A DNA stretch of 64,000 bases from an uncultured Eubacteriales bacterium (GTDB taxonomy: Bacteria > Bacillota > Clostridia > Lachnospirales > Anaerotignaceae): assembly GCA_949743895.1 (NCBI GenBank), contig CATJUX010000044.1, positions 3,850 to 67,849 on the forward strand, in the 5' to 3' direction. Of this stretch, positions 1 through 64,000 are shown piece after piece. The notes below the pieces were generated by a model. It saw only the letters and a list, made by a program, of their open reading frames with translations. It ran no database searches and was not told where the DNA came from. The stretch's first letter is position 1; every line of letters starts with the position of its first letter. The position numbers and the translations under genes were made by a program.

Positions 1-1054
1 TTAGAGGAAATGGGGGCTTCACTTTGACGTCGCTAATTCCCGGGAAAAAATAAACGAACTGGAAAGCATAGCAGGCGATCCAGATTTTTGGAACGACATG
101 GAAAAAGCGAAAAAAATACTTCAGCAAACAGCAGCGCTTAAAGGCAAAGTCAATGGCTATGATTCCCTTGTGAGCAAATATGAAGACATATACACTTTAA
201 TTGAAATGGGCAAGGAGGAGGAAGACCCCGAACTTTTGGAAGAAGCAAAAATGCTTAGAACCGAGTTTGAAAAGGACTTTGACTCTCTTAAAATATCCAC
301 GCTTCTTGACGGTGAATATGACAAGGAAAATGCCATTATAACACTTCATGCGGGAGCAGGAGGAACAGAAGCCTGTGACTGGGTGAGCATGCTTATGCGA
401 ATGTACATGAGATGGGCTGAAAAACGCGGTTTTGAAGTTGAAACTTTGGACTATCTTGCTGGAGATGAGGCAGGAGTCAAAAGCGTGACAATACAGATAA
501 ACGGCGAAAATGCATATGGATATATGAAAAGTGAAAAAGGAGTTCACAGGCTTGTGAGAGTTTCGCCGTTCGACTCGTCAGGAAGACGCCATACATCTTT
601 TGCAAGCTGTGATGTCATGCCTGAGATAAATGACGACATTGACATTGTTGTTGACCCTGATGACATAAGAGTTGACACATACCGCGCCAGTGGCGCCGGC
701 GGACAGCACGTGAACAAGACGTCATCCGCAATCCGCATAACTCACATGCCAACAGGAATTGTGGTTCAGTGCCAAAATGAGCGCAGCCAGCACAGCAACA
801 AGGACAGAGCCATGAAAATGCTTAAAAGCAAGCTCCTTGAACTGAAAATTGAGGAACAAATGCAGAAGTTGGCCGAGATACGTGGCGACATAAAAGAAAT
901 TGGCTGGGGCAGCCAGATTAGAAGCTATGTGTTCATGCCATACACAATGGTTAAGGATCACCGCACAAGTGAGGAAACCGGGAACATAAACGCCGTTATG
1001 GATGGCAGCATTGACAGTTTTATAAATGCCTATTTAGGTTGGATACACAGCTGA
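1..1054 (+). CDS. prfB: Peptide chain release factor 2; 5' end lies outside the window; programmed +1 frameshift at 22-28
   Basis: ORF 98..1054 contains [11 protein letters not shown] and GAGGQHVN motifs. Frame 1 reads LEEMGASL-stop (CTT TGA at 22-27). The +1 frame from GAC at 26 is open into the ORF ([25 protein letters not shown]). Confidence 0.97.
10..28 (+). other. RF2 programmed +1 ribosomal frameshift site (internal SD-like GGGGG followed by CTT TGA C)
   Basis: ATGGGGGCTTCACTTTGAC matches the conserved prfB slippery site. Confidence 0.95.
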
Positions 1055-1066
1055 CGAGGTAGCTTG

Positions 1067-2068
1067 ATGAAAGAAATTAAAATTTTGAGCGGTGATGCCA
1101 ATCAGCGCATTGACAAGTTTTTGTTTAAGTATTTTAATGCAGCGCCAAAATCGTTTGTATATAAAATGCTCAGAAAAAAGCGCATTAAGCGCAACGGCAA
1201 AAAAGCTGACGGAAATGAAATGCTTGCATGTGGTGACACATTGCAGATGTATCTTTCGGAGGACACAATTGATTCTTTTATAGAAGAAAAAACTGTGAAC
1301 AAGGCTGAAAGACATTTTGGAATTATATATGAAGACGAAAACATCATTGTTGTTTTGAAACCGGCAGGGCTTCTTGTTCATCCTGACAGGGCCGGGGACA
1401 GAAATTCACTCACGGATCAGATTCTTTATTATTTGAACCAAAAGGGACAATATGATCCATCAAAAAGCAATGGCTTCACTCCTGCCGTTTGCAACCGCCT
1501 CGACAGAAACACAGGCGGCATTGTGATTGCGGGAAAAACCCTTGCCGCTGTTGCTGAAGTGAACAGAATGATTGCCAGAAGGGAAATTAAAAAACTGTAT
1601 TTGACAATGGTTAAGGGCGAATTTGCTAAGGAACGTGAACTTTTCGGCTATCACATCAAAGATGAACTCTCAAACAAAGTTAAAATATTAAAAAAAGAAA
1701 TGCCAGGAGCAAAAAAGGTATATACAAAGGTCAGGCCGCTGTGCATCAAAAATAATTTTTCACTGCTTGAGATAGACTTGATCACGGGCAAAAGCCATCA
1801 GATACGTGCACACTTAAAGTCTATGGGACACTGTGTTGTTGGCGACAGAAAGTATGGCGATGAAAGAGTGAACAGAATCTTCAAAGAAAAATATGGTCTT
1901 GACAGCCAGTTCCTTTTTGCGCATACAATTGTTTTTGGCAAAAACAACGGTATACTTGAATATTTATCCGACAAGAAATTTACGGCATCATTGCCCGCGG
2001 TTTTTGAAGCCATAAAAAAAGACTGTTTTGGCAACTGTGCTGAAAATTATGACAAGGAGGAGATTTGA
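1067..2068 (+). CDS. RluA-family pseudouridine synthase with N-terminal S4 domain
   Basis: QRIDKFL S4 start, KPAGLLVH, catalytic NRLDRNTGG, TGKSHQIRAH. Confidence 0.92.
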   Translation: MKEIKILSGDANQRIDKFLFKYFNAAPKSFVYKMLRKKRIKRNGKKADGNEMLACGDTLQMYLSEDTIDSFIEEKTVNKAERHFGIIYEDENIIVVLKPAGLLVHPDRAGDRNSLTDQILYYLNQKGQYDPSKSNGFTPAVCNRLDRNTGGIVIAGKTLAAVAEVNRMIARREIKKLYLTMVKGEFAKERELFGYHIKDELSNKVKILKKEMPGAKKVYTKVRPLCIKNNFSLLEIDLITGKSHQIRAHLKSMGHCVVGDRKYGDERVNRIFKEKYGLDSQFLFAHTIVFGKNNGILEYLSDKKFTASLPAVFEAIKKDCFGNCAENYDKEEI

Positions 2069-2811
2069 TGAAAGCTATCATATTGGCGGCAGGATATGCA
2101 ACAAGGCTTTATCCGCTGACCATAAACACACCAAAAGCGTTGTTGCCAATAAACGGAAAACCGATAATCAACTATATAATCGAACAGATTGAAACATTGG
2201 ATGACATTGATGAAATTGTTGTTGTCAGCAACCACAAATTTGCTCCAAATGTTGAAAAATGGGCGCTTGAGTCAAATTTTTCAAAGCCCGTTTGTGTTCT
2301 TGACGACAACACTGTCAGTGAAGAAACAAGGCTTGGCGCCATAGGCGACATACGTTTTGCCATCAACAAAAAAAACATCAACAGTGACATTGTCATCATT
2401 GCTGGAGACAATCTTTTCACATTCAGCCTCAAAAAATATTATGAATTTTTTGTGGAAAAGCAGACAGACTGTGTTTGCGTGAAACCTTTTGACGATGTTG
2501 AGCTTTTGAAGCAATATGGAGTTGCGGAGGTTGACAAAAACGGCCGGTTGATTGATGTTGAGGAAAAACCAGAAAATCCCAAAAGCAATTTTGCCGTGTT
2601 TGCAACATATATGTATAAAAAAGACACTATACCGCTTTTTGATGAATATATCAACAGCGGCGGCAACCCTGATGCTCCTGGATATTTTGTTGAATGGCTT
2701 TGCAAAAGGAAAGAAATTCATGCGTTTATGTTTGAGGAAGAATGCTATGATATAGGAACGCCAAAGAGTCTTCAAATGGTTTCTGAAATATTTGCGGACA
2801 AGCAAATTTGA
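2068..2811 (+). CDS. Nucleotidyltransferase (sugar-1-phosphate NTP-transferase family)
   Basis: ILAAGYATRLYPLT..PKALL, AGDN, EEKP; SD AAGGAGG. Confidence 0.9.
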   Translation: MKAIILAAGYATRLYPLTINTPKALLPINGKPIINYIIEQIETLDDIDEIVVVSNHKFAPNVEKWALESNFSKPVCVLDDNTVSEETRLGAIGDIRFAINKKNINSDIVIIAGDNLFTFSLKKYYEFFVEKQTDCVCVKPFDDVELLKQYGVAEVDKNGRLIDVEEKPENPKSNFAVFATYMYKKDTIPLFDEYINSGGNPDAPGYFVEWLCKRKEIHAFMFEEECYDIGTPKSLQMVSEIFADKQI

Positions 2812-2846
2812 AACACTATTTGATGTGCGACAAAGGAGGACATGCA

Positions 2847-3710
2847 GTGAGAAAAATTGGTTTTATAGGCATTGGGGTTATGGGTGAATCAATGGCACGG
2901 AACATCATGAAAAAGGGTTTTGATGTGTCTGTTTACACAAGAACAAAATCAAAGGCCGACAAAATTGTTTCGGAGGGCGCGAAATGGTGCGACTCTGTCA
3001 AAGAATGTTCTGCTGACGCCGATGCGATTATCACAATTGTGGGCTATCCAAAAGACGTTGAAGAAGTGTATTTGGGCGAAAATGGAATAATAAGCAGTGC
3101 CAAAAAAGGCGCTTATGTGATTGATATGACAACAACAAGCCCCAGACTTTCGGAAAAAATATTCAAAGTGGCGGCAGAAAGTGGAATAAAGGCGCTTGAC
3201 GCGCCTGTGAGCGGCGGCGATGTTGGCGCCAAGAATGGAACCCTGGCAATCATGGTTGGAGGGCTCAAAGAAGATTTTGATGCATGTCTTCCCCTTTTTG
3301 AGGCAATGGGAACAAACATAAAATATGAAGGCCCGGCCGGAAGCGGACAGCATGTGAAAATGGCAAACCAGATTGCCATAGCAGGGGCAGTTTGCGGCGT
3401 TGCAGAAGCAATTGGTTATGCATCGGCCATGGGTGTTGACATAGACACAATGCTGAACACAATTTCAAGCGGTGCGGCCGGAAGCTGGCAGCTTTCAAAC
3501 AACGGCCCCAAAATGTCCAGTGGCGATTATGCGCCGGGATTTTTTATAAAACATTTTATAAAAGATATGAAAATTGCATGTGATGAAGCTGAAGACAAAG
3601 GCATTGAACTTAGTGTTCTTAAAGATGTGTGCTCGAAATATATTTCTTTAGAAGAAAAAGGAATGGGCAATCTTGGAACTCAGGCAATAATTGAATATTA
3701 CAAAAAATAA
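2847..3710 (+). CDS. NAD(P)-dependent beta-hydroxyacid dehydrogenase (3-hydroxyisobutyrate/2-hydroxy-3-oxopropionate reductase family)
   Basis: IGFIGIGVMG Rossmann motif, LDAPVSGG, catalytic K in VKMANQ; GTG start after AAAGGAGG. Confidence 0.9.
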   Translation: MRKIGFIGIGVMGESMARNIMKKGFDVSVYTRTKSKADKIVSEGAKWCDSVKECSADADAIITIVGYPKDVEEVYLGENGIISSAKKGAYVIDMTTTSPRLSEKIFKVAAESGIKALDAPVSGGDVGAKNGTLAIMVGGLKEDFDACLPLFEAMGTNIKYEGPAGSGQHVKMANQIAIAGAVCGVAEAIGYASAMGVDIDTMLNTISSGAAGSWQLSNNGPKMSSGDYAPGFFIKHFIKDMKIACDEAEDKGIELSVLKDVCSKYISLEEKGMGNLGTQAIIEYYKK

Positions 3711-3964
3711 AATTCAACATATTGTGTGAAAATTTGTTTTTTGAATTTTCAAATCACAGAGAATGGCGGCATAAACTGCAACAGCGTGATACATTGCTGA
3801 TATGTGACATATATAATTACTGCATATTTCACAACGGCAATTGAATGCAGAGTTTGTGAAATTTGTCTGACAAAGTGTCAGGCATGCTGAAAAAATCTGT
3901 TGTTCAATCGGGAAGCTGACTGTGCAGTTTTTGTTGCGAATTAAAAAATATTTTTGACTTATAG

Positions 3965-4016
3965 ATAATGATGTGGCTGTTAATGTGTGAAAACAGCCGC
4001 ATCATTATTATTTTTT
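3965..4016. terminator. Intrinsic terminator between convergent genes
   Basis: ATAATGATGTGGCTGTT / AACAGCCGCATCATTAT stem followed by a T tract. Confidence 0.7.
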
Positions 4017-4130
4017 GCATAAATTTGAAAAACGAGGTGCGAATATCCGCATGCTGTTTCCAGAATTTTTGCAAATCAATTTGTTTAACAGCACATTCAT
4101 ATTTGTTTTTTGATTAACTTTTTCCAAAAA

Positions 4131-5291
4131 TCAAAGTATTTTGAAATTTGAGAAATAACACATTGAAGGAGCAAAATTTTCTATTTTAAGAAATTTTTTG
4201 ATGCCTATAACAGCGCCACCATACATTGAAGCGTTGGACTTAAGCATGGAACGGTATAATATGCCCTTGTTTTCGCCAAGGCTGTTTTTTAACCGGAGAA
4301 AAATTTCGTCAAAATATATTGTGAATGGACTGTTTATCACTATTATTTCTGGATTATAAAGACGAATTATATTTTTCAATGCTATTGACATATACTTTAT
4401 AAAATGGCTGGCGGCATTTTGGGCTGAAACGTCGTTTGAATTGAATAGCCGGCGAAATTCATCAAATGACACGGAGTGTTGCTTTTGTTCCGACACTATT
4501 TTCAAAATTGACGGAACAGAGGCATATAGATCAAGACAGCCGCGGTTTCCACATGGACATTCAACGCCGCTGGCTTCGATTGTCATGTGGCTTATGTCGC
4601 ACGCTTGTCCGGCGCTTCCCAAAAACAGGTGACCGTCAGATATAAGGCCCATGTTTACAGAATTGCATATGTTGACAAGGGCTATGTTTTTGACATGTGC
4701 AGAATAAAGATTTTCTCCCAAAACTCCAAGACATGCTGTGTTGTAAACAAAAACAGGAACTCCAAATTCATCAAAAAGTTCCAATTCAAAATCAATTTCA
4801 GACAAACCCTCAATGACGGAATATATTATATGATTGTTTTTTACAAGGCACTCGCATGAAAGCACAATGTTCACAACACCATAGTCGCTGTTTGGAAGCT
4901 CGATTATACATTTATCAACAGCTTCTTTTATCACAGAAATGATTTCTTCGTGCTCAAGGAACAAAAAACTTGAGGAAAGAACTCTTTGGCCGCCCATATC
5001 AAATGCCATGAGACGGATTGCTCCTTTTTCAATTTCAATTGATATTATAAACCCGCAGTTGCTTTTGAGTTTCAGCATTGTGCTTTTGCGCCCAACGCCG
5101 TTTCCAAATGTCCCGGTTTCCTCAACAAGGCCGCTGTCGATGAGTTCTTGTGTTATGGAAGAAATTGTGCCTTTTGTGAGGCCGGTTATTTTTGAAATGT
5201 CAATTCTTGACAAAGGAGCATGTTTTATTATGGTTTCAATCACAGAGGAAGTGTTCATATCGCGTATAAGTTCTTTGGTGCCTTTCACCAT
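4131..5291 (-). CDS. ROK-family transcriptional regulator
   Basis: N-terminal HTH (LSRIDISKITGLTKGTISSI) and CPCGNRGCL zinc motif. Confidence 0.9.
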   Translation of the reverse strand: MVKGTKELIRDMNTSSVIETIIKHAPLSRIDISKITGLTKGTISSITQELIDSGLVEETGTFGNGVGRKSTMLKLKSNCGFIISIEIEKGAIRLMAFDMGGQRVLSSSFLFLEHEEIISVIKEAVDKCIIELPNSDYGVVNIVLSCECLVKNNHIIYSVIEGLSEIDFELELFDEFGVPVFVYNTACLGVLGENLYSAHVKNIALVNICNSVNMGLISDGHLFLGSAGQACDISHMTIEASGVECPCGNRGCLDLYASVPSILKIVSEQKQHSVSFDEFRRLFNSNDVSAQNAASHFIKYMSIALKNIIRLYNPEIIVINSPFTIYFDEIFLRLKNSLGENKGILYRSMLKSNASMYGGAVIGIKKFLKIENFAPSMCYFSNFKIL

Positions 5292-5632
5292 TTTGTTTGC
5301 CCCCTTAATATTTTGAAGGTATGTAATAAGTATATATCTGAATGTATATTTTTACAATAAGCGGTATTGACTATATATGTTTGAGACTGAAAAAATAGGC
5401 AAAAGCAGACCGGAAGTTTTATGGCTGTATATGTGTGGCATGTGATGTTTTTTGTTTCATGAACATTGACAAAATAATGTCGCTGTTTTGGTAAAATTTT
5501 ACAAAAAAATTTCGGTTTTATGACGTAAGCATGGCACAAAATTGTATAAAATTTATATGGAAAAACGATGAAATCAAATGTCAAAAAGACTTCATTAAGC
5601 TGTCATGCGGAATGAATGGGTTATAGATAATC

Positions 5633-5661
5633 TTGACAAAAACAATTATTTGCTTTAATAT
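5633..5661 (+). promoter_or_regulatory. Putative sigma-A promoter of the V-ATPase operon
   Basis: TTGACA-17 bp-TAATAT. Confidence 0.55.
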
Positions 5662-5856
5662 GGTAATTGTATATTTAGGATAGAAAAATTTTAATTAGTT
5701 TGATATTATTATGTCTTTTTTTGCAGTATTGAACGTATTTTGAGGTTGGTTATTATAATTATTTGCCTTATTTTGAAAAATATTTGGCAGATTAATTTTT
5801 TAACGATTTAGGAGCGGTCTTTTAAGCCGCACCAAAGTGCAAAAGGGGTGATATAG

Positions 5857-6169
5857 ATGGCTTTTGAAATTATCAAGAATATTGTTGAGGCGGAAAAGGA
5901 GGCGGATTCGATAAAGCTAAAAGCCGTGGGCGACTCAGACGAAATTAGAAAAAACGCAGCGGCAAAAGCTGAAAAACTGCTGAAAGACGCCAAAGACGAA
6001 GCCGGAGCAGTTGAAAAAATGCTTGTGGAAGAAGCTGTGGCTCAGGGGAAAAAGGAAGCAGAAAAAATAATTGCCGCAGCCGGCGAGGAATGCTCCAAAG
6101 TTTTGGAAGCAGCACAGGCTAAAAAAGCAGATGCTGTTAAAGCGGTCATAGGAAAGGTCGTGGGCATTG

Positions 6170-6183
<14 letters not shown>
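5857..6183 (+). CDS. V/A-type ATPase subunit H/G (peripheral stalk)
   Basis: Charged coiled coil (IKNIVEAEKEAD) as first gene of the operon. Confidence 0.8.
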
Positions 6184-8640
<2,457 letters not shown>

Positions 8641-8675
8641 TAAATAAAAATCCAAGAAAAGGAGGACAGGCTCCT

Positions 8676-9236
8676 ATGAGTAGCAGCAATGGTAAAAATA
8701 TTATAGATAAAATACTGGCCGACGCCAAAGCTGAAGCCGACAAAACCATTGATTTGGCTCAGGGTGAAGCGGGAGAGGTTATATCAGCGGCTGAACAAAG
8801 GGCTGAAAAAGAAAAAGCCGCAATTTATGAACTTTCAAAAGCAGCGGCTGAAAAAGCAAAAGCCAAAGAAATTTCATCAGCTGAAATGCAGGCAAAATCA
8901 ATGGTTCTTTCTCAAAAACAAAAGTGCATTGAGGAAGTTATAGAAGAGGCGGCCCGCAAACTTTCACAGCTTACTGACGACGAGTATAAAGTTATTATAA
9001 AAACTATGGTTAAAAGTGCCCCAAGTGGCGAAATTATACTTTCCAAGAAAGACGTTGAGCTTCTTGAAAGCGAACTTAAAGGCATGGATCGAACAATTTC
9101 ATCCGAAACACGTGATATTGACGGTGGATTTGTTGTTAAAAACGGCGATGTTGAATATAATTACTCATTTGAATCCATAATTTCTGTAGAGAAAGAAACA
9201 ATTGAACAGCTGGCGGCCAAAATGCTGTTTGGCTGA
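8676..9236 (+). CDS. ntpE: V/A-type ATPase subunit E
   Basis: Helical N-terminus plus IDGGFVV..NYSFE; operon position. Confidence 0.88.
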   Translation: MSSSNGKNIIDKILADAKAEADKTIDLAQGEAGEVISAAEQRAEKEKAAIYELSKAAAEKAKAKEISSAEMQAKSMVLSQKQKCIEEVIEEAARKLSQLTDDEYKVIIKTMVKSAPSGEIILSKKDVELLESELKGMDRTISSETRDIDGGFVVKNGDVEYNYSFESIISVEKETIEQLAAKMLFG

Positions 9237-9260
9237 ACACTTAAACGGGGAGGTTTTTAA

Positions 9261-10235
9261 ATGGCGAAAGAAAAGATTTACCCCTATGCCGTGGCGCGCA
9301 TCAGGATGCTTGAGCGTTTTCTTCTCACAGAAAAAAGTTATATCCAAATGGCTGAAGCCAAAAACATTGATGACGTTCTTAAAATACTTTCAGAAGCAGG
9401 ATATGGCGCGGCAGATCAGCTCACTGTTAAAAACTATGAAGCGGCACTTGCCGATCGCCTCGAAAAAGCATATGGCAGTGTGGCCGAGCTTGTTGACGGA
9501 CAAAACTTTATGGATGTTTTTCTTTTGAAAAATGACTATCAAAATATAAAAGTTTTGATGAAAGAGGAGTTGTCTGGCGTTAAAGGCGAAAACTATATTG
9601 TTGACGGCGGAACAGTTAAAGCCGCTGAAATTCAGGCAGCGTTTAACAAAAAGAACTATGACTCACTCCCATCAAACATGGCAAAAGCCATAGAAGAAGC
9701 CTATGACGCTTACAGCAAAACAATGAGCGGACAAAGCATAGACATTGTTCTTGACAGAGCAGCTTTTGGCGACATGATTAAACGTGCAGGCGAAAGCGGC
9801 ATTGATTTCATTAAAAAATATATGGAACTGACATGCGACGTCACAAACCTCAAAAGCTTCATGCGTGTGCGCAACATGAAAAAGCCGTTTGACATGTTTG
9901 CTGAAGTGTATGTTGAAGGCGGAAGCATGAGCCTTGAATTTTTCAGACAGGGCTTTGGCGCAGAAAGTGCAGCGTCGGCGTTCAAAGGAAGCAGCTATTC
10001 TGCATTGGCGGAGGGCATGTCGGAAGGCTTCACAGCTTTTGAGAAAAAGTGTGACAATTTTATTATGGCATATATTAGAGAGGCCAAATACAAATCGCTG
10101 ACAATAGAGCCTTTGGTGGCCTATATCTATGCTGTGGAAACTGAAGTCAAAACAGTCAGAATTATACTCAACAGCAAAATAAACGACATTGACAGCGAAA
10201 TTATTAAAGAAAGGCTGAGGGATGCTTATGTATAA
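9261..10235 (+). CDS. ntpC: V/A-type ATPase subunit C
   Basis: YAVARIR, EPLVAY..E.EVKTVRII..K, ERLRDAYV. Confidence 0.92.
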   Translation: MAKEKIYPYAVARIRMLERFLLTEKSYIQMAEAKNIDDVLKILSEAGYGAADQLTVKNYEAALADRLEKAYGSVAELVDGQNFMDVFLLKNDYQNIKVLMKEELSGVKGENYIVDGGTVKAAEIQAAFNKKNYDSLPSNMAKAIEEAYDAYSKTMSGQSIDIVLDRAAFGDMIKRAGESGIDFIKKYMELTCDVTNLKSFMRVRNMKKPFDMFAEVYVEGGSMSLEFFRQGFGAESAASAFKGSSYSALAEGMSEGFTAFEKKCDNFIMAYIREAKYKSLTIEPLVAYIYAVETEVKTVRIILNSKINDIDSEIIKERLRDAYV

Positions 10236-10548
10236 AGTTGGCGTTATAGGCGACAAAGACAGCGTTATGGGATTTCTCGCCTTGGGCATTGATATATATC
10301 CGGTTTATGAGGCTGATGAAGTTAAAAGAACCATACATAAACTGGCCGAAGAAGAATATGCCATAATTTATATCACTGAAGACGCCAAACTTTTGGCAGG
10401 AGACGTTATCGACAGATATAAAGACGCCAAACTTCCGGCAATCATTGTTGTTCCGGGAATAGGCGGCAGCAAGGGCATTGGGCTTAACGAGATAAGAGAA
10501 TCAGCAAAGCGCGCCATTGGCGTGGATATATTGTTTGAAAACAACTAA
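10228..10548 (+). CDS. ntpG: V/A-type ATPase subunit F
   Basis: KVGVIGDKDSVMGF, PAII.VPG, AIGVDI. Confidence 0.92.
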   Translation: MYKVGVIGDKDSVMGFLALGIDIYPVYEADEVKRTIHKLAEEEYAIIYITEDAKLLAGDVIDRYKDAKLPAIIVVPGIGGSKGIGLNEIRESAKRAIGVDILFENN

Positions 10549-10572
10549 TATAAGAATTGAGTGGTGATAAAA

Positions 10573-12351
10573 ATGAGTACAGGCACAATAGTTAAAGTGT
10601 CAGGCCCGCTGGTTATTGCTGAAGGAATGCGGGACGCAAACATGTTTGACATTGTAAGGGTGTCCGAAAAGCACCTTATAGGTGAAATTATAGAGATGCA
10701 CGGCGACAGAGCCTCCGTTCAGGTTTATGAAGAAACAGCCGGGCTTGGGCCAGGAGAAGAAGTTGTTTCATTGGGTCAGCCTATGTCAGTTGAATTAGGC
10801 CCAGGGCTTATATCAACAATATATGACGGAATTCAGCGCCCGCTTGAAAAGCTTTATAAGCTCAGCGGCGACAACATTCAAAGAGGAATTGAAGTTCCTT
10901 CTTTGGACAGAGAGAAAAAATGGGATTTCAAACCAACTGTCAAAGTTGGCGACAAAGTTAAAGGCGGCGACATAATAGGCGTTGTTCAGGAAACGCCTGT
11001 TGTTGAATGCCGTATAATGGTTCCTCCGGGACTTGGCGGAACAGTTAAGGTTATAAAAAGCGGCGAATTCACAGTTGAGGAAGAAGTCTGCGTTATAACA
11101 AACGAAAAGGGCGCCGACGTTACAATGTCAATGATGCAGAAATGGCCTGTTCGTAAAGAACGCCCATATGCTGCAAAGGAAAGTCCTGACAGCCTTCTTG
11201 TCACAGGACAAAGAGTTATAGACACATTCTTCCCAATCACAAAAGGCGGCGTTGCCGCTATACCAGGGCCTTTCGGAAGCGGAAAAACTGTGACACAGCA
11301 CCAGATTGCAAAATGGGCCGATGCTGACATAGTTGTATACATTGGCTGCGGCGAGCGCGGAAACGAAATGACAGACGTTTTGCTTGAGTTCCCTGAACTT
11401 AAAGACCCTCGCACTGGCGAAAGCCTCATGCAGAGAACAGTTCTCATTGCCAACACAAGCGACATGCCTGTTGCGGCACGCGAAGCTTCAATATATACAG
11501 GAATCACAATTGCAGAGTTCTTTAGAGACATGGGATATTCGGTTGCACTTATGGCCGACTCAACAAGCCGTTGGGCCGAGGCGCTGCGTGAAATGAGCGG
11601 TCGTCTTGAGGAAATGCCCGGTGAAGAAGGCTATCCGGCATATCTCGGAAGCCGTCTTGCACAGTTCTATGAAAGAGCTGGCCGTGTTCAGTGCCTTGGA
11701 AGCGACGAAACAAGAAGGGGAAGCCTGACGGCTATTGGAGCCGTTTCGCCTCCAGGCGGTGACACTTCAGAGCCTGTCAGCCAAGGAACATTGCGTATTG
11801 TCAAAGTGTTCTGGGGCCTTGACGCTTCTCTTGCTTACAAACGTCACTTCCCGGCTATAAACTGGCTCACAAGCTATTCGCTTTATCAAGACAAAATTGA
11901 CGTTTGGGCTGACAAAAACGTAAACAGCAGCTTCTCAAGCAAAAGAGCTTTGGCAATGAGCCTTCTTCAAACGGAAGCAGAGCTCAACGAAATTGTTCAG
12001 CTTGTTGGTGTTGACTCGCTTTCGCACAGTGACAGGCTCATTCTTGAAACAGCACGTTCAATAAGAGAGGACTTCCTTCATCAGAACTCATTCCATGAGA
12101 TTGACACATATACTTCGCTTCACAAACAGTATAGAATGTTAAGCCTCATACTTAAATTCTATGAGGAAGCCGGAAAAGCTATAAAGGCTGGAGTTTCAAT
12201 ATTGCAGATAACAAAACTCCCTGTGATAGAAAGAATTGGCCGTGCCAAATATTTCCCTGAAAACGAGGTTGACGGCGCTTATAACGACATAGAAAACAGC
12301 ATTGTTTCGGAAATAGAAGAAATAATCAAGAAGGGGGCTGAAGAATTATGA
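10573..12351 (+). CDS. ntpA: V/A-type ATPase catalytic subunit A
   Basis: P-loop [28 protein letters not shown]. Confidence 0.98.
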
Positions 12352-13721
12352 TTAAAGAATATAGATCTATTCAGGAAGTAGCCGGCCCTCTTATGCTTGT
12401 CAGCGGTGTTGAAGGCGTTAAATATGACGAGCTTGGCGAAATTGAGCTTGCCAACGGCGAGATAAGACGCTGCAAGGTTTTGGAGGTTAACGGAAACACA
12501 GTTCTTGTTCAGCTTTTTGAAAACTCAACAGGCATCAACCTTTCCGACAGCAAAGTTAGATTTCTTGGAAAGAGCCTTGATTTTGGAGTTTCCCCTGACA
12601 TACTCGGCCGCGTTTTCAGCGGCATGGGCAAGCCAATTGACGGCGGCCCTGAAATTATACCAGAGAAAAGGCTGGATGTTAACGGCGCGCCTATCAACCC
12701 GGCAGCTCGTGACTATCCTTCCGAATTCATACAAACAGGTGTTTCCGCAATTGACGGACTTAACACACTTGTTAGAGGACAGAAACTCCCTATATTCTCG
12801 GTTTCGGGCCTTCCACACAACAATTTGGCTGTTCAGATTGCGCGTCAGGCAAAAGTTAGAGGAACTGACAGCAAATTCGCCGTTGTTTTTGCCGCTGTCG
12901 GCATAACATTTGAAGATGCGGAGTTCTTCATCAACGATTTTAAGGAAACAGGCGCCATAGACCGTTCTGTTGTGTTTGTAAATCTTGCCAACGACCCGGC
13001 TGTAGAACGTATCCAAACACCTAAAATGGCGCTTACAGCCGCCGAATATCTTGCTTTTGAGAAGAACATGCACGTTCTTGTTATAATAACAGACATTACA
13101 AACTATGCGGAGGCGCTGCGTGAAGTTTCAGCAGCCAAGAAAGAGGTTCCCGGCCGCCGTGGATACCCGGGCTATCTCTACACCGACCTTGCTACTATGT
13201 ATGAAAGAGCCGGCAAAAAAAGAGGCATAGACGGTTCAATAACAATGATACCTATTTTGACAATGCCTGAGGATGACAAAACTCACCCAATCCCTGACCT
13301 TACAGGATATATCACAGAAGGTCAGATTATGCTGAGCCGTGACCTTTATAAAAAAGGACTTCAGCCGCCTATCGACGTTCTTCCTTCCCTTAGCCGTTTG
13401 AAAGATAAAGGTATTGGCAAAGGAAAAACAAGAGAAGATCATGCCGACACAATGAACCAGCTTTTTGCCGCATATTCAAGGGGTAAAGACGCCAAAGAGC
13501 TCATGGCCATATTGGGTGAAAGTGCATTGACAGAGATTGATCTTTTATATGCTAAGTTTGCTGACGAGTTTGAAAAAGTTTATGTTTCACAAGGCTTCAA
13601 AACTGACAGAACAATTGAGCAAACACTGGAAACAGGATGGAATCTTTTGAAAATGTTCCCAAGAAGCGAGCTCAAACGTATCAGGGATGAATATCTTGAT
13701 GAATATATGCCTAAGGAGTGA
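12348..13721 (+). CDS. ntpB: V/A-type ATPase subunit B
   Basis: [34 protein letters not shown]. Confidence 0.98.
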
Positions 13722-13726
13722 TTGCC

Positions 13727-14395
13727 GTGGCAAGGTTAAATGTTAATCCAACCCGTATGGAAATGAGCCGCCTTAAAAAACAGCTCAAAACCGCCACAAG
13801 AGGCCATAAACTCCTGAAAGACAAATTGGATGAACTCATGAAACAGTTTCTTGACATAGTGAGAGAGAACAAACGTCTTAGAGAGGAAGCCGAAAAGGCC
13901 CTTGACGAGGCATATAAAAGTTTCATTATTGCAAGAGCTGTCATGAGCGAGGAATATTTGGGCGAGGCGCTTATGATGCCAAAGCAGTCGGTTGCCGTTG
14001 ATGTGGCCGAAAAAAATGTAATGAGCGTCAACGTCCCTGTGTTCACATTCAACACATCTGGAAACAAGGGCGATATATATCCTTATGGTTTGTTGTTTAC
14101 ATCAGGAGAACTGGACAGTGCCATGGAAGCGTTTAACAACGCCATGGAACCGCTTTTGCAGCTTGCACAAAGCGAGAAAAGCGCCCAACTTATGGCACAG
14201 GAGATTGAAAAAACAAGAAGAAGGGTTAATGCCCTTGAAAACATTCTCATACCAAACTACGCCGAGACAATCAGGTTTATTTCCCAAAAATTGGAGGAAA
14301 ATGACAGGGCAAACATCACAAGGCTCATGAAAGTTAAAGACATGATTGCCGAAAAAGCCATTGAAGAAAGGCGTAAACGCGACGCTGCTGTTTAG
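13727..14395 (+). CDS. ntpD: V/A-type ATPase subunit D
   Basis: NPTRMEM..LK, RGHKLLKDK, KTRRRVNALE; GTG start after AAGGAG. Confidence 0.96.
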   Translation: MARLNVNPTRMEMSRLKKQLKTATRGHKLLKDKLDELMKQFLDIVRENKRLREEAEKALDEAYKSFIIARAVMSEEYLGEALMMPKQSVAVDVAEKNVMSVNVPVFTFNTSGNKGDIYPYGLLFTSGELDSAMEAFNNAMEPLLQLAQSEKSAQLMAQEIEKTRRRVNALENILIPNYAETIRFISQKLEENDRANITRLMKVKDMIAEKAIEERRKRDAAV

Positions 14396-14455
14396 AAAAA
14401 TTTTCATGAAGCATTGAATGCGTGTCGAATGACAATATTTTTGGTATGGAATTAT

Positions 14456-14495
14456 AAAAAACGCCGTGCTGATTTTTTGGTGCGGCTGTTTTTTT
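14456..14495 (+). terminator. Intrinsic terminator of the V-ATPase operon
   Basis: AAAAAACGCCGTGC...GTGCGGCTGTTTTTT hairpin. Confidence 0.65.
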
Positions 14496-14797
14496 ATAAG
14501 TCAGTTTGGAAACTTGCCGAGGAGCGAGTGAGAGCCATGGCAGCCGGAATTTGTTTTCTGAATGAGAATTCAAGAACATGCCAAAACTCGTTGTCTGCAG
14601 CAGTTTTAATCCAGTTTAAAAAATTATGAATATATATATAGATCAAAGAAAATAATATTTCCCAAAACATATAATTAACTGAAAGCCATATTATATATAA
14701 CTAAATTGGTGAATATAATATTAAAAATTCGGGGCTAAATATAATAAAAAGTTTATATATTTTTTAACAACTTTATATAAAACATGTTTTTACAGCC

Positions 14798-14827
14798 TTG
14801 ACTTTTTACCTTTTGATATGATAGACT
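14798..14827 (+). promoter_or_regulatory. Putative sigma-A promoter of the T-box leader
   Basis: TTGACT-18 bp-TAGACT with an extended TG. Confidence 0.5.
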
Positions 14828-14842
14828 TACAAAATGAATATT

Positions 14843-15090
14843 TAGCAGGCGATGAAAAAGAGAAGTAACCAGAATTATCGTTCACAGTGAGTGAAGAACA
14901 GTGAAAACTTCGCAAAATGAATTTTGGCGAACAACACTTTGGAGCTGCAATCCGAAACCGTTTTGGCATTAGGAAAGCCGTGTGCCGCGCGTTAAGCGGC
15001 GTTGAGGAGAGGCCGCTTGGCGGCAATTCAGGTGGTACCGCGGATCCGTTCCGTCCTGACTTTTGTTTGGACAGCGGGTTTTTGTTTTTT
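14843..15090 (+). ncRNA. T-box riboswitch leader, probable Asn (AAC) specifier
   Basis: GCGATGA..AGAGAAGTA at the stem I base; distal ACAGTGAG / CAGTGAAA motifs; GAA-C-AAC-A-CTTT specifier loop (AAC at 14933-14935); T-box AATTCAGGTGGTACCGCG at 15025-15042; terminator with T tract to about 15090. Confidence 0.9.
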
Positions 15091-15283
15091 TAAATATATT
15101 TTCTTTTTGAATGTGCGGCCGAACAGAAAAGATGTTTGGCGATGTTTGCTGCTGTTGATTTTATTAAGCAAAAATTCGGCGGCGCTTAGAACTAAATTAT
15201 CTCATTTGCCTGCGGCAATGCCAAACAGTTTTTAAGCTTCAATGGGCTTGGCTTGTTTTGATAAACATGAAAGGGAGAGTTTT

Positions 15284-17035
15284 ATGGAAGTGTCAAACAT
15301 TTACAGATCAAAAACTATCGACAAAATATCCGAAAATGATATTGGACAAAATTTGAAAGCTTCTGGCTGGGTTGAAAACATACGCGATCATGGCGGAGTT
15401 TCTTTCATTGACTTGAGAGATATGTATGGAGTTTTGCAGGTTGTTTTGCGCAACACAAGTCTCCTTGAAGGCATAAACAAAGAGGACTGCATTTGTGTTG
15501 AAGGAAAAATTGATCGCCGTGACGAAGAAACATATAACCCGAAAATACCTTCGGGAACAATTGAGCTTGATGCACAAAAGATTGACATACTTGGGAAGGT
15601 TTATAAACAGTTGCCGTTCGAGATTGTGACATCAAAGGAAATTCGTGAGGACTTGCGCCTCAAATATCGCTATCTTGACATGAGAAACAGAAAAGTTAAA
15701 GACAACATTGTTTTCCGTTCAAAAGTCATCAGCTTTCTTAGAGAAAAAATGACAGAAATGGGATTTTTGGAGATACAAACGCCAATATTGTGTGCCTCAT
15801 CGCCTGAAGGAGCAAGGGACTATATTGTTCCGTCAAGAAAGTTCAAAGGGAAATTTTATGCATTGCCTCAGGCTCCACAACAATATAAGCAGCTGCTTAT
15901 GGTTTCTGGAATTGACAAATATTTTCAGATTGCGCCGTGTTTCAGAGATGAAGACGCCCGTGCAGACCGTTCCCCAGGCGAATTTTATCAGCTTGATTTT
16001 GAGATGAGCTTTGCCACACAGGAAGATGTTTTTCGTGCCGGAGAAGAAGTTTTGACAGAAACATTCAAAAAATTTGCGCCTGAAGGATTTTTTGTGACTG
16101 AAGGGCCATATCCTGTTATAAGCTATAAACAAGCAATGCTTGAATTTGGAACAGATAAGCCGGATTTGAGAAACCCTCTCAGAATAGTTGATGTCACTGA
16201 ATTTTTCCAGCGGTGCACATTTAAGCCGTTCCATGGAAAAACTGTGCGCGCCATAAAGGTTCACGCTGACATGTCAAAAGGCTTTCATGAAAAGCTTTTG
16301 AAGTTTGCAACGTCAATTGGAATGGGGGGTTTGGGCTATCTTGAAGTTAAAGAAAAAATGAGCTATAAAGGGCCAATTGACAAATTCATTCCTGATGAAA
16401 TGAAAGGCGAAATTGCCGACTTGGCGGGCCTTGCCGAGGGCGACACAATTTTCTTCATTGCAGACAAGGAAGAAAGGGCAGCAGATTTTGCCGGACAGCT
16501 TAGAAACGAATTGGGACAGCGCCTTGATATATGCGAAAAAAATGCATATCGCTTCTGCTTTGTGAATGATTTTCCTATGTATGAATATGACAAAGAGGAA
16601 AAGAAAATTATATTCACTCACAATCCTTTCTCAATGCCGCAGGGAGGTTTGGAGGCGCTTAACAACAAAAATCCACTTGACATACTTGCATATCAATATG
16701 ACATTGTGTGCAATGGCATAGAGCTTTCATCAGGCGCTGTCAGAAATCACAATCTTGATGTTATGGTCAAAGCTTTTGAGATAGCAGGCTACAGCGAAGC
16801 TGATCTTCAGGAAAAATTTGGAGCGCTCTATAACGCATTTCAATATGGCGCGCCGCCTCATGCTGGCATGGCACCTGGAGTTGACAGAATGATTATGCTT
16901 TTGAGAAATGAGGAGAATATCCGTGAAATCATACCGTTCCCAATGAACGGCAATGCTCAGGATCTTATGTGCGGAGCTCCTTCTGAAGTTACAGAACACC
17001 AGCTTAGAGAAGTTCACATAAAGGTTAGACAATAA
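15284..17035 (+). CDS. aspS: Aspartate--tRNA ligase, second copy, probably non-discriminating (Asp/Asn)
   Basis: OB fold (GWVENIRDHGG), PEGARDY, FRDEDARADRSPGEFYQLDFE, PPHAGMAPGVDR; SD AAAGGGAG. Confidence 0.95.
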   Translation: MEVSNIYRSKTIDKISENDIGQNLKASGWVENIRDHGGVSFIDLRDMYGVLQVVLRNTSLLEGINKEDCICVEGKIDRRDEETYNPKIPSGTIELDAQKIDILGKVYKQLPFEIVTSKEIREDLRLKYRYLDMRNRKVKDNIVFRSKVISFLREKMTEMGFLEIQTPILCASSPEGARDYIVPSRKFKGKFYALPQAPQQYKQLLMVSGIDKYFQIAPCFRDEDARADRSPGEFYQLDFEMSFATQEDVFRAGEEVLTETFKKFAPEGFFVTEGPYPVISYKQAMLEFGTDKPDLRNPLRIVDVTEFFQRCTFKPFHGKTVRAIKVHADMSKGFHEKLLKFATSIGMGGLGYLEVKEKMSYKGPIDKFIPDEMKGEIADLAGLAEGDTIFFIADKEERAADFAGQLRNELGQRLDICEKNAYRFCFVNDFPMYEYDKEEKKIIFTHNPFSMPQGGLEALNNKNPLDILAYQYDIVCNGIELSSGAVRNHNLDVMVKAFEIAGYSEADLQEKFGALYNAFQYGAPPHAGMAPGVDRMIMLLRNEENIREIIPFPMNGNAQDLMCGAPSEVTEHQLREVHIKVRQ

Positions 17036-17057
17036 CAGGCTTTCGCAAAGCAACAAG

Positions 17058-17100
17058 AAACGTCATGGCAAATGATTTTTGAAAATGCCATGGCGTTTTT
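17058..17100 (+). terminator. Intrinsic terminator after the T-box-regulated aspS
   Basis: AAACGTCATGGCA / TGCCATGGCGTTTTT. Confidence 0.65.
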
Positions 17101-17248
17101 ATTGTGTTGTGGAATGCCCTAAATTTATACATTTTTAGCGAACAAAAAACTCCTGATAATATAGGAACAGGAGCTTTTGTTTGATGAATTTTGAAAATTT
17201 GGCGAGTGTTGGTTTTCAAAATTTCGTTTCAAATGATTTTGATTCAAA

Positions 17249-18361
17249 TTATTCTATTGTGAAGTCGACTTTTTTCTTTTTGTCATCTTCAGAATCGGAG
17301 CTGCTGTTTTCGTCAACAGGTGTTTCAATTCCGTTCAATGTGTTAAGTCTTTCTTGTATTGTGTTGAGATATTTTTCCGCATCATGAGTGCCTCTCATGG
17401 TTTCGCCAACAATATGGCCATCGGAATCCACAAAAACTGTTGCTGGTATGGCCTCAAGGTTTGCCTGAACCCATGAACCAAGGGTTTGATCCATAACTAT
17501 GGTCAATATGTCATTTGCTTTGGCGTCTTCTTTAGCTTTCAAAGCTTTTTCGTTGGTTTCTTCACTGGGAGCGTCAATGACAGCCTCAATTATATTCACA
17601 GGAAGACGTTCTGCATTTACCATTTCATATGTCTTTTGAAGTGTGGCAAACTCGTCAAAGTCGGGGTATGTGTATGTTCCGCCAAAATGAACCATTGTTA
17701 GGTCATATGATGCAAATATAGAACTGTCAACGGGCGCTCCCTCAAGTGTGGAAGTCACAAATGTTATATATGAGTTGAGTTCATTTGTGCGTTCTTCCAA
17801 TGTTTTGTCATCAAAACTTCTTGTGGAAATGCTTTCTTTGAGTTTTGGTATCGTTCCAACAATTTTGTTATAATTTTCAATGTCTTTTCCGCTCAAATCT
17901 TTTTCAGCTATAGTGGAGTCCCAAAGCAGATAATATGAATATTCACCCTGAACACCAACATTCTCGGAGTTTTTGAAAAAATTGATTGTTTCGTCAAGCT
18001 TTCCTTCGTTGATAACTGATGTTTTGGCCAGAAGTATCTCACATATTGGAGTTATCACAGAATAGGTATTTATGGAAGGGTTGTTGTTGAGTTTTTCAAT
18101 TCCTTCATCGTTTATATAGCCATAAACTATTTCGGCAAATGAATTGTCGTCACGCACGGTGAGGGGATATATGTTTGTTTCCTTAAACTCGTTCCATTCA
18201 TCGGGGATTTTATAGCTTAGGCCAATTTCGTCAATTGAAATGTCATTTTCACTGGCTTCAGATGAAGAATTCTCAGAAGAATTATCTTGGGTTTTGCCAC
18301 AGCCTGACAAAATTCCAAAGGCCATGGCAACACATAATATGACAGGTAGAAATTTTTTCAT
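17249..18361 (-). CDS. Lipoprotein with C-terminal TlpA/thioredoxin-like domain lacking CXXC
   Basis: Lipobox ILSGC; Ser-rich linker; C-terminal DLTMVHF..., IPATVFVDSDGHIVG resemble TlpA-family strands. Confidence 0.7.
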   Translation of the reverse strand: MKKFLPVILCVAMAFGILSGCGKTQDNSSENSSSEASENDISIDEIGLSYKIPDEWNEFKETNIYPLTVRDDNSFAEIVYGYINDEGIEKLNNNPSINTYSVITPICEILLAKTSVINEGKLDETINFFKNSENVGVQGEYSYYLLWDSTIAEKDLSGKDIENYNKIVGTIPKLKESISTRSFDDKTLEERTNELNSYITFVTSTLEGAPVDSSIFASYDLTMVHFGGTYTYPDFDEFATLQKTYEMVNAERLPVNIIEAVIDAPSEETNEKALKAKEDAKANDILTIVMDQTLGSWVQANLEAIPATVFVDSDGHIVGETMRGTHDAEKYLNTIQERLNTLNGIETPVDENSSSDSEDDKKKKVDFTIE

Positions 18362-18484
18362 GGTTATTAAAAGCCTCCTATTTTTTAATAAACTTTAGTA
18401 TATATTAAACAAGCGTTTCTTGCAACAGCCATATTGAATATTTTGGCCCGTACAGCATAGAAATATTTAGAGGTGGTGCGGATT

Positions 18485-18793
18485 ATGGAAAAAAGTTTTT
18501 CAAAAATGCCTAAAAGGCGTGCTAACTGTTATAGAACACGGCGCCCGATGAAGGCTGAACCAGAAAATTCAAAAAGCGAAGGTTTTATGATGAGAGTATA
18601 TGTGTGTGTGATACTTGTGGTGGCATGTTTGGCAATGTCCAAAATGGAAAATGAAAAAGCGGCCGAATTCAAAGGAAGGCTGAGGAATGCTCTTTCTGAA
18701 AGCATAACGGTTGAGGAGGCGCGTCAAATTGGACAGATGTGTGCTGAAAAAATTGTTGAGCTGAAAAATGACGCTGAAAAGGCAAATAAATAG
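18485..18793 (+). CDS. Small hypothetical membrane protein
   Basis: SD GAGGTG; basic N-terminus; one hydrophobic segment (VYVCVILVVACLAM). Confidence 0.6.
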   Translation: MEKSFSKMPKRRANCYRTRRPMKAEPENSKSEGFMMRVYVCVILVVACLAMSKMENEKAAEFKGRLRNALSESITVEEARQIGQMCAEKIVELKNDAEKANK

Positions 18794-18932
18794 AGCAATA
18801 TACAAATGTTTGTGGTATACTGTATATTGATATTTAAGGTGGCACATGTTGGTTTGCCGCCACAATGATTTTTGGCATTTGTTTTTTGCTGGCACGAGTG
18901 CGGCAGAATGCTGTTGCGGAGGATAAATTTTT

Positions 18933-20783
18933 ATGAAAAATGCTTTATCAGATGAAATACTTTTGAAAGTTGAAAAACCGGCGAGATATGTGGGGAACGA
19001 AATTAACATGGTTGTTAAAAATTTGGAGGACATTTCTGTCAGGTTTGCGTTCTGTTTCCCCGATGTATATGAAGTTGGAATGAGTCATCTTGGTCTTCAG
19101 ATACTTTACTATTTTCTGAACAGGAGAAAAGACACATATTGCGAGAGAGTGTTTGCGCCATGGACAGATCTTGAAGTTCATATGCGCGAAAAAAACATTC
19201 CGCTTTTTGCGCTTGAAAGCCAGCAAAGCATTAAGGATTTTGATTTTGTTGGTTTCACTCTCCAATATGAACTTTGTTATACAAATGTTATAAACATGCT
19301 TGATTTGGCCGGGATACCAATTTTTTCGAAAGACAGAAAAGACGGCGATCCAATTATAATATGCGGCGGAAGCTGTGCATATAATCCAGAGCCTTTGGCC
19401 GATTTTGTTGACGTTTTTTATATGGGTGAAGGCGAGGTTTTGTATGACGAGATCATTGAGATATATAAAGCCAACAAGCTTTCAGGGGGAAGCAGAGATG
19501 AGTTTCTTGAAAAGATTTTGGAGCTTGACGGGCTTTATATACCTAAATATTATGACGTGAGCTATGACGGGACAGGTGTCATTTCATCATTTGGGCCAAA
19601 CAGCCCAAAAGCGCGCAAAGTTATAAAAAAGGTCATAGTCAATGACATGGACAGTGTTTTTTATCCCGAAAAACAGCTTGTGCCGCTTATAGAAGTTGTT
19701 CATGACAGAGTGACACTTGAGCTTTTCAGAGGCTGCATAAGAGGCTGCCGGTTTTGTCAGGCCGGATTCATATATCGCCCTGTGAGAGAAAAAAGGGCTG
19801 AAACACTGTTAAAACAAGCTGAAGAGCTTGTGAAAAATTCGGGACATGACGAAATTTCGCTCATATCGCTTAGCACAAGTGATTACACATGTTTTCCGCG
19901 TCTTGCAGAAGGGCTCATTGATGAATTCAGCAAAAAGTCGGTCAACATATCATTGCCGTCGCTTAGGATAGATTCATTTTCTTTGGAACTTATGAAAAAA
20001 ATACAGGAGGTTCGCAAAAGCAGCCTTACATTTGCTGCCGAGGCCGGAACACAGCGTTTGAGAAATGTCATAAACAAAAATCTGACTGAAGATGACATTT
20101 TGAAAGGCTGCAAATTGGCTTTTGACGGCGGCTGGGAAAAAGTGAAGCTATATTTTATGCTTGGCCTTCCAACTGAAACTGAAGAAGACCTGAAGGGAAT
20201 AGGAGAATTGACAGACAAAATTGTGGAGAAATATTTTGAGATACCCAAAGAACAAAGACAGCGCCCTGTCACAGTGAACGCAAGCGCTTCGTGCTTTGTT
20301 CCAAAACCATTCACACCGTTTCAATGGGATTCTCAGGACACATATGAGCAGTTTGGTGAAAAAGCAAAAATTGCCAAAGACAGCGTGAAAAGGAAACAAG
20401 TTCGCTTCACATATCACAACACAAAAATGAGCTCTTTGGAAGGCGTCATGGCACGCGGTGACAGGCGGCTTGGACAAGCCATTTACAAAGCATGGGAAAA
20501 CGGCTGCCGCTATGACGGCTGGACAGACAAGTTCTTTTGGGAAGGCTGGGTGAAAGCGTTTGAAGACAGTGGAATTGATCCCGCTTTCTATGCCAACAGA
20601 AAAAGAGAATATGACGAAATATTGCCATGGGATCACATTGACGTTGGTGTCAGCCGCAAATTTCTTGTGGAAGAAAGAGAAAGAGCGGCAAGTGGCACCA
20701 CAACACCAAACTGCCGCGAGAAATGCTCTGGCTGCGGCGCGGCTTCTTTTGGAGGAGGTGTTTGTTTTGAACACAGCATATAG
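18933..20783 (+). CDS. TIGR03960-family B12-binding radical SAM protein
   Basis: VEKPARYVGNE, FPDVYEVGMSHLG, CIRGCRFC (CxxxCxxC), C-terminal CREKCSGCG. Confidence 0.92.
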   Translation: MKNALSDEILLKVEKPARYVGNEINMVVKNLEDISVRFAFCFPDVYEVGMSHLGLQILYYFLNRRKDTYCERVFAPWTDLEVHMREKNIPLFALESQQSIKDFDFVGFTLQYELCYTNVINMLDLAGIPIFSKDRKDGDPIIICGGSCAYNPEPLADFVDVFYMGEGEVLYDEIIEIYKANKLSGGSRDEFLEKILELDGLYIPKYYDVSYDGTGVISSFGPNSPKARKVIKKVIVNDMDSVFYPEKQLVPLIEVVHDRVTLELFRGCIRGCRFCQAGFIYRPVREKRAETLLKQAEELVKNSGHDEISLISLSTSDYTCFPRLAEGLIDEFSKKSVNISLPSLRIDSFSLELMKKIQEVRKSSLTFAAEAGTQRLRNVINKNLTEDDILKGCKLAFDGGWEKVKLYFMLGLPTETEEDLKGIGELTDKIVEKYFEIPKEQRQRPVTVNASASCFVPKPFTPFQWDSQDTYEQFGEKAKIAKDSVKRKQVRFTYHNTKMSSLEGVMARGDRRLGQAIYKAWENGCRYDGWTDKFFWEGWVKAFEDSGIDPAFYANRKREYDEILPWDHIDVGVSRKFLVEERERAASGTTTPNCREKCSGCGAASFGGGVCFEHSI

Positions 20784-21456
20784 ATTTAAGTTTTCAAAGG
20801 GTGACGGCGTGAAGTTTATAGGTCATTTGGATGTCATGAAGGTTTTTCAGCGGGCAATGAAAAGAGCCGGGCTTCCAATTGCATATTCTCAGGGCTTCAA
20901 TCCTCATCAGCTTTTGGCGTTTGCGGCTCCTTTGCCTTTGGGATATACAAGTGATGGGGAATATGGCGATTTCAGACTCACTGAAGAAGTTTCAGCAAAT
21001 GAAGTTGTTGAAAAATTGAATGCTGCTCTTCCGCGGGACATGGCTGTGACAAAAGTTATAACGCTTAAGGAAGGAGCCAAAAACACAATGGCAAGTCTTT
21101 GCGCGGCGGAATATATGGCATGCTTCAATGGCCTTGTTTCAGACATGGACATTGAACGTGAAATTGAAAATTTTTTGAAGAAAGATGAAATATTTGTTAT
21201 GAAAAAAACAAAAAAAGGCATAAAAGAAACGGACATAAAGCCGGATATAATAAAACTTTGGAAAATTGAAGGCGGAATTGGAATGGTTGTCAGCGCCGGA
21301 AGCATTAGAAACATAAAGCCAGAAAGCGTTGCAGAGGGGTTTTCCAGCCATATTGAAAAAGAATTTGACAAATATAAAATGACGTTCAAGAGGGTGGACA
21401 TGTTCATGAATGACGGAAATGCGCTTGTTCCTCTTATGAAAGGTGTGGAAAGATGA
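20767..21456 (+). CDS. TIGR03936-family radical SAM-associated protein (DUF2344)
   Basis: YRFKFSK..VKFIGHLD, AYSQGFNPH; TTG start after GGAGGAGGTG. Confidence 0.9.
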   Translation: MNTAYRFKFSKGDGVKFIGHLDVMKVFQRAMKRAGLPIAYSQGFNPHQLLAFAAPLPLGYTSDGEYGDFRLTEEVSANEVVEKLNAALPRDMAVTKVITLKEGAKNTMASLCAAEYMACFNGLVSDMDIEREIENFLKKDEIFVMKKTKKGIKETDIKPDIIKLWKIEGGIGMVVSAGSIRNIKPESVAEGFSSHIEKEFDKYKMTFKRVDMFMNDGNALVPLMKGVER

Positions 21457-22859
21457 AAAGAATTCTTGTTGACTCATCAAATCTTCACACAAAAGTTGGG
21501 TATGTCGAAAATGGCGAGCTGATTGAATTTGTGTATGAAAGTGAATGTGAAAAAAGTTTAGTGGGGAATATTTATGCAGGAAGAGTGACTTCTGTTCACA
21601 AAGGAATGCAGGCATGTTTCATTGACATTGGGCAGAAAAAAAGTGCTTATATGACCATTTCTAATAACAGCAGCGTAAAAACAGGTTCACAAATCATTGT
21701 TCAGGTGCAGAAAGATGCTTCTGGTGCAAAGGGTGCGGGCGTCACCGACAAAATTTCATTCCCTGGGAAATTTGTTGTTCTCATACCCAATGATGGCGGC
21801 AACATTGGCGTGTCCAACAAAATAAACGGGGCTGAAGAAAGAGAAAGAATAAGAGAAATTGCCTCAAAAGCTGTGCCCGAAGGATATGGAATGATTGTGC
21901 GCACTGAGGGCGAGGGAAAAACATTTGATGAGTTCAAAGAAGAAAGCGAATGCCTTAAAAAGCTGTGCGAAACTGTGCTGAACTCGGGGAGATATATAAA
22001 GGCGCCAGCACTTTTGCACAGCGAGGGAAGCGCCGCAGTCAAGGCAGCGCGAGATCTTTTTGGAGATGATGTTGACGAGATCGTGCTTAATGATGTTGAA
22101 GAATATAACGCTGTTAAAAATGGAACTCATAACCGGCCTGAAAGAGTTGTTTTTTATGACAGCCCTGTGCCCATGTTTGAAAACTATTTTGTTCAAAGTC
22201 AGGCTGACAAGATATTTGGCAAAAAAGTTTGGCTCAAAAGCGGCGGCTTCATTATCATAGAACAAACGGAAGCATGTGTTGTGATAGATGTTAACACTGG
22301 AAAATATACAGGCAAAAGAGATTTTCAGGAAACAATTTTGAAAACGAACATTGAGGCCGCTGCTGAAATAGCAAAACAGCTGCGGCTTAGAAACCTTTCA
22401 GGAATGATTATTGTTGACTTCATAGACATGAAGCATGATGAAAACAAAAAGATTTTGCGCGCCGCGTTGGAGCGTGCTGTCAGAAAGGACAGAATAAAAA
22501 CAACGGTTGTTGGCCTCACCGAACTTGGGCTCATGCAGATCACAAGAAAGAAAACAAGTGTTCCTGTTGCGGCAAAAATTATGGAAGAATGCCGTTTTTG
22601 CCATGGGCACGGAAGTGTTCCGGCCACTGCATATATTGCAGGCGAAATGCGCCGCCGTGCTTCAGCTGTTCTTTCGCAGACAATTTATAATAAAGTCACG
22701 GTTTTTGCAAACAAAAAGCTTCTTTGCGCATTTGCTGGTGAAAATGACGTTTTTTTGAATGAATTGGAAAAAAAGCACTCTGCCAAAGTTGTCATGGAAG
22801 AAAAAGAAATGCTGTCTGAACATTTTGAAGTTAAAGGTGAAAAAGACGAAAAAATTTAG
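21453..22859 (+). CDS. Rne/Rng-family ribonuclease
   Basis: S1 domain (GNIYAGRV..GMQACFIDIG), VIDVNTGK, LRNLSGMIIVDFIDM, CRFCHGHG. Confidence 0.93.
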   Translation: MKRILVDSSNLHTKVGYVENGELIEFVYESECEKSLVGNIYAGRVTSVHKGMQACFIDIGQKKSAYMTISNNSSVKTGSQIIVQVQKDASGAKGAGVTDKISFPGKFVVLIPNDGGNIGVSNKINGAEERERIREIASKAVPEGYGMIVRTEGEGKTFDEFKEESECLKKLCETVLNSGRYIKAPALLHSEGSAAVKAARDLFGDDVDEIVLNDVEEYNAVKNGTHNRPERVVFYDSPVPMFENYFVQSQADKIFGKKVWLKSGGFIIIEQTEACVVIDVNTGKYTGKRDFQETILKTNIEAAAEIAKQLRLRNLSGMIIVDFIDMKHDENKKILRAALERAVRKDRIKTTVVGLTELGLMQITRKKTSVPVAAKIMEECRFCHGHGSVPATAYIAGEMRRRASAVLSQTIYNKVTVFANKKLLCAFAGENDVFLNELEKKHSAKVVMEEKEMLSEHFEVKGEKDEKI

Positions 22860-22914
22860 CGCCATATCTATATGCATGAGCCATGCTTGAGAAAACGTCA
22901 GAAACCGCCTTTTC

Positions 22915-22943
22915 TTGACTTTTATAGTGGTCTATATTAAAAT
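22915..22943 (+). promoter_or_regulatory. Putative sigma-A promoter of purMND
   Basis: TTGACT-17 bp-TAAAAT. Confidence 0.6.
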
Positions 22944-23004
22944 AAATCAAGATAAAATTTGATAAATTATAACGATTTTCTTCAAAACTGAGGGGGAAGT
23001 GTAA

Positions 23005-24045
23005 ATGGGTCTTGAATATAAAAATGCCGGAGTTGACGTTGAGGCAGGATATAAGGCTGTGAAACTGATGGGTGAGCATGTCAAAAGCACTTTCAGGCCA
23101 GAAGTGCTGACAGATATTGGCGGTTTTGGCGGACTTTTCTCATTGGGCGGAATCAACATGAAAGAGCCTGTGCTCATCAGTGGAACTGACGGTGTGGGCA
23201 CAAAGCTGAAACTTGCTTTTGTGCAAAACCGTCATGACACAGTTGGAATTGACTGCGTGGCCATGTGCGTCAACGACATAATATGCAGTGGCGCCCAGCC
23301 ATTGTTCTTTCTTGACTACATTGCATGCGGAAAGAATGTTCCAGAAAAAATAGCCGAGATTGTGAGTGGCGTGGCAGACGGGTGTCGTCAGAGCGGCTGC
23401 GCGCTCATAGGCGGCGAAACTGCTGAAATGCCAGGGTTCTATCCTGAAGATGAATATGACATGGCGGGCTTTGCTGTTGGAATTGTTGAAAAAAGCGACA
23501 TCATAAATGGCGAAAAAATTGTGGAAGGTGATGTCATTGTTGGCCTTCCCTCCAGTGGCGTTCATTCCAATGGCTATTCGCTTGTGAGAAAGGTTTTTGA
23601 GCCAATTGAGAAATGGGCAGGGGAGTATGTGGAAGAACTTGGGAAAACTGTTGGCGAAGAGCTTCTCACACCAACAAAAATATATGCCAAAGAAATACTC
23701 AGCCTCATTAAAAAAGTTGAAATTAAAGGGATAAGCAACATCACAGGCGGCGGATTCATTGAAAATATTCCGCGGTGTCTTCCAAAGGGCAAAGGGCTTT
23801 GCGCCGTGATTGAGGAGGGAACATGGCCTGTTCTTCCTATATTTGATGTCATGCAAAAGCGTGGTGAAATTGATCGTGCTCATATGTATAACACATTCAA
23901 CATGGGGATTGGAATGGTCATTGTTGTTTCGAAGGAAAATGCTGAAAAGCTTGTGAAAGCTGTTGAAGAAATGGGTGAAAAGGCTTATATTATAGGCAAA
24001 ATAGCCGCTGACACTGAAAAAGAGGTTGAAGTATGCTTAAAATAG
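23005..24045 (+). CDS. purM: Phosphoribosylformylglycinamidine cyclo-ligase (AIR synthetase)
   Basis: [41 protein letters not shown]. Confidence 0.98.
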
Positions 24046-24659
24046 GAGTTCTTGTTTCCGGCGGGGGAACAAATTTGCAGGCCATAATAGACGCAATTGA
24101 AAGCGGATATATAAGCAATGCTGAAATAGCAGCTGTTGTAAGCAGCAATGAAAAAGCCTATGCTTTGGAACGCGCCAAAAAACATGGAATAAACAGCATA
24201 TGCATCAAAAAAAGTGACTATTCCAGTTTTGACGGATATATGGATGCCATGGCTGACTATCTTGAAAACATTGGAGCAGAGCTTGTTGTGCTTGCCGGAT
24301 TTATGACTGTGCTTGGAGAACGGTTTGTAAAGCGTTTCGAAAATAGAATAATAAATATTCATCCCTCGCTTATACCCTCGTTCTGCGGCGATGGATATTA
24401 TGGACTGAAGGTTCATGCGGCGGCACTTGAACGCGGTGTCAAGGTCACGGGGGCCACAGTTCACTTTGTGAATGAAGAAACTGATGGCGGGCCGATTATA
24501 ATTCAGAAAGCTGTTTATATAAACGACAGCGATACGCCTGAAACGTTGCAAAAAAGAGTTATGGAAGAAGCTGAGTGGAAGATATTTCCGGAAGCTGTTA
24601 AGCTGATAAGTGAAAAAAAGATAAGCATCAGCAAAGGAAAGGTTTGGAGGGCTGAATAG
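24033..24659 (+). CDS. purN: Phosphoribosylglycinamide formyltransferase
   Basis: [30 protein letters not shown]. Confidence 0.98.
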
Positions 24660-25919
24660 ATGAAAATTTTGATTGTAGGCGGCGGCGGAAGGGAACATGT
24701 CATGGCATGGAAGCTGGCAAAAAGCCCAAAAGTTGACAAGATATACTGCGCTCCCGGAAATGCCGGAATTTCTCAAATTGCGGAATGTGTGAACATAGGC
24801 GTTATGGAATTTGACAAACTCATTGCTTTTGTGAAAGACAAAGGCATTGATTTCACTGTGATAGGCATGGATGATCCGCTTGTGGGCGGAATTGTTGACG
24901 CATTTGAAAATGAGGGGCTCAAAGTTTTTGGCCCAAGGAAGAATGCCGCCATCATTGAAGGGAGCAAGGCTTTTTCAAAAGACTTGATGAAAAAGTATGG
25001 CATACCAACAGCGAAATATGAAGTTTTTGATGATTGCCAAAAAGCATCGGAATATGTCAAAAAACAAAACATGCCAATTGTTGTGAAAGCTGATGGACTG
25101 GCATTGGGGAAAGGCGTTTTGATTTGCTTCACAGTTGAAGAAGCGCTTGCAGCCATAAACGAAATTATGGTTGACAAAAAGTTTGGAGCCTCTGGAAGCT
25201 GTGTTGTCATTGAGGAATTTCTCACGGGGCAGGAAGTTTCGGTTCTTTCTTTCTGTGACGGAAAAACGGTTGTTCCCATGGTTTCGGCTCAAGATCACAA
25301 AAGGGCGCTTGATTTTGACAAAGGGCTCAACACAGGCGGCATGGGCACGTTTTCGCCAAGCCGCATATACACAAAAGAAGTTGCTGCAAAGTGCATGGAA
25401 GAAATTTTTGTGCCGACAGTGGCGGCCATGGCCAACGAGGGGCGGCCGTTTGTTGGCGTTTTATACTTTGGGCTTATGCTCACAGAAAATGGAATGAAAG
25501 TTATTGAATATAACGCACGTTTTGGCGATCCTGAAGCTCAGGTTGTTTTGCCAAGGCTCAAAACTGACTTGATTGACATTATGGAAGCGTGCGTTGAAGG
25601 AAAATTGAGTGAGATCGACATTCAATGGCATGACAATGCGGCAGTCTGCGTTGTGCTTGCCAGCGGCGGCTATCCTCAAAGCTATGAAAAAGGGTTTGAA
25701 ATTACGGGCCTTGGCGAAATTGAAAAACGTGATGACATTGTTGTTTTCCATGCCGGAACAACTTTGAAAGACGGAAAATTTGTCACCAACGGCGGCCGCG
25801 TTTTGGGAATCACGGGGATAGGCCCAAATCTTGATGCAGCGATAAAAATCGCTTATGAGGGCGTTGAAAAAGTTGATTTTGAAAAGAAACATTTCAGACA
25901 TGATATTGGTATAAAATAA
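24660..25919 (+). CDS. purD: Phosphoribosylamine--glycine ligase
   Basis: GGGGREH, KADGLALGKGV, NTGGMG, YNARFGDPE, TNGGRVL. Confidence 0.98.
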   Translation: MKILIVGGGGREHVMAWKLAKSPKVDKIYCAPGNAGISQIAECVNIGVMEFDKLIAFVKDKGIDFTVIGMDDPLVGGIVDAFENEGLKVFGPRKNAAIIEGSKAFSKDLMKKYGIPTAKYEVFDDCQKASEYVKKQNMPIVVKADGLALGKGVLICFTVEEALAAINEIMVDKKFGASGSCVVIEEFLTGQEVSVLSFCDGKTVVPMVSAQDHKRALDFDKGLNTGGMGTFSPSRIYTKEVAAKCMEEIFVPTVAAMANEGRPFVGVLYFGLMLTENGMKVIEYNARFGDPEAQVVLPRLKTDLIDIMEACVEGKLSEIDIQWHDNAAVCVVLASGGYPQSYEKGFEITGLGEIEKRDDIVVFHAGTTLKDGKFVTNGGRVLGITGIGPNLDAAIKIAYEGVEKVDFEKKHFRHDIGIK

Positions 25920-25988
25920 ACGGCATAAGCATTATGACGCGTTTTGACGGGTTATAGTGCTTTTTCGCTTAATTAGGAGGATTTGTGT

Positions 25989-26573
25989 ATGGAAGAAAGC
26001 CGTTTTGAGAAGCAAATGAAGTTCCTTCTTGAAATTGACAAGGCAAAGAAAGTTTGCAGACAAACATATGTTTCTGACAAAAGCCGGTTTGAAAATGATG
26101 CAGAGCACAGCTGGCACGCATGTGTCATGGCAGCCGTGCTGAAAGAATATTTCCCTGAGGCCGATTTGCTGAAAGCCATGACAATGATGCTCATTCATGA
26201 CATTGTTGAAATTTATGCTGGCGACACATATTGCTATGACAGCAATGCCAACAAAGACAAAGAAGAAAGAGAACTTAATTCGGCACAAATGATATATGGC
26301 CTTCTTCCAGAAGACCAGAGAAAAGAATTTTTTGATATATGGAATGAGTTTGAAACTGGCGATTCTCCAGAGGCTGAATTTTGCCGTGTTCTTGACCGCC
26401 TTCAGCCAACAATGCTCAATCAGGCAACGGGGTTCACATCATGGAAAGAACATGGTGTCAAAAAACAGCAGATAATTGAAAGGAACAAAATTGCAATTGA
26501 CAGGCCCGAACCAATTGGCGGCTATATCAGAAGCATTATAGAAAATGCTGAAAAGAACGGTTTTATAAAATGA
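25989..26573 (+). CDS. HD-domain phosphohydrolase (YfbR/HD_3-like)
   Basis: ENDAEHSWH, LIHDIVEIYAGD, DRLQP; SD GGAGG. Confidence 0.88.
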   Translation: MEESRFEKQMKFLLEIDKAKKVCRQTYVSDKSRFENDAEHSWHACVMAAVLKEYFPEADLLKAMTMMLIHDIVEIYAGDTYCYDSNANKDKEERELNSAQMIYGLLPEDQRKEFFDIWNEFETGDSPEAEFCRVLDRLQPTMLNQATGFTSWKEHGVKKQQIIERNKIAIDRPEPIGGYIRSIIENAEKNGFIK

Positions 26574-26586
26574 AAGGAGATTTTTT

Positions 26587-26829
26587 ATGGATATTCAAGT
26601 TTGCATAGGAAGTGTGTGCCATCTCAAGGGCTCTTATGAGATTATAAACAAGCTGAGAGATCTTATAGACAACAACAAACTGAGCGACAAATTCAAAATT
26701 AAAGCCGCGTTTTGTCTTGGGCAGTGCACAGGCGCTGTGTGTGTGAAGTTTGACGAAAAAATATATTCATTGCAGCCTGAAACGGTTGAAGGATTTTTTG
26801 AAACAGTTATCAAAGAAAAGGTGAGCTGA
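26587..26829 (+). CDS. Thioredoxin-like [2Fe-2S] ferredoxin (HfsA-like)
   Basis: VCIGSVCHLKGS...FCLGQC. Confidence 0.85.
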   Translation: MDIQVCIGSVCHLKGSYEIINKLRDLIDNNKLSDKFKIKAAFCLGQCTGAVCVKFDEKIYSLQPETVEGFFETVIKEKVS

Positions 26830-26830
26830 T

Positions 26831-28549
26831 TTGCGGTTATTTAATTTTACAACTGAAAACTGCAACAATTGCAACAAATGCGTCAGAGAATGTCCCGTCA
26901 AGGCAATCCGGTTCAAAAATAATGTGGCTGAAATTGACGAGGAAAAATGCATTGCCTGCGGGTTGTGTTTCAACTCATGCCCAAAACAGGCGCGCAACAT
27001 TGAAAATGAGGTTGAAACAGTCACAAAAATGCTTGGAAGCGGGAAGAGAGTTGCAGCGTGCTTAGATTCTTCATATCTGGGCTCTTTTGAAAGGCCAGGA
27101 CAGCTTGTTCATGCCTTGAAAAAATTGGGGTTCGATTCCGTTCAGGAGGTTGCTGTTGGAAGCGAGAAGGTCATGAACGAATATATAAAATATATTCAGG
27201 AGAATGCCGGGAAACAAAAATATTTCATATCAAGCACATGCCCATCGATATATATTTTTATACAAAAATATCACCCGACACTTGTGAAATATCTCATACC
27301 TGTGGTCACGCCAATGGTGGCGCTTGGCGCGGCGATTAAAAAAGAAGATCCCGATGTATACACTGTGTATATTGGGCCATGCCTCAGCAAAAAATATGAA
27401 ACATTGCCAAAAAGAGATGACGCGCCTATAAATTCGCTCATAACATGTCAGGAAATTATAAAAATGCTTTTGTGGAACAACATAGATTATAAGTCGCTGG
27501 AGCCAATCATGCCTGACAGAGTTCCACAAAACATAGGCACAAGCTATTCAATTTCGGGAGACTTGTGGCCGCACATGACGAAAATGCTTGATGAAAAAGG
27601 ATATATGACACTGGGGGTGAACGGCCTTGACAACGTCAAACAGCTTTTTTTGAGCATGGAAAACCAAACTCTTTCCGACTGTTATATAGGCATATCAGCG
27701 TGTGTTGAAAGCTGTATAAACGGGCCGTTTATCCCAAAACAATCTTTGGAACTGTTTTGCCGCCGTCAGCGCATAACGCACTTTGCCGCACAACATGGCT
27801 GGGCAAAAAAAGCGCGTCTTGAAGACGTGAACTGGAAAGGCATAGATCTTAAAAGAGAGTTCGCTCCAATAAAGCTGATACAGAAAAAAGCGACTGATGA
27901 TGAACTTAAAGAGATATTGGTGAGAATGGGACGCCGCACAAGGGCCGAGGAATATGACTGTGGGGCATGTGGCTATTCCACATGTCGCGAAAAAGCCCAG
28001 GCCGTTTTTGAGGGAATGTCAGATGTCAGCATGTGCGGGCCAAGCTTGAGGAAAAAAGCAGAGAAAAAAAGTGACGTTATATTCATGAACACAAGAAACA
28101 TAGTTATATTTCTTGACAAAGACAAAATTATAACAGGGTTTAATCCAAAGGCGGAAACAGCTTTTGGCATTACAAGCGCGGAAGTTGTTGGAAAACATAT
28201 TTCATGCTTAGGGCTTTCAGACGATGACTACAGCTATTCTTTGAGGGAGAAAAAAGACATTCTAAATAAGAAAATATATCTTGAAAAATATGGCATAATA
28301 GTTATGCAGAATATAACATATGTTGATGACGATGAGCTTTTTGTGTCGCTGAAAGATATTACAGAAGATGAGAAAAACAGAGAGGAACTGGCAAAACTTA
28401 AAATGCACACAGTCAGCGTCACCCAAAATGTGATAGAAAAGCAAATGCGGGTTGCACAAGAAATTGCAAGTCTTTTGGGTGAAACAACAGCTGAAACAAA
28501 GGTTGCGCTCAACAAATTGAAAGAGGTTGTTTTGAAAGAAGGCGAATAG
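26831..28549 (+). CDS. Sensory (group C-type) [FeFe]-hydrogenase-like protein with PAS domain (HfsB/HydS-like)
   Basis: 2x[4Fe-4S] motifs, SSTCPS, IGPCLSKKYE, SACVESCINGP, CGACGYSTC, C-terminal PAS-like region. Confidence 0.88.
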   Translation: MRLFNFTTENCNNCNKCVRECPVKAIRFKNNVAEIDEEKCIACGLCFNSCPKQARNIENEVETVTKMLGSGKRVAACLDSSYLGSFERPGQLVHALKKLGFDSVQEVAVGSEKVMNEYIKYIQENAGKQKYFISSTCPSIYIFIQKYHPTLVKYLIPVVTPMVALGAAIKKEDPDVYTVYIGPCLSKKYETLPKRDDAPINSLITCQEIIKMLLWNNIDYKSLEPIMPDRVPQNIGTSYSISGDLWPHMTKMLDEKGYMTLGVNGLDNVKQLFLSMENQTLSDCYIGISACVESCINGPFIPKQSLELFCRRQRITHFAAQHGWAKKARLEDVNWKGIDLKREFAPIKLIQKKATDDELKEILVRMGRRTRAEEYDCGACGYSTCREKAQAVFEGMSDVSMCGPSLRKKAEKKSDVIFMNTRNIVIFLDKDKIITGFNPKAETAFGITSAEVVGKHISCLGLSDDDYSYSLREKKDILNKKIYLEKYGIIVMQNITYVDDDELFVSLKDITEDEKNREELAKLKMHTVSVTQNVIEKQMRVAQEIASLLGETTAETKVALNKLKEVVLKEGE

Positions 28550-28551
28550 CA

Positions 28552-29721
28552 ATGTATTATATTGACGTGTCATACAGCAGTATATATAAACATGGAGAAG
28601 AACTTTGCGGTGATCATATAGAACATGTCAACCTTGATGACAGCAAAATACTTGTTCTTGCTGATGGCATGGGAAGCGGAGTCAAAGCCAACATATTGGC
28701 CACTTTAACATCAAAAATTGTGGCCACTATGCTCAAAGAGGGCATTTCTCTTGAGGAAACCATAGACACCATTGTGCACACACTGCCTGTTTGCTCTCAA
28801 AGGCATTTGGCATATTCAACATTTACGATTGTAAAAGTTTTTAGAGACGGCCTTGTTTATGTGGCCGAATTTGACAACCCTTCAATATTTGTGTTCAGAA
28901 AGGGAAAAAGCGTTCCTATAGAAAAAACACAAAAAGAAATAAATGGAAAAATAATTTTTGAAAGCCAGTTTCGTTTGGATGAAGAAAGTCTTTTGGTTGC
29001 AGTCAGTGACGGCGTGATTCATGCCGGCGTTGGAAGGAGCCTTTCACTGGGATGGCAGTGGAAAAATGTCAATGAATATTTGAAAAGCCTTTCGGCAAAG
29101 GAGATCACAACAGCCGCTGTTGCGGGAAGTGTTTTGGAAGTTTGTCAGGAACTTTATGAAAACAAGGCCGGTGACGACACAACAGTTTTGGCTGTCAAAA
29201 TCAGGGAGCAGGAGACAATAAATTTGTTTTCGGGGCCTCCCAAAAACCCTGAAAATGATTATAGCGTTATTAAAGAAATTCTTGAGGCAGAAGGAAAGGT
29301 TGTTGTGTGTGGCGGAACAACGGCAAGCATTGTTGCCCGCACATTGGGGGCTGAGATGAATGTTGATTTGTCAACAATGACGCCTGAAATACCGCCGGTT
29401 GGCATTATACCGCGCATAGAGCTTGTCACAGAGGGCGTCATAACAATCAACAAAGCGCTTTCCATAATAAAAGGATATATGAACCCTGACTTTAACCCAA
29501 AAGTTATGGCGAAGCTGAATGAAAAAAATGCGGCAAGCATGTTGGCAAGGCTTTTGATTGAAAACTGCGACAGGCTCAACTTGTGGATTGGACAGGCTGT
29601 TAATCCAGCACACCAGGGCAGTGAATATCCCATGGATTTTAATTTCAAAATGAATCAGCTGAGAGAAATGGCGCGGCTTATGAAAGACATGGGCAAAGAA
29701 GTGAACATTAATTATATTTGA
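28552..29721 (+). CDS. SpoIIE/PP2C-family serine phosphatase (HfsC-like)
   Basis: LCGD, LADGMGSG, SDGVIHAG, GDDTT. Confidence 0.9.
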   Translation: MYYIDVSYSSIYKHGEELCGDHIEHVNLDDSKILVLADGMGSGVKANILATLTSKIVATMLKEGISLEETIDTIVHTLPVCSQRHLAYSTFTIVKVFRDGLVYVAEFDNPSIFVFRKGKSVPIEKTQKEINGKIIFESQFRLDEESLLVAVSDGVIHAGVGRSLSLGWQWKNVNEYLKSLSAKEITTAAVAGSVLEVCQELYENKAGDDTTVLAVKIREQETINLFSGPPKNPENDYSVIKEILEAEGKVVVCGGTTASIVARTLGAEMNVDLSTMTPEIPPVGIIPRIELVTEGVITINKALSIIKGYMNPDFNPKVMAKLNEKNAASMLARLLIENCDRLNLWIGQAVNPAHQGSEYPMDFNFKMNQLREMARLMKDMGKEVNINYI

Positions 29722-29731
29722 GGGGTTATAT

Positions 29732-31201
29732 ATGAGAAAATTTGAAAGCAACGTTCAATATACAAAATATCTTGTGAACAGAGAGATAACTGAAAGATTC
29801 ATTAAAGGAGAAAATTTGCAAAACTCTCTTGACGAAATTGCCGAAACCATTATACCAGGCCCTGAGCCTATGACAAGATGCTGTATATACAAAGAAAGGC
29901 ATATAATAAAAGAAAGGGCAAAATTTGCCGTTGAGCCGCTTGAAAATGAAAATGTGATACATATATTGAGAAGTGCATGCGACGAATGCCCTGTGGACAG
30001 ATATGTTGTCACTGAAGCATGCCGCGGTTGTCTTGCCCACAAATGCCAAGAAGTGTGCCCAAAAAATGCAATCATGATTGCAGGACAAAGGGCATATATA
30101 AATCAGAAACTTTGCATAGAATGTGGAAAATGCAAAGAGGCATGTCCATTCACGGCAATAAGCGATGTTCAAAGGCCATGCCTGAGAAGCTGCAGTGCTG
30201 GCGCCATAGTGATTGATGTTGACAAAAAGGCATATATAGACGAGGACAAGTGCGTTTCATGCGGCGCCTGTGTATATCAATGTCCTTTTGGCGCCATAGT
30301 TGACAAATCCTTTGTTGTTGACACGCTTGAGCTGATCAAAAATTCTGAAGGCAACACAAAATATAAGGTTTATGCCATTGTGGCGCCGGCCATTGGAAGC
30401 CAATATACAAATGTGAAAATTGAACAGGTTATAAACGGAATTGAAAGACTTGGCTTTTACCATGCCATTGAAGTTGCGCTTGGGGCCGACATTGTTGCAT
30501 GTCATGAGGCCAAAGAATTTTCAGAAACCATTGGAGAAAGAGCGTGGATGACAACGTCGTGTTGTCCGGCCTTTGTGAAGTATATACAAAGAAATTATCC
30601 TGAAATGATGAGCCATGTTTCTTCAACAGTTTCACCAATGATAGCCATTGCACAGGTGATAAGAAGCCTTGATGAAAACTGCAAAATTGTGTTCATTGGG
30701 CCATGCACTGCAAAAAAGATGGAGATAAACGAAGATGACATAAAAGGCATTGTTGATGTTGTTATAACATTTGAAGAACTTCAAGCAATGCTTGACGCTT
30801 ATGGAATTGATTTGTCACAGTGTTCCGAAACATCTCTTGACAATGCTTCATACTATGGCCGGCTTTTTGCAAGGAGCGGCGGTGTTACGGAAGCGGTCAA
30901 ACAAGCAATGGATGTTCTTGGCCTTGAAGCAGATTTTCAGCCTGTGAAATGTGACGGACTTGATGAAGTGGCAAAAACAATGAAAGTTGCATCTTTTGGA
31001 AAGCTCAAAGGCAACTTCATTGAGGGAATGGCCTGCAAGTGTGGCTGCATAGGAGGCGCGGCGTCGCTCAGCCATGGTGCGAAAGATGTGACAGAAGTTG
31101 ACAAATATGGAAAGTTGAGCAAGGAAGAAAACAGTGTTCAGGCAACGAGGATTTTTGACGTTGAAAACATTGAGCTTGAGAGAAAGTATAATATTGAATG
31201 A
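29732..31201 (+). CDS. Monomeric [FeFe]-hydrogenase with multiple [4Fe-4S] clusters (HfsD-like)
   Basis: Intact H-cluster motifs TSCCPAF, GPCTAKKME, EGMACKCGCIGG plus CxxCxxC ferredoxin motifs. Confidence 0.92.
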   Translation: MRKFESNVQYTKYLVNREITERFIKGENLQNSLDEIAETIIPGPEPMTRCCIYKERHIIKERAKFAVEPLENENVIHILRSACDECPVDRYVVTEACRGCLAHKCQEVCPKNAIMIAGQRAYINQKLCIECGKCKEACPFTAISDVQRPCLRSCSAGAIVIDVDKKAYIDEDKCVSCGACVYQCPFGAIVDKSFVVDTLELIKNSEGNTKYKVYAIVAPAIGSQYTNVKIEQVINGIERLGFYHAIEVALGADIVACHEAKEFSETIGERAWMTTSCCPAFVKYIQRNYPEMMSHVSSTVSPMIAIAQVIRSLDENCKIVFIGPCTAKKMEINEDDIKGIVDVVITFEELQAMLDAYGIDLSQCSETSLDNASYYGRLFARSGGVTEAVKQAMDVLGLEADFQPVKCDGLDEVAKTMKVASFGKLKGNFIEGMACKCGCIGGAASLSHGAKDVTEVDKYGKLSKEENSVQATRIFDVENIELERKYNIE

Positions 31202-31233
31202 TAAAAACAGCCGGATATTTCCGGCGTTTTTAT
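31201..31233. terminator. Intrinsic terminator after the hydrogenase operon
   Basis: ATAAAAACAGCCGG / CCGGCGTTTTTAT. Confidence 0.7.
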
Positions 31234-31449
31234 GCTTAAAAATTTGTGTTGTGAAATAGGGCTGTGCAGTTTAAGAGTGTTGAATGCGTCAAAGGAAAAT
31301 GCTTTTTTTGTGTTTGACGGCGTCTTCCTTTGACAATTCAATTTGTCGAATTTGATGACATTTGGGGCGTTTGAATTTGAAACTATAATGAAATTTTGGG
31401 CTTTCCAACAAAAAGTGTATGTTCAAAAATCCGCACAACTTCTCAAGAC

Positions 31450-31869
31450 TCATTGAAATGCGGGGTTGAAGAAGTTCATGAGTGAGCCTGTCAACTTTCC
31501 AAGCGCCAAAGCCAAAAGAAAAAGCGAAAGTCCTTTTGTGAGCCTGACACGCCTCATAAACACAGGCACAACGTCAATGACTTCAGCCAGTGACACAGCA
31601 AGTGATCCAACAAAAACACCAATTGCCAAAGCAATGATGGCGGCCGCAATGTCTCCAACAGGTATGAAATAGCTGACAAACATGTTTGTGCAGCCAAATA
31701 TTCCTCCAAGCGTTATGGCATCTTCATAAACTGTTATATATTTTTCTGTTCCTGTTTTTTGTGCAAGTCTGGGCACAACTCCTATGACTGCTATGAACGC
31801 GAATATTCCGCCGGCCACCAAAACCCCTGATGAAAAACCTATTATGGAAAGAATAATGTTTTTTATCAT
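31450..31869 (-). CDS. spoVAB: Stage V sporulation protein AB
   Basis: Hydrophobic; GVVPRLAQ, GSLAVSLAEVIDVVPV, ALGKLTGSL. Confidence 0.88.
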   Translation of the reverse strand: MIKNIILSIIGFSSGVLVAGGIFAFIAVIGVVPRLAQKTGTEKYITVYEDAITLGGIFGCTNMFVSYFIPVGDIAAAIIALAIGVFVGSLAVSLAEVIDVVPVFMRRVRLTKGLSLFLLALALGKLTGSLMNFFNPAFQ

Positions 31870-31870
31870 T

Positions 31871-32485
31871 TCAGTTCTCCCTTTTTTTGTTTATTGTTTC
31901 GATCTGGTTTTCAATAACTTCCTTTTCATATGTTGTCATTTGAACCTGTATTGGCGTTGGATCATGAGTCATTTTTATAACACTGAAGTGATTGAAAAAA
32001 ACTATTATGCCAACAGCCAAACCGATTGAATATGGTATCTCCAATATATATGGAATGTCTGTTTCATAGCCATAAAACAGCTCAAAATAACTTCTCATAA
32101 CATCTGGGATTTCGCCATCGGCATGAAAACTCATGATTGCTGTGGCTCCTCCAAAAAAAAGCACAACAAATATGGCAAAAACTTTGATCCAGACAAAAAA
32201 TTTGTTTTCTTTCCGCGGCTTTTTGGAATATTCAACCATGACATCGGTTTCGCCAATGTTAATGACAGTGGCATTTGGCTCAACATGAACAATGGCTTTC
32301 ACAATGTCCATTGCTGAAATGAGATAGTTTTTTCTTTCTTCGTTGCTTTCAATGCGCAAAACAACGGCATTTTTAACTGAGTCATTTTTTATGTCACCAC
32401 AAAACACTTCAGCAATGTCCTTTAAGTATACAATTTTTTTGCCTTCCGCTTTGAACTTTTTGACTGGTTTCACATAAATGTCCAT
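31871..32485 (-). CDS. spoVAA: Stage V sporulation protein AA
   Basis: LKDIAEV, FFGGATAIMSFH, YSIGLAVG..FFNH, DPTPIQVQM..YE; SD GAGGTG. Confidence 0.88.
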   Translation of the reverse strand: MDIYVKPVKKFKAEGKKIVYLKDIAEVFCGDIKNDSVKNAVVLRIESNEERKNYLISAMDIVKAIVHVEPNATVINIGETDVMVEYSKKPRKENKFFVWIKVFAIFVVLFFGGATAIMSFHADGEIPDVMRSYFELFYGYETDIPYILEIPYSIGLAVGIIVFFNHFSVIKMTHDPTPIQVQMTTYEKEVIENQIETINKKREN

Positions 32486-32506
32486 TGGTTTCACCTCTTT
32501 AATGAG

Positions 32507-32535
32507 TATTATTTCTTTTCGAATTAAAAAAATAC
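32507..32535 (-). promoter_or_regulatory. Possible forespore (SigG/SigF-type) promoter of spoVAA-AB
   Basis: Minus strand GTATT-17 bp-AATAATA approximates GHATA...CATAHTA. Confidence 0.3.
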
Positions 32536-32905
32536 GTACCTTTGAGAATGTATAATATTCTAAAATTCATTCAGCACAAACTTCAAAACTCATTCATATG
32601 TTGACCAGTTTTAATATTTTTAATTATTATGTCTGATTCGCGGCAAATATAAATATTTGGGAAATTCTAAAAATGGATTGACAAAATTTGGAATGATTGA
32701 ATGACACAGTCAAATTTTTGCTGGCATATAGTCGTTTTTTAATAAACTTTGGCACAATCAAATTATAAATGTGTTGCAGCTTCAGCAAAGGCTTGATGTG
32801 TGGCATCAAACGCTGTATAATATAAGTTAGAATATGGAATTTAATGGTTTCGCGCAATATAAATGGAAATTGACAAAACATATGAAACATTTTTAGGAGG
32901 TCAGC

Positions 32906-33520
32906 ATGAAAATTGTTTTTGCCACGAAAAATGCTGGAAAAGTTAAGGAAGTTAAACAAATTTTGTCAGATATAAACACAGAAGTTCTTTCAATGTCTGA
33001 AGCCGGAATTGACATTGACATTGTTGAAGACGGGGAAAGCTTTGAACAAAATGCAATTATAAAAGCAAAAGCTGTCATGGAAGTTTGCGGCTGTTTGAGT
33101 TTGAGTGACGATTCGGGGCTGGAAATTGACTGTTTGAACAAAAAACCGGGAGTGCATTCAGCAAGGTTCATGGGAGAAGAAACACCATACAGCATTAAAA
33201 ATGAAAAAATACTTGAAATGCTTCGTGAAATTGATGAAGATAAGAGAACAGCAAGGTTTGTGAGTGTCATTGCAGCAGCGTTTCCAGATGGAAGGGTTGT
33301 GACAGCGCGTGGAACGATTGAAGGAAGAATTGCATATGAGCAAAAAGGGAGCAACGGTTTTGGATATGATCCAATATTTTATTATCCTGAGTTTGGAAAA
33401 ACACTTGCAGAAATTGACACCGAACTGAAAAATTCCATAAGCCACAGGGGCAAGGCGTTGAGTGAAATGAGGGAAATTCTGAAGGGAATGAATGTTTTTG
33501 AAAGTGATGATAATAAGTGA
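32906..33520 (+). CDS. rdgB: RdgB/HAM1 non-canonical purine NTP pyrophosphatase
   Basis: ATKNAGKV, DDSGL, PGVHSAR, FGYDPIF, KNSISHRG. Confidence 0.96.
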   Translation: MKIVFATKNAGKVKEVKQILSDINTEVLSMSEAGIDIDIVEDGESFEQNAIIKAKAVMEVCGCLSLSDDSGLEIDCLNKKPGVHSARFMGEETPYSIKNEKILEMLREIDEDKRTARFVSVIAAAFPDGRVVTARGTIEGRIAYEQKGSNGFGYDPIFYYPEFGKTLAEIDTELKNSISHRGKALSEMREILKGMNVFESDDNK

Positions 33521-34004
33521 CACACACGGAAGAACAGAAAGGGCTGAAAATGTCATTGAAAATTTCAAAGAGATAAAACATATAATCCATTTGGGCGATG
33601 TTGTGAAGGATGTCAAAAGTTTGATGAAGCTTTTTCCAGACAGAATTTTCAATTATGTTGCAGGGAACAATGATTTTTCTGGCGAGGCGCCTTTTGAAAA
33701 ACTGATTAGCATTGGAGGAAAAAAGTTTTTTATTACACATGGACATCGCCAGCGCGTGAACTATAGCCTTTTGAATTTGTCACTCATGGCAGTTGAAAAG
33801 GAAGCGGATGCCGCTCTTTTTGGTCACACACATTGTCCTTTTTATGACGAAAGCATGGGAATTGCGATTTTTAATCCCGGAAGCATATCGTTGCCAAGGA
33901 ACACAAATTTTCCAACGTTTGGAATTGTTGAAATAACTTGTAATGGGCGTGTCCTTTTTGACACATATGAATTTGTTTCGAAAGATAATTTCAAAAAATT
34001 ATAA
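33492..34004 (+). CDS. YfcE/YsnB-family metallophosphoesterase
   Basis: ISDTHG, HLGD, GNND, THGH, FGHTH, NPGS. Confidence 0.92.
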   Translation: MFLKVMIISDTHGRTERAENVIENFKEIKHIIHLGDVVKDVKSLMKLFPDRIFNYVAGNNDFSGEAPFEKLISIGGKKFFITHGHRQRVNYSLLNLSLMAVEKEADAALFGHTHCPFYDESMGIAIFNPGSISLPRNTNFPTFGIVEITCNGRVLFDTYEFVSKDNFKKL

Positions 34005-34022
34005 AAAAACTATAAAAAACTA

Positions 34023-34051
34023 TTGACAATTTTTATTATATGTTGTAGAAT
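34023..34051 (+). promoter_or_regulatory. Sigma-A promoter of tRNA-Gly/tRNA-Arg
   Basis: TTGACA-17 bp-TAGAAT. Confidence 0.8.
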
Positions 34052-34066
34052 ACTCATTGTTGGTAT

Positions 34067-34137
34067 GCGGGTGTAGTTCAATGGTAGAACGTCAGCCTTC
34101 CAAGCTGAACACGTGAGTTCGATTCTCATCACCCGCT
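34067..34137 (+). tRNA. tRNA-Gly(TCC)
   Basis: Cloverleaf GCGGGTG...CACCCGC-T; anticodon loop CTTCCAA; CCA not encoded. Confidence 0.97.
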
Positions 34138-34163
34138 TTTTTAAGTCTCAAAAAAGACTATAC

Positions 34164-34237
<74 letters not shown>

Positions 34238-34240
34238 CTT

Positions 34241-34268
34241 AACCTTCTGCTTGTGCGGGAGGTTTTTT
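34241..34268 (+). terminator. Intrinsic terminator after the tRNA pair
   Basis: AACCTTCTGC-TTGT-GCGGGAGGTT followed by TTTT. Confidence 0.85.
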
Positions 34269-34354
34269 GTTTCATCATCAAAACAACAATATGCTGTGAC
34301 AGAAGTATGTTTGAACTTGAGTTGCCCAACAGCGCTGTTATGGCCAAAGTTATA

Positions 34355-34382
34355 TTGACATTTGAAGTTTCTATTGTATAAT
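34355..34382 (+). promoter_or_regulatory. Sigma-A promoter of tRNA-Leu
   Basis: TTGACA-16 bp-TATAAT. Confidence 0.7.
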
Positions 34383-34439
34383 ATTATATTGGCGGCGCAA
34401 AACAATGTGACATATTTTTGTTTTGCTGATGGTTTTTGA

Positions 34440-34519
34440 GCGGATATGGCGGAACTGGCAGACGCGCTGGACTTAGAATCCAGTCCGAGAGGGTGCAGGG
34501 TCGATTCCTGTTATCCGCA
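34440..34519 (+). tRNA. tRNA-Leu(TAG) with atypical T-loop (G54)
   Basis: GCGGATA/TATCCGC acceptor; CTGGA-CTTAGAA-TCCAG anticodon arm; variable arm; T arm GCAGG-GTCGATT-CCTGT. Confidence 0.9.
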
Positions 34520-34670
34520 TTGAAAGCAGGTTTTCATTCTCGAAAATCTGTTTTTTTGTGCAAAAAATTCTTTGGTTTGCGGTTATGCTCTGGCCATTTC
34601 TATAACGACACAAACAGCAATTCAATTTTGGGAATGATGAATTTATGAAATCATGTTTATGTCATAGTCA

Positions 34671-34684
34671 TGAATAATTATACT
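34671..34684. promoter_or_regulatory. Candidate ARG box (ArgR operator)
   Basis: TGAATAATTATACT versus consensus TGMATWWWWATKCA, 17 bp upstream of the -35 hexamer. Confidence 0.45.
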
Positions 34685-34701
34685 TTATTTTGATTAAAAT
34701 A

Positions 34702-34730
34702 TTGACTTTTATAATATTATAACGTATAAT
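34702..34730 (+). promoter_or_regulatory. Sigma-A promoter of the amino-acid ABC operon
   Basis: TTGACT-17 bp-TATAAT. Confidence 0.8.
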
Positions 34731-34787
34731 ACCGTGATAATGAAATAAAGAGTTGATCATTATCAAACAAAAAGGAGAGGTTTTAAT

Positions 34788-35600
34788 ATGAAAATAAATT
34801 CAAGAATTGTGGCTGGAATTGTGGCCGGAGTTATGGCATTTGCAATGGCGGGCTGTTCCTCAAAGGAAACAAATGATTCATCTGGCGCTGACAACAGCAA
34901 CAGTGTTTCAAGCGACAGCACTTCGGGCTCAGAGAAAAAAGAAAAACTTATAATGGCAACAAATGCCGCATTCCCTCCATATGAATTCTATGACAACAAC
35001 CAGATTGTTGGCATTGACGCTGAAATAGCTGCAGCTTTGGCTGAAAAAATGGGAATGGAGCTCTCAATTGAGGATATGGAATTTGGCTCAATAATAACAG
35101 CTGTTCAAAGTGGAAAAGCCAACATGGGCATGGCCGGAATGACAGTCACAGAAGACAGGCTTGTCAGCGTTGATTTCACGGACAGCTATGCCGAGGGCTA
35201 TCAGGTTATCATTGTTAAGGAAGGCTCGCCAATACAACAGGCCGATGATTTGGCTGACAAAACTGTTGGAGTTCAGGAAAACACAACAGGTGACATATAC
35301 ATAACAGACGATTATCCTGATGCCACAGTTTTGCGCTATAGCAAAGGAACAGAGGCTGTTCTTGCGCTTTCACAGGACAAAATAGACGCGGTTGTCATTG
35401 ACAGAGAACCGGCAAAAGCTTTTGTTGAGGCCAACGAAGGGCTTGTGATTCTTCCCACAGAATATGTGATTGAACAATATGCAATTGCTGTTGCAAAAGG
35501 CAATGACGAATTCCGCGAAGAACTTAATGCAGCGCTTAAAGAGCTGATTGACGATGGAACAGTTCAGGGAATAATTGATAAATATATAACAGCTGAATAA
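34788..35600 (+). CDS. Polar amino-acid ABC transporter substrate-binding lipoprotein
   Basis: Lipobox MAGC; MATNAAFPPYE, GIDAEI, GMTVTEDR. Confidence 0.93.
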   Translation: MKINSRIVAGIVAGVMAFAMAGCSSKETNDSSGADNSNSVSSDSTSGSEKKEKLIMATNAAFPPYEFYDNNQIVGIDAEIAAALAEKMGMELSIEDMEFGSIITAVQSGKANMGMAGMTVTEDRLVSVDFTDSYAEGYQVIIVKEGSPIQQADDLADKTVGVQENTTGDIYITDDYPDATVLRYSKGTEAVLALSQDKIDAVVIDREPAKAFVEANEGLVILPTEYVIEQYAIAVAKGNDEFREELNAALKELIDDGTVQGIIDKYITAE

Positions 35601-35625
35601 TATACATATTGAAACAAGCAACATC

Positions 35626-35665
35626 AGCCTGCCAGAGCCTTTTTTTGGAAAAAATCTGGCGGGCT
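35626..35665 (+). other. Intercistronic stem-loop between SBP and permease genes
   Basis: AGCCTGCCAGA...TTTTTT-GG-AAAAAA-TCTGGCGGGCT. Confidence 0.6.
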
Positions 35666-35754
35666 TTAGAACTTTATAACAGCTGTTTTTGACGCTGTTC
35701 GAAAAATGCAATATATGGTTTGATGTTTTGTGAGATTTGGAAAGGGGTTTGGTC

Positions 35755-36447
35755 TTGAGTGATTTCAAGCTTAGATTTATAAACAATTTTATAAAGGATG
35801 ACAGATGGCGCTATATTACTGACGGCCTTTGGGTCACTTTGGAAATAACATTTTTTGCAGTGATAATTGGAATTGTGATTGGGTTCATTGTGGCTGTCAT
35901 ACGTTCAACGTATGACAGAACAGGGAAGTTTAAGCTGCTCAACTCAATTTGCCGTTTATACTTGACTGTCATAAGAGGAACTCCTGTAGTTGTGCAGCTT
36001 ATGATAATGGTTTTTGTTATATTTTCAAAAGCTCCCATGAATTTTACAATTTATGTTGCCATGCTTGCTTTCGGAATCAATTCCGGCGCTTATGTGGCCG
36101 AAATAGTGCGCGGCGGCATTATGAGCATTGACTATGGCCAGCTTGAAGCGGGAAGAAGCCTTGGCTTTAGCTATGCACAAACAATGTGGTATGTCATTGC
36201 GCCACAGGCATTCAAAAACGTTTTGCCGGCTTTGGCAAACGAATTCATTGTTCTTTTGAAAGAAACTTCAGTTGCAGGATACATCGCTCTCCAAGATCTC
36301 ACAAAAGGCGGATATATCATATTGGGCCGAACATATGACGCTTTTATGCCGCTCATTGCTGTGGCGCTTATATACCTGGCGCTTGTTGTTGTGCTTTCGG
36401 CAGGAGTTGCAAGGCTTGAGAGGAGGCTGAGAAACAGTGACCACTGA
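35755..36447 (+). CDS. Polar amino-acid ABC transporter permease
   Basis: [39 protein letters not shown]. Confidence 0.95.
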
Positions 36448-37186
36448 CAACGATGTTCTCATAAAAGTTAATAATATATCAAAACATTTTTCTGATGGAA
36501 AAGTTAAGGCATTAGACGGAATCACAACAGAAATACACAAGGGCGAAGTTGTTGTTATAATTGGGCCATCAGGCTCTGGAAAGTCAACTTTTCTGCGCTG
36601 TTTGAATCTTTTGGAAGTTCCAACAGGCGGCAGCATTTTGTTTGATGGCGTTGATTTGACGGCAAAAGAAGTCAACATTGACAAACATCGTCAAAAAATG
36701 GGAATGGTTTTTCAGCATTTCAACCTGTTTCCTCACATGACAATACTTAAAAACATGACAATTGCCCCAATCAAACTTCAAGGCAAAAGCGCAGCAGAGG
36801 CCGAAAAACTGGCAATCTCCCTCTTGGAAAGAGTTGGACTTGCCGGCCGGGCGGGGGCCTATCCCTCGCAGTTGAGCGGCGGACAAAAGCAGAGGGTTGC
36901 AATTGTGCGTGCTCTTTGCATGCAGCCTGAAGTCATGCTGTTTGACGAGCCCACAAGCGCGCTTGATCCTGAAATGGTTGGTGAAGTTTTGGAAGTCATG
37001 AAATCACTTGCCGTTGAGGGAATGACAATGGCAGTTGTGACACATGAAATGGGATTTGCCAGAGAAGTGGCTTCAAGAGTTATATTTGTTGATGGCGGAA
37101 AAATTGTTGAAGAAGGAACACCTCAGGAGATATTTACAAACCCTAAAAGTGATCGTCTTAAAGGGTTTTTGGCGAAAGTTTTATAA
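36437..37186 (+). CDS. Polar amino-acid ABC transporter ATP-binding protein (GlnQ-like)
   Basis: [33 protein letters not shown]. Confidence 0.96.
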
Positions 37187-37199
37187 AACGAAAATTTAG

Positions 37200-37230
37200 A
37201 AAATCACCCCTGAAAAATTGGGGTGGTTTT
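37200..37230 (+). terminator. Intrinsic terminator
   Basis: AAAATCACCCC / GGGGTGGTTTT. Confidence 0.75.
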
Positions 37231-37750
37231 ATTTTGCTGTAACTTGGTTTTCAAGCTGTGGCGTGTCAGCATAGCTGGAAGAAATGATATGCCTCATTTG
37301 TCTGTTTCAAATCAATTCAATTGTATCATATGCACCTTTCCGTTTGTCGCATGCATTTGCCTTAAAAACAGTTGTTTATAAATATGTCATTTTACACAAC
37401 AATGACAACTTTTTCTGTTTTTTTGATGATGGTGACATATATTCAATTCGATGAAATCTGCATTTTTGTTGGCAAAATATGAATATGAATTTTTCAATGC
37501 ATTAGCAAATTTGAGTATAGCGGGTTTGTTAATATTGCTATTTTTTGCAATATGTATTTTGAAATGGTTATTTTTTAAAAATAGCTAATTTTCAGTGTTA
37601 AAATTCGTATAAAATAACGAAAAAAATCTGAAAATATACGAACTTTGTTTGTATATACAAACTTTGTAAATTTTCAAAAAAATTTTTGACGGTTTTGAAT
37701 GTTTTTTTGTATCATAATTGTAGTGAAAACAACGAAAAAATTAGTACGCC

Positions 37751-37779
37751 TTGTGAAAAGTGTTCAATTGTGCTAAAAT
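37751..37779 (+). promoter_or_regulatory. Putative sigma-A promoter of PFOR (a second candidate lies at 37686-37715)
   Basis: TTGTGA-17 bp-TAAAAT with extended TG; upstream TTGACG-18 bp-TATCAT. Confidence 0.55.
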
Positions 37780-37846
37780 ATAAACAACGTAGTACATTGT
37801 TACTGCAATGTTTATTAAAGCTACAATTTCATAGGGGGGAAAATTA

Positions 37847-40800
37847 ATGAAAAAACAGTTGACGAAAGCTACAATGGACGGCAACACCGCAGCCGCTCAT
37901 GCTTCTTATGCTTTCACTGAAGTAGCTACAATTTATCCTATAACTCCTTCTTCTGTTATGGCCGAAATGGTTGACGAGTGGAGTGCCAACGGAAAGAAAA
38001 ACATATTTGGACAGCCTGTAGAGGTTAGAGAAATGCAACACGAGGGTGGAGCAGCAGGAGCTGTTCATGGTGTCCTTCAGGGCGGAGCCATTGCTTCAAC
38101 ATATACAGCAAGCCAGGGCCTCATGCTCATGCTTCCTAATATGTATAAAATCGCTGGCGAACTTCTTCCTGGCGTTTTCCATGTAAGCGCCCGCGCACTT
38201 GCCTCCAATGCTCTCTCAATTTTTGGAGATCATCAAGACGTTATGACATGCCGCAACACAGGCTTCACACTTCTTGCCGGAAGTTCTGTTCAGCAGGCAT
38301 TTCACATGGGATGCATTGCTCACCTTTCTGCAATTAAAAGCAGAATCCCTGTTCTTCACTTCTTTGATGGTTTCAGAACAAGCCATGAGTATCAAAAAAT
38401 TGAACTTATAGACTATGAAGATCTCAAAGAACTTGTTGACTGGGATGCACTCAGAGCTTTCAGAGACAATGCTCTCAACCCTGATCATCCAAAGAGCAGA
38501 GGTTCGGCCGAAAACCCTGACGTTTTCTTCCAGTCAAGAGAATCTGTCAACAAATTCTATGACGCAATTCCGGGAATTGTTCAGGAATATATGGACAAAA
38601 TTAATGAAATTGCCGGAACTGACTACAAACTTTTCAACTACTATGGTGATCCACAAGCCGAGGACATCATCATTTCAATGGGTTCTTCATGCGGCGTAAT
38701 CAGAGAAACCATTGAATATTGGAATGCCAAAGGCAAAAAACTTGGCCTTGTTGAAGTTCATCTCTACAGACCATTTAATGCAAAAGCGTTGCTTGAGGCC
38801 GTTCCAGCTTCTGTTAAGAGAATTGCTGTTCTTGACAGAACGAAAGAGCCTGGTGCTCCAGGTGAGCCTCTCTATCTTGACGTTAAAAACACATTTGCTG
38901 ACAGTGACAGAAAACCTCTCATTGTTGGCGGACGTTATGGCCTTGGTTCCAAAGACTTCACTCCTATGGACGTTATGGCTGTCTATAAAAACCTCACAGT
39001 TGCCGATCCAAAAAACAACTTCACAGTTTCAATTGTTGACGATGTCACAAACCTTTCACTTCCGGTTTATGACACACCGTTTGACTCGACTCCTGAAGGC
39101 AACTTCTCATGCAAGTTCTGGGGTCTTGGCTCTGACGGAACTGTAGGTGCAAACAAATCAGCTGTTAAAATCATTGGAGATCACACAGATTATAACGCTC
39201 AGGCTTATTTTGCATATGACTCAAAGAAATCAGGCGGTGTCACAATTTCTCACCTCCGTTTTGGGCCGAAGAAAATTGAGGGTTCATATCAAATTAAGGC
39301 GGCAAACTTCATCGCTTGCCACAATCAGGCATATGTTGATAAATATGATCTCATTGGAGATCTCAAAGAAGGCGGAAGCTTCCTTCTTAACACAATTTGG
39401 TCTGAAGAAGAACTTGAAGCAAACATTCCGGCCGAACTCAAAAGAAAGATTGCAGAGAAAAAAGCCAACTTCTATACACTTAATGCTGTTGACATAGCCA
39501 AAGAAATTGGCCTTGCCGGACGTATCAACATGATTATGCAGGCTGCATTCTTTGCCATTTCAAAAATTATACCTGTTGAAGACGCTGTTAAATATCTCAA
39601 AGACCAGGTCAACAAAACATATGGCGCCAAAGGACAGGACATTGTTGACATGAACTGTGCCGCAATTGAAAAAGGCGTCACAATGATTAAGAAAATTGAT
39701 GTTCCTGAATCATGGGCAACAGCAAAGGATGAACCAAAAGCTGACAACCCTGAAATTCCTAAGTTCTTCAAAGAAGTTCTTTACAAAATGGGCCGTCAGG
39801 AGGGCAACGATCTTCCTGTAAGCGCATTTAACGGCCGTGAAGACGGAAGCTGGGATCCGGCTTACACAAAATGGGAAAAACGCGGCATAGCCATTGATGT
39901 TCCTGAATGGGATGTTGAAAAATGTATACAATGTAACAGATGTTCAATTGTATGTCCTCATGCTGTAATACGCCCAACTCTCCTCAATGATGAAGAAGCG
40001 GCAAAAGCTCCTGAAGGATATGCAATGAAGAAAGCCAATGGATTTGAAGGACTTCAATATCATCTTTCAATTTCAGGTTTGGACTGCACAGGCTGTGGCG
40101 TATGTGTTAAAGCCTGTCCAGCAAAAGAAAAAGCGCTCACACTCAAGGCATTTGCTCCTATGAAAGACAAAATGACTGCTGAATGGGATTATACAATTGC
40201 CAATGTGAAAGAAAAAGAAATTTCTGAAAAACAAAAAGAAACTGTCAAAGGAAGCCAGTTCCTCAAACCATATCTTGAGTTCTCTGGAGCTTGTGCCGGA
40301 TGTGGCGAGACACCTTATCTCAAGCTTATCACACAGCTTTTTGGCGGAAGAATGAGAATTGCCAACTCAGCAGGCTGCACACACATTTGGGGCGGCTCTC
40401 CTGAAATTCCATTCTGCACAGACGAGAGAGGATTTGGCGTTGCATGGGCAAGCGGTCTTTTTGAAGACACCGCTGAATATGGCTATGGAATGTATCTTGG
40501 AACAAAGGCTGTGCGCACATGGCTGAAAGCAAGAGTTGACGAGCTTGTTGAAAAAACCAACAATGCAGAGCTCAAAACAGCAGCAAAAGAATGGGCCGAC
40601 AACTATATGGTTGCTGACGGAACAAGGGAAAGAGCCGACAAATTTATTGCAGCCATGGAAGCTGCTGGTGTTGAAGGCAATGCCGAGCTTAAAGCTATAT
40701 ATGAAAGAAAAGATTATCTTGTGAAACAGTCTCAGTGGATTGTTGGTGGCGATGGCTGGGCATATGACATAGGCTACAGCGGACTTGACCATGTTATTGC

Positions 40801-41371
40801 AGCAGGTGAAAATGTAAACATAATATGTGTTGACACAGAGGTTTATTCCAACACAGGCGGACAGTCCTCTAAAGCAACACCAACAGCAGCCATTGCTCAG
40901 TTTGCGGCCAGTGGCAAGAAGACAAAGAAGAAAGATCTTGGAATGATGTGCATGAGCTATGGATATGTCTATGTGGCTCAGGTTGCCATGGGCTATGATC
41001 CTCAGCAGACACTTACAGCCATTAGAGAAGCCGAGGCATATGATGGGCCGTCTGTTATCATTGCTTATGCTCCATGCATTAACCATGGAATCAAAGGCGG
41101 CATGAGCAATGCGCAAATCCGTGCGAAACAGGCTGTTGAAGCTGGATATTGGCACTGCTATAGATTTAACCCTGATCTTAAGAAAGAGGGCAAAAATCCG
41201 TTTATCCTTGACTCCAAAGTTCCTACGGCCGACTTCAAAGATTTCCTTATGGGCGAAGTTCGTTACACTTCACTCTACAGAAAATTCCCAGAAATTGCTG
41301 ACGAGCTTTTTGCTAAGGCAGAAAAAGATGCAAAAGACCGTATGGAATCATATCTTGCACTTGTTAAGTGA
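37847..41371 (+). CDS. nifJ: Pyruvate:ferredoxin (flavodoxin) oxidoreductase, single-chain NifJ type
   Basis: YPITPSS, FDGFRTSHE, GSDGTVGANK, CIQCNRC / CTGCGVC, GACAGCGE, GGDGWAYDIG. Confidence 0.98.
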   Translation: MKKQLTKATMDGNTAAAHASYAFTEVATIYPITPSSVMAEMVDEWSANGKKNIFGQPVEVREMQHEGGAAGAVHGVLQGGAIASTYTASQGLMLMLPNMYKIAGELLPGVFHVSARALASNALSIFGDHQDVMTCRNTGFTLLAGSSVQQAFHMGCIAHLSAIKSRIPVLHFFDGFRTSHEYQKIELIDYEDLKELVDWDALRAFRDNALNPDHPKSRGSAENPDVFFQSRESVNKFYDAIPGIVQEYMDKINEIAGTDYKLFNYYGDPQAEDIIISMGSSCGVIRETIEYWNAKGKKLGLVEVHLYRPFNAKALLEAVPASVKRIAVLDRTKEPGAPGEPLYLDVKNTFADSDRKPLIVGGRYGLGSKDFTPMDVMAVYKNLTVADPKNNFTVSIVDDVTNLSLPVYDTPFDSTPEGNFSCKFWGLGSDGTVGANKSAVKIIGDHTDYNAQAYFAYDSKKSGGVTISHLRFGPKKIEGSYQIKAANFIACHNQAYVDKYDLIGDLKEGGSFLLNTIWSEEELEANIPAELKRKIAEKKANFYTLNAVDIAKEIGLAGRINMIMQAAFFAISKIIPVEDAVKYLKDQVNKTYGAKGQDIVDMNCAAIEKGVTMIKKIDVPESWATAKDEPKADNPEIPKFFKEVLYKMGRQEGNDLPVSAFNGREDGSWDPAYTKWEKRGIAIDVPEWDVEKCIQCNRCSIVCPHAVIRPTLLNDEEAAKAPEGYAMKKANGFEGLQYHLSISGLDCTGCGVCVKACPAKEKALTLKAFAPMKDKMTAEWDYTIANVKEKEISEKQKETVKGSQFLKPYLEFSGACAGCGETPYLKLITQLFGGRMRIANSAGCTHIWGGSPEIPFCTDERGFGVAWASGLFEDTAEYGYGMYLGTKAVRTWLKARVDELVEKTNNAELKTAAKEWADNYMVADGTRERADKFIAAMEAAGVEGNAELKAIYERKDYLVKQSQWIVGGDGWAYDIGYSGLDHVIAAGENVNIICVDTEVYSNTGGQSSKATPTAAIAQFAASGKKTKKKDLGMMCMSYGYVYVAQVAMGYDPQQTLTAIREAEAYDGPSVIIAYAPCINHGIKGGMSNAQIRAKQAVEAGYWHCYRFNPDLKKEGKNPFILDSKVPTADFKDFLMGEVRYTSLYRKFPEIADELFAKAEKDAKDRMESYLALVK

Positions 41372-41434
41372 TGATTTTGCGGGATTGGCAGGCTCATGAT
41401 TTTTAGAGTCTGGCTTATGCGATGATAATATATT

Positions 41435-41466
41435 GGGAGCGCCAGTTTTTTGGCGCTCCTTTATTT
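41435..41466 (+). terminator. Intrinsic terminator after nifJ
   Basis: GGGAGCGCCA / TGGCGCTCCT followed by T-rich tail. Confidence 0.85.
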
Positions 41467-41746
41467 TTGCTGAATTAGATTTAATTGTAATGGCTGAAAA
41501 TTGGTTGTTTTATACAAAAATATGAATGGATTCGGTTTCATTTTATTTACATTTGAGATTGATCCATGTGAAAGGAATGTGGATTGAAATTTGAATCGGG
41601 CGAAAGCAACTTAAAAAGCTATCATGTTATCACATATACAAAAACTGCAAATTGAAACTCATTGTCTGATCCTAAATATTTATTTTTGCTGTGCAATATA
41701 TTTGCTGCAAACATAGAAGAAATTTTTGGCGTCATAATAAAAATCA

Positions 41747-41775
41747 TTGACAATATGTTTGTATTGTGATAAAAT
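41747..41775 (+). promoter_or_regulatory. Sigma-A promoter of tRNA-Ala
   Basis: TTGACA-17 bp-TAAAAT with extended TG. Confidence 0.8.
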
Positions 41776-41803
41776 AACTTTGTTGTTATGAAATGATTGT
41801 TTT

Positions 41804-41876
41804 GGGGGTATAGCTCAGCTGGGAGAGCGCTTGAATGGCATTCAAGAGGCCAGCGGTTCGATCCCGCTTATCTCCA
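41804..41876 (+). tRNA. tRNA-Ala(GGC)
   Basis: GGGGGTA/TATCTCC with G3:U70; anticodon loop ATGGCAT. Confidence 0.97.
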
Positions 41877-42129
41877 TTCATGTTTTTGGGAAAGTCAGTT
41901 TTGACTTTCTTTTTTTATTCAATGAAGCTTTATTGGCTATATCAGACAGATTGAGAGATTCTCAATTTGAAATATAACTAATATATAAATTGATGTTTGA
42001 TGATTTGAATTGATGATTTGTACAGAATTTTGGGAATGTATTAAAAAGTGTTAAAATTTGCTCAATTGTGTGTGAGTGATTGCATGAAAGAATTTTTGTG
42101 ACAAAAAATTGAATGATTTTTATATATGG

Positions 42130-42171
42130 AAAAAACCGCTTTGAACCAGTTTTTGGACTAAAGCGGTTTTT
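42130..42171. terminator. Bidirectional terminator downstream of ssrA
   Basis: AAAAAACCGCTTT / AAAGCGGTTTTT. Confidence 0.8.
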
Positions 42172-42178
42172 GTTTGAA

Positions 42179-42528
42179 TGGAGATGAGGAGAATCGAACT
42201 CCTGTCCGAAAACCCTTCCGTGAGAACTTCTTCCATCATAGCTGATTGTTTGAAATTTCCCTCAAGCTGCCGCCAGTCAGCAGGCTGCAGTCGTTGGTAG
42301 CTTCATTGATCTTTTCATGCCTCAAAGCTTTGGCATGAAAGTGCCCCGCATTGTCGGCGCCGGTTGCTTTGGCCGCGGGAGGTCAAAGGCCGACGGGCAG
42401 CACTTAGGCTGCCATTAAAGAATAATCTTTGTCGTTTCTTTTTAAAATTTTCCGGCTTGATGCGCAGTTACCGGCCTGCGGATGGCTATTCCCAGTTTCA
42501 AAGCTCCCGTCGAAACCATTACATCCCC
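42179..42528 (-). ncRNA. ssrA: tmRNA; predicted tag (A)DKDYSLMAA at 42433..42404
   Basis: 5' GGGGATGTAATGGTTTCGACGGG; 3' GGACAGGAGTTCGATTCTCCTCATCTCCA; G3:U70; short ORF ending AA-stop; adjacent to smpB. Confidence 0.96.
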
Positions 42529-42559
42529 ATGATGTGTTTGGGCAATGTTTTCAAACTGC

Positions 42560-43033
42560 TCAAACTGTCAAATTGCGGACTTTGAAATCTTTTTCAGCTT
42601 CTCTAAGCTGGTCTTTTTTTGCAATGCTTTGACGTTTGTCATATAATTTTTTGCCTTTTGCAATGCCTATATCCATTTTGACCAAGCTTTTGTGAAAATA
42701 GACTTTAAGCGGAACAACTGTATATCCAGCCTCTTGTATGGCTCTGAAAATTTTGTTTATTTCAGCCTTGTGAAGAAGAAGACGCCGCACACGCAAAGGA
42801 TCCTTGTTGAATATATTTCCCTGTTCATAGGGGCTTATGTGCATGTTATACACAAAGGCTTCTCCGTTTTCAATGCGTATAAAGCTTTCTTTCAAGCTGC
42901 ATTTGCCCATGCGCAAGCTTTTCACTTCTGTTCCGGCAAGGGATAATCCGGCCTGAAAAGTTTCTTCTATAAAATAGTCATGATAGGCTTTTTTGTTTTG
43001 AGCAATGAGCCGACTGTTTTTTTCTTTGGCCAA
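42560..43033 (-). CDS. smpB: SsrA-binding protein
   Basis: [31 protein letters not shown]; TTG start after GGAGGTG. Confidence 0.98.
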
Positions 43034-43463
43034 AATTATCACCTCCATGCAAAGTTTTTCAAAGTTGAATTTCAGCACGCTTCTTATTATATCACAAAAA
43101 TAAAAAGATTTGTATTAAATATATGTTACAAAAAAATAGGTGTTTTGACTTTATGCGTCAAAATTTGATGTGGCCACTGAACATAAATTTTGAAATGATT
43201 TGTTGCTGAAATTGATGTGCAGTTTTGCGAAAAGCGTTCAATGCTTTGAAAGAAGCCGTTGTTTTTGGGAATTTATGCCTCACAAAAATTTGGCATGTGT
43301 TTGGGCTTTGTTGGAATGAAAGAAGCTTGAGACGCAAATGTTTTTCAGAAGCAAAATTCAAGGAACTTGCAATGATTTTGAAATGGCAATGTTTGGGAGT
43401 GTTTCATTTTTGGAACATGAATCTTATCTCGTGTGATGACGCTTGCGATGAATTTGAATAAAG

Positions 43464-43512
43464 AAACCACTGGCAAAAAAACGAACGGAAACATTTTTTG
43501 CCAGTGGTTTTT
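43464..43512. terminator. Intrinsic terminator downstream of the cupin gene
   Basis: AAACCACTGGCAAAAAA / TTTTTTGCCAGTGGTTT. Confidence 0.8.
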
Positions 43513-43514
43513 GT

Positions 43515-43871
43515 TTATTTTGTTTTGTCGAATATGATTAAAGCGGCAATTACAAGTTCATCATCACTTTTGTTTTCAAGGCCATGGCTCTCGCCAGGTG
43601 CGCAATATGTGACATCACCGGCCTTTATTTCAACTTCAGTGCCGTTGTCGTTGTATATGCCTTCGCCTTTAAGCACGACATATGTTTCGCTCTCATTTTC
43701 GTGAATGTGATAGCCCATGGAGCTTTTTGGCGGGAATGTAACTATGTTGAAAAGCCTTCCGGCGCCCAAAAATTCGTCGCCTTCAAGCAGCTGATCGGCA
43801 AAAAGGCTGTTCAATCCGCCTTTTGCATTTTTCATTTCAATTGTTTCTCGTTCACTTTTTCTCTTAATCAT
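43515..43871 (-). CDS. Cupin-domain protein
   Basis: GYHIHENESETY and GESHGLEN cupin motifs; SD GGAGG. Confidence 0.9.
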   Translation of the reverse strand: MIKRKSERETIEMKNAKGGLNSLFADQLLEGDEFLGAGRLFNIVTFPPKSSMGYHIHENESETYVVLKGEGIYNDNGTEVEIKAGDVTYCAPGESHGLENKSDDELVIAALIIFDKTK

Positions 43872-43902
43872 TGGTTTTCCTCCTTAAATAAATTCTTAAC
43901 CA

Positions 43903-44382
43903 CTATTTGTGGTAAGGTTCGTTTTTGGCTATTTTGTAGGCTCTGTATATTTGTTCCAAAAGTATCACACGCATCATTTGGTGAGGAAAAGTCATTTTGG
44001 AAAAACTGAGGTGAAAATGACTTTTTGTGACCACGCTTTTTGAAAGACCCAATGAGCCCCCTATTATGAAAGTGAAATGACTTGTGCCATGAACAGCTTT
44101 TGTTTCAAGAAAATCTGAAAGTTCGGCTGAAGAAAGCTCCTTTCCGTCAATTTCAAGCGTGACAATGAATGAGTTTTCGTCAGCAACACTTAAAATTTTT
44201 GAACCTTCTTTTTCTTTGATTTGGTTTTCCAGAATTTCACTGGCCGATTGAGGAGTTTTTTCGTCAGAAACTTCAACAATTTCAAGCTTCACATATTTTG
44301 ACAGCCTTTTGGAATATTCATCAACAGCTTGTTTCCAATATTTTTCTTTGAGTTTTCCAACACAAATTATGGTTATTTTCAT
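43903..44382 (-). CDS. rlmH: 23S rRNA (pseudouridine1915-N3)-methyltransferase
   Basis: VGKLKEKY, IIGGSLG, TFPHQMMRVILLEQIYRA, PYHK. Confidence 0.97.
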   Translation of the reverse strand: MKITIICVGKLKEKYWKQAVDEYSKRLSKYVKLEIVEVSDEKTPQSASEILENQIKEKEGSKILSVADENSFIVTLEIDGKELSSAELSDFLETKAVHGTSHFTFIIGGSLGLSKSVVTKSHFHLSFSKMTFPHQMMRVILLEQIYRAYKIAKNEPYHK

Positions 44383-44390
44383 AGGCGGCC

Positions 44391-45182
44391 TCAAATTGTT
44401 ATGGGAGTGCTTGCAGAGTTTCTCAGCGCAACTTTCATGACAAAATCTTTCCCTGCATGTATGCCGTTGTCATATAGAATGTCATCAATTGATTTGTAGG
44501 CAAGAGATGGGGTGTTGTTTTCGGCGCTCAAATGGCCCAAGTATATGTGCTTTATTTTTCTGCTCATCACTTCAGAAAGAAGCTTTCCGGCATTTATGTT
44601 TGCCATGTGTCCATAGTCACTCAATATGCGCTTTTTTGTGTTGTATGGATAGGAGCCGTGTTTCAAAAGGTCAATGTCATGGTTGGCTTCAAGAAGAAGG
44701 ATTGCGCTGTCGGCAACAGCCTCTTTGACTGTGTCGTTGGCGTGGCCTATATCGGTTGCCACGGTGATTTTTGTGTCTCCGGCAAATATGTTGAATCCAA
44801 CAGGTTCTGCAGCATCATGAGGAATGTCAAATGGTTTTATGCACATGTCGTTAAACTTTAGCTTTTCACCGCTGTATATTATTTTTTTGTTTTTGCGTGA
44901 TATTTTTCCTAGGCTTTCCTCCATGGCACTCCATGTGCCTTCGGTTGCATATATTGGAATGTCAAAACGGCGGGAAATTATTCCGGCACCTTTTATGTGG
45001 TCAATGTGTTCATGGGTTATAAATATGCCGTCAATGTTTTTGCAGTTTATATTTATTGAAAGGAGGGTGTCCTCAATTTTTTTGCCGCTGACACCAGCGT
45101 CTATGAGCAAGTGGGTATATTCTGTGCCTATGTAAGTGCTGTTGCCGGAGCTTCCGCTGACAAGAGGGCAAAATTTAATCAT
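44391..45182 (-). CDS. MBL-fold metallo-hydrolase (YycJ/WalJ-like)
   Basis: SGSSGNS, THEHIDH, PHDAAEP, LEANHD, GHLSAENN. Confidence 0.92.
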   Translation of the reverse strand: MIKFCPLVSGSSGNSTYIGTEYTHLLIDAGVSGKKIEDTLLSININCKNIDGIFITHEHIDHIKGAGIISRRFDIPIYATEGTWSAMEESLGKISRKNKKIIYSGEKLKFNDMCIKPFDIPHDAAEPVGFNIFAGDTKITVATDIGHANDTVKEAVADSAILLLEANHDIDLLKHGSYPYNTKKRILSDYGHMANINAGKLLSEVMSRKIKHIYLGHLSAENNTPSLAYKSIDDILYDNGIHAGKDFVMKVALRNSASTPITI

Positions 45183-45196
45183 TAAAATTCCTCCAG

Positions 45197-46459
45197 TCAA
45201 TCAATGGAAACCCTTGATATGTCAGCGCCCAATGAGCGAAGCTTTTTTTCTATTTCTTCATATCCACGGTCAATATATCTTATTTCTCCTATCTCTGTTT
45301 CGCCATTGGCGGCAAGCCCGGCCAAAACCATGGCGGCGCCGGCGCGAAGATCAGTGGCTGAAACTTTGGAGCCGGTCAACTGGCTTGTGCCGTTTATAAT
45401 TGCCGCACGGCCGTCAACACTGATTTGGGCGCCAAGACGCTTGAGTTCTTCTGTGTATTGATAGCGGTTTTCCCACACATTTTCAGTGATTTCGCTTGTG
45501 CCATTGGCAAGGGAAAGGAGTGAAGCCATTTGAGGCTGCAAGTCTGTTGGAAAGCCCGGATATGCCATTGTGCGGACATCAACTGCAGAAAGCTTTTTGC
45601 CAACAGCATTGACACGTATTGAATCATCAAATTCCATGACATCTGCACCCATCTCAACAAGTTTGGCTGAAAGGGAATCCATATGTTTTGGAATTAGGTT
45701 TTTGACAAGCACATCACCACCGGTTATCGCTGCGGCGATCATATATGTTCCGGCTTCAATTTGATCAGGGATTATTGTATATTCAGCGCCATGAAGTTTT
45801 TCAACTCCAACAATGCGGATAATATCGGTTCCGGCACCTTTGATTTTTGCTCCCATTATGTTGAGGAAGTTTGCAACATCAACGATGTGCGGCTCTTTGG
45901 CGGCGTTTTCTATGGTTGTTGTTCCCTTTGCCAGCGAGGCAGCAAGCATCAAATTTACAGTGGCTCCCACGCTGACTGTGTCCATATAAATTGATGTGCC
46001 AATGAGCTCTTTTGCCCAAACTTTGATTATGTTTCTTTCAATGGACACTTCGGCGCCAAGTTTTTGAAAGCCTTTGAGGTGAAGATCGATTGGTCTTGAG
46101 CCAAAATCGCATCCCCCGGGCATGGCAACTTCAGCTTTTTTATACCTTCCAAGAAGTGCTCCAAGGAGATAATAGGAGGCACGCATTCTTTTAACTTCAT
46201 CAAATGTGGCTGATATATTTTCTATATTACAACTGTTAACTTTTAGTGTGTGTTTATCAATAAATTCACATTTCGCGCCTATTTTGTTCATTGTTTTGTA
46301 GAGACTTACAACATCTTCAATGTATGGAAGATTTTCAATGATACAGACATCATCGGCCATTATGGCGGCCGGAATTATAGCAACTGCGGCATTTTTGGCA
46401 CCACTGATTTCAACTTCGCCTTTAAGGCAGTTGGGGCCGTTTATAACAAGTTTGTGCAT
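45197..46459 (-). CDS. murA: UDP-N-acetylglucosamine 1-carboxyvinyltransferase
   Basis: SGAKNAA, MRASY, PGGCDFGSRPIDLH, YPGFPTD, DLRAGAA. Confidence 0.97.
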   Translation of the reverse strand: MHKLVINGPNCLKGEVEISGAKNAAVAIIPAAIMADDVCIIENLPYIEDVVSLYKTMNKIGAKCEFIDKHTLKVNSCNIENISATFDEVKRMRASYYLLGALLGRYKKAEVAMPGGCDFGSRPIDLHLKGFQKLGAEVSIERNIIKVWAKELIGTSIYMDTVSVGATVNLMLAASLAKGTTTIENAAKEPHIVDVANFLNIMGAKIKGAGTDIIRIVGVEKLHGAEYTIIPDQIEAGTYMIAAAITGGDVLVKNLIPKHMDSLSAKLVEMGADVMEFDDSIRVNAVGKKLSAVDVRTMAYPGFPTDLQPQMASLLSLANGTSEITENVWENRYQYTEELKRLGAQISVDGRAAIINGTSQLTGSKVSATDLRAGAAMVLAGLAANGETEIGEIRYIDRGYEEIEKKLRSLGADISRVSID

Positions 46460-46980
46460 CAAACATTCAAACTCCTTCAAATCTATTTATACAATATAAA
46501 TTATATATAAGTGGCAGTTAATTACGAATTAAAAACACATTTTACTAAGTAACCATTATAACACAAAAATGCCATATATGAAAAGGATTATTTTGTAAAG
46601 CTCTGCCAAAGATTGACAGATCAAATATAAAATTTTGTATATTTTGGGACTATTTTGTTGTGGGTTTTGAATTGATGCAACAAATTCAAGCGGTATTACG
46701 CGAACTGGAAGTTTTGGTGAAGCAGTTTGTCAAAATGTGAATATATATTTGGGGCATAACTTGAAAAACAATTGTGATGAATGAATTTGTGACAAACAAA
46801 AAATTTGTCATTTATATAATAGCAAATGAGTTATATATCTTTCATGTGCGAGCTTAATTTTGGAAAATGAAGAAAAGTAAGAACTGTTTTTGTTCCACAT
46901 TGTAAGTATGCATCTCGATAATTTGTGACATTTGCAAACAATCTTCGTTTGCCAGAAATTTATATTTGCGCTGAATAAAA

Positions 46981-47014
46981 GAGTAAGCACCTGTTTTTTC
47001 GGAAGGGCTTACTC
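46981..47014 (-). terminator. Terminator of the DEAD-box helicase gene
   Basis: GAGTAAGC / GCTTACTC stem followed by TTTTATT on the minus strand. Confidence 0.65.
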
Positions 47015-47068
47015 TATAATCAAAAATATTTTTTGGGCAATTAAAACCGAAAATAAAATCTGTATATT

Positions 47069-48232
47069 TTATTTCTTCTTTTTTATGGAAGTTTTTTTCA
47101 CAGGGTCTGAAAGCTTGCCATAGCTCATGACTTTTTCGGATATAACAATGTTATATGTTTTTTCATATCTTGAAATCCATTTTTTTTCGTTGGCAGCCAC
47201 AATGTTTATCACTGTTCCAGAGGCGCCGTTTCGCCCGGTTCTTCCGGCTCTATGCTGATAATATACGGGCTCTTCGGGGATGTCAATGTTGACCACGATT
47301 TCAACATCATCAAAATCAAGGCCGCGCGCGCCTATGTCGGAAGCAATGAGAATGTTGCTTCTTCCTTCTCTAAAGCTTTCCATTGTGTTTCTTCTGTCGG
47401 CTTTGTGTGCAGCGCCATAAATGCCTCCGGCTTTAAGGCCATGATAGTTCAATTTTTCAACCATTTCTTCTATGCTGTTTGGATTGTTGAGAAAGACAAT
47501 CAGCCTTTTTGGCTTCATTCCGGCAACAATTTTTCTGAGCATAACTATTTTGTCACGTTTGTCACAAATTATATAGTGGTGAACAATGCTTTCGGGAAGC
47601 ATGATTTTTTCGTTTTGAATTAGTGTATAGTCATCAGTCATTTCAGAAATTGTGTTTTGCGTTTTTTTGTCTATAGATGCTGAAAGGAACACAAGCTGTC
47701 TCTCACTGGCAAGTGTTGTTTTTATGATTGCTTTGACTGTGTCGATGTTCAAGCTGTCAAGCATTCTGTCAGCTTCGTCAATCACAATTGTCTTGCATGT
47801 GTGTGCCTGAATTTTTTTCTTTTTTATCAAATCCAATATGCGGCCTGCAGAGCCAACAACAATTTGGGGTTTTTCTTTAAGTTTGTCTAACTGTCTTGAA
47901 ATGTCGGCGCCGCCTATGATGAGAGCGGTTTTGATTGAAGACCCCGAATTTTCGGCAAGAATGCGCGCTTGTTTGCTGACTTGAACGGCAAGTTCATGAG
48001 TTGGAGTTATTATTATTGCCTGTGTGCTTCTCAAAGAGGGGCTGATGCTTGCGAACAGAGGCAAAATGTAGGCAAGGGTTTTTCCGCTTCCTGTTTCGCT
48101 TTTGATGACAACATTTTTTCTTTGAATTATATGGGGTATGGATTTTTCCTGAATTTCTGTGGGATAATAAATTCCTTGGGCGTTAAGCCCTTTTGTCAAG
48201 TTTTCGTCTATGCCTAATTCGTTAAAGTTCAT
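47069..48232 (-). CDS. DEAD-box RNA helicase
   Basis: PTEIQ, ETGSGKT, PTHELA, DEAD, SAS, ARGLD, HRAGRTGR. Confidence 0.95.
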   Translation of the reverse strand: MNFNELGIDENLTKGLNAQGIYYPTEIQEKSIPHIIQRKNVVIKSETGSGKTLAYILPLFASISPSLRSTQAIIITPTHELAVQVSKQARILAENSGSSIKTALIIGGADISRQLDKLKEKPQIVVGSAGRILDLIKKKKIQAHTCKTIVIDEADRMLDSLNIDTVKAIIKTTLASERQLVFLSASIDKKTQNTISEMTDDYTLIQNEKIMLPESIVHHYIICDKRDKIVMLRKIVAGMKPKRLIVFLNNPNSIEEMVEKLNYHGLKAGGIYGAAHKADRRNTMESFREGRSNILIASDIGARGLDFDDVEIVVNIDIPEEPVYYQHRAGRTGRNGASGTVINIVAANEKKWISRYEKTYNIVISEKVMSYGKLSDPVKKTSIKKKK

Positions 48233-48472
48233 ATTTGATTTTTCCTTCCTAAGTGTAGCCATAAGAGCAGATTTATAAACCGCTGTCATATGTGTTGGCG
48301 TTTTGTTGCTTTTTGTTATCAAATATTATAATTGTTTTTCTTGCCGGTGTAAAGTGAAGTTGTGATTTATAGTTATAATTACTGTTTTGGGCTGTTTGAT
48401 ATGTTAATTAACGAAAAAATTTTTTGAGACATACATGCTTTTGCCATCAGTATGTGCATTTGTGAAACAGAT

Positions 48473-49159
48473 TTATGAATATTTTTGGTGATTCCCTGTC
48501 AGATAGTTTGATATGCCTATGTATAAAGCCCACGCAATTTTCTCCTGATATTCTTCGCTGTTGAGGAGAGCCTCTTCGTTTGGATTGCTCAGGAAGCCGC
48601 ATTCCACAAGTGCGGCGGCCATTTTTGGTTTTTTTAATATGTAATAGTCATTGTTGGCTTTTATTTGGCGGGAATTGTTTGGATCGGCATATGTTTTGAG
48701 GCTGTTTTGTATTTCGGAAGCCAATGCCTCGCCTTCTTCAGAACCGCTGTAATAGAAAACCTGTGCGCCTTTTGCGTTTGGTGATGTGAATGAATTTTGG
48801 TGTATGCTCAAAAGAATGTCGCCATCTGCACTGTTGGCAATTTCTTTCCGCTGGCGCATGTCATCGCGTTTGCTGTTGCCAAGGGCTTCGTCGCTCACAC
48901 GGCTTATTATGACAGTTGCGCCCGACTGCTCCAAATGGCTTTGCAACTTCAGCGCTATGGCAAGGTTTATGTCTTTCTCATTTTTCCCTGTTGAGCCTGT
49001 TTTTCCGGGATCAAACCCGCCATGGCCAACATCTATCACAACTGTTTTATGCCCCAAAGGAAGCATTGACATGGCTGTTTTGCAGTCCATATAGTTTTTA
49101 TATGCGGCCGCAACAATCAAAAATGAAAAAAATAATATTTTTGTTCTTTTTAATCTCAT
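48473..49159 (-). CDS. cwlD: N-acetylmuramoyl-L-alanine amidase (CwlD-like, Amidase_3)
   Basis: IDVGHGGFDPG, EKDINL, SIHQNSF, LVECGFLSN; N-terminal TM anchor. Confidence 0.85.
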   Translation of the reverse strand: MRLKRTKILFFSFLIVAAAYKNYMDCKTAMSMLPLGHKTVVIDVGHGGFDPGKTGSTGKNEKDINLAIALKLQSHLEQSGATVIISRVSDEALGNSKRDDMRQRKEIANSADGDILLSIHQNSFTSPNAKGAQVFYYSGSEEGEALASEIQNSLKTYADPNNSRQIKANNDYYILKKPKMAAALVECGFLSNPNEEALLNSEEYQEKIAWALYIGISNYLTGNHQKYS

Positions 49160-49223
49160 TTTCCTCACAACCTAATTCACATATATGTTTATATAATTTT
49201 ATTCTTAAAATGGGGGTTTATTA

Positions 49224-49252
49224 TTGATTTATAACTTGCAAGGCTGTATAAT
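49224..49252 (+). promoter_or_regulatory. Putative sigma-A promoter of crt
   Basis: TTGATT-17 bp-TATAAT. Confidence 0.65.
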
Positions 49253-49305
49253 ATTTCCATGGCTATTTATTTGCGTATTTATAAAACTAAGGGGGAATTA
49301 TCGCA

Positions 49306-50109
49306 ATGAAGCTTGCAGAATTGAAAGACACTCTTAATAATCTCGTTGTTGAGATTGACGGCGCTGTTGCTGTTGTGACAATCAACAGGCCAAAGGCGCT
49401 CAATGCGCTCAATGCTGAAACACTTGAAGAGATCAAAAAAACAATGGAATGTATTGGTGAAGATGAATCGGTGCGTGGCGTTATTATAACAGGAGCTGGC
49501 GAAAAATCTTTTGTGGCTGGGGCTGACATATCACAGTTTGTTCCTCTTGACGCCATTGGCGGAAGAAAATGTTCTGAGCTTGGACAAGCTGCGTGTTCAT
49601 CAATTGAGAAGCTTGAAAAACCTGTCATTGCAGCTGTTAATGGCTATGCACTTGGCGGTGGCAATGAAATTTCAATGGCCTGCGACATTAGAATTGCCAG
49701 CACAAAGGCCGTTTTTGGACAGCCTGAAGTCAACCTTGGAATCATGCCTTGTTTTGGTGGCACACAGCGCCTCACAAGACTTGTTGGATATGGATATGCC
49801 AAAGAAATGGTTTTTACAGCAAGACAGGTTAAGGCTGACGAGGCTTTGAGAATTGGGCTTGTCAACAAAGTTGTTGAACCTGAAGAACTTATGGCTTCTG
49901 CAAAAGAAATGATGGCCACAATACTCTCAAAAGCACCTATTGCCGTTCAAATGTGCAAGGTTGCCATAAACAGAGGCAAAGAGATGGACTTTGACGATGC
50001 CCTTGAGCTTGAAAGAGACGTCACAGGCTTGCTTTTCTCAACAGCTGACAAAACAGAGGGTGTTGACGCGTTTCTTAACAAAAGAAAGGCTGAATTCACA
50101 GGCAAGTAA
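49306..50109 (+). CDS. crt: Short-chain enoyl-CoA hydratase (crotonase)
   Basis: NRPKALNALN, FVAGADI, GGGNEISMACD, GQPEVNLG (both catalytic Glu present). Confidence 0.88.
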   Translation: MKLAELKDTLNNLVVEIDGAVAVVTINRPKALNALNAETLEEIKKTMECIGEDESVRGVIITGAGEKSFVAGADISQFVPLDAIGGRKCSELGQAACSSIEKLEKPVIAAVNGYALGGGNEISMACDIRIASTKAVFGQPEVNLGIMPCFGGTQRLTRLVGYGYAKEMVFTARQVKADEALRIGLVNKVVEPEELMASAKEMMATILSKAPIAVQMCKVAINRGKEMDFDDALELERDVTGLLFSTADKTEGVDAFLNKRKAEFTGK

Positions 50110-50141
50110 TAAATTTTTATGATTTTCGAATATATCAGCAT

Positions 50142-50175
50142 AAAACTGTCGGATTATATAACTTCGGCAGTTTTT
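50142..50175 (+). terminator. Intrinsic terminator after crt
   Basis: AAAACTGTCGGA / TTCGGCAGTTTTT. Confidence 0.75.
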
Positions 50176-50420
50176 GTGTTGAATGAATTTGTGTCTAACA
50201 TGCGAATTCAAAAAAGCTTTGATGTGAATATAGATTTTTGAGCTAAATATTATTCTGATTTTAAGGCATGATGAATTGCCAATAATGGCTTTTTAGTTTG
50301 AGGCAGATGCATTTGGCAGTTCATAAAAAGTTATGAGAAAATATAAAATGCAATTGATTTTAAAAGTATTTAACAGTTTTTGACTATTTTGTCTTTTTTC
50401 TTAAATTTTGGTTATTATCG

Positions 50421-50449
50421 TTGAAAAACCGATATAATTTTGTTATATT
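50421..50449 (+). promoter_or_regulatory. Putative sigma-A promoter of terD
   Basis: TTGAAA-17 bp-TATATT with extended TG. Confidence 0.55.
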
Positions 50450-50485
50450 AGTAGAAATATGTTTGATTTAAGGAGGTTGATATCT

Positions 50486-51067
50486 ATGGCTATTTGTTTA
50501 TCTAAAGGCCAAAAAGTTGACTTAACAAAAAGCAATCCAGGATTAAATAAAATTATGGTTGGTCTTGGATGGGATGTGAATGCGTTTGACTCTGGTGGCG
50601 ACTTTGATCTCGATGCTGCGGCGTTCATGCTTGGAGGAGACGGAAAATGTCCAACAGACAAGGAATTTATTTTCTATGGCAATCTTAAGCATTCAAGCGG
50701 TGCAGTTGAGCACATGGGTGACAACCTTACGGGCAGTGGCGAGGGCGATGACGAACAAATTTTGATTGATTTGTCAAAAGTGCCTGACAGCGTTTCCAAA
50801 ATTGATTTCACAGTCACAATATATGAGGCGGAAGAAAGAAGACAAAACTTTGGACAAGTTTCCAATGCTTTTATAAGAATTGTTGATGAATCAAGCAACA
50901 CAGAATTGATAAGATATGACCTTGGGGAAGACTTCTCAATTGAAACAGCCATTGTTGTTGGCGAGTTATATAGAAATGGCGCTGAGTGGAAGTTTAATGC
51001 CATTGGAAGTGGCTTTCAAGGCGGCCTTGCAGCACTTTGTGCACATTTTGGAATAAATGTTGCATAA
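50486..51067 (+). CDS. TerD-family stress protein
   Basis: [45 protein letters not shown]. Confidence 0.95.
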
Positions 51068-51100
51068 ATTTGGCTGACACATTGAGTCAATAAAAATATG

Positions 51101-51146
51101 AAAAGCGTTTTCAGCCGTATGTCAAAAATGGCTGGAAACGCTTTTT
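51101..51146. terminator. Bidirectional terminator between terD and MATE
   Basis: AAAAGCGTTTTCAGCC / GGCTGGAAACGCTTTTT. Confidence 0.85.
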
Positions 51147-51154
51147 GTTGTTTT

Positions 51155-52594
51155 TCAAATTTGTTGTTTTTGATATGGTGTTGGAATTCTGTCCAATATT
51201 TTTTTGTAGTTCAGTTTGAACATAATCACTGTCACAGCCACTGCTATTGCGTCAGACACAGGCTCGGCAAGGAAAACACAAAATGTTTTTGAAGCATTGG
51301 GAAACAAATTTGCCACAGTTGGAGGAATCATTCTCATCAACTGGTTTTCAGGGAGCACTGCTGGAAAAATGAAAATTAACGGTATAAGCAATATAATTTT
51401 TCTTAAAACAGCAAGAAACACGGATATTTTGGCCTCGCCCAAAGCAATGAATGTTTGCTGACAGGCTATTTGAGCGCCAAAGAGAAGCGAGGAGGCCATA
51501 TAAACACGCATTGACCATGAAGCGGCAGACATGAGCTGGGCATTGTTTGTAAAAAGACTGATGAATATGTTGGGAACAAACATTGCAACAGCCCAAAAAA
51601 TAATTGTGTAGGCAAGTGAGAGACATATAAGAAGCCTGAAAACGTCTGTAACGCGCTGTTTGTTTCCAGCGCCATAGTTGAAACTGACTATTGGCTGCGC
51701 TCCCTGAGTTAATCCTGTGAGCGGAAGAAGCGTGAACTGCATACAGCTTGAAAGTATTGTCATGGATCCAACAGCTATGTCGCCGCCATATTTTTGAAGC
51801 GAAGTGTTGAAACATATTGTCAGTATGCTTTCTGTGGACTGCATTATAAACGGTGAAATTCCAAGTGCCACAACGCCTGAAATTATTTTTGTGTCAAGTT
51901 TGAGATTTTCTTTTTTGATCTTGAGCGTGGTTTTTTGGCCTGTCAAAAATTTGAGAACCCATATCGCCGAAACAGCCTGAGAGATGACTGTGGCTGTGGC
52001 CGCTCCTTTAACGTTGAGGCCGAGTCCCCATATAAAAATTGGATCAAGAATTATGTTGAGAACAGCGCCTATGACAGTTGTTTTCATGCCAACAGAGGCA
52101 AAGCCCTGAGTTGTGATGAATGGATTGAGGCCGAGAACAATTTGTATGAATATTGTGCCAAGGCAATAGATCCGCATATAATCCATGGCATATTTAATTG
52201 TGTTTTCGCTTGCGCCAAAAAACATGAGAAGCTTGTTTTGAAATATGAAAATTATGGTGGTCAGCATTATGGAAATTGCGATTAGTGCAGCGGCACATGA
52301 GCCTATAATTTTTTCTGCACTTTTGTTGTCGCCTTTGCCCATTCTTATGGCAGCCTGAGGTGCGCCGCCCATGCCTATGAGACTGCTGAATGCCGAAATG
52401 AGCATTATAATTGGAAATGTGATGCCAACGCCTGTTAAAGCGTCAGTCCCTATTTCAGAAATATGACCTATATACATTCTGTCAACAATGTTGTAAAGCA
52501 CATTTATGATTTGAGCTGTTATTGCTGGAAATGCCATTGAAAAAAGAAGTTTTCCAATTTTTTCATGGCCCAGGTCAGCTTTTGAATCTGTCAT
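51155..52594 (-). CDS. MATE-family efflux transporter
   Basis: YNIVDRMYIG, NIILDPIFI, GAATATVISQ, GAQPIVSFNYGAG; about 12 TM segments. Confidence 0.95.
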   Translation of the reverse strand: MTDSKADLGHEKIGKLLFSMAFPAITAQIINVLYNIVDRMYIGHISEIGTDALTGVGITFPIIMLISAFSSLIGMGGAPQAAIRMGKGDNKSAEKIIGSCAAALIAISIMLTTIIFIFQNKLLMFFGASENTIKYAMDYMRIYCLGTIFIQIVLGLNPFITTQGFASVGMKTTVIGAVLNIILDPIFIWGLGLNVKGAATATVISQAVSAIWVLKFLTGQKTTLKIKKENLKLDTKIISGVVALGISPFIMQSTESILTICFNTSLQKYGGDIAVGSMTILSSCMQFTLLPLTGLTQGAQPIVSFNYGAGNKQRVTDVFRLLICLSLAYTIIFWAVAMFVPNIFISLFTNNAQLMSAASWSMRVYMASSLLFGAQIACQQTFIALGEAKISVFLAVLRKIILLIPLIFIFPAVLPENQLMRMIPPTVANLFPNASKTFCVFLAEPVSDAIAVAVTVIMFKLNYKKILDRIPTPYQKQQI

Positions 52595-52839
52595 AACACC
52601 ATCTCCATATTTAATTATGTAGGTTTTAAGCTTTCAGTTGATGACAGCATTTGTGCAAAGTTGTGACACTTTCGCATTATACTGTTTACGCATGAGCAAA
52701 TAGTATGCTTTTATTAACTTGAGGAAAGCTATATATTAGCGTTGTAAAAAGCAGTATATCAAATTTTTGGAAGATAGTCAAAACAATGTTTTTGTTGTCG
52801 AAACCAAATTCCTTTATGTGTGAAATGAGACAATGCAAA

Positions 52840-52875
52840 TTTTGATACAAGCAAGATACATTTTTGTTGTAAAAT
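52840..52875 (+). promoter_or_regulatory. Direct-repeat operator plus extended -10 upstream of the response regulator
   Basis: GATACA at 52844 and 52855 (11-bp period), then 9 bp, then TAAAAT at 52870; no consensus -35. Confidence 0.65.
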
Positions 52876-52898
52876 TTATGGTTAAGGAGGTGTTTCAA

Positions 52899-53558
52899 AT
52901 GGTTAGGATACTCATTGTTGAAGATGAGAAACCAATTTCAGATTTGATCAAGATGAATCTTCTTGAAGAAGGGTATGAATGCACTTGTGCTTATGACGGG
53001 CAGGAAGCTGCTGATATTATAGAAAAAGAAACATTTGATTTGATTTTGCTTGACATAATGCTTCCGGCCATAGATGGTTATGAGCTTTTTGAATATATAA
53101 ATTTCTATCACACACCAGTTATATTTTTGACAGCAAAAGCAGATGTGAAAGACAAAGTTAAAGCGCTTAAAGCGGGCGCTGAAGACTATATAACAAAGCC
53201 GTTTGAGATAATGGAGCTTTTGGCAAGAGTTGAAAACGTGCTTAGAAGACACAACAAAACTTCTAAAGAGATAGAATTCAAAAACATAAAAATCGACATA
53301 TGCGCAAGAAAAGTTTTGATGAACGGTGAACACATATATTTGACGGCAAAAGAATTTGATCTTTTGATCCTGCTTGCAAGGAATAGAAACAAAGCGCTTT
53401 ATCGCAGCCAGATATATGCCAGTGTGTGGGGAGAGGATTATATGGGTGACAGCCGAACAGTGGACTTGCATATACAACGCCTCAGAAAAAAGCTGTCGCT
53501 TAAGTGTGAAATTGTTTCTGTTTATAAAATAGGATACCGTTTGGAGGTTCGGCAATGA
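52899..53558 (+). CDS. OmpR-family response regulator
   Basis: IVEDE, LLDIMLP, FLTAK, DYITKPF; winged helix (RTVDLHIQRLRKK, VYKIGYRL). Confidence 0.96.
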   Translation: MVRILIVEDEKPISDLIKMNLLEEGYECTCAYDGQEAADIIEKETFDLILLDIMLPAIDGYELFEYINFYHTPVIFLTAKADVKDKVKALKAGAEDYITKPFEIMELLARVENVLRRHNKTSKEIEFKNIKIDICARKVLMNGEHIYLTAKEFDLLILLARNRNKALYRSQIYASVWGEDYMGDSRTVDLHIQRLRKKLSLKCEIVSVYKIGYRLEVRQ

Positions 53559-54976
53559 ATTTTTTTTGGAAAATATTTTTTGCAGTCATGTTTATAAGTG
53601 TTTCTTGCATGGCCTCTGGGGGTTACATATTGATCAATTCAAACTTCAGTTTTCTTTTGGAAAATGAAGTTCAAAGGGCATATGACTATGGCGACATTGT
53701 GTATTATTCCATATCAAACGAGTTTAGGGACATGGCTGAACAAAGCTATTATATGCAGACAGATGTGGAAGTGGCAAAAGTGGCCGATTCAATAAATATA
53801 AACAGCATGAATCAAAAAATTGACTTCAACATAATTGATGATGACGGAACGGTTGTTTTTTCATCTTTGAACAGAAATTTTGGAAATGAAATTATATGCC
53901 ACTTGAATGATAATGAGGCGGGGTGGTCTTTGAAGGAAACGAAAACAGGCTTATATGTTCAGGCAGTCAGAACGGCTGTGTTTCATGAAGATAAATTTTA
54001 TATTGAAACGGCAAGAGATGTTTCTTTTATTTTTGAAAACCAAAGACATCAATATGAAATGCTTTTGAAAATAATGGTGTGCATGTTGATTTTTGGCGGA
54101 TTTATAACATTTGTGGTTTCAAAGATGCTTATGAAGAGGGTTGTCAATTTGACAAAAGTCACAAAAAAAATTTCTGCTGGAAATTTGGGGAAAAGAGCCG
54201 ATGTGAGGGGCGATGATGAAATTGCCATTCTTTCAAAAAACTTCAACAAAATGGCAGAGGAGCTTGAGGAGAAAATTAACAGGCTCAAAGATGAAGCTGA
54301 AAGGAAGGAGCTTTTTGTTGGAGCATTTTCTCATGAAATTAAAACGCCGCTCACTTCTGTGATTGGCTATTCTGACATGTTGATGCGCAGTGAAATGAGT
54401 GCAGAGAAGATACATATATGTGCGGAATATATTTTTTCGGAAGGAAAACGTCTTGAAAATTTGTCGATGAAGCTTCTGGAACTGATTGTTTTGAAAAATC
54501 AGAAAATAAAACTCATTCCAACTGACATGAAAGAGTTTTTTGACAGTGTATGCTTTATTGTTTTGCCTCAAATTGAAAAAAGCGGCATAGAACTTATATG
54601 CAATGCCAAAAGCGCTGTGATAAACATGGAGCCGGAACTTATGAAAGCTGTGCTTATAAATGTGATTGACAATGCAAAAAAGGCGATTGATGGAAAGGGC
54701 AAAATTGAAATAACAGGGGAAGAAATTGATGGTGTTTACACAGTGAAAGTTTGTGACACAGGAAAGGGAATGGAAACACATGAACTTTCAAAAATAAAAG
54801 AAGCATTTTATATGGTTGACAAATCACGCTCCAGAAAACAGGGAGGAGCGGGGCTGGGGCTTGCCATATGTGATGAAATTTTGAAACTTCATGGTTTTGA
54901 AATATCATTCAAAAGTGAAATTGATGTTGGAACAACAGTTTTTATATATATGGGGGAAGCCAAATGGAAAAATTGA
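53555..54976 (+). CDS. HAMP-domain sensor histidine kinase
   Basis: Two TM helices, HAMP (DEIAILSKNFNKM), FSHEIKTPLT, DNAKKA, DTGKG, GLGLAI. Confidence 0.96.
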   Translation: MNFFWKIFFAVMFISVSCMASGGYILINSNFSFLLENEVQRAYDYGDIVYYSISNEFRDMAEQSYYMQTDVEVAKVADSININSMNQKIDFNIIDDDGTVVFSSLNRNFGNEIICHLNDNEAGWSLKETKTGLYVQAVRTAVFHEDKFYIETARDVSFIFENQRHQYEMLLKIMVCMLIFGGFITFVVSKMLMKRVVNLTKVTKKISAGNLGKRADVRGDDEIAILSKNFNKMAEELEEKINRLKDEAERKELFVGAFSHEIKTPLTSVIGYSDMLMRSEMSAEKIHICAEYIFSEGKRLENLSMKLLELIVLKNQKIKLIPTDMKEFFDSVCFIVLPQIEKSGIELICNAKSAVINMEPELMKAVLINVIDNAKKAIDGKGKIEITGEEIDGVYTVKVCDTGKGMETHELSKIKEAFYMVDKSRSRKQGGAGLGLAICDEILKLHGFEISFKSEIDVGTTVFIYMGEAKWKN

Positions 54977-55827
54977 GGCAGAGCTTTGTTATACTTATGC
55001 TTTTTGTTTTGCTGACGGCCGTGGCTGTGGCGCCTGTTTTTGTCACAAACCACAACAACGAAAGGCTTTTGGGCAACATTTCGGTGAAAAAGCTTCCAGA
55101 GGAAAAGCAGGAAATTAGCAGCGGAACACATTCCAAAGATGTCAAGGAGAGAATTAAAATTATAAAAAAATCTCTTGTTGTCAAAACATTCAGATACAAA
55201 AAATATCAAAATGATGAGACATATTATGAAAAAATGACAAATATGAATGTTTTGAGCATAATGGAAGAACAGCTGAGCTTCATTCAAAATTTGGGGCTGA
55301 GCTTTGATGATGGACATGCCATATCAATGGTGGAAAAAACAACATATATGGACACAGAAAACCCAAATGAGGAAGTCAGCATTTGGAAAATCGATGCTGA
55401 ATACAATGATTTTTATATCACAGCTTATATAGATGCAAAAACCAATGTGGTGTATGAAATAATTATACTTTTGAAAAAACTCAGTTTTATTGACGACTCA
55501 TATGCTTTATATCCCGAAAACTTCATAAAAGAATTTTCTGATTATTTGGAGTTCGATTATGATCACATTGAGGAAAATGAAGAACAATTTTCGGTTGGCG
55601 CCGACTGGTCTGAATTTATGATGAACCTTTTTATATTGTCGGTTAATGAAACAACAGGCGAGCTTGTGGAATATAGCATTGAGAGAAGCGAGTCAATTGG
55701 CTTTGATTTTTTTGAAGAAAGTGAATATATATATCCATACCCTATTTATGAAAGAGGCTACACTGATTTTTCAAACATTAAAATCATGAGGAACATTGAC
55801 AATTTGTATTTGATAAAGGATCGATAA
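54964..55827 (+). CDS. Hypothetical membrane-anchored protein
   Basis: 287-aa ORF overlapping the HK stop; SD GGGGGAAG; N-terminal hydrophobic helix; acidic extracellular part. Confidence 0.75.
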   Translation: MEKLRQSFVILMLFVLLTAVAVAPVFVTNHNNERLLGNISVKKLPEEKQEISSGTHSKDVKERIKIIKKSLVVKTFRYKKYQNDETYYEKMTNMNVLSIMEEQLSFIQNLGLSFDDGHAISMVEKTTYMDTENPNEEVSIWKIDAEYNDFYITAYIDAKTNVVYEIIILLKKLSFIDDSYALYPENFIKEFSDYLEFDYDHIEENEEQFSVGADWSEFMMNLFILSVNETTGELVEYSIERSESIGFDFFEESEYIYPYPIYERGYTDFSNIKIMRNIDNLYLIKDR

Positions 55828-55886
55828 AAACGGAGTGTAATTTGCGTTTCGAAATTTTGTTTTAGAAATAAACGTGGGAATTTGAA

Positions 55887-55940
55887 TATACAGTTTTGAT
55901 ACAAGAAATAGCCATTTGTGAAACACTTGTTTTGTAAAAT
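55887..55940 (+). promoter_or_regulatory. Four 11-bp-phased repeats plus extended -10 upstream of the vanY-like gene
   Basis: TATACA/GATACA/TAGCCA/GAAACA at 55887/55898/55909/55920, then 9 bp, then TAAAAT at 55935. Confidence 0.65.
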
Positions 55941-55986
55941 GAAATGCAAACAAAAGTGTTTTATGTTGAAACAAGGGGGCTATGGA

Positions 55987-56871
55987 ATGAAGAATATGAA
56001 AAATTCCCGAAAAAACAAATTTGATTGTGATAAAAAGGGACAAAGGAGAAAAACAAGGAAGACAAAAAGAATCAAAAGAGCGCAAAGAAGGAGGCAAATG
56101 CTGCTGTCATCACTGATTTTTGTGTCTTTGGTAAGCACCACAACTGTGTGCAGGGCGGCGTTTGAAAGGTTGGTTCTTGTTGAACAAAGTTATGATTCAG
56201 GCGGAAGCATATTTGAACATGGAAGACAGAGCGGTTTTGTATATTCTGCTGAAAATGATGATGGCAGATTGAAGGAAAGTGAACAGATGAATGACAATGA
56301 AAATGCAGACAGTTCAGCATGGAATTTGATTCTTGTTAACCAATGGAATGAATTGCCAGAAGACTTTTCTGTTGATTTGATAGAATTGAACAATGGACAC
56401 TCTGTTGACAAAAGAATTTATCAGGATTTGCAGAACATGATGAATGCGGCGCGAAATGAAGGACTTTCGCCAATTATATGTTCGTCATACAGAACACTTG
56501 AAAAACAAAGAGTTCTTTTCAACAATAAGGTTGAAAGCTACATTGCAGAAGGCTGCACAAGACAGGAGGCCGAAAAAGAAGCCTCAAAATGGGTGGCATT
56601 TCCTGGAACAAGTGAACATCACACAGGGCTTGCCGTGGATATAGTGGCACTCAGCTATCAAATGTTGAATGAGGAACAGGAAAACACGGCTGAACAGAAA
56701 TGGCTTATGGAGAATTCATATAAATATGGGTTCATACTTAGGTATCCAACTGACAAAAGTGACATCACAGGAATTGGATATGAGCCATGGCACTATCGCT
56801 ATGTTGGAAAAGAGGCCGCTGCCCAAATTCATGAAAAAGGAATTTGTCTTGAGGAATATGTATGTGGATAA
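55987..56871 (+). CDS. M15B (VanY/LdcB-family) carboxypeptidase
   Basis: SSYRT, SEHHTGLAVD (SxHxxGxAxD), EPWHYRYVG; basic N-tail plus TM helix. Confidence 0.9.
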   Translation: MKNMKNSRKNKFDCDKKGQRRKTRKTKRIKRAQRRRQMLLSSLIFVSLVSTTTVCRAAFERLVLVEQSYDSGGSIFEHGRQSGFVYSAENDDGRLKESEQMNDNENADSSAWNLILVNQWNELPEDFSVDLIELNNGHSVDKRIYQDLQNMMNAARNEGLSPIICSSYRTLEKQRVLFNNKVESYIAEGCTRQEAEKEASKWVAFPGTSEHHTGLAVDIVALSYQMLNEEQENTAEQKWLMENSYKYGFILRYPTDKSDITGIGYEPWHYRYVGKEAAAQIHEKGICLEEYVCG

Positions 56872-56872
56872 C

Positions 56873-56914
56873 AAAAAAAGACTTTAGTTACCAGGTATGG
56901 CTAAAGTCTTTTTT
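56873..56914. terminator. Bidirectional terminator between the vanY-like gene and tRNA-Pro
   Basis: AAAAAAAGACTTTAG / CTAAAGTCTTTTTT. Confidence 0.85.
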
Positions 56915-56924
56915 ATATAAAAAA

Positions 56925-56997
56925 TCGAGGTGACAGGACTCGAACCTGCGGCTTCTGCGTCCCGAACGCAGCGCTCTACCACCTGAGCCACACCTCG
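56925..56997 (-). tRNA. tRNA-Pro(CGG)
   Basis: Minus strand CGAGGTG...CACCTCG-A; anticodon loop TTCGGGA. Confidence 0.97.
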
Positions 56998-57013
56998 ACA
57001 AAACACATATATT

Positions 57014-57041
57014 ATTTTAATACAAAAATTTCAAATGTCAA
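57014..57041 (-). promoter_or_regulatory. Sigma-A promoter of tRNA-Pro
   Basis: Minus strand TTGACA-16 bp-TAAAAT. Confidence 0.65.
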
Positions 57042-57079
57042 CTGAAATTTAATCATAATTAAAATAAATTTTGAATGTT

Positions 57080-57107
57080 CACCACATTTTGTCCTTTAAC
57101 ATATATT
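57080..57107 (+). promoter_or_regulatory. Possible mother-cell (SigK/SigE) promoter
   Basis: CACC-16 bp-CATATATT fits mACm-N16-CATAnnnT. Confidence 0.4.
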
Positions 57108-57131
57108 GAAATTATAAAGGAGGTTGAAAAA

Positions 57132-57797
57132 ATGAGATACCCAGAAAAAAATGAATTGGCTGGCTGCAAGCCTGTTATCAAACCGGATTTTGAAAAGGCA
57201 TACCTTCGCTTTATGCATGCGTTGCCAAGTGATCCGCCGCTGAATGTGGACATATATTTGAATGGAAAACTTGTTGTTAAGAATCTGAAATTTGAGGACT
57301 TCACGGAATATATCACTGTTAAGGCCGGGGCATACACTGTTCAGGTTTTCCCAACAGGCAATCATCTTGATCAGCTTGTTGACATGCGCATAGTTCTCAG
57401 TGATGAAGAAATTGCGACAGCGGCTGTTATAGGAACAGCAGATGAAGTTGAGGTTGAAGTTTTTTCAGACGTTCAAAGGCCAATAGATCCCGACTGTGCG
57501 GCCATGCGGTTTATAAACCTTTCGCCCGACAGCGGCGGAGTTAATATATATATTGATGACACGCCAGTTGTGTATGACTTGCAGTTTATGGAAGTTACAA
57601 ACTATCTTTCACTTTTGCCGGGAAGACACACAATGAAAGTTGAGATAGACAGCAGCAAGGAAATTGTTGTATCACATCCCAATATGGTGCTTAAGGGAGG
57701 CTATTTCTACACAACATATGTTGTGGGGTTGGCCTATGGAAGGCCATATATTGAGGTTTTGATTCCACTTGAAGGAACGAGCTACCTCACATTCTGA
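57132..57797 (+). CDS. DUF4397-domain protein (two repeats)
   Basis: LRFMHALPSDPPLNVDIYLNG and MRFINLSPDSGGVNIY repeats; SD AAGGAGG. Confidence 0.85.
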   Translation: MRYPEKNELAGCKPVIKPDFEKAYLRFMHALPSDPPLNVDIYLNGKLVVKNLKFEDFTEYITVKAGAYTVQVFPTGNHLDQLVDMRIVLSDEEIATAAVIGTADEVEVEVFSDVQRPIDPDCAAMRFINLSPDSGGVNIYIDDTPVVYDLQFMEVTNYLSLLPGRHTMKVEIDSSKEIVVSHPNMVLKGGYFYTTYVVGLAYGRPYIEVLIPLEGTSYLTF

Positions 57798-57832
57798 CAA
57801 AACAGGCTATAACTGAATAATTTTGGTTGACA

Positions 57833-57879
57833 GAGGCATATTTTTCTGAAGTTTTTGGAAAATTATGCCTCATATTTTT
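57833..57879 (+). terminator. Terminator-like hairpin after the DUF4397 gene
   Basis: GAGGCATATTTTTC / GGAAAATTATGCCTC followed by ATATTTTT. Confidence 0.55.
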
Positions 57880-57889
57880 GAGGCTTAAA

Positions 57890-57918
57890 ACATTTTGAAA
57901 GTGTCAAACACATAGAAT
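57890..57918 (+). promoter_or_regulatory. Possible SigE promoter of the LysM-GH18 gene
   Basis: ACATTTT-14 bp-CATAGAAT versus SigE kCATAtt-N14-CATAnnnT. Confidence 0.45.
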
Positions 57919-57940
57919 TTCTTTAGGAGGTGTTTATATA

Positions 57941-59227
57941 ATGACAATACACGTTGTCAAAGCGGGTGAAACGCTTTTTTCAATTGGCCGGGAATATAAC
58001 ATGAGTGCGACATACATTCAAAATATAAATCAATTGCCAAACCCCAACAATCTTGTTGTGGGTCAGGCTATAATAATAGCCAAACCGGCTGTTTCATATG
58101 TTGCCAAAAGCGGTGATGATTTGTGGGGAATATCACAAAGATATGGTGTTTCGCTCACTGTCATTTTGAGAAACAATCCTTATTTGCTCACGAGAGTTCT
58201 TGTTCCTGGAGATGTTGTGGTGATAGAATTTGAAGATGTTCATTTGGGAGCGGCCAAGGTGAATGGCTATGTATATGACACTGTCAATGTGACATATTTG
58301 AAAAGCGTTCTTCCCTATCTGACATATATTTCGGTTTTCACATATGGAATCAGAAGAGATGGAACACTTATAGAAGCCAATGACGAAGAAATCATTTCTT
58401 TGGCACGTCTTTCAGGGGTTGCGCCACTTCTTCACTTGTCAACACTTGATGAAAGCGGCGTGTTTTCAACAGCGCTGGCGGGAACAATTTTGAACAGCTC
58501 AGCTTTGCAGGATATTGTGATTGAAAATATATTAACCATATTAGAGAAAAAGAAATATTATGGGCTTGATATAGACTTTGAATATATCCCGGTTTCTGAC
58601 AGGCAAAATTACGTAAACTTTATTTCAAAGCTGACAACAAGGCTGAACGCCAGGGGATATATTGTTATAGCTGCATTGGCGCCAAAGGTCAGTGCAAATC
58701 AGCCGGGAACGCTCTATGAAGGGCATGACTATTTTGGCATTGGGGCAGCAGCCAACTATGCATTCATTATGACATATGAATGGGGGTATACATATGGCCC
58801 TCCAATGGCTGTGGCGCCTTTGAACAAGGTTAAGGAAGTTTTGGACTATGCTGTGACCGAAATACCAGCCGATCAGGTGCTTATGGGCGTTCCGACATAT
58901 GGCTATCTTTGGACATTGCCATTTGTGAGGGGACAGTCAAGAGCTGTGTCTCTTTCGAACATATTGGCTGTTGAAATTGCCGCTGAAAATGGCGTTGAAA
59001 TTAAATATGATGAGACAGCACAATCGCCTTTCTACAATTTCACTGATGTGAACGGAACATTGTGTGAAGTTTGGTTTGAAGACGCAAGAAGTGTTGAGGC
59101 CAAGCTGAGGCTTATAAACGAATATGGCCTTGCCGGGGCGGGATATTGGAACATGGATAGGCCGTTTCCTCAAAATTTGATGATGTTAAACCTTCTTTAT
59201 GAAATAATACAAGAGACTATTGCCTAA
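57941..59227 (+). CDS. LysM-domain GH18 spore cortex/germination hydrolase (YdhD/YaaH-like)
   Basis: Two LysM repeats; GLDIDFEY catalytic motif; MTYEWG, VWFEDARS. Confidence 0.92.
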   Translation: MTIHVVKAGETLFSIGREYNMSATYIQNINQLPNPNNLVVGQAIIIAKPAVSYVAKSGDDLWGISQRYGVSLTVILRNNPYLLTRVLVPGDVVVIEFEDVHLGAAKVNGYVYDTVNVTYLKSVLPYLTYISVFTYGIRRDGTLIEANDEEIISLARLSGVAPLLHLSTLDESGVFSTALAGTILNSSALQDIVIENILTILEKKKYYGLDIDFEYIPVSDRQNYVNFISKLTTRLNARGYIVIAALAPKVSANQPGTLYEGHDYFGIGAAANYAFIMTYEWGYTYGPPMAVAPLNKVKEVLDYAVTEIPADQVLMGVPTYGYLWTLPFVRGQSRAVSLSNILAVEIAAENGVEIKYDETAQSPFYNFTDVNGTLCEVWFEDARSVEAKLRLINEYGLAGAGYWNMDRPFPQNLMMLNLLYEIIQETIA

Positions 59228-59316
59228 AATATTGAAAAATGTTAAATTATGTTTATATAATTGAAACTTGAAATTTTGGCCGCTAATTTGCACTGTGTTT
59301 GAAAGGAGCTGTTCTT

Positions 59317-60057
59317 ATGAACTTAAAGGGCAAAACAGTTCTAGTGACGGGCTCGTCTCGTGGAATAGGCAAGGCAATTGCATTTGCTTTTGCAAAGGAA
59401 GGTTGTAACATTGTGCTTAATGCCTCAACAAGTTCTGATGAACTTCTTAAAGCTCAGGAGGAACTTAAGGCAATGGGGAGCTATTCATATTCATATCTTG
59501 CCGATGTGTCTGACTATGAAAGCTGCAGGGAAATGTTTTCGAACATAACAAATGTTTATGGCAATGTTGATGTGCTTGTCAACAATGCAGGGATAGCACA
59601 TATAGGGCTTTTCACAGAAATGGTTCCAAAGCAGTGGGACAACATAATCAACACAAACATTAAATCATGCATAAACTGCACACATTTGGCGCTGCCCAAA
59701 ATGATTAGCCGCAAAAGTGGCACAATTGTGAACATTTCATCAATTTGGGGCGACAGGGGTGCGTCGTGTGAGGCGGTCTATTCTGCCACGAAGGGCGCTG
59801 TGAATTCGTTCACAAAGGCAATTGCCAAGGAAGTTGGCCCAAGCGGAATACGTGTCAATGCCATTTCTGCCGGCGTGATCGACACAAAAATGAATGATTG
59901 TCTTAATCAGGAGGAAAAAGAGATTCTCACAAATGAAATATCGCTCATGCGTTTTGGAAAGGCCGAGGAAATAGGCGAGCTTGCTGTGTTTTTGGCAAGT
60001 GAAAAAGCCTCGTTTATCACGGGGCAGGTTATAACAATTGATGGCTGCATGATTTGA
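59317..60057 (+). CDS. SDR oxidoreductase, YmfI/FabG-like
   Basis: TGSSRGIG, VNNAG, ISSIWG..GASCE..YSATKG. Confidence 0.85.
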   Translation: MNLKGKTVLVTGSSRGIGKAIAFAFAKEGCNIVLNASTSSDELLKAQEELKAMGSYSYSYLADVSDYESCREMFSNITNVYGNVDVLVNNAGIAHIGLFTEMVPKQWDNIINTNIKSCINCTHLALPKMISRKSGTIVNISSIWGDRGASCEAVYSATKGAVNSFTKAIAKEVGPSGIRVNAISAGVIDTKMNDCLNQEEKEILTNEISLMRFGKAEEIGELAVFLASEKASFITGQVITIDGCMI

Positions 60058-60161
60058 TTGTTTTGGCCAATCAAAACGGCGGCAACGCTGTGGTTGCAAT
60101 TGCCGCTGTTTTGAGCTGTTTAGTGATTATTCATATATTTGAAATATGGATAATTATATTT

Positions 60162-61961
60162 TCATTTTTGATTTTCGTCACTTTCATTTATGCTTATTCC
60201 AAGCTCATCCAACTGTTTTTTGTCGACAACGTTTGGAGCGTCTGTGAGAGGGCATGAAGCATCTTTGACTTTGGGGAATGCCATAACGTCTCTTATGCTT
60301 GAGGCGCCTGACATGAGCATTATTATTCTGTCAAGGCCAAAGGCAAGGCCGCCGTGTGGCGGAACACCATATTTGAATGCATCAAGAAGAAAGCTGAAAC
60401 GGCTGTAGGCTTCTTCATCAGAAAAGCCCAAAAGCTCAAACATTTTTTTCTGAATGTCGTTTCTGTGTATACGTATGCTTCCGCCGCCAAGCTCAACGCC
60501 GTTGAGAACCATGTCATATGCTTTTGCGCGGACTTTCCCTGGGTCTTTTTCTATGAGCTCCAAGTCTTCGTCCATTGGGGCTGTGAATGGATGATGAACA
60601 GCCACAAAACGGTTTTCATCGTCATCCCATTCCAACATTGGAAATTCTGTTATCCAAAGGAAGTTATAATCATCTGGCTTTGTGAGTTCAAGCCTTCTTG
60701 CCATTTCAACGCGAAGCGCGCCAAGGGCATCAAAAACAACTTTGTCGCTGTCAGCACAAATTAATATCAAGTCTCCTGGGTTTCCGTTCATTGCTGAAAC
60801 AATTTCAGACATTTTTTCGTCACTGAAGAATTTTGATATTTGGCTTTTCAGGGAACCATCATCATTTATGGCAATCCATGCCAAGCCTTTTGCTTTATAT
60901 GTTTTTACAAATTCAACAAGGCTGTCGATCTGCTTGCGTGGAAAATGGCCACAGCCTTCTGCATTTATGGCACGCACACTTCCGCCGTTTTCCAAAGCGT
61001 TTTTGAAAACAACAAAGTCACAGCCTTTCACAATTTCTGAAATGTTTTTGAGCTCCATGCCAAAACGCAAATCAGGCTTGTCAGAGCCAAAACGCTCCAT
61101 GCCTTCGGCATATGTCATTCTTTTGAATGGAATGGGAATGTCAACGTCAAGGGCGTCTTTGAACACTTTTTGGATCAGCCTTTCGTTGACATCGATTATG
61201 TCATCAACATCAACAAACGAAAGCTCCATGTCGATCTGTGTGAATTCAGGCTGACGGTCTGCCCTTAGATCTTCATCCCGGAAGCATTTGGCAATTTGAT
61301 AATATTTGTCCATTCCGCTGACCATGAGCAACTGTTTGAAAAGCTGTGGACTTTGAGGAAGGGCATAGAAATTTCCTGGGTGAACTCGGCTTGGAACGAG
61401 ATAGTCCCTTGCGCCTTCAGGAGTGCTTTTTGTGAGGATTGGCGTTTCAATTTCCAAAAAATCCTCGTTGTTGAGAAATTCTCTGACAATTTGAACAACT
61501 TTGTGACGAAGCTTTATATTTCTTAAAATGTCAGGTCTTCTTAAATCAATATATCTATATTTGAGTCTAAGATCGTCTTTTGTTTGGCTGTTTTCTTCAA
61601 TAGGGAAAGGCGGCGTTTCAGACTCGGACAAAATCCTTAATTCTTTGGCGATTATTTCAATTTTTCCTGTCTTCATTGAAGGATTTATGTTTTCTTCAGT
61701 TCTTGCAGCAACAATGCCTTTGACAGCAACAACAAACTCGCTTCTTATTGTTTCGGCTTTAGAAAAAAGCTCGCTTTCAGCAGTTTGATCCACAACTGCC
61801 TGTATGATTCCGGTTTTGTCTCTAAGCGCTATAAATATGAGCTGTCCGAGGTCGCGCCTTCTTTGAACCCAGCCCATAACGGTTACGGTCTGTCCTATGT
61901 GGTTTTCATTTACATCACAGCACATATGGCTTCTTTTTAAGCCGGCCATTGATTCTCCCAT
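60162..61961 (-). CDS. aspS: Aspartate--tRNA ligase, canonical copy
   Basis: MGESMAGLKRSH start after AGGAG; GWVQRRRDLG, PEGARDY, FRDEDLRADRQPEFTQID, PPHGGLAFGLDR. Confidence 0.97.
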   Translation of the reverse strand: MGESMAGLKRSHMCCDVNENHIGQTVTVMGWVQRRRDLGQLIFIALRDKTGIIQAVVDQTAESELFSKAETIRSEFVVAVKGIVAARTEENINPSMKTGKIEIIAKELRILSESETPPFPIEENSQTKDDLRLKYRYIDLRRPDILRNIKLRHKVVQIVREFLNNEDFLEIETPILTKSTPEGARDYLVPSRVHPGNFYALPQSPQLFKQLLMVSGMDKYYQIAKCFRDEDLRADRQPEFTQIDMELSFVDVDDIIDVNERLIQKVFKDALDVDIPIPFKRMTYAEGMERFGSDKPDLRFGMELKNISEIVKGCDFVVFKNALENGGSVRAINAEGCGHFPRKQIDSLVEFVKTYKAKGLAWIAINDDGSLKSQISKFFSDEKMSEIVSAMNGNPGDLILICADSDKVVFDALGALRVEMARRLELTKPDDYNFLWITEFPMLEWDDDENRFVAVHHPFTAPMDEDLELIEKDPGKVRAKAYDMVLNGVELGGGSIRIHRNDIQKKMFELLGFSDEEAYSRFSFLLDAFKYGVPPHGGLAFGLDRIIMLMSGASSIRDVMAFPKVKDASCPLTDAPNVVDKKQLDELGISINESDENQK

Positions 61962-62070
61962 TGTATAAAGTCTCCTTACATTTTGTATATTTTTGAGCCA
62001 CATTCGGTTGATAAAGGCATATATAGGAAAATTCCACTGTGAAATGTGTATGCCCTTGTCAGCTATCCAT

Positions 62071-62099
62071 ATAGTATCAGAAAAAATATAAAACTTCAA
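62071..62099 (-). promoter_or_regulatory. Putative sigma-A promoter of canonical aspS
   Basis: Minus strand TTGAAG-17 bp-TACTAT with extended TG. Confidence 0.55.
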
Positions 62100-62162
62100 T
62101 ATTATAAACCAAAAAATCAGAAGACGCCGGAATGTTCCGACGCCTTTGAACAAAGTTTAATT

Positions 62163-64000
62163 CTATTTTGAGAAAATGGATTTTATTTTTGAGAATATTT
62201 GTTTGAATATGTTTCCTATCCTTGTGAGAAAATTTCCTTCAGCATGAAAATCCTCGTCAACATTGACAGCTTCATCATCGTCATCAACAGTGATTTCTTC
62301 TGTTCTCAAAACGATTTGCACACTTTGTGGGGCAGGGTTGAGCGCCGATGTGAATGAAACTGGTTCAAGCGTTTCATCCATATTGAGGAACCCCATTTTG
62401 TCGCCGCTATATTCATCCCATTCATCATCTATGGTGTTTTTTATTGTGTCTTTGGCATTGCGTATTGTGTCGGTTTGGGCAAGGCCGTCAATTGATGATG
62501 ACAATGCACTTATTGTTCCGCTCAAAAGTGAAGCTGTTCCGGCATCAAGGCTGTCACTGCTTTGGCGTGCCACGGCATTTGCTGTTGAGAGAAACTCTTG
62601 TGTGCTGTCTATGCCCTCTATGGCGCTTTCAACAAAGCTTTTGGCGTCAGAGGCTGTTTGTTCGGCTCCAGCTTCATGTTCATTGAGCACATCAGTCAAT
62701 GAGGAACTGTCATCGATCAATGCTTCGGCAAGTGACAGCGAGTTGTTCAGGCTTTCCAAAAGTGCATTTGAATCCTCTGCAATGTTTGTGACGTCATCGC
62801 TGTGTGTTTCAATTGAGTTCATGTATGTGTCCAAAAGGCTCAAAGAAGCATTGAGGTCATCAACAAGAACTTGGGCGCTTGAAGACAGTTCGCCGAGATA
62901 TGAAAGTGTGTCGCCGGTTTCTGACGTGAGCGCGCTTCCGGCGGCGCTCAAAGAATTCAGTGTGCTGTTGACCTCTGAAATTTTGCTGTTGACCATGGCT
63001 ATCATCATATCAGTTTTTGGATCAAGCCCTCCTGTGTCGGCCATTGGAGAAAGGCCGCTTATTGAAGGCATTGAGCTCATTGAGCCGCCAAGGGACAAGC
63101 TTAAATCGGCAAGAACACCGCTCAAAATTTCCAAATCTTTTTTTGTCTGTTCTGTCAAGCTTTGTCTTAACTCAGAGTTTTCATCCATTTCAAGAACCAT
63201 TGTTTTGAGGCCCTCTATATCAGTTCTGATGTTTTCGATTGATGTTTTTGCGTCAGAAATTATAGGCTTGAAATCATTGGCCGTGTTTGTCATTTGATTG
63301 AGGCTTGAATTTGTGTCAATCAACAGTTTTTTTGTGTTTTCCAAATGTTCTGTGAATGGCTTTGAGGCTTCAGAGATTTTTTTGAGGCTTTCTATTGCTG
63401 TGTCAGCCTCGTCAAGCAAATTGTCTTTTTCACTGCTCATTATGGCTCTTGCGTTGTCAAGCTCTCTGAGGCCGCGGGAAGTTTCGTCAAGGCCGCTTTT
63501 GAGGCCGTTCATTGTGTCAAGGAGTATGTCAAGGCTGTCGTTCATGGCGTCAGCAGAATCCTCAATTTTTTCTTTGCTTTCTCTCAGCTTGCGTATATCC
63601 TCAATTTGGGAAAGCTTTCCGGGAACCATCATCATCATCAGCCCATTGAACGAGAAGTCGTTAGAGCCGATTTTGAGTGTGAAATGCTGTTCTTCCGAGG
63701 GCATAACCATAAACACAACAGCCTTTATGTTGCCAAGGGTTTGAATTTGAGCGCCTTCGGCTTCGACACTGAGGTTTTCATCCATGTTGACAGTTGCAGC
63801 TATTTGAAGAATCATGTTGTTTTTGAAATATTCACTTGTTTTTTCGTTTGGAACGGCATCAATGCTTATTTCAACAAGTCCTTTTTCTCCCGCAAGCTCA
63901 TCGGCATTTTTTTCAACGCCATTCAGCTTGTATGAAACGTCTATATTCCATGGAAGCTCTACAGCATCGTTTTTCATTTTTCCTTCGAAATAGAACCGAT
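62163..64000 (-). CDS. Large coiled-coil hypothetical protein (YhgE/Pip-like), 5' end outside the window
   Basis: The frame stays open to the window edge (RFYFEGK-MKND...); LPWNIDVSYKLNG N-domain, long heptad repeats, PVSFTS..N..PQSVQIVLRTEEI C-terminal motif. Confidence 0.7.
   Translation of the reverse strand, partial: RFYFEGKMKNDAVELPWNIDVSYKLNGVEKNADELAGEKGLVEISIDAVPNEKTSEYFKNNMILQIAATVNMDENLSVEAEGAQIQTLGNIKAVVFMVMPSEEQHFTLKIGSNDFSFNGLMMMMVPGKLSQIEDIRKLRESKEKIEDSADAMNDSLDILLDTMNGLKSGLDETSRGLRELDNARAIMSSEKDNLLDEADTAIESLKKISEASKPFTEHLENTKKLLIDTNSSLNQMTNTANDFKPIISDAKTSIENIRTDIEGLKTMVLEMDENSELRQSLTEQTKKDLEILSGVLADLSLSLGGSMSSMPSISGLSPMADTGGLDPKTDMMIAMVNSKISEVNSTLNSLSAAGSALTSETGDTLSYLGELSSSAQVLVDDLNASLSLLDTYMNSIETHSDDVTNIAEDSNALLESLNNSLSLAEALIDDSSSLTDVLNEHEAGAEQTASDAKSFVESAIEGIDSTQEFLSTANAVARQSSDSLDAGTASLLSGTISALSSSIDGLAQTDTIRNAKDTIKNTIDDEWDEYSGDKMGFLNMDETLEPVSFTSALNPAPQSVQIVLRTEEITVDDDDEAVNVDEDFHAEGNFLTRIGNIFKQIFSKIKSIFSK

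What the first reader, a model, noticed from the sequence alone, without database searches (positions are those of the whole stretch)
52840..56871. Self-contained two-component regulon: identical phased-repeat promoters drive the RR-HK operon and a VanY-family peptidase
Upstream of the regulator the sequence is TTTT-GATACA-AGCAA-GATACA-TTTTTGTTG-TAAAAT (52840-52875). Upstream of the M15B peptidase it is TATACA-GTTTT-GATACA-AGAAA-TAGCCA-TTTGT-GAAACA-CTTGTTTTG-TAAAAT (55887-55940). Both share TTTTGATACAAG exactly (14 of 15 bp including the next three bases), an 11-bp repeat period, a 9-bp gap to a TG-preceded TAAAAT, and no consensus -35. Tandem repeats one helical turn apart over the -35 region are the established binding mode of OmpR/PhoB-family activators. 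I infer that the regulator activates itself, its kinase, an unknown membrane protein and a peptidoglycan carboxypeptidase: a vanRS-vanY-like envelope-stress or antibiotic-sensing module without vanHAX, with a readable operator. It abuts the 3' end of tRNA-Pro, with a MATE pump divergent on the other side.
Basis: partly seen in the sequence, partly recalled or inferred. Interest (0 to 1): 0.7.

Follow-up and report, generated by a model that had tools for sequence, protein, structure and literature searches.

The report
Autoregulated sensor module controlling VanY-like peptidase
A two-component sensor, a conserved unknown membrane protein and a cell-wall D-Ala-trimming peptidase appear to be switched on through one regulator-binding DNA repeat kept across many gut and anaerobic Bacillota; it is a well-supported but fairly ordinary relative of vancomycin-type (VanRS-VanY, DdcRS-DdcY) modules.

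Summary
Both repeat arrays sit exactly where stated. The genes are an OmpR-family regulator, a HAMP/HisKA kinase, a 287-aa membrane-anchored protein X with no known family, and a VanY-B/G-like zinc peptidase.

Within this window the shared 12-mer is not significant. Comparative evidence settles it:
- The same RR-HK-X-peptidase module occurs in Thomasclavelia, Erysipelotrichaceae, Lachnospiraceae, Anaerotignum and others.
- 17 of 21 regulator promoters carry GATRCA-N5-GATRCA, then 9 nt and a -10 box, against about 1% of background windows.
- A matrix built only from other genomes ranks the window's site first in its own genome.
- Effector promoters carry four half-sites 11 bp apart in 20 of 22 loci.
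- No -35 box exists in any of 16 promoters examined.

This is PhoB-like class II activation with positive autoregulation. It is not a true van cluster: there is no VanX and no VanR operator, and scores fall below NCBI cut-offs. The closest functional analogue is E. faecium DdcRS-DdcY.

New here are the operator and the X family (617 clusters, no fold match). The signal is unknown and no transcript data were available.

The parts
52844..52860 (+). P_RR operator: two direct half-sites GATACA-agcaa-GATACA, 11-bp period, one predicted regulator dimer site
   Evidence: sequence. Unique exact match in the genome. Top hit, 27.9 bits, of a matrix built from 15 orthologous sites that excluded this one. 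Conserved in 17/21 loci.
52870..52875 (+). -10 hexamer TAAAAT of P_RR, exactly 9 nt after the box; no -35
   Evidence: The N9 spacing to a TAnnnT hexamer is conserved in all 16 loci with a box. Best -35 match is 2/6. No plus-strand sigma-70-type promoter was called here.
52899..53558 (+). Response regulator, OmpR/PhoB family (receiver + winged helix; phospho-acceptor Asp52 by reading); Shine-Dalgarno AAGGAGG at 52885-52891
   Evidence: Pfam Response_reg 104 bits and Trans_reg_C 79 bits. Below every NCBIfam equivalog cut-off, including the VanR models. Recognition-helix segment SRTVDLH[IV]QR[LM][RK]KK is nearly invariant among orthologues.
53555..54976 (+). Sensor histidine kinase: two hydrophobic segments flank a ~140-aa predicted extracytoplasmic loop, then HAMP, HisKA and HATPase_c; start overlaps the RR stop (ATGA)
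   Evidence: Pfam, NCBIfam below all cut-offs, overlap read. Full-length relatives are 33-51% identical and scattered across Bacillota.
54964..55827 (+). Protein X: N-terminal membrane anchor plus alpha/beta extracytoplasmic domains; 13-nt overlap with the kinase gene; candidate co-sensor
   Evidence: No Pfam or NCBIfam hit. A counterpart in the same position in all related loci aligns with it, with P24, D157 and Y194 conserved. 617 representative clusters. AF2 pLDDT 77.6. No PDB fold match, best E 0.42.
55887..55925 (+). P_pep operator: four half-sites TATACA / GATACA / TAGCCA / GAAACA at an 11-bp period (two predicted dimer sites)
   Evidence: Phased four-site score 19/24, and at most 15 at any other period. 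The same strong-strong-weak-strong layout with N9 to the -10 occurs in L038, L054, L046, L039, L034 and L032.
55935..55940 (+). -10 hexamer TAAAAT of P_pep, 9 nt after the proximal half-site; about 46 nt from its end to the start codon
55987..56871 (+). VanY-B/G-like M15B zinc D,D-carboxypeptidase with a very basic N-tail and one membrane anchor (catalytic domain predicted outside); the only VanY-family gene in the genome
   Evidence: Pfam VanY 146.7 bits. NCBIfam vanY_BG 225.9 bits (cut-off 400) against LdcB 92.7. PDB 6a6a/5zhf/5hnm 198 bits against YodJ/LdcB 126. Motifs SEHHTGLAVD and EPWH read. Single copy.
56874..56914 (.). Strong hairpin terminator with A- and U-tracts on either side, ending the module; likely also serves the convergent tRNA-Pro
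   Evidence: RNAfold dG -17.1 kcal/mol, z = -6.8. By contrast the hairpin after X (55831-55851) is not significant (dG -5.0, z = -0.4), so read-through from P_RR into the peptidase gene is likely.
56924..56998 (-). tRNA-Pro(cgg): right-hand boundary and synteny break point
   Evidence: ARAGORN. In the genus-mate G001, SDR, LysM/GH18, DUF4397 and tRNA-Pro are syntenic, but GntR, GntP and a dehydratase follow instead of the module.

Best explanation
This is a positively autoregulated envelope-sensing module. The operon RR-HK-X (genes overlap, so probably translationally coupled) is transcribed from P_RR. The peptidase gene has its own promoter, P_pep, and probably also receives read-through. The kinase, probably together with the membrane-anchored protein X, senses an unidentified extracytoplasmic cue and phosphorylates the OmpR/PhoB-type regulator. 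The phosphorylated regulator binds head-to-tail to GATRCA half-sites spaced 11 bp apart. The proximal half-site ends exactly 9 nt upstream of the -10 hexamer, so the array takes the place of the missing -35 and recruits RNA polymerase (class II, PhoB-like activation). P_RR carries one dimer site and P_pep carries two adjacent ones. The output is a membrane-anchored VanY-B-like zinc D,D-carboxypeptidase that removes the terminal D-Ala from peptidoglycan stem pentapeptides, lowering D-Ala-D-Ala and raising tetrapeptide stems. Shown here: gene identities, the conserved operator, its geometry, and its co-occurrence with the module. Inferred: binding by this particular regulator, activation rather than repression, the start sites, D,D specificity, the role of X, and the signal.
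For: Seventeen of 21 orthologous regulator promoters have the box at <=1 mismatch, against 1.07% of 150-nt background windows; all 16 seen are followed after exactly 9 nt by a -10-like TAnnnT hexamer. A matrix from 15 other genomes ranks the window site first of about 4.2 million positions (27.9 bits; next 19.0). The strict composite pattern occurs 5 times in 113 family genomes (reversed control once), and 4 of the 5 are the regulator promoters of module-bearing genomes. Effector promoters have four phased half-sites scoring >=18/24 in 20 of 22 loci, and no other period scored above 16. The array follows the effector gene when it is inverted (L032) or divergent (L043). No -35 is present in any of 16 promoters. 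The recognition helix is nearly invariant in box-bearing loci, while the two loci with no detectable box (L037, L056) have substitutions in it and an unrelated kinase sensor domain. Zinc and catalytic motifs are intact, and VanY-B-like scores far exceed LdcB-like scores.
Against: The predicted P_RR start leaves only about 17 nt of leader, with the Shine-Dalgarno almost at the 5' end. The hairpin after X is not a terminator, so P_pep may add little over read-through. The two proximal half-sites of P_pep in this genome are weak (TAGCCA 3/6, GAAACA 5/6). Related modules drive other effectors (alanine racemase, TlpA-like lipoprotein), so the cue need not concern D-Ala-D-Ala. D,D versus L,D specificity is not proven by sequence.
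Confidence: 0.8

Rival explanations
1. The boxes are operators for repression. The regulator sits over the -35/spacer region and blocks RNA polymerase, giving negative autoregulation and repression of the peptidase until the signal releases it.
For: The array overlaps the core promoter, a position also used by repressors. The E. faecium ddc locus is silent in wild-type strains (PMC4161250).
Against: None of 16 promoters has a usable -35 (2-4/6), so they should be weak without an activator. A fixed 9-nt distance from box to -10 in 16 loci is expected for polymerase recruitment, not for simple occlusion. In the ddc system silence is due to kinase phosphatase activity and expression requires the phosphorylated regulator.
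Confidence: 0.08
2. The repeats are bound by a different, unlinked OmpR-family regulator (for example a WalR- or PhoP-like global regulator with a similar direct-repeat site) rather than by the adjacent one.
For: Direct hexamer repeats with an 11-bp period are generic for the family (WalR TGTWAH-N5-TGTWAH and B. subtilis PhoP TTAACA-like repeats, from general knowledge). The regulator scores best, though below cut-off, against YycF and PhoB models.
Against: The strict box is absent from 108 of 113 family genomes, and 4 of its 5 occurrences are at the regulator promoter of genomes that own the module. A global regulator's site would be expected in every genome and at many promoters. In this genome only one further intergenic candidate exists.
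Confidence: 0.05
3. It is a remnant or partial copy of a genuine glycopeptide-resistance (vanB/vanG-type) cluster that has lost its ligase, dehydrogenase/racemase and dipeptidase genes.
For: The gene order R-S-...-Y and two promoters resemble vanB (general knowledge; for vanG). The peptidase's best models are VanY-B/G.
Against: The four-gene layout with X and without van ligase or VanX is itself conserved across many lineages, so it is a stable unit and not a decayed one. The genome has no VanX. All Van NCBIfam scores are far below cut-off. The published VanR/VanR-G operator (T/C)CGTANGAAA(T/A)T, upstream of the -35, is not enriched.
Confidence: 0.04
4. The similarity of the two upstream regions is chance in AT-rich intergenic DNA and has no regulatory meaning.
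For: Within the window alone the shared 12-mer is not significant.
Against: Conservation of sequence, phase and distance to the -10 across lineages whose kinases share only 33-51% identity.
Confidence: 0.01

Closest known systems
DdcRS-DdcY locus of Enterococcus faecium (two-component system plus cryptic metallo-D,D-carboxypeptidase; PMC4161250)
   Same: A classical two-component system next to a VanY-type zinc D,D-carboxypeptidase with no vanHAX. Distribution among strains is sporadic; here the module is absent from the genus-mate. The expected output is pentapeptide-to-tetrapeptide conversion.
   Different: Orthology could not be tested because no Ddc sequence was available in the tools. No X-like third gene is mentioned for ddc in the paper read. 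The partner YkuD-type L,D-transpeptidase is absent here, though two VanW-domain proteins, a second transpeptidase family (PMC11348318), are present. The ddc operator is not described in the paper read.
VanR-B/VanS-B/VanY-B and VanR-G/VanS-G/VanY-G parts of enterococcal van operons (PMC4405338)
   Same: OmpR-family regulator and kinase upstream of a VanY gene. There are separate regulatory and effector promoters, direct repeats are bound by the regulator, and more sites sit at the effector promoter than at the regulatory one. The peptidase is closest to VanY-B/G.
   Different: There is no ligase, VanH/VanT or VanX in the locus, and no VanX in the genome. The operator is GATRCA-N5-GATRCA overlapping the -35 position, whereas the VanR motif is 12 bp and lies upstream of the -35. 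All scores are below NCBI's Van cut-offs. The extra conserved gene X sits between kinase and peptidase.
PhoB/pho-box class II activation (two direct repeats replacing the -35, about 10 bp upstream of the -10); also WalR and B. subtilis PhoP hexamer repeats
   Same: Two direct repeats with an 11-bp period take the place of the -35 at a fixed short distance (9 nt) from the -10, with positive autoregulation.
   Different: The half-site sequence differs (GATRCA), the regulator is not orthologous (below the PhoB and YycF cut-offs), and the regulon is tiny (two, perhaps three, promoters per genome).

Membership tests
OmpR/PhoB-family two-component system | Regulator with receiver domain plus winged-helix Trans_reg_C; kinase with HisKA and HATPase_c | tested here: met
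   Pfam hits are all above gathering cut-offs.
OmpR/PhoB-family two-component system | Tandem direct-repeat operator with about one helical turn between half-sites | tested here: met
   The 11-bp period is conserved at both promoter types. No other period scores comparably.
M15B / VanY peptidase family | VanY domain above the Pfam cut-off with intact zinc and catalytic motifs (SxHxxGxAxD, ExxH) | tested here: met
   PF02557 146.7 bits against a cut-off of 25. SEHHTGLAVD and EPWH read. Aligned to solved D-Ala-D-Ala carboxypeptidases at 198 bits.
Glycopeptide-resistance van cluster (vanA/B/G type) | Presence of an altered ligase with VanH/VanT and a VanX or VanXY dipeptidase | tested here: not met
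   No such genes lie between the MATE gene and tRNA-Pro. The whole genome has no PF01427 VanX.
Glycopeptide-resistance van cluster (vanA/B/G type) | VanR, VanS and VanY reach NCBI's curated model cut-offs | tested here: not met
   vanR_FM 187.7 against 460, vanR_ACDEGLN 180.1 against 350, HK_VanS 134 against 400, vanY_BG 225.9 against 400.
Glycopeptide-resistance van cluster (vanA/B/G type) | VanR-type 12-bp operator (T/C)CGTANGAAA(T/A)T upstream of the -35 | tested here: not met
   Consensus taken from PMC4405338. There were 70 matches at <=2 mismatches against 81 expected. The only one at these promoters is the reverse complement of the GATACA box itself.
DdcRS-DdcY-type cryptic carboxypeptidase locus | Two-component system plus VanY-type D,D-carboxypeptidase without vanHAX, sporadic among strains | tested here: met
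   Architecture. Absent from the genus-mate and from most of 113 family genomes.
DdcRS-DdcY-type cryptic carboxypeptidase locus | Sequence orthology to DdcR, DdcS and DdcY | not testable with these tools
   No Ddc sequence could be retrieved, and the 2010 paper is not held.
DdcRS-DdcY-type cryptic carboxypeptidase locus | Feeds tetrapeptide donors to an L,D-transpeptidase | tested here: inconclusive
   No YkuD-domain gene, but two VanW-domain genes. VanW domains are transpeptidases in C. difficile (PMC11348318).

The most novel reading that the evidence does not exclude
RR-HK-X is a widespread, undescribed three-component envelope-sensing cassette of anaerobic Bacillota. In this reading X (at least 600 sequence clusters, no Pfam model, no structural neighbour in the PDB) is the ligand-binding co-sensor of the kinase. 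The cassette carries exchangeable single effectors (VanY-like D,D-carboxypeptidase, alanine racemase, TlpA-like thiol-disulfide lipoprotein), each plugged in behind the same four-half-site promoter.
Probability: 0.35. Interest if true: 0.55.

Novelty: new variant of a known kind. Interest (0 to 1): 0.4.

Why it matters
VanR/VanS/VanY-like hits without vanHAX are reported constantly in gut resistome surveys and are hard to interpret. This work defines one such module as a conserved four-gene unit with a readable operator (GATRCA-N5-GATRCA-N9, then the -10). The regulon can therefore be predicted from sequence in any genome that carries it, and the unit can be told apart from genuine glycopeptide-resistance clusters. 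It also flags a sizeable uncharacterised protein family (X) that always travels with the kinase and is a candidate co-sensor. By analogy with DdcRS-DdcY, the module could shift peptidoglycan from pentapeptide to tetrapeptide stems and so change tolerance to cell-wall antibiotics in gut commensals. That remains to be tested.

Tried and rejected
- Window-only statistics for the shared 12-mer are not significant, so I relied on comparative data.
- X found nothing in 60 relatives by six-frame search, and only itself in the word-indexed 5.8-billion protein search. Only the profile search found the family.
The second was good (77.6). Neither gave a significant PDB match. The highest-probability hit, 4exr (C. 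difficile CD1622 lipoprotein; prob 0.51, E 0.76), and the monellin/cystatin-like hits are only hints of an alpha+beta fold.
- Pfam scan of 141 X members found no recurrent domain.
- The plasmid collection holds only generic kinase similarity and no orthologous module.
- The matrix runner-up on C49 lies inside a SpoIID-like coding sequence upstream of queA and is judged chance.
- The VanR consensus scan gave nothing above chance.
- Island test: synteny with the genus-mate breaks at tRNA-Pro, but the other flank (MATE, TerD, crotonase) is also absent from the 9.5 kb examined there, so a clean insertion could not be shown. GC of the module is 0.32-0.38 against roughly 0.37-0.44 in the flanks, which is suggestive only.
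- The window's TlpA-like lipoprotein (17249-18361) was tested as an extra target. It is a distant homologue of the Proteocatella effector but I saw no box in the 290 nt read upstream of it.
- The Sacco 2010 ddc paper is not held.

Full report
**1. Observation**

- P_RR is TTTT-GATACA-AGCAA-GATACA-TTTTTGTTG-TAAAAT (52840-52875).
- P_pep is TATACA-GTTTT-GATACA-AGAAA-TAGCCA-TTTGT-GAAACA-CTTGTTTTG-TAAAAT (55887-55940).

The shared 12-mer, the 11-bp period, the 9-nt gap to TAAAAT and the TG before it are all correct. No sigma-70-type promoter with a -35 is called on the plus strand at either place. The best -35 match at P_RR is 2/6.

Judged inside the window alone, the shared 12-mer is not above chance: 2 matches at <=1 mismatch against 1.22 expected. 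GATACA-N5-GATACA at <=2 mismatches is modestly enriched (9 against 3.3), and only these two sites have 0 or 1 mismatch. The exact box is unique in the 2.08-Mb genome.

The promoters are of one kind but are not identical. P_RR has two half-sites and P_pep has four. The shared 12-mer sits 11 bp farther from the -10 at P_pep.

**2. Genes**

- RR, 52899-53558: receiver domain plus Trans_reg_C.
- HK, 53555-54976: HAMP, HisKA and HATPase_c. Two hydrophobic segments flank a loop of about 140 aa.
- X, 54964-55827: 287 aa, N-terminal membrane anchor, no Pfam or NCBIfam hit.
- Peptidase, 55987-56871: VanY domain at 146.7 bits. NCBIfam vanY_BG scores 225.9 bits (cut-off 400) against LdcB at 92.7.

The RR/HK and HK/X gene pairs overlap (ATGA; 13 nt), so the three genes form one operon.

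The peptidase has a very basic N-tail followed by one hydrophobic helix, so by the positive-inside rule the catalytic domain lies outside (inference). The motifs SEHHTGLAVD and EPWH are intact. Its closest solved relatives are 6a6a, 5zhf and 5hnm at 198 bits; from memory these are VanY-B. B. subtilis YodJ/LdcB scores 126 bits. It is the only VanY-family gene in the genome.

The hairpin after X is not significant (dG -5.0, z = -0.4), so read-through into the peptidase gene is likely. A strong terminator (dG -17.1, z = -6.8) ends the module at 56874-56914.

tRNA-Pro(cgg) follows on the minus strand. A MATE pump gene is divergent on the left.

**3. Related loci**

The kinase has full-length relatives in only a few of 113 genomes of its own family. 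By a contig match this family is the one that includes Anaerotignum. Other relatives are scattered across Bacillota: Proteocatella 51%, Anaerovoracaceae 47%, and Thomasclavelia, Erysipelotrichaceae, Lachnospiraceae and others at 33-41%.

In nearly all of them the order is RR, HK, a 215-287-aa gene overlapping the HK stop, a short intergenic gap, and then a VanY-like gene. The gene in the X position aligns across all loci, with a membrane anchor carrying a conserved Pro, a helix, and an 'ID....IY' strand.

**4. The operator is conserved**

- *Regulator promoter.* 16 of 21 loci have GATRCA-N5-GATRCA at <=1 mismatch within 150 nt of the start codon, against 1.07% of background windows. In all 16 a TAnnnT hexamer follows after exactly 9 nt. 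L050 joins them once its start codon is corrected.
- *Independent matrix.* A position weight matrix built from 15 of these sites, excluding the window's own, ranks the window's P_RR first in its whole genome at 27.9 bits. The next scores are 19.0 and 16.6, and 2 Mb of random sequence gave nothing above 14.
- *Co-occurrence with the module.* The strict composite pattern GATRCA-N5-GATRCA-N9-TANNNT occurs five times in 113 family genomes, and the reversed control once. Four of the five are the regulator promoters of G000, G003, G120 and G127, which all carry the module.
- *No -35.* None of 16 regulator promoters has a usable -35 (2-4 of 6).

**5. The effector promoter**

Starting at or over the X stop codon, 20 of 22 loci have four half-sites 11 bp apart with a summed match of >=18/24. 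The background probability is <=1.3e-4 per position, and periods 8-10 and 12-14 give at most 16.

In most of these loci the layout is strong, strong, weak, strong, followed by 9 nt and a -10-like hexamer:
- Window: TATACA/GATACA/TAGCCA/GAAACA.
- L038: GATACA/GATGGA/GAGCAA/GATGCA.
- L054: GATGCA/GATGGG/GTGCTA/GATACA.

The array stays with the effector when the gene is inverted (L032). It also stays with it when the effector is divergent, as in L043 (Proteocatella).

**6. Effectors vary**

In most loci the effector is the VanY-like peptidase. The exceptions are:
- L046: the same promoter type drives an alanine racemase.
- L039 and L043: it drives a TlpA-like CxxC lipoprotein, 53% identical between the two loci.
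- L050: a sodium:alanine symporter follows X, but with no convincing box.

**7. Regulator and operator go together**

The recognition-helix segment SRTVDLH[IV]QR[LM][RK]KK is nearly invariant in box-bearing loci. The two loci with no detectable box (L037, L056) have substitutions there (SKT...; TRTVDIH). Their kinases match only from residue 145 on, so they lie outside the orthologous group.

**8. Mechanism**

The geometry puts half-sites at about -38 to -33 and -27 to -22, with no -35 and a fixed distance to the -10. That is the geometry of PhoB at pho boxes (established knowledge).

I therefore read both promoters as activator-dependent class II promoters. One regulator dimer would bind at P_RR, giving positive autoregulation. 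Two would bind at P_pep.

The output is removal of the terminal D-Ala from stem pentapeptides. Binding, activation, start sites, substrate specificity and the signal are all inferred.

**9. Comparison with known systems**

*Canonical VanR.* VanR and VanR-G bind 12-bp motifs, (T/C)CGTANGAAA(T/A)T, upstream of the -35 (PMC4405338). That motif is not enriched here. The regulator, kinase and peptidase all fall far below NCBI's Van cut-offs. The genome has no VanX. It is therefore not a van resistance cluster.

*DdcRS-DdcY.* The closest functional analogue is DdcRS-DdcY of E. faecium. That locus is cryptic and sporadically distributed, and it encodes a two-component system plus a metallo-D,D-carboxypeptidase. 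Its activation converts pentapeptide to tetrapeptide precursors for an L,D-transpeptidase (PMC4161250). Orthology could not be tested.

*Transpeptidase partner.* This genome has no YkuD-type transpeptidase. It has two VanW-domain proteins, and VanW domains form a second L,D-transpeptidase family in C. difficile (PMC11348318). A Ddc-like role is therefore possible but open.

**10. Protein X**

A profile search finds 617 representative clusters at E <= 1e-3 and 289 at <= 1e-10, mostly full-length proteins of 210-290 aa. No Pfam domain recurs among 141 members.

With the deep alignment the AlphaFold model is usable (pLDDT 77.6, pTM 0.73). It shows a long N-terminal helix followed by two helix-plus-sheet units. 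Foldseek finds no significant PDB neighbour; the best E is 0.42.

X is coupled to the kinase gene in every locus examined. That makes a co-sensor or kinase-modulator role the most likely one. This is inference.

**11. Is the regulon self-contained?**

Apart from the two promoters, the only plausible further box in the genome is C43:38911 on the minus strand: TATACA-agttt-GATACA-N9-TATAAT, 16.6 bits. It is intergenic, about 190-230 nt upstream of an operon encoding an ABC ATPase, a 714-aa CARDB/NEW3 protein and a MacB/FtsX permease. It is unconfirmed.

**12. Distribution**

The genus-mate G001 keeps SDR, LysM/GH18, DUF4397 and tRNA-Pro in order but has unrelated genes beyond the tRNA. Module GC is 0.32-0.38 against roughly 0.37-0.44 in the flanks. 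No copy was found on plasmids. The patchy spread across distant lineages points to horizontal transfer, but no mobility genes were seen.

**13. Verdict**

The system is a new variant of a known kind: a two-component-controlled VanY-type carboxypeptidase. It has a previously undescribed operator; no paper in the library pairs GATACA repeats with such a regulator. It also has a conserved third component of unknown fold.

Earlier notes of this scan show that two-component/VanY-like pairs with shared phased repeats of other sequences recur in other genomes. This tempers the novelty of the general arrangement.

Noticed in passing
G000 contig C43, minus strand, box at 38911-38880 (locus L073): A third box-plus-(-10) match (TATACA-agttt-GATACA-tgatatata-TATAAT, 16.6 bits) lies in an intergenic region about 190-230 nt upstream of an operon for an ABC ATPase, a 714-aa CARDB/NEW3-domain protein and a MacB/FtsX permease. 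It is a possible extra regulon member.
   Followed up: partly
window 17249-18361 (minus strand): The TlpA-like lipoprotein with a lost CxxC is a distant homologue (27% over 206 aa, E 3e-17) of the CxxC-bearing lipoprotein that is the effector of this sensor family in Proteocatella (L043) and Anaerovoracaceae (L039). I saw no GATRCA box in the 290 nt read upstream of it.
   Followed up: yes
L046:6240-7516; L050:6382-8061; L039:2654-3778; L043:1135-2885: In related modules the VanY-like gene is replaced by an alanine racemase (L046, full box), a sodium:alanine symporter (L050, no convincing box) or TlpA-like and other lipoproteins (L039, L043, full four-repeat box). The sensor cassette therefore seems to carry exchangeable effectors.
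   Followed up: partly
L038/L051 (Anaerotignum sp., HK at 89-1048 and 1042-1527); L052 (HK at 813-1730 and 1736-2257): In two relatives the kinase gene is split into two reading frames near residues 290-311. This is either a sequencing error or an inactivated or truncated kinase. It is of interest because loss of kinase phosphatase activity is what switches on the analogous ddc locus.
   Followed up: no
G000 contigs C61:13722-14108 and C19:5303-5689: The genome has two VanW-domain proteins and no YkuD-type L,D-transpeptidase and no VanX. The module's peptidase is its only VanY/M15B-family gene.
   Followed up: partly
L065 (G001:C112:29000-43000) against window 56924-60057: In the genus-mate, synteny (SDR, LysM/GH18, DUF4397, tRNA-Pro at 96% identity) ends exactly at tRNA-Pro. 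A GntR regulator, a GntP permease and a dihydroxy-acid/6-phosphogluconate dehydratase follow instead of the module and the MATE gene.
   Followed up: partly
window 52839-52850 (minus strand): The reverse complement of ATTTTGATACAA matches the published VanR 12-bp consensus at 10 of 12 positions. This is not above chance in the window, but it may hint at a distant relationship between the half-sites.
   Followed up: no
L040:6905-7435, L041:4153-4662, L045:6963-7466, L053:4486-5031: In Thomasclavelia/Erysipelotrichaceae-type modules a further small (167-181 aa) protein with no significant Pfam match follows the peptidase gene. It is absent from the window.
   Followed up: no
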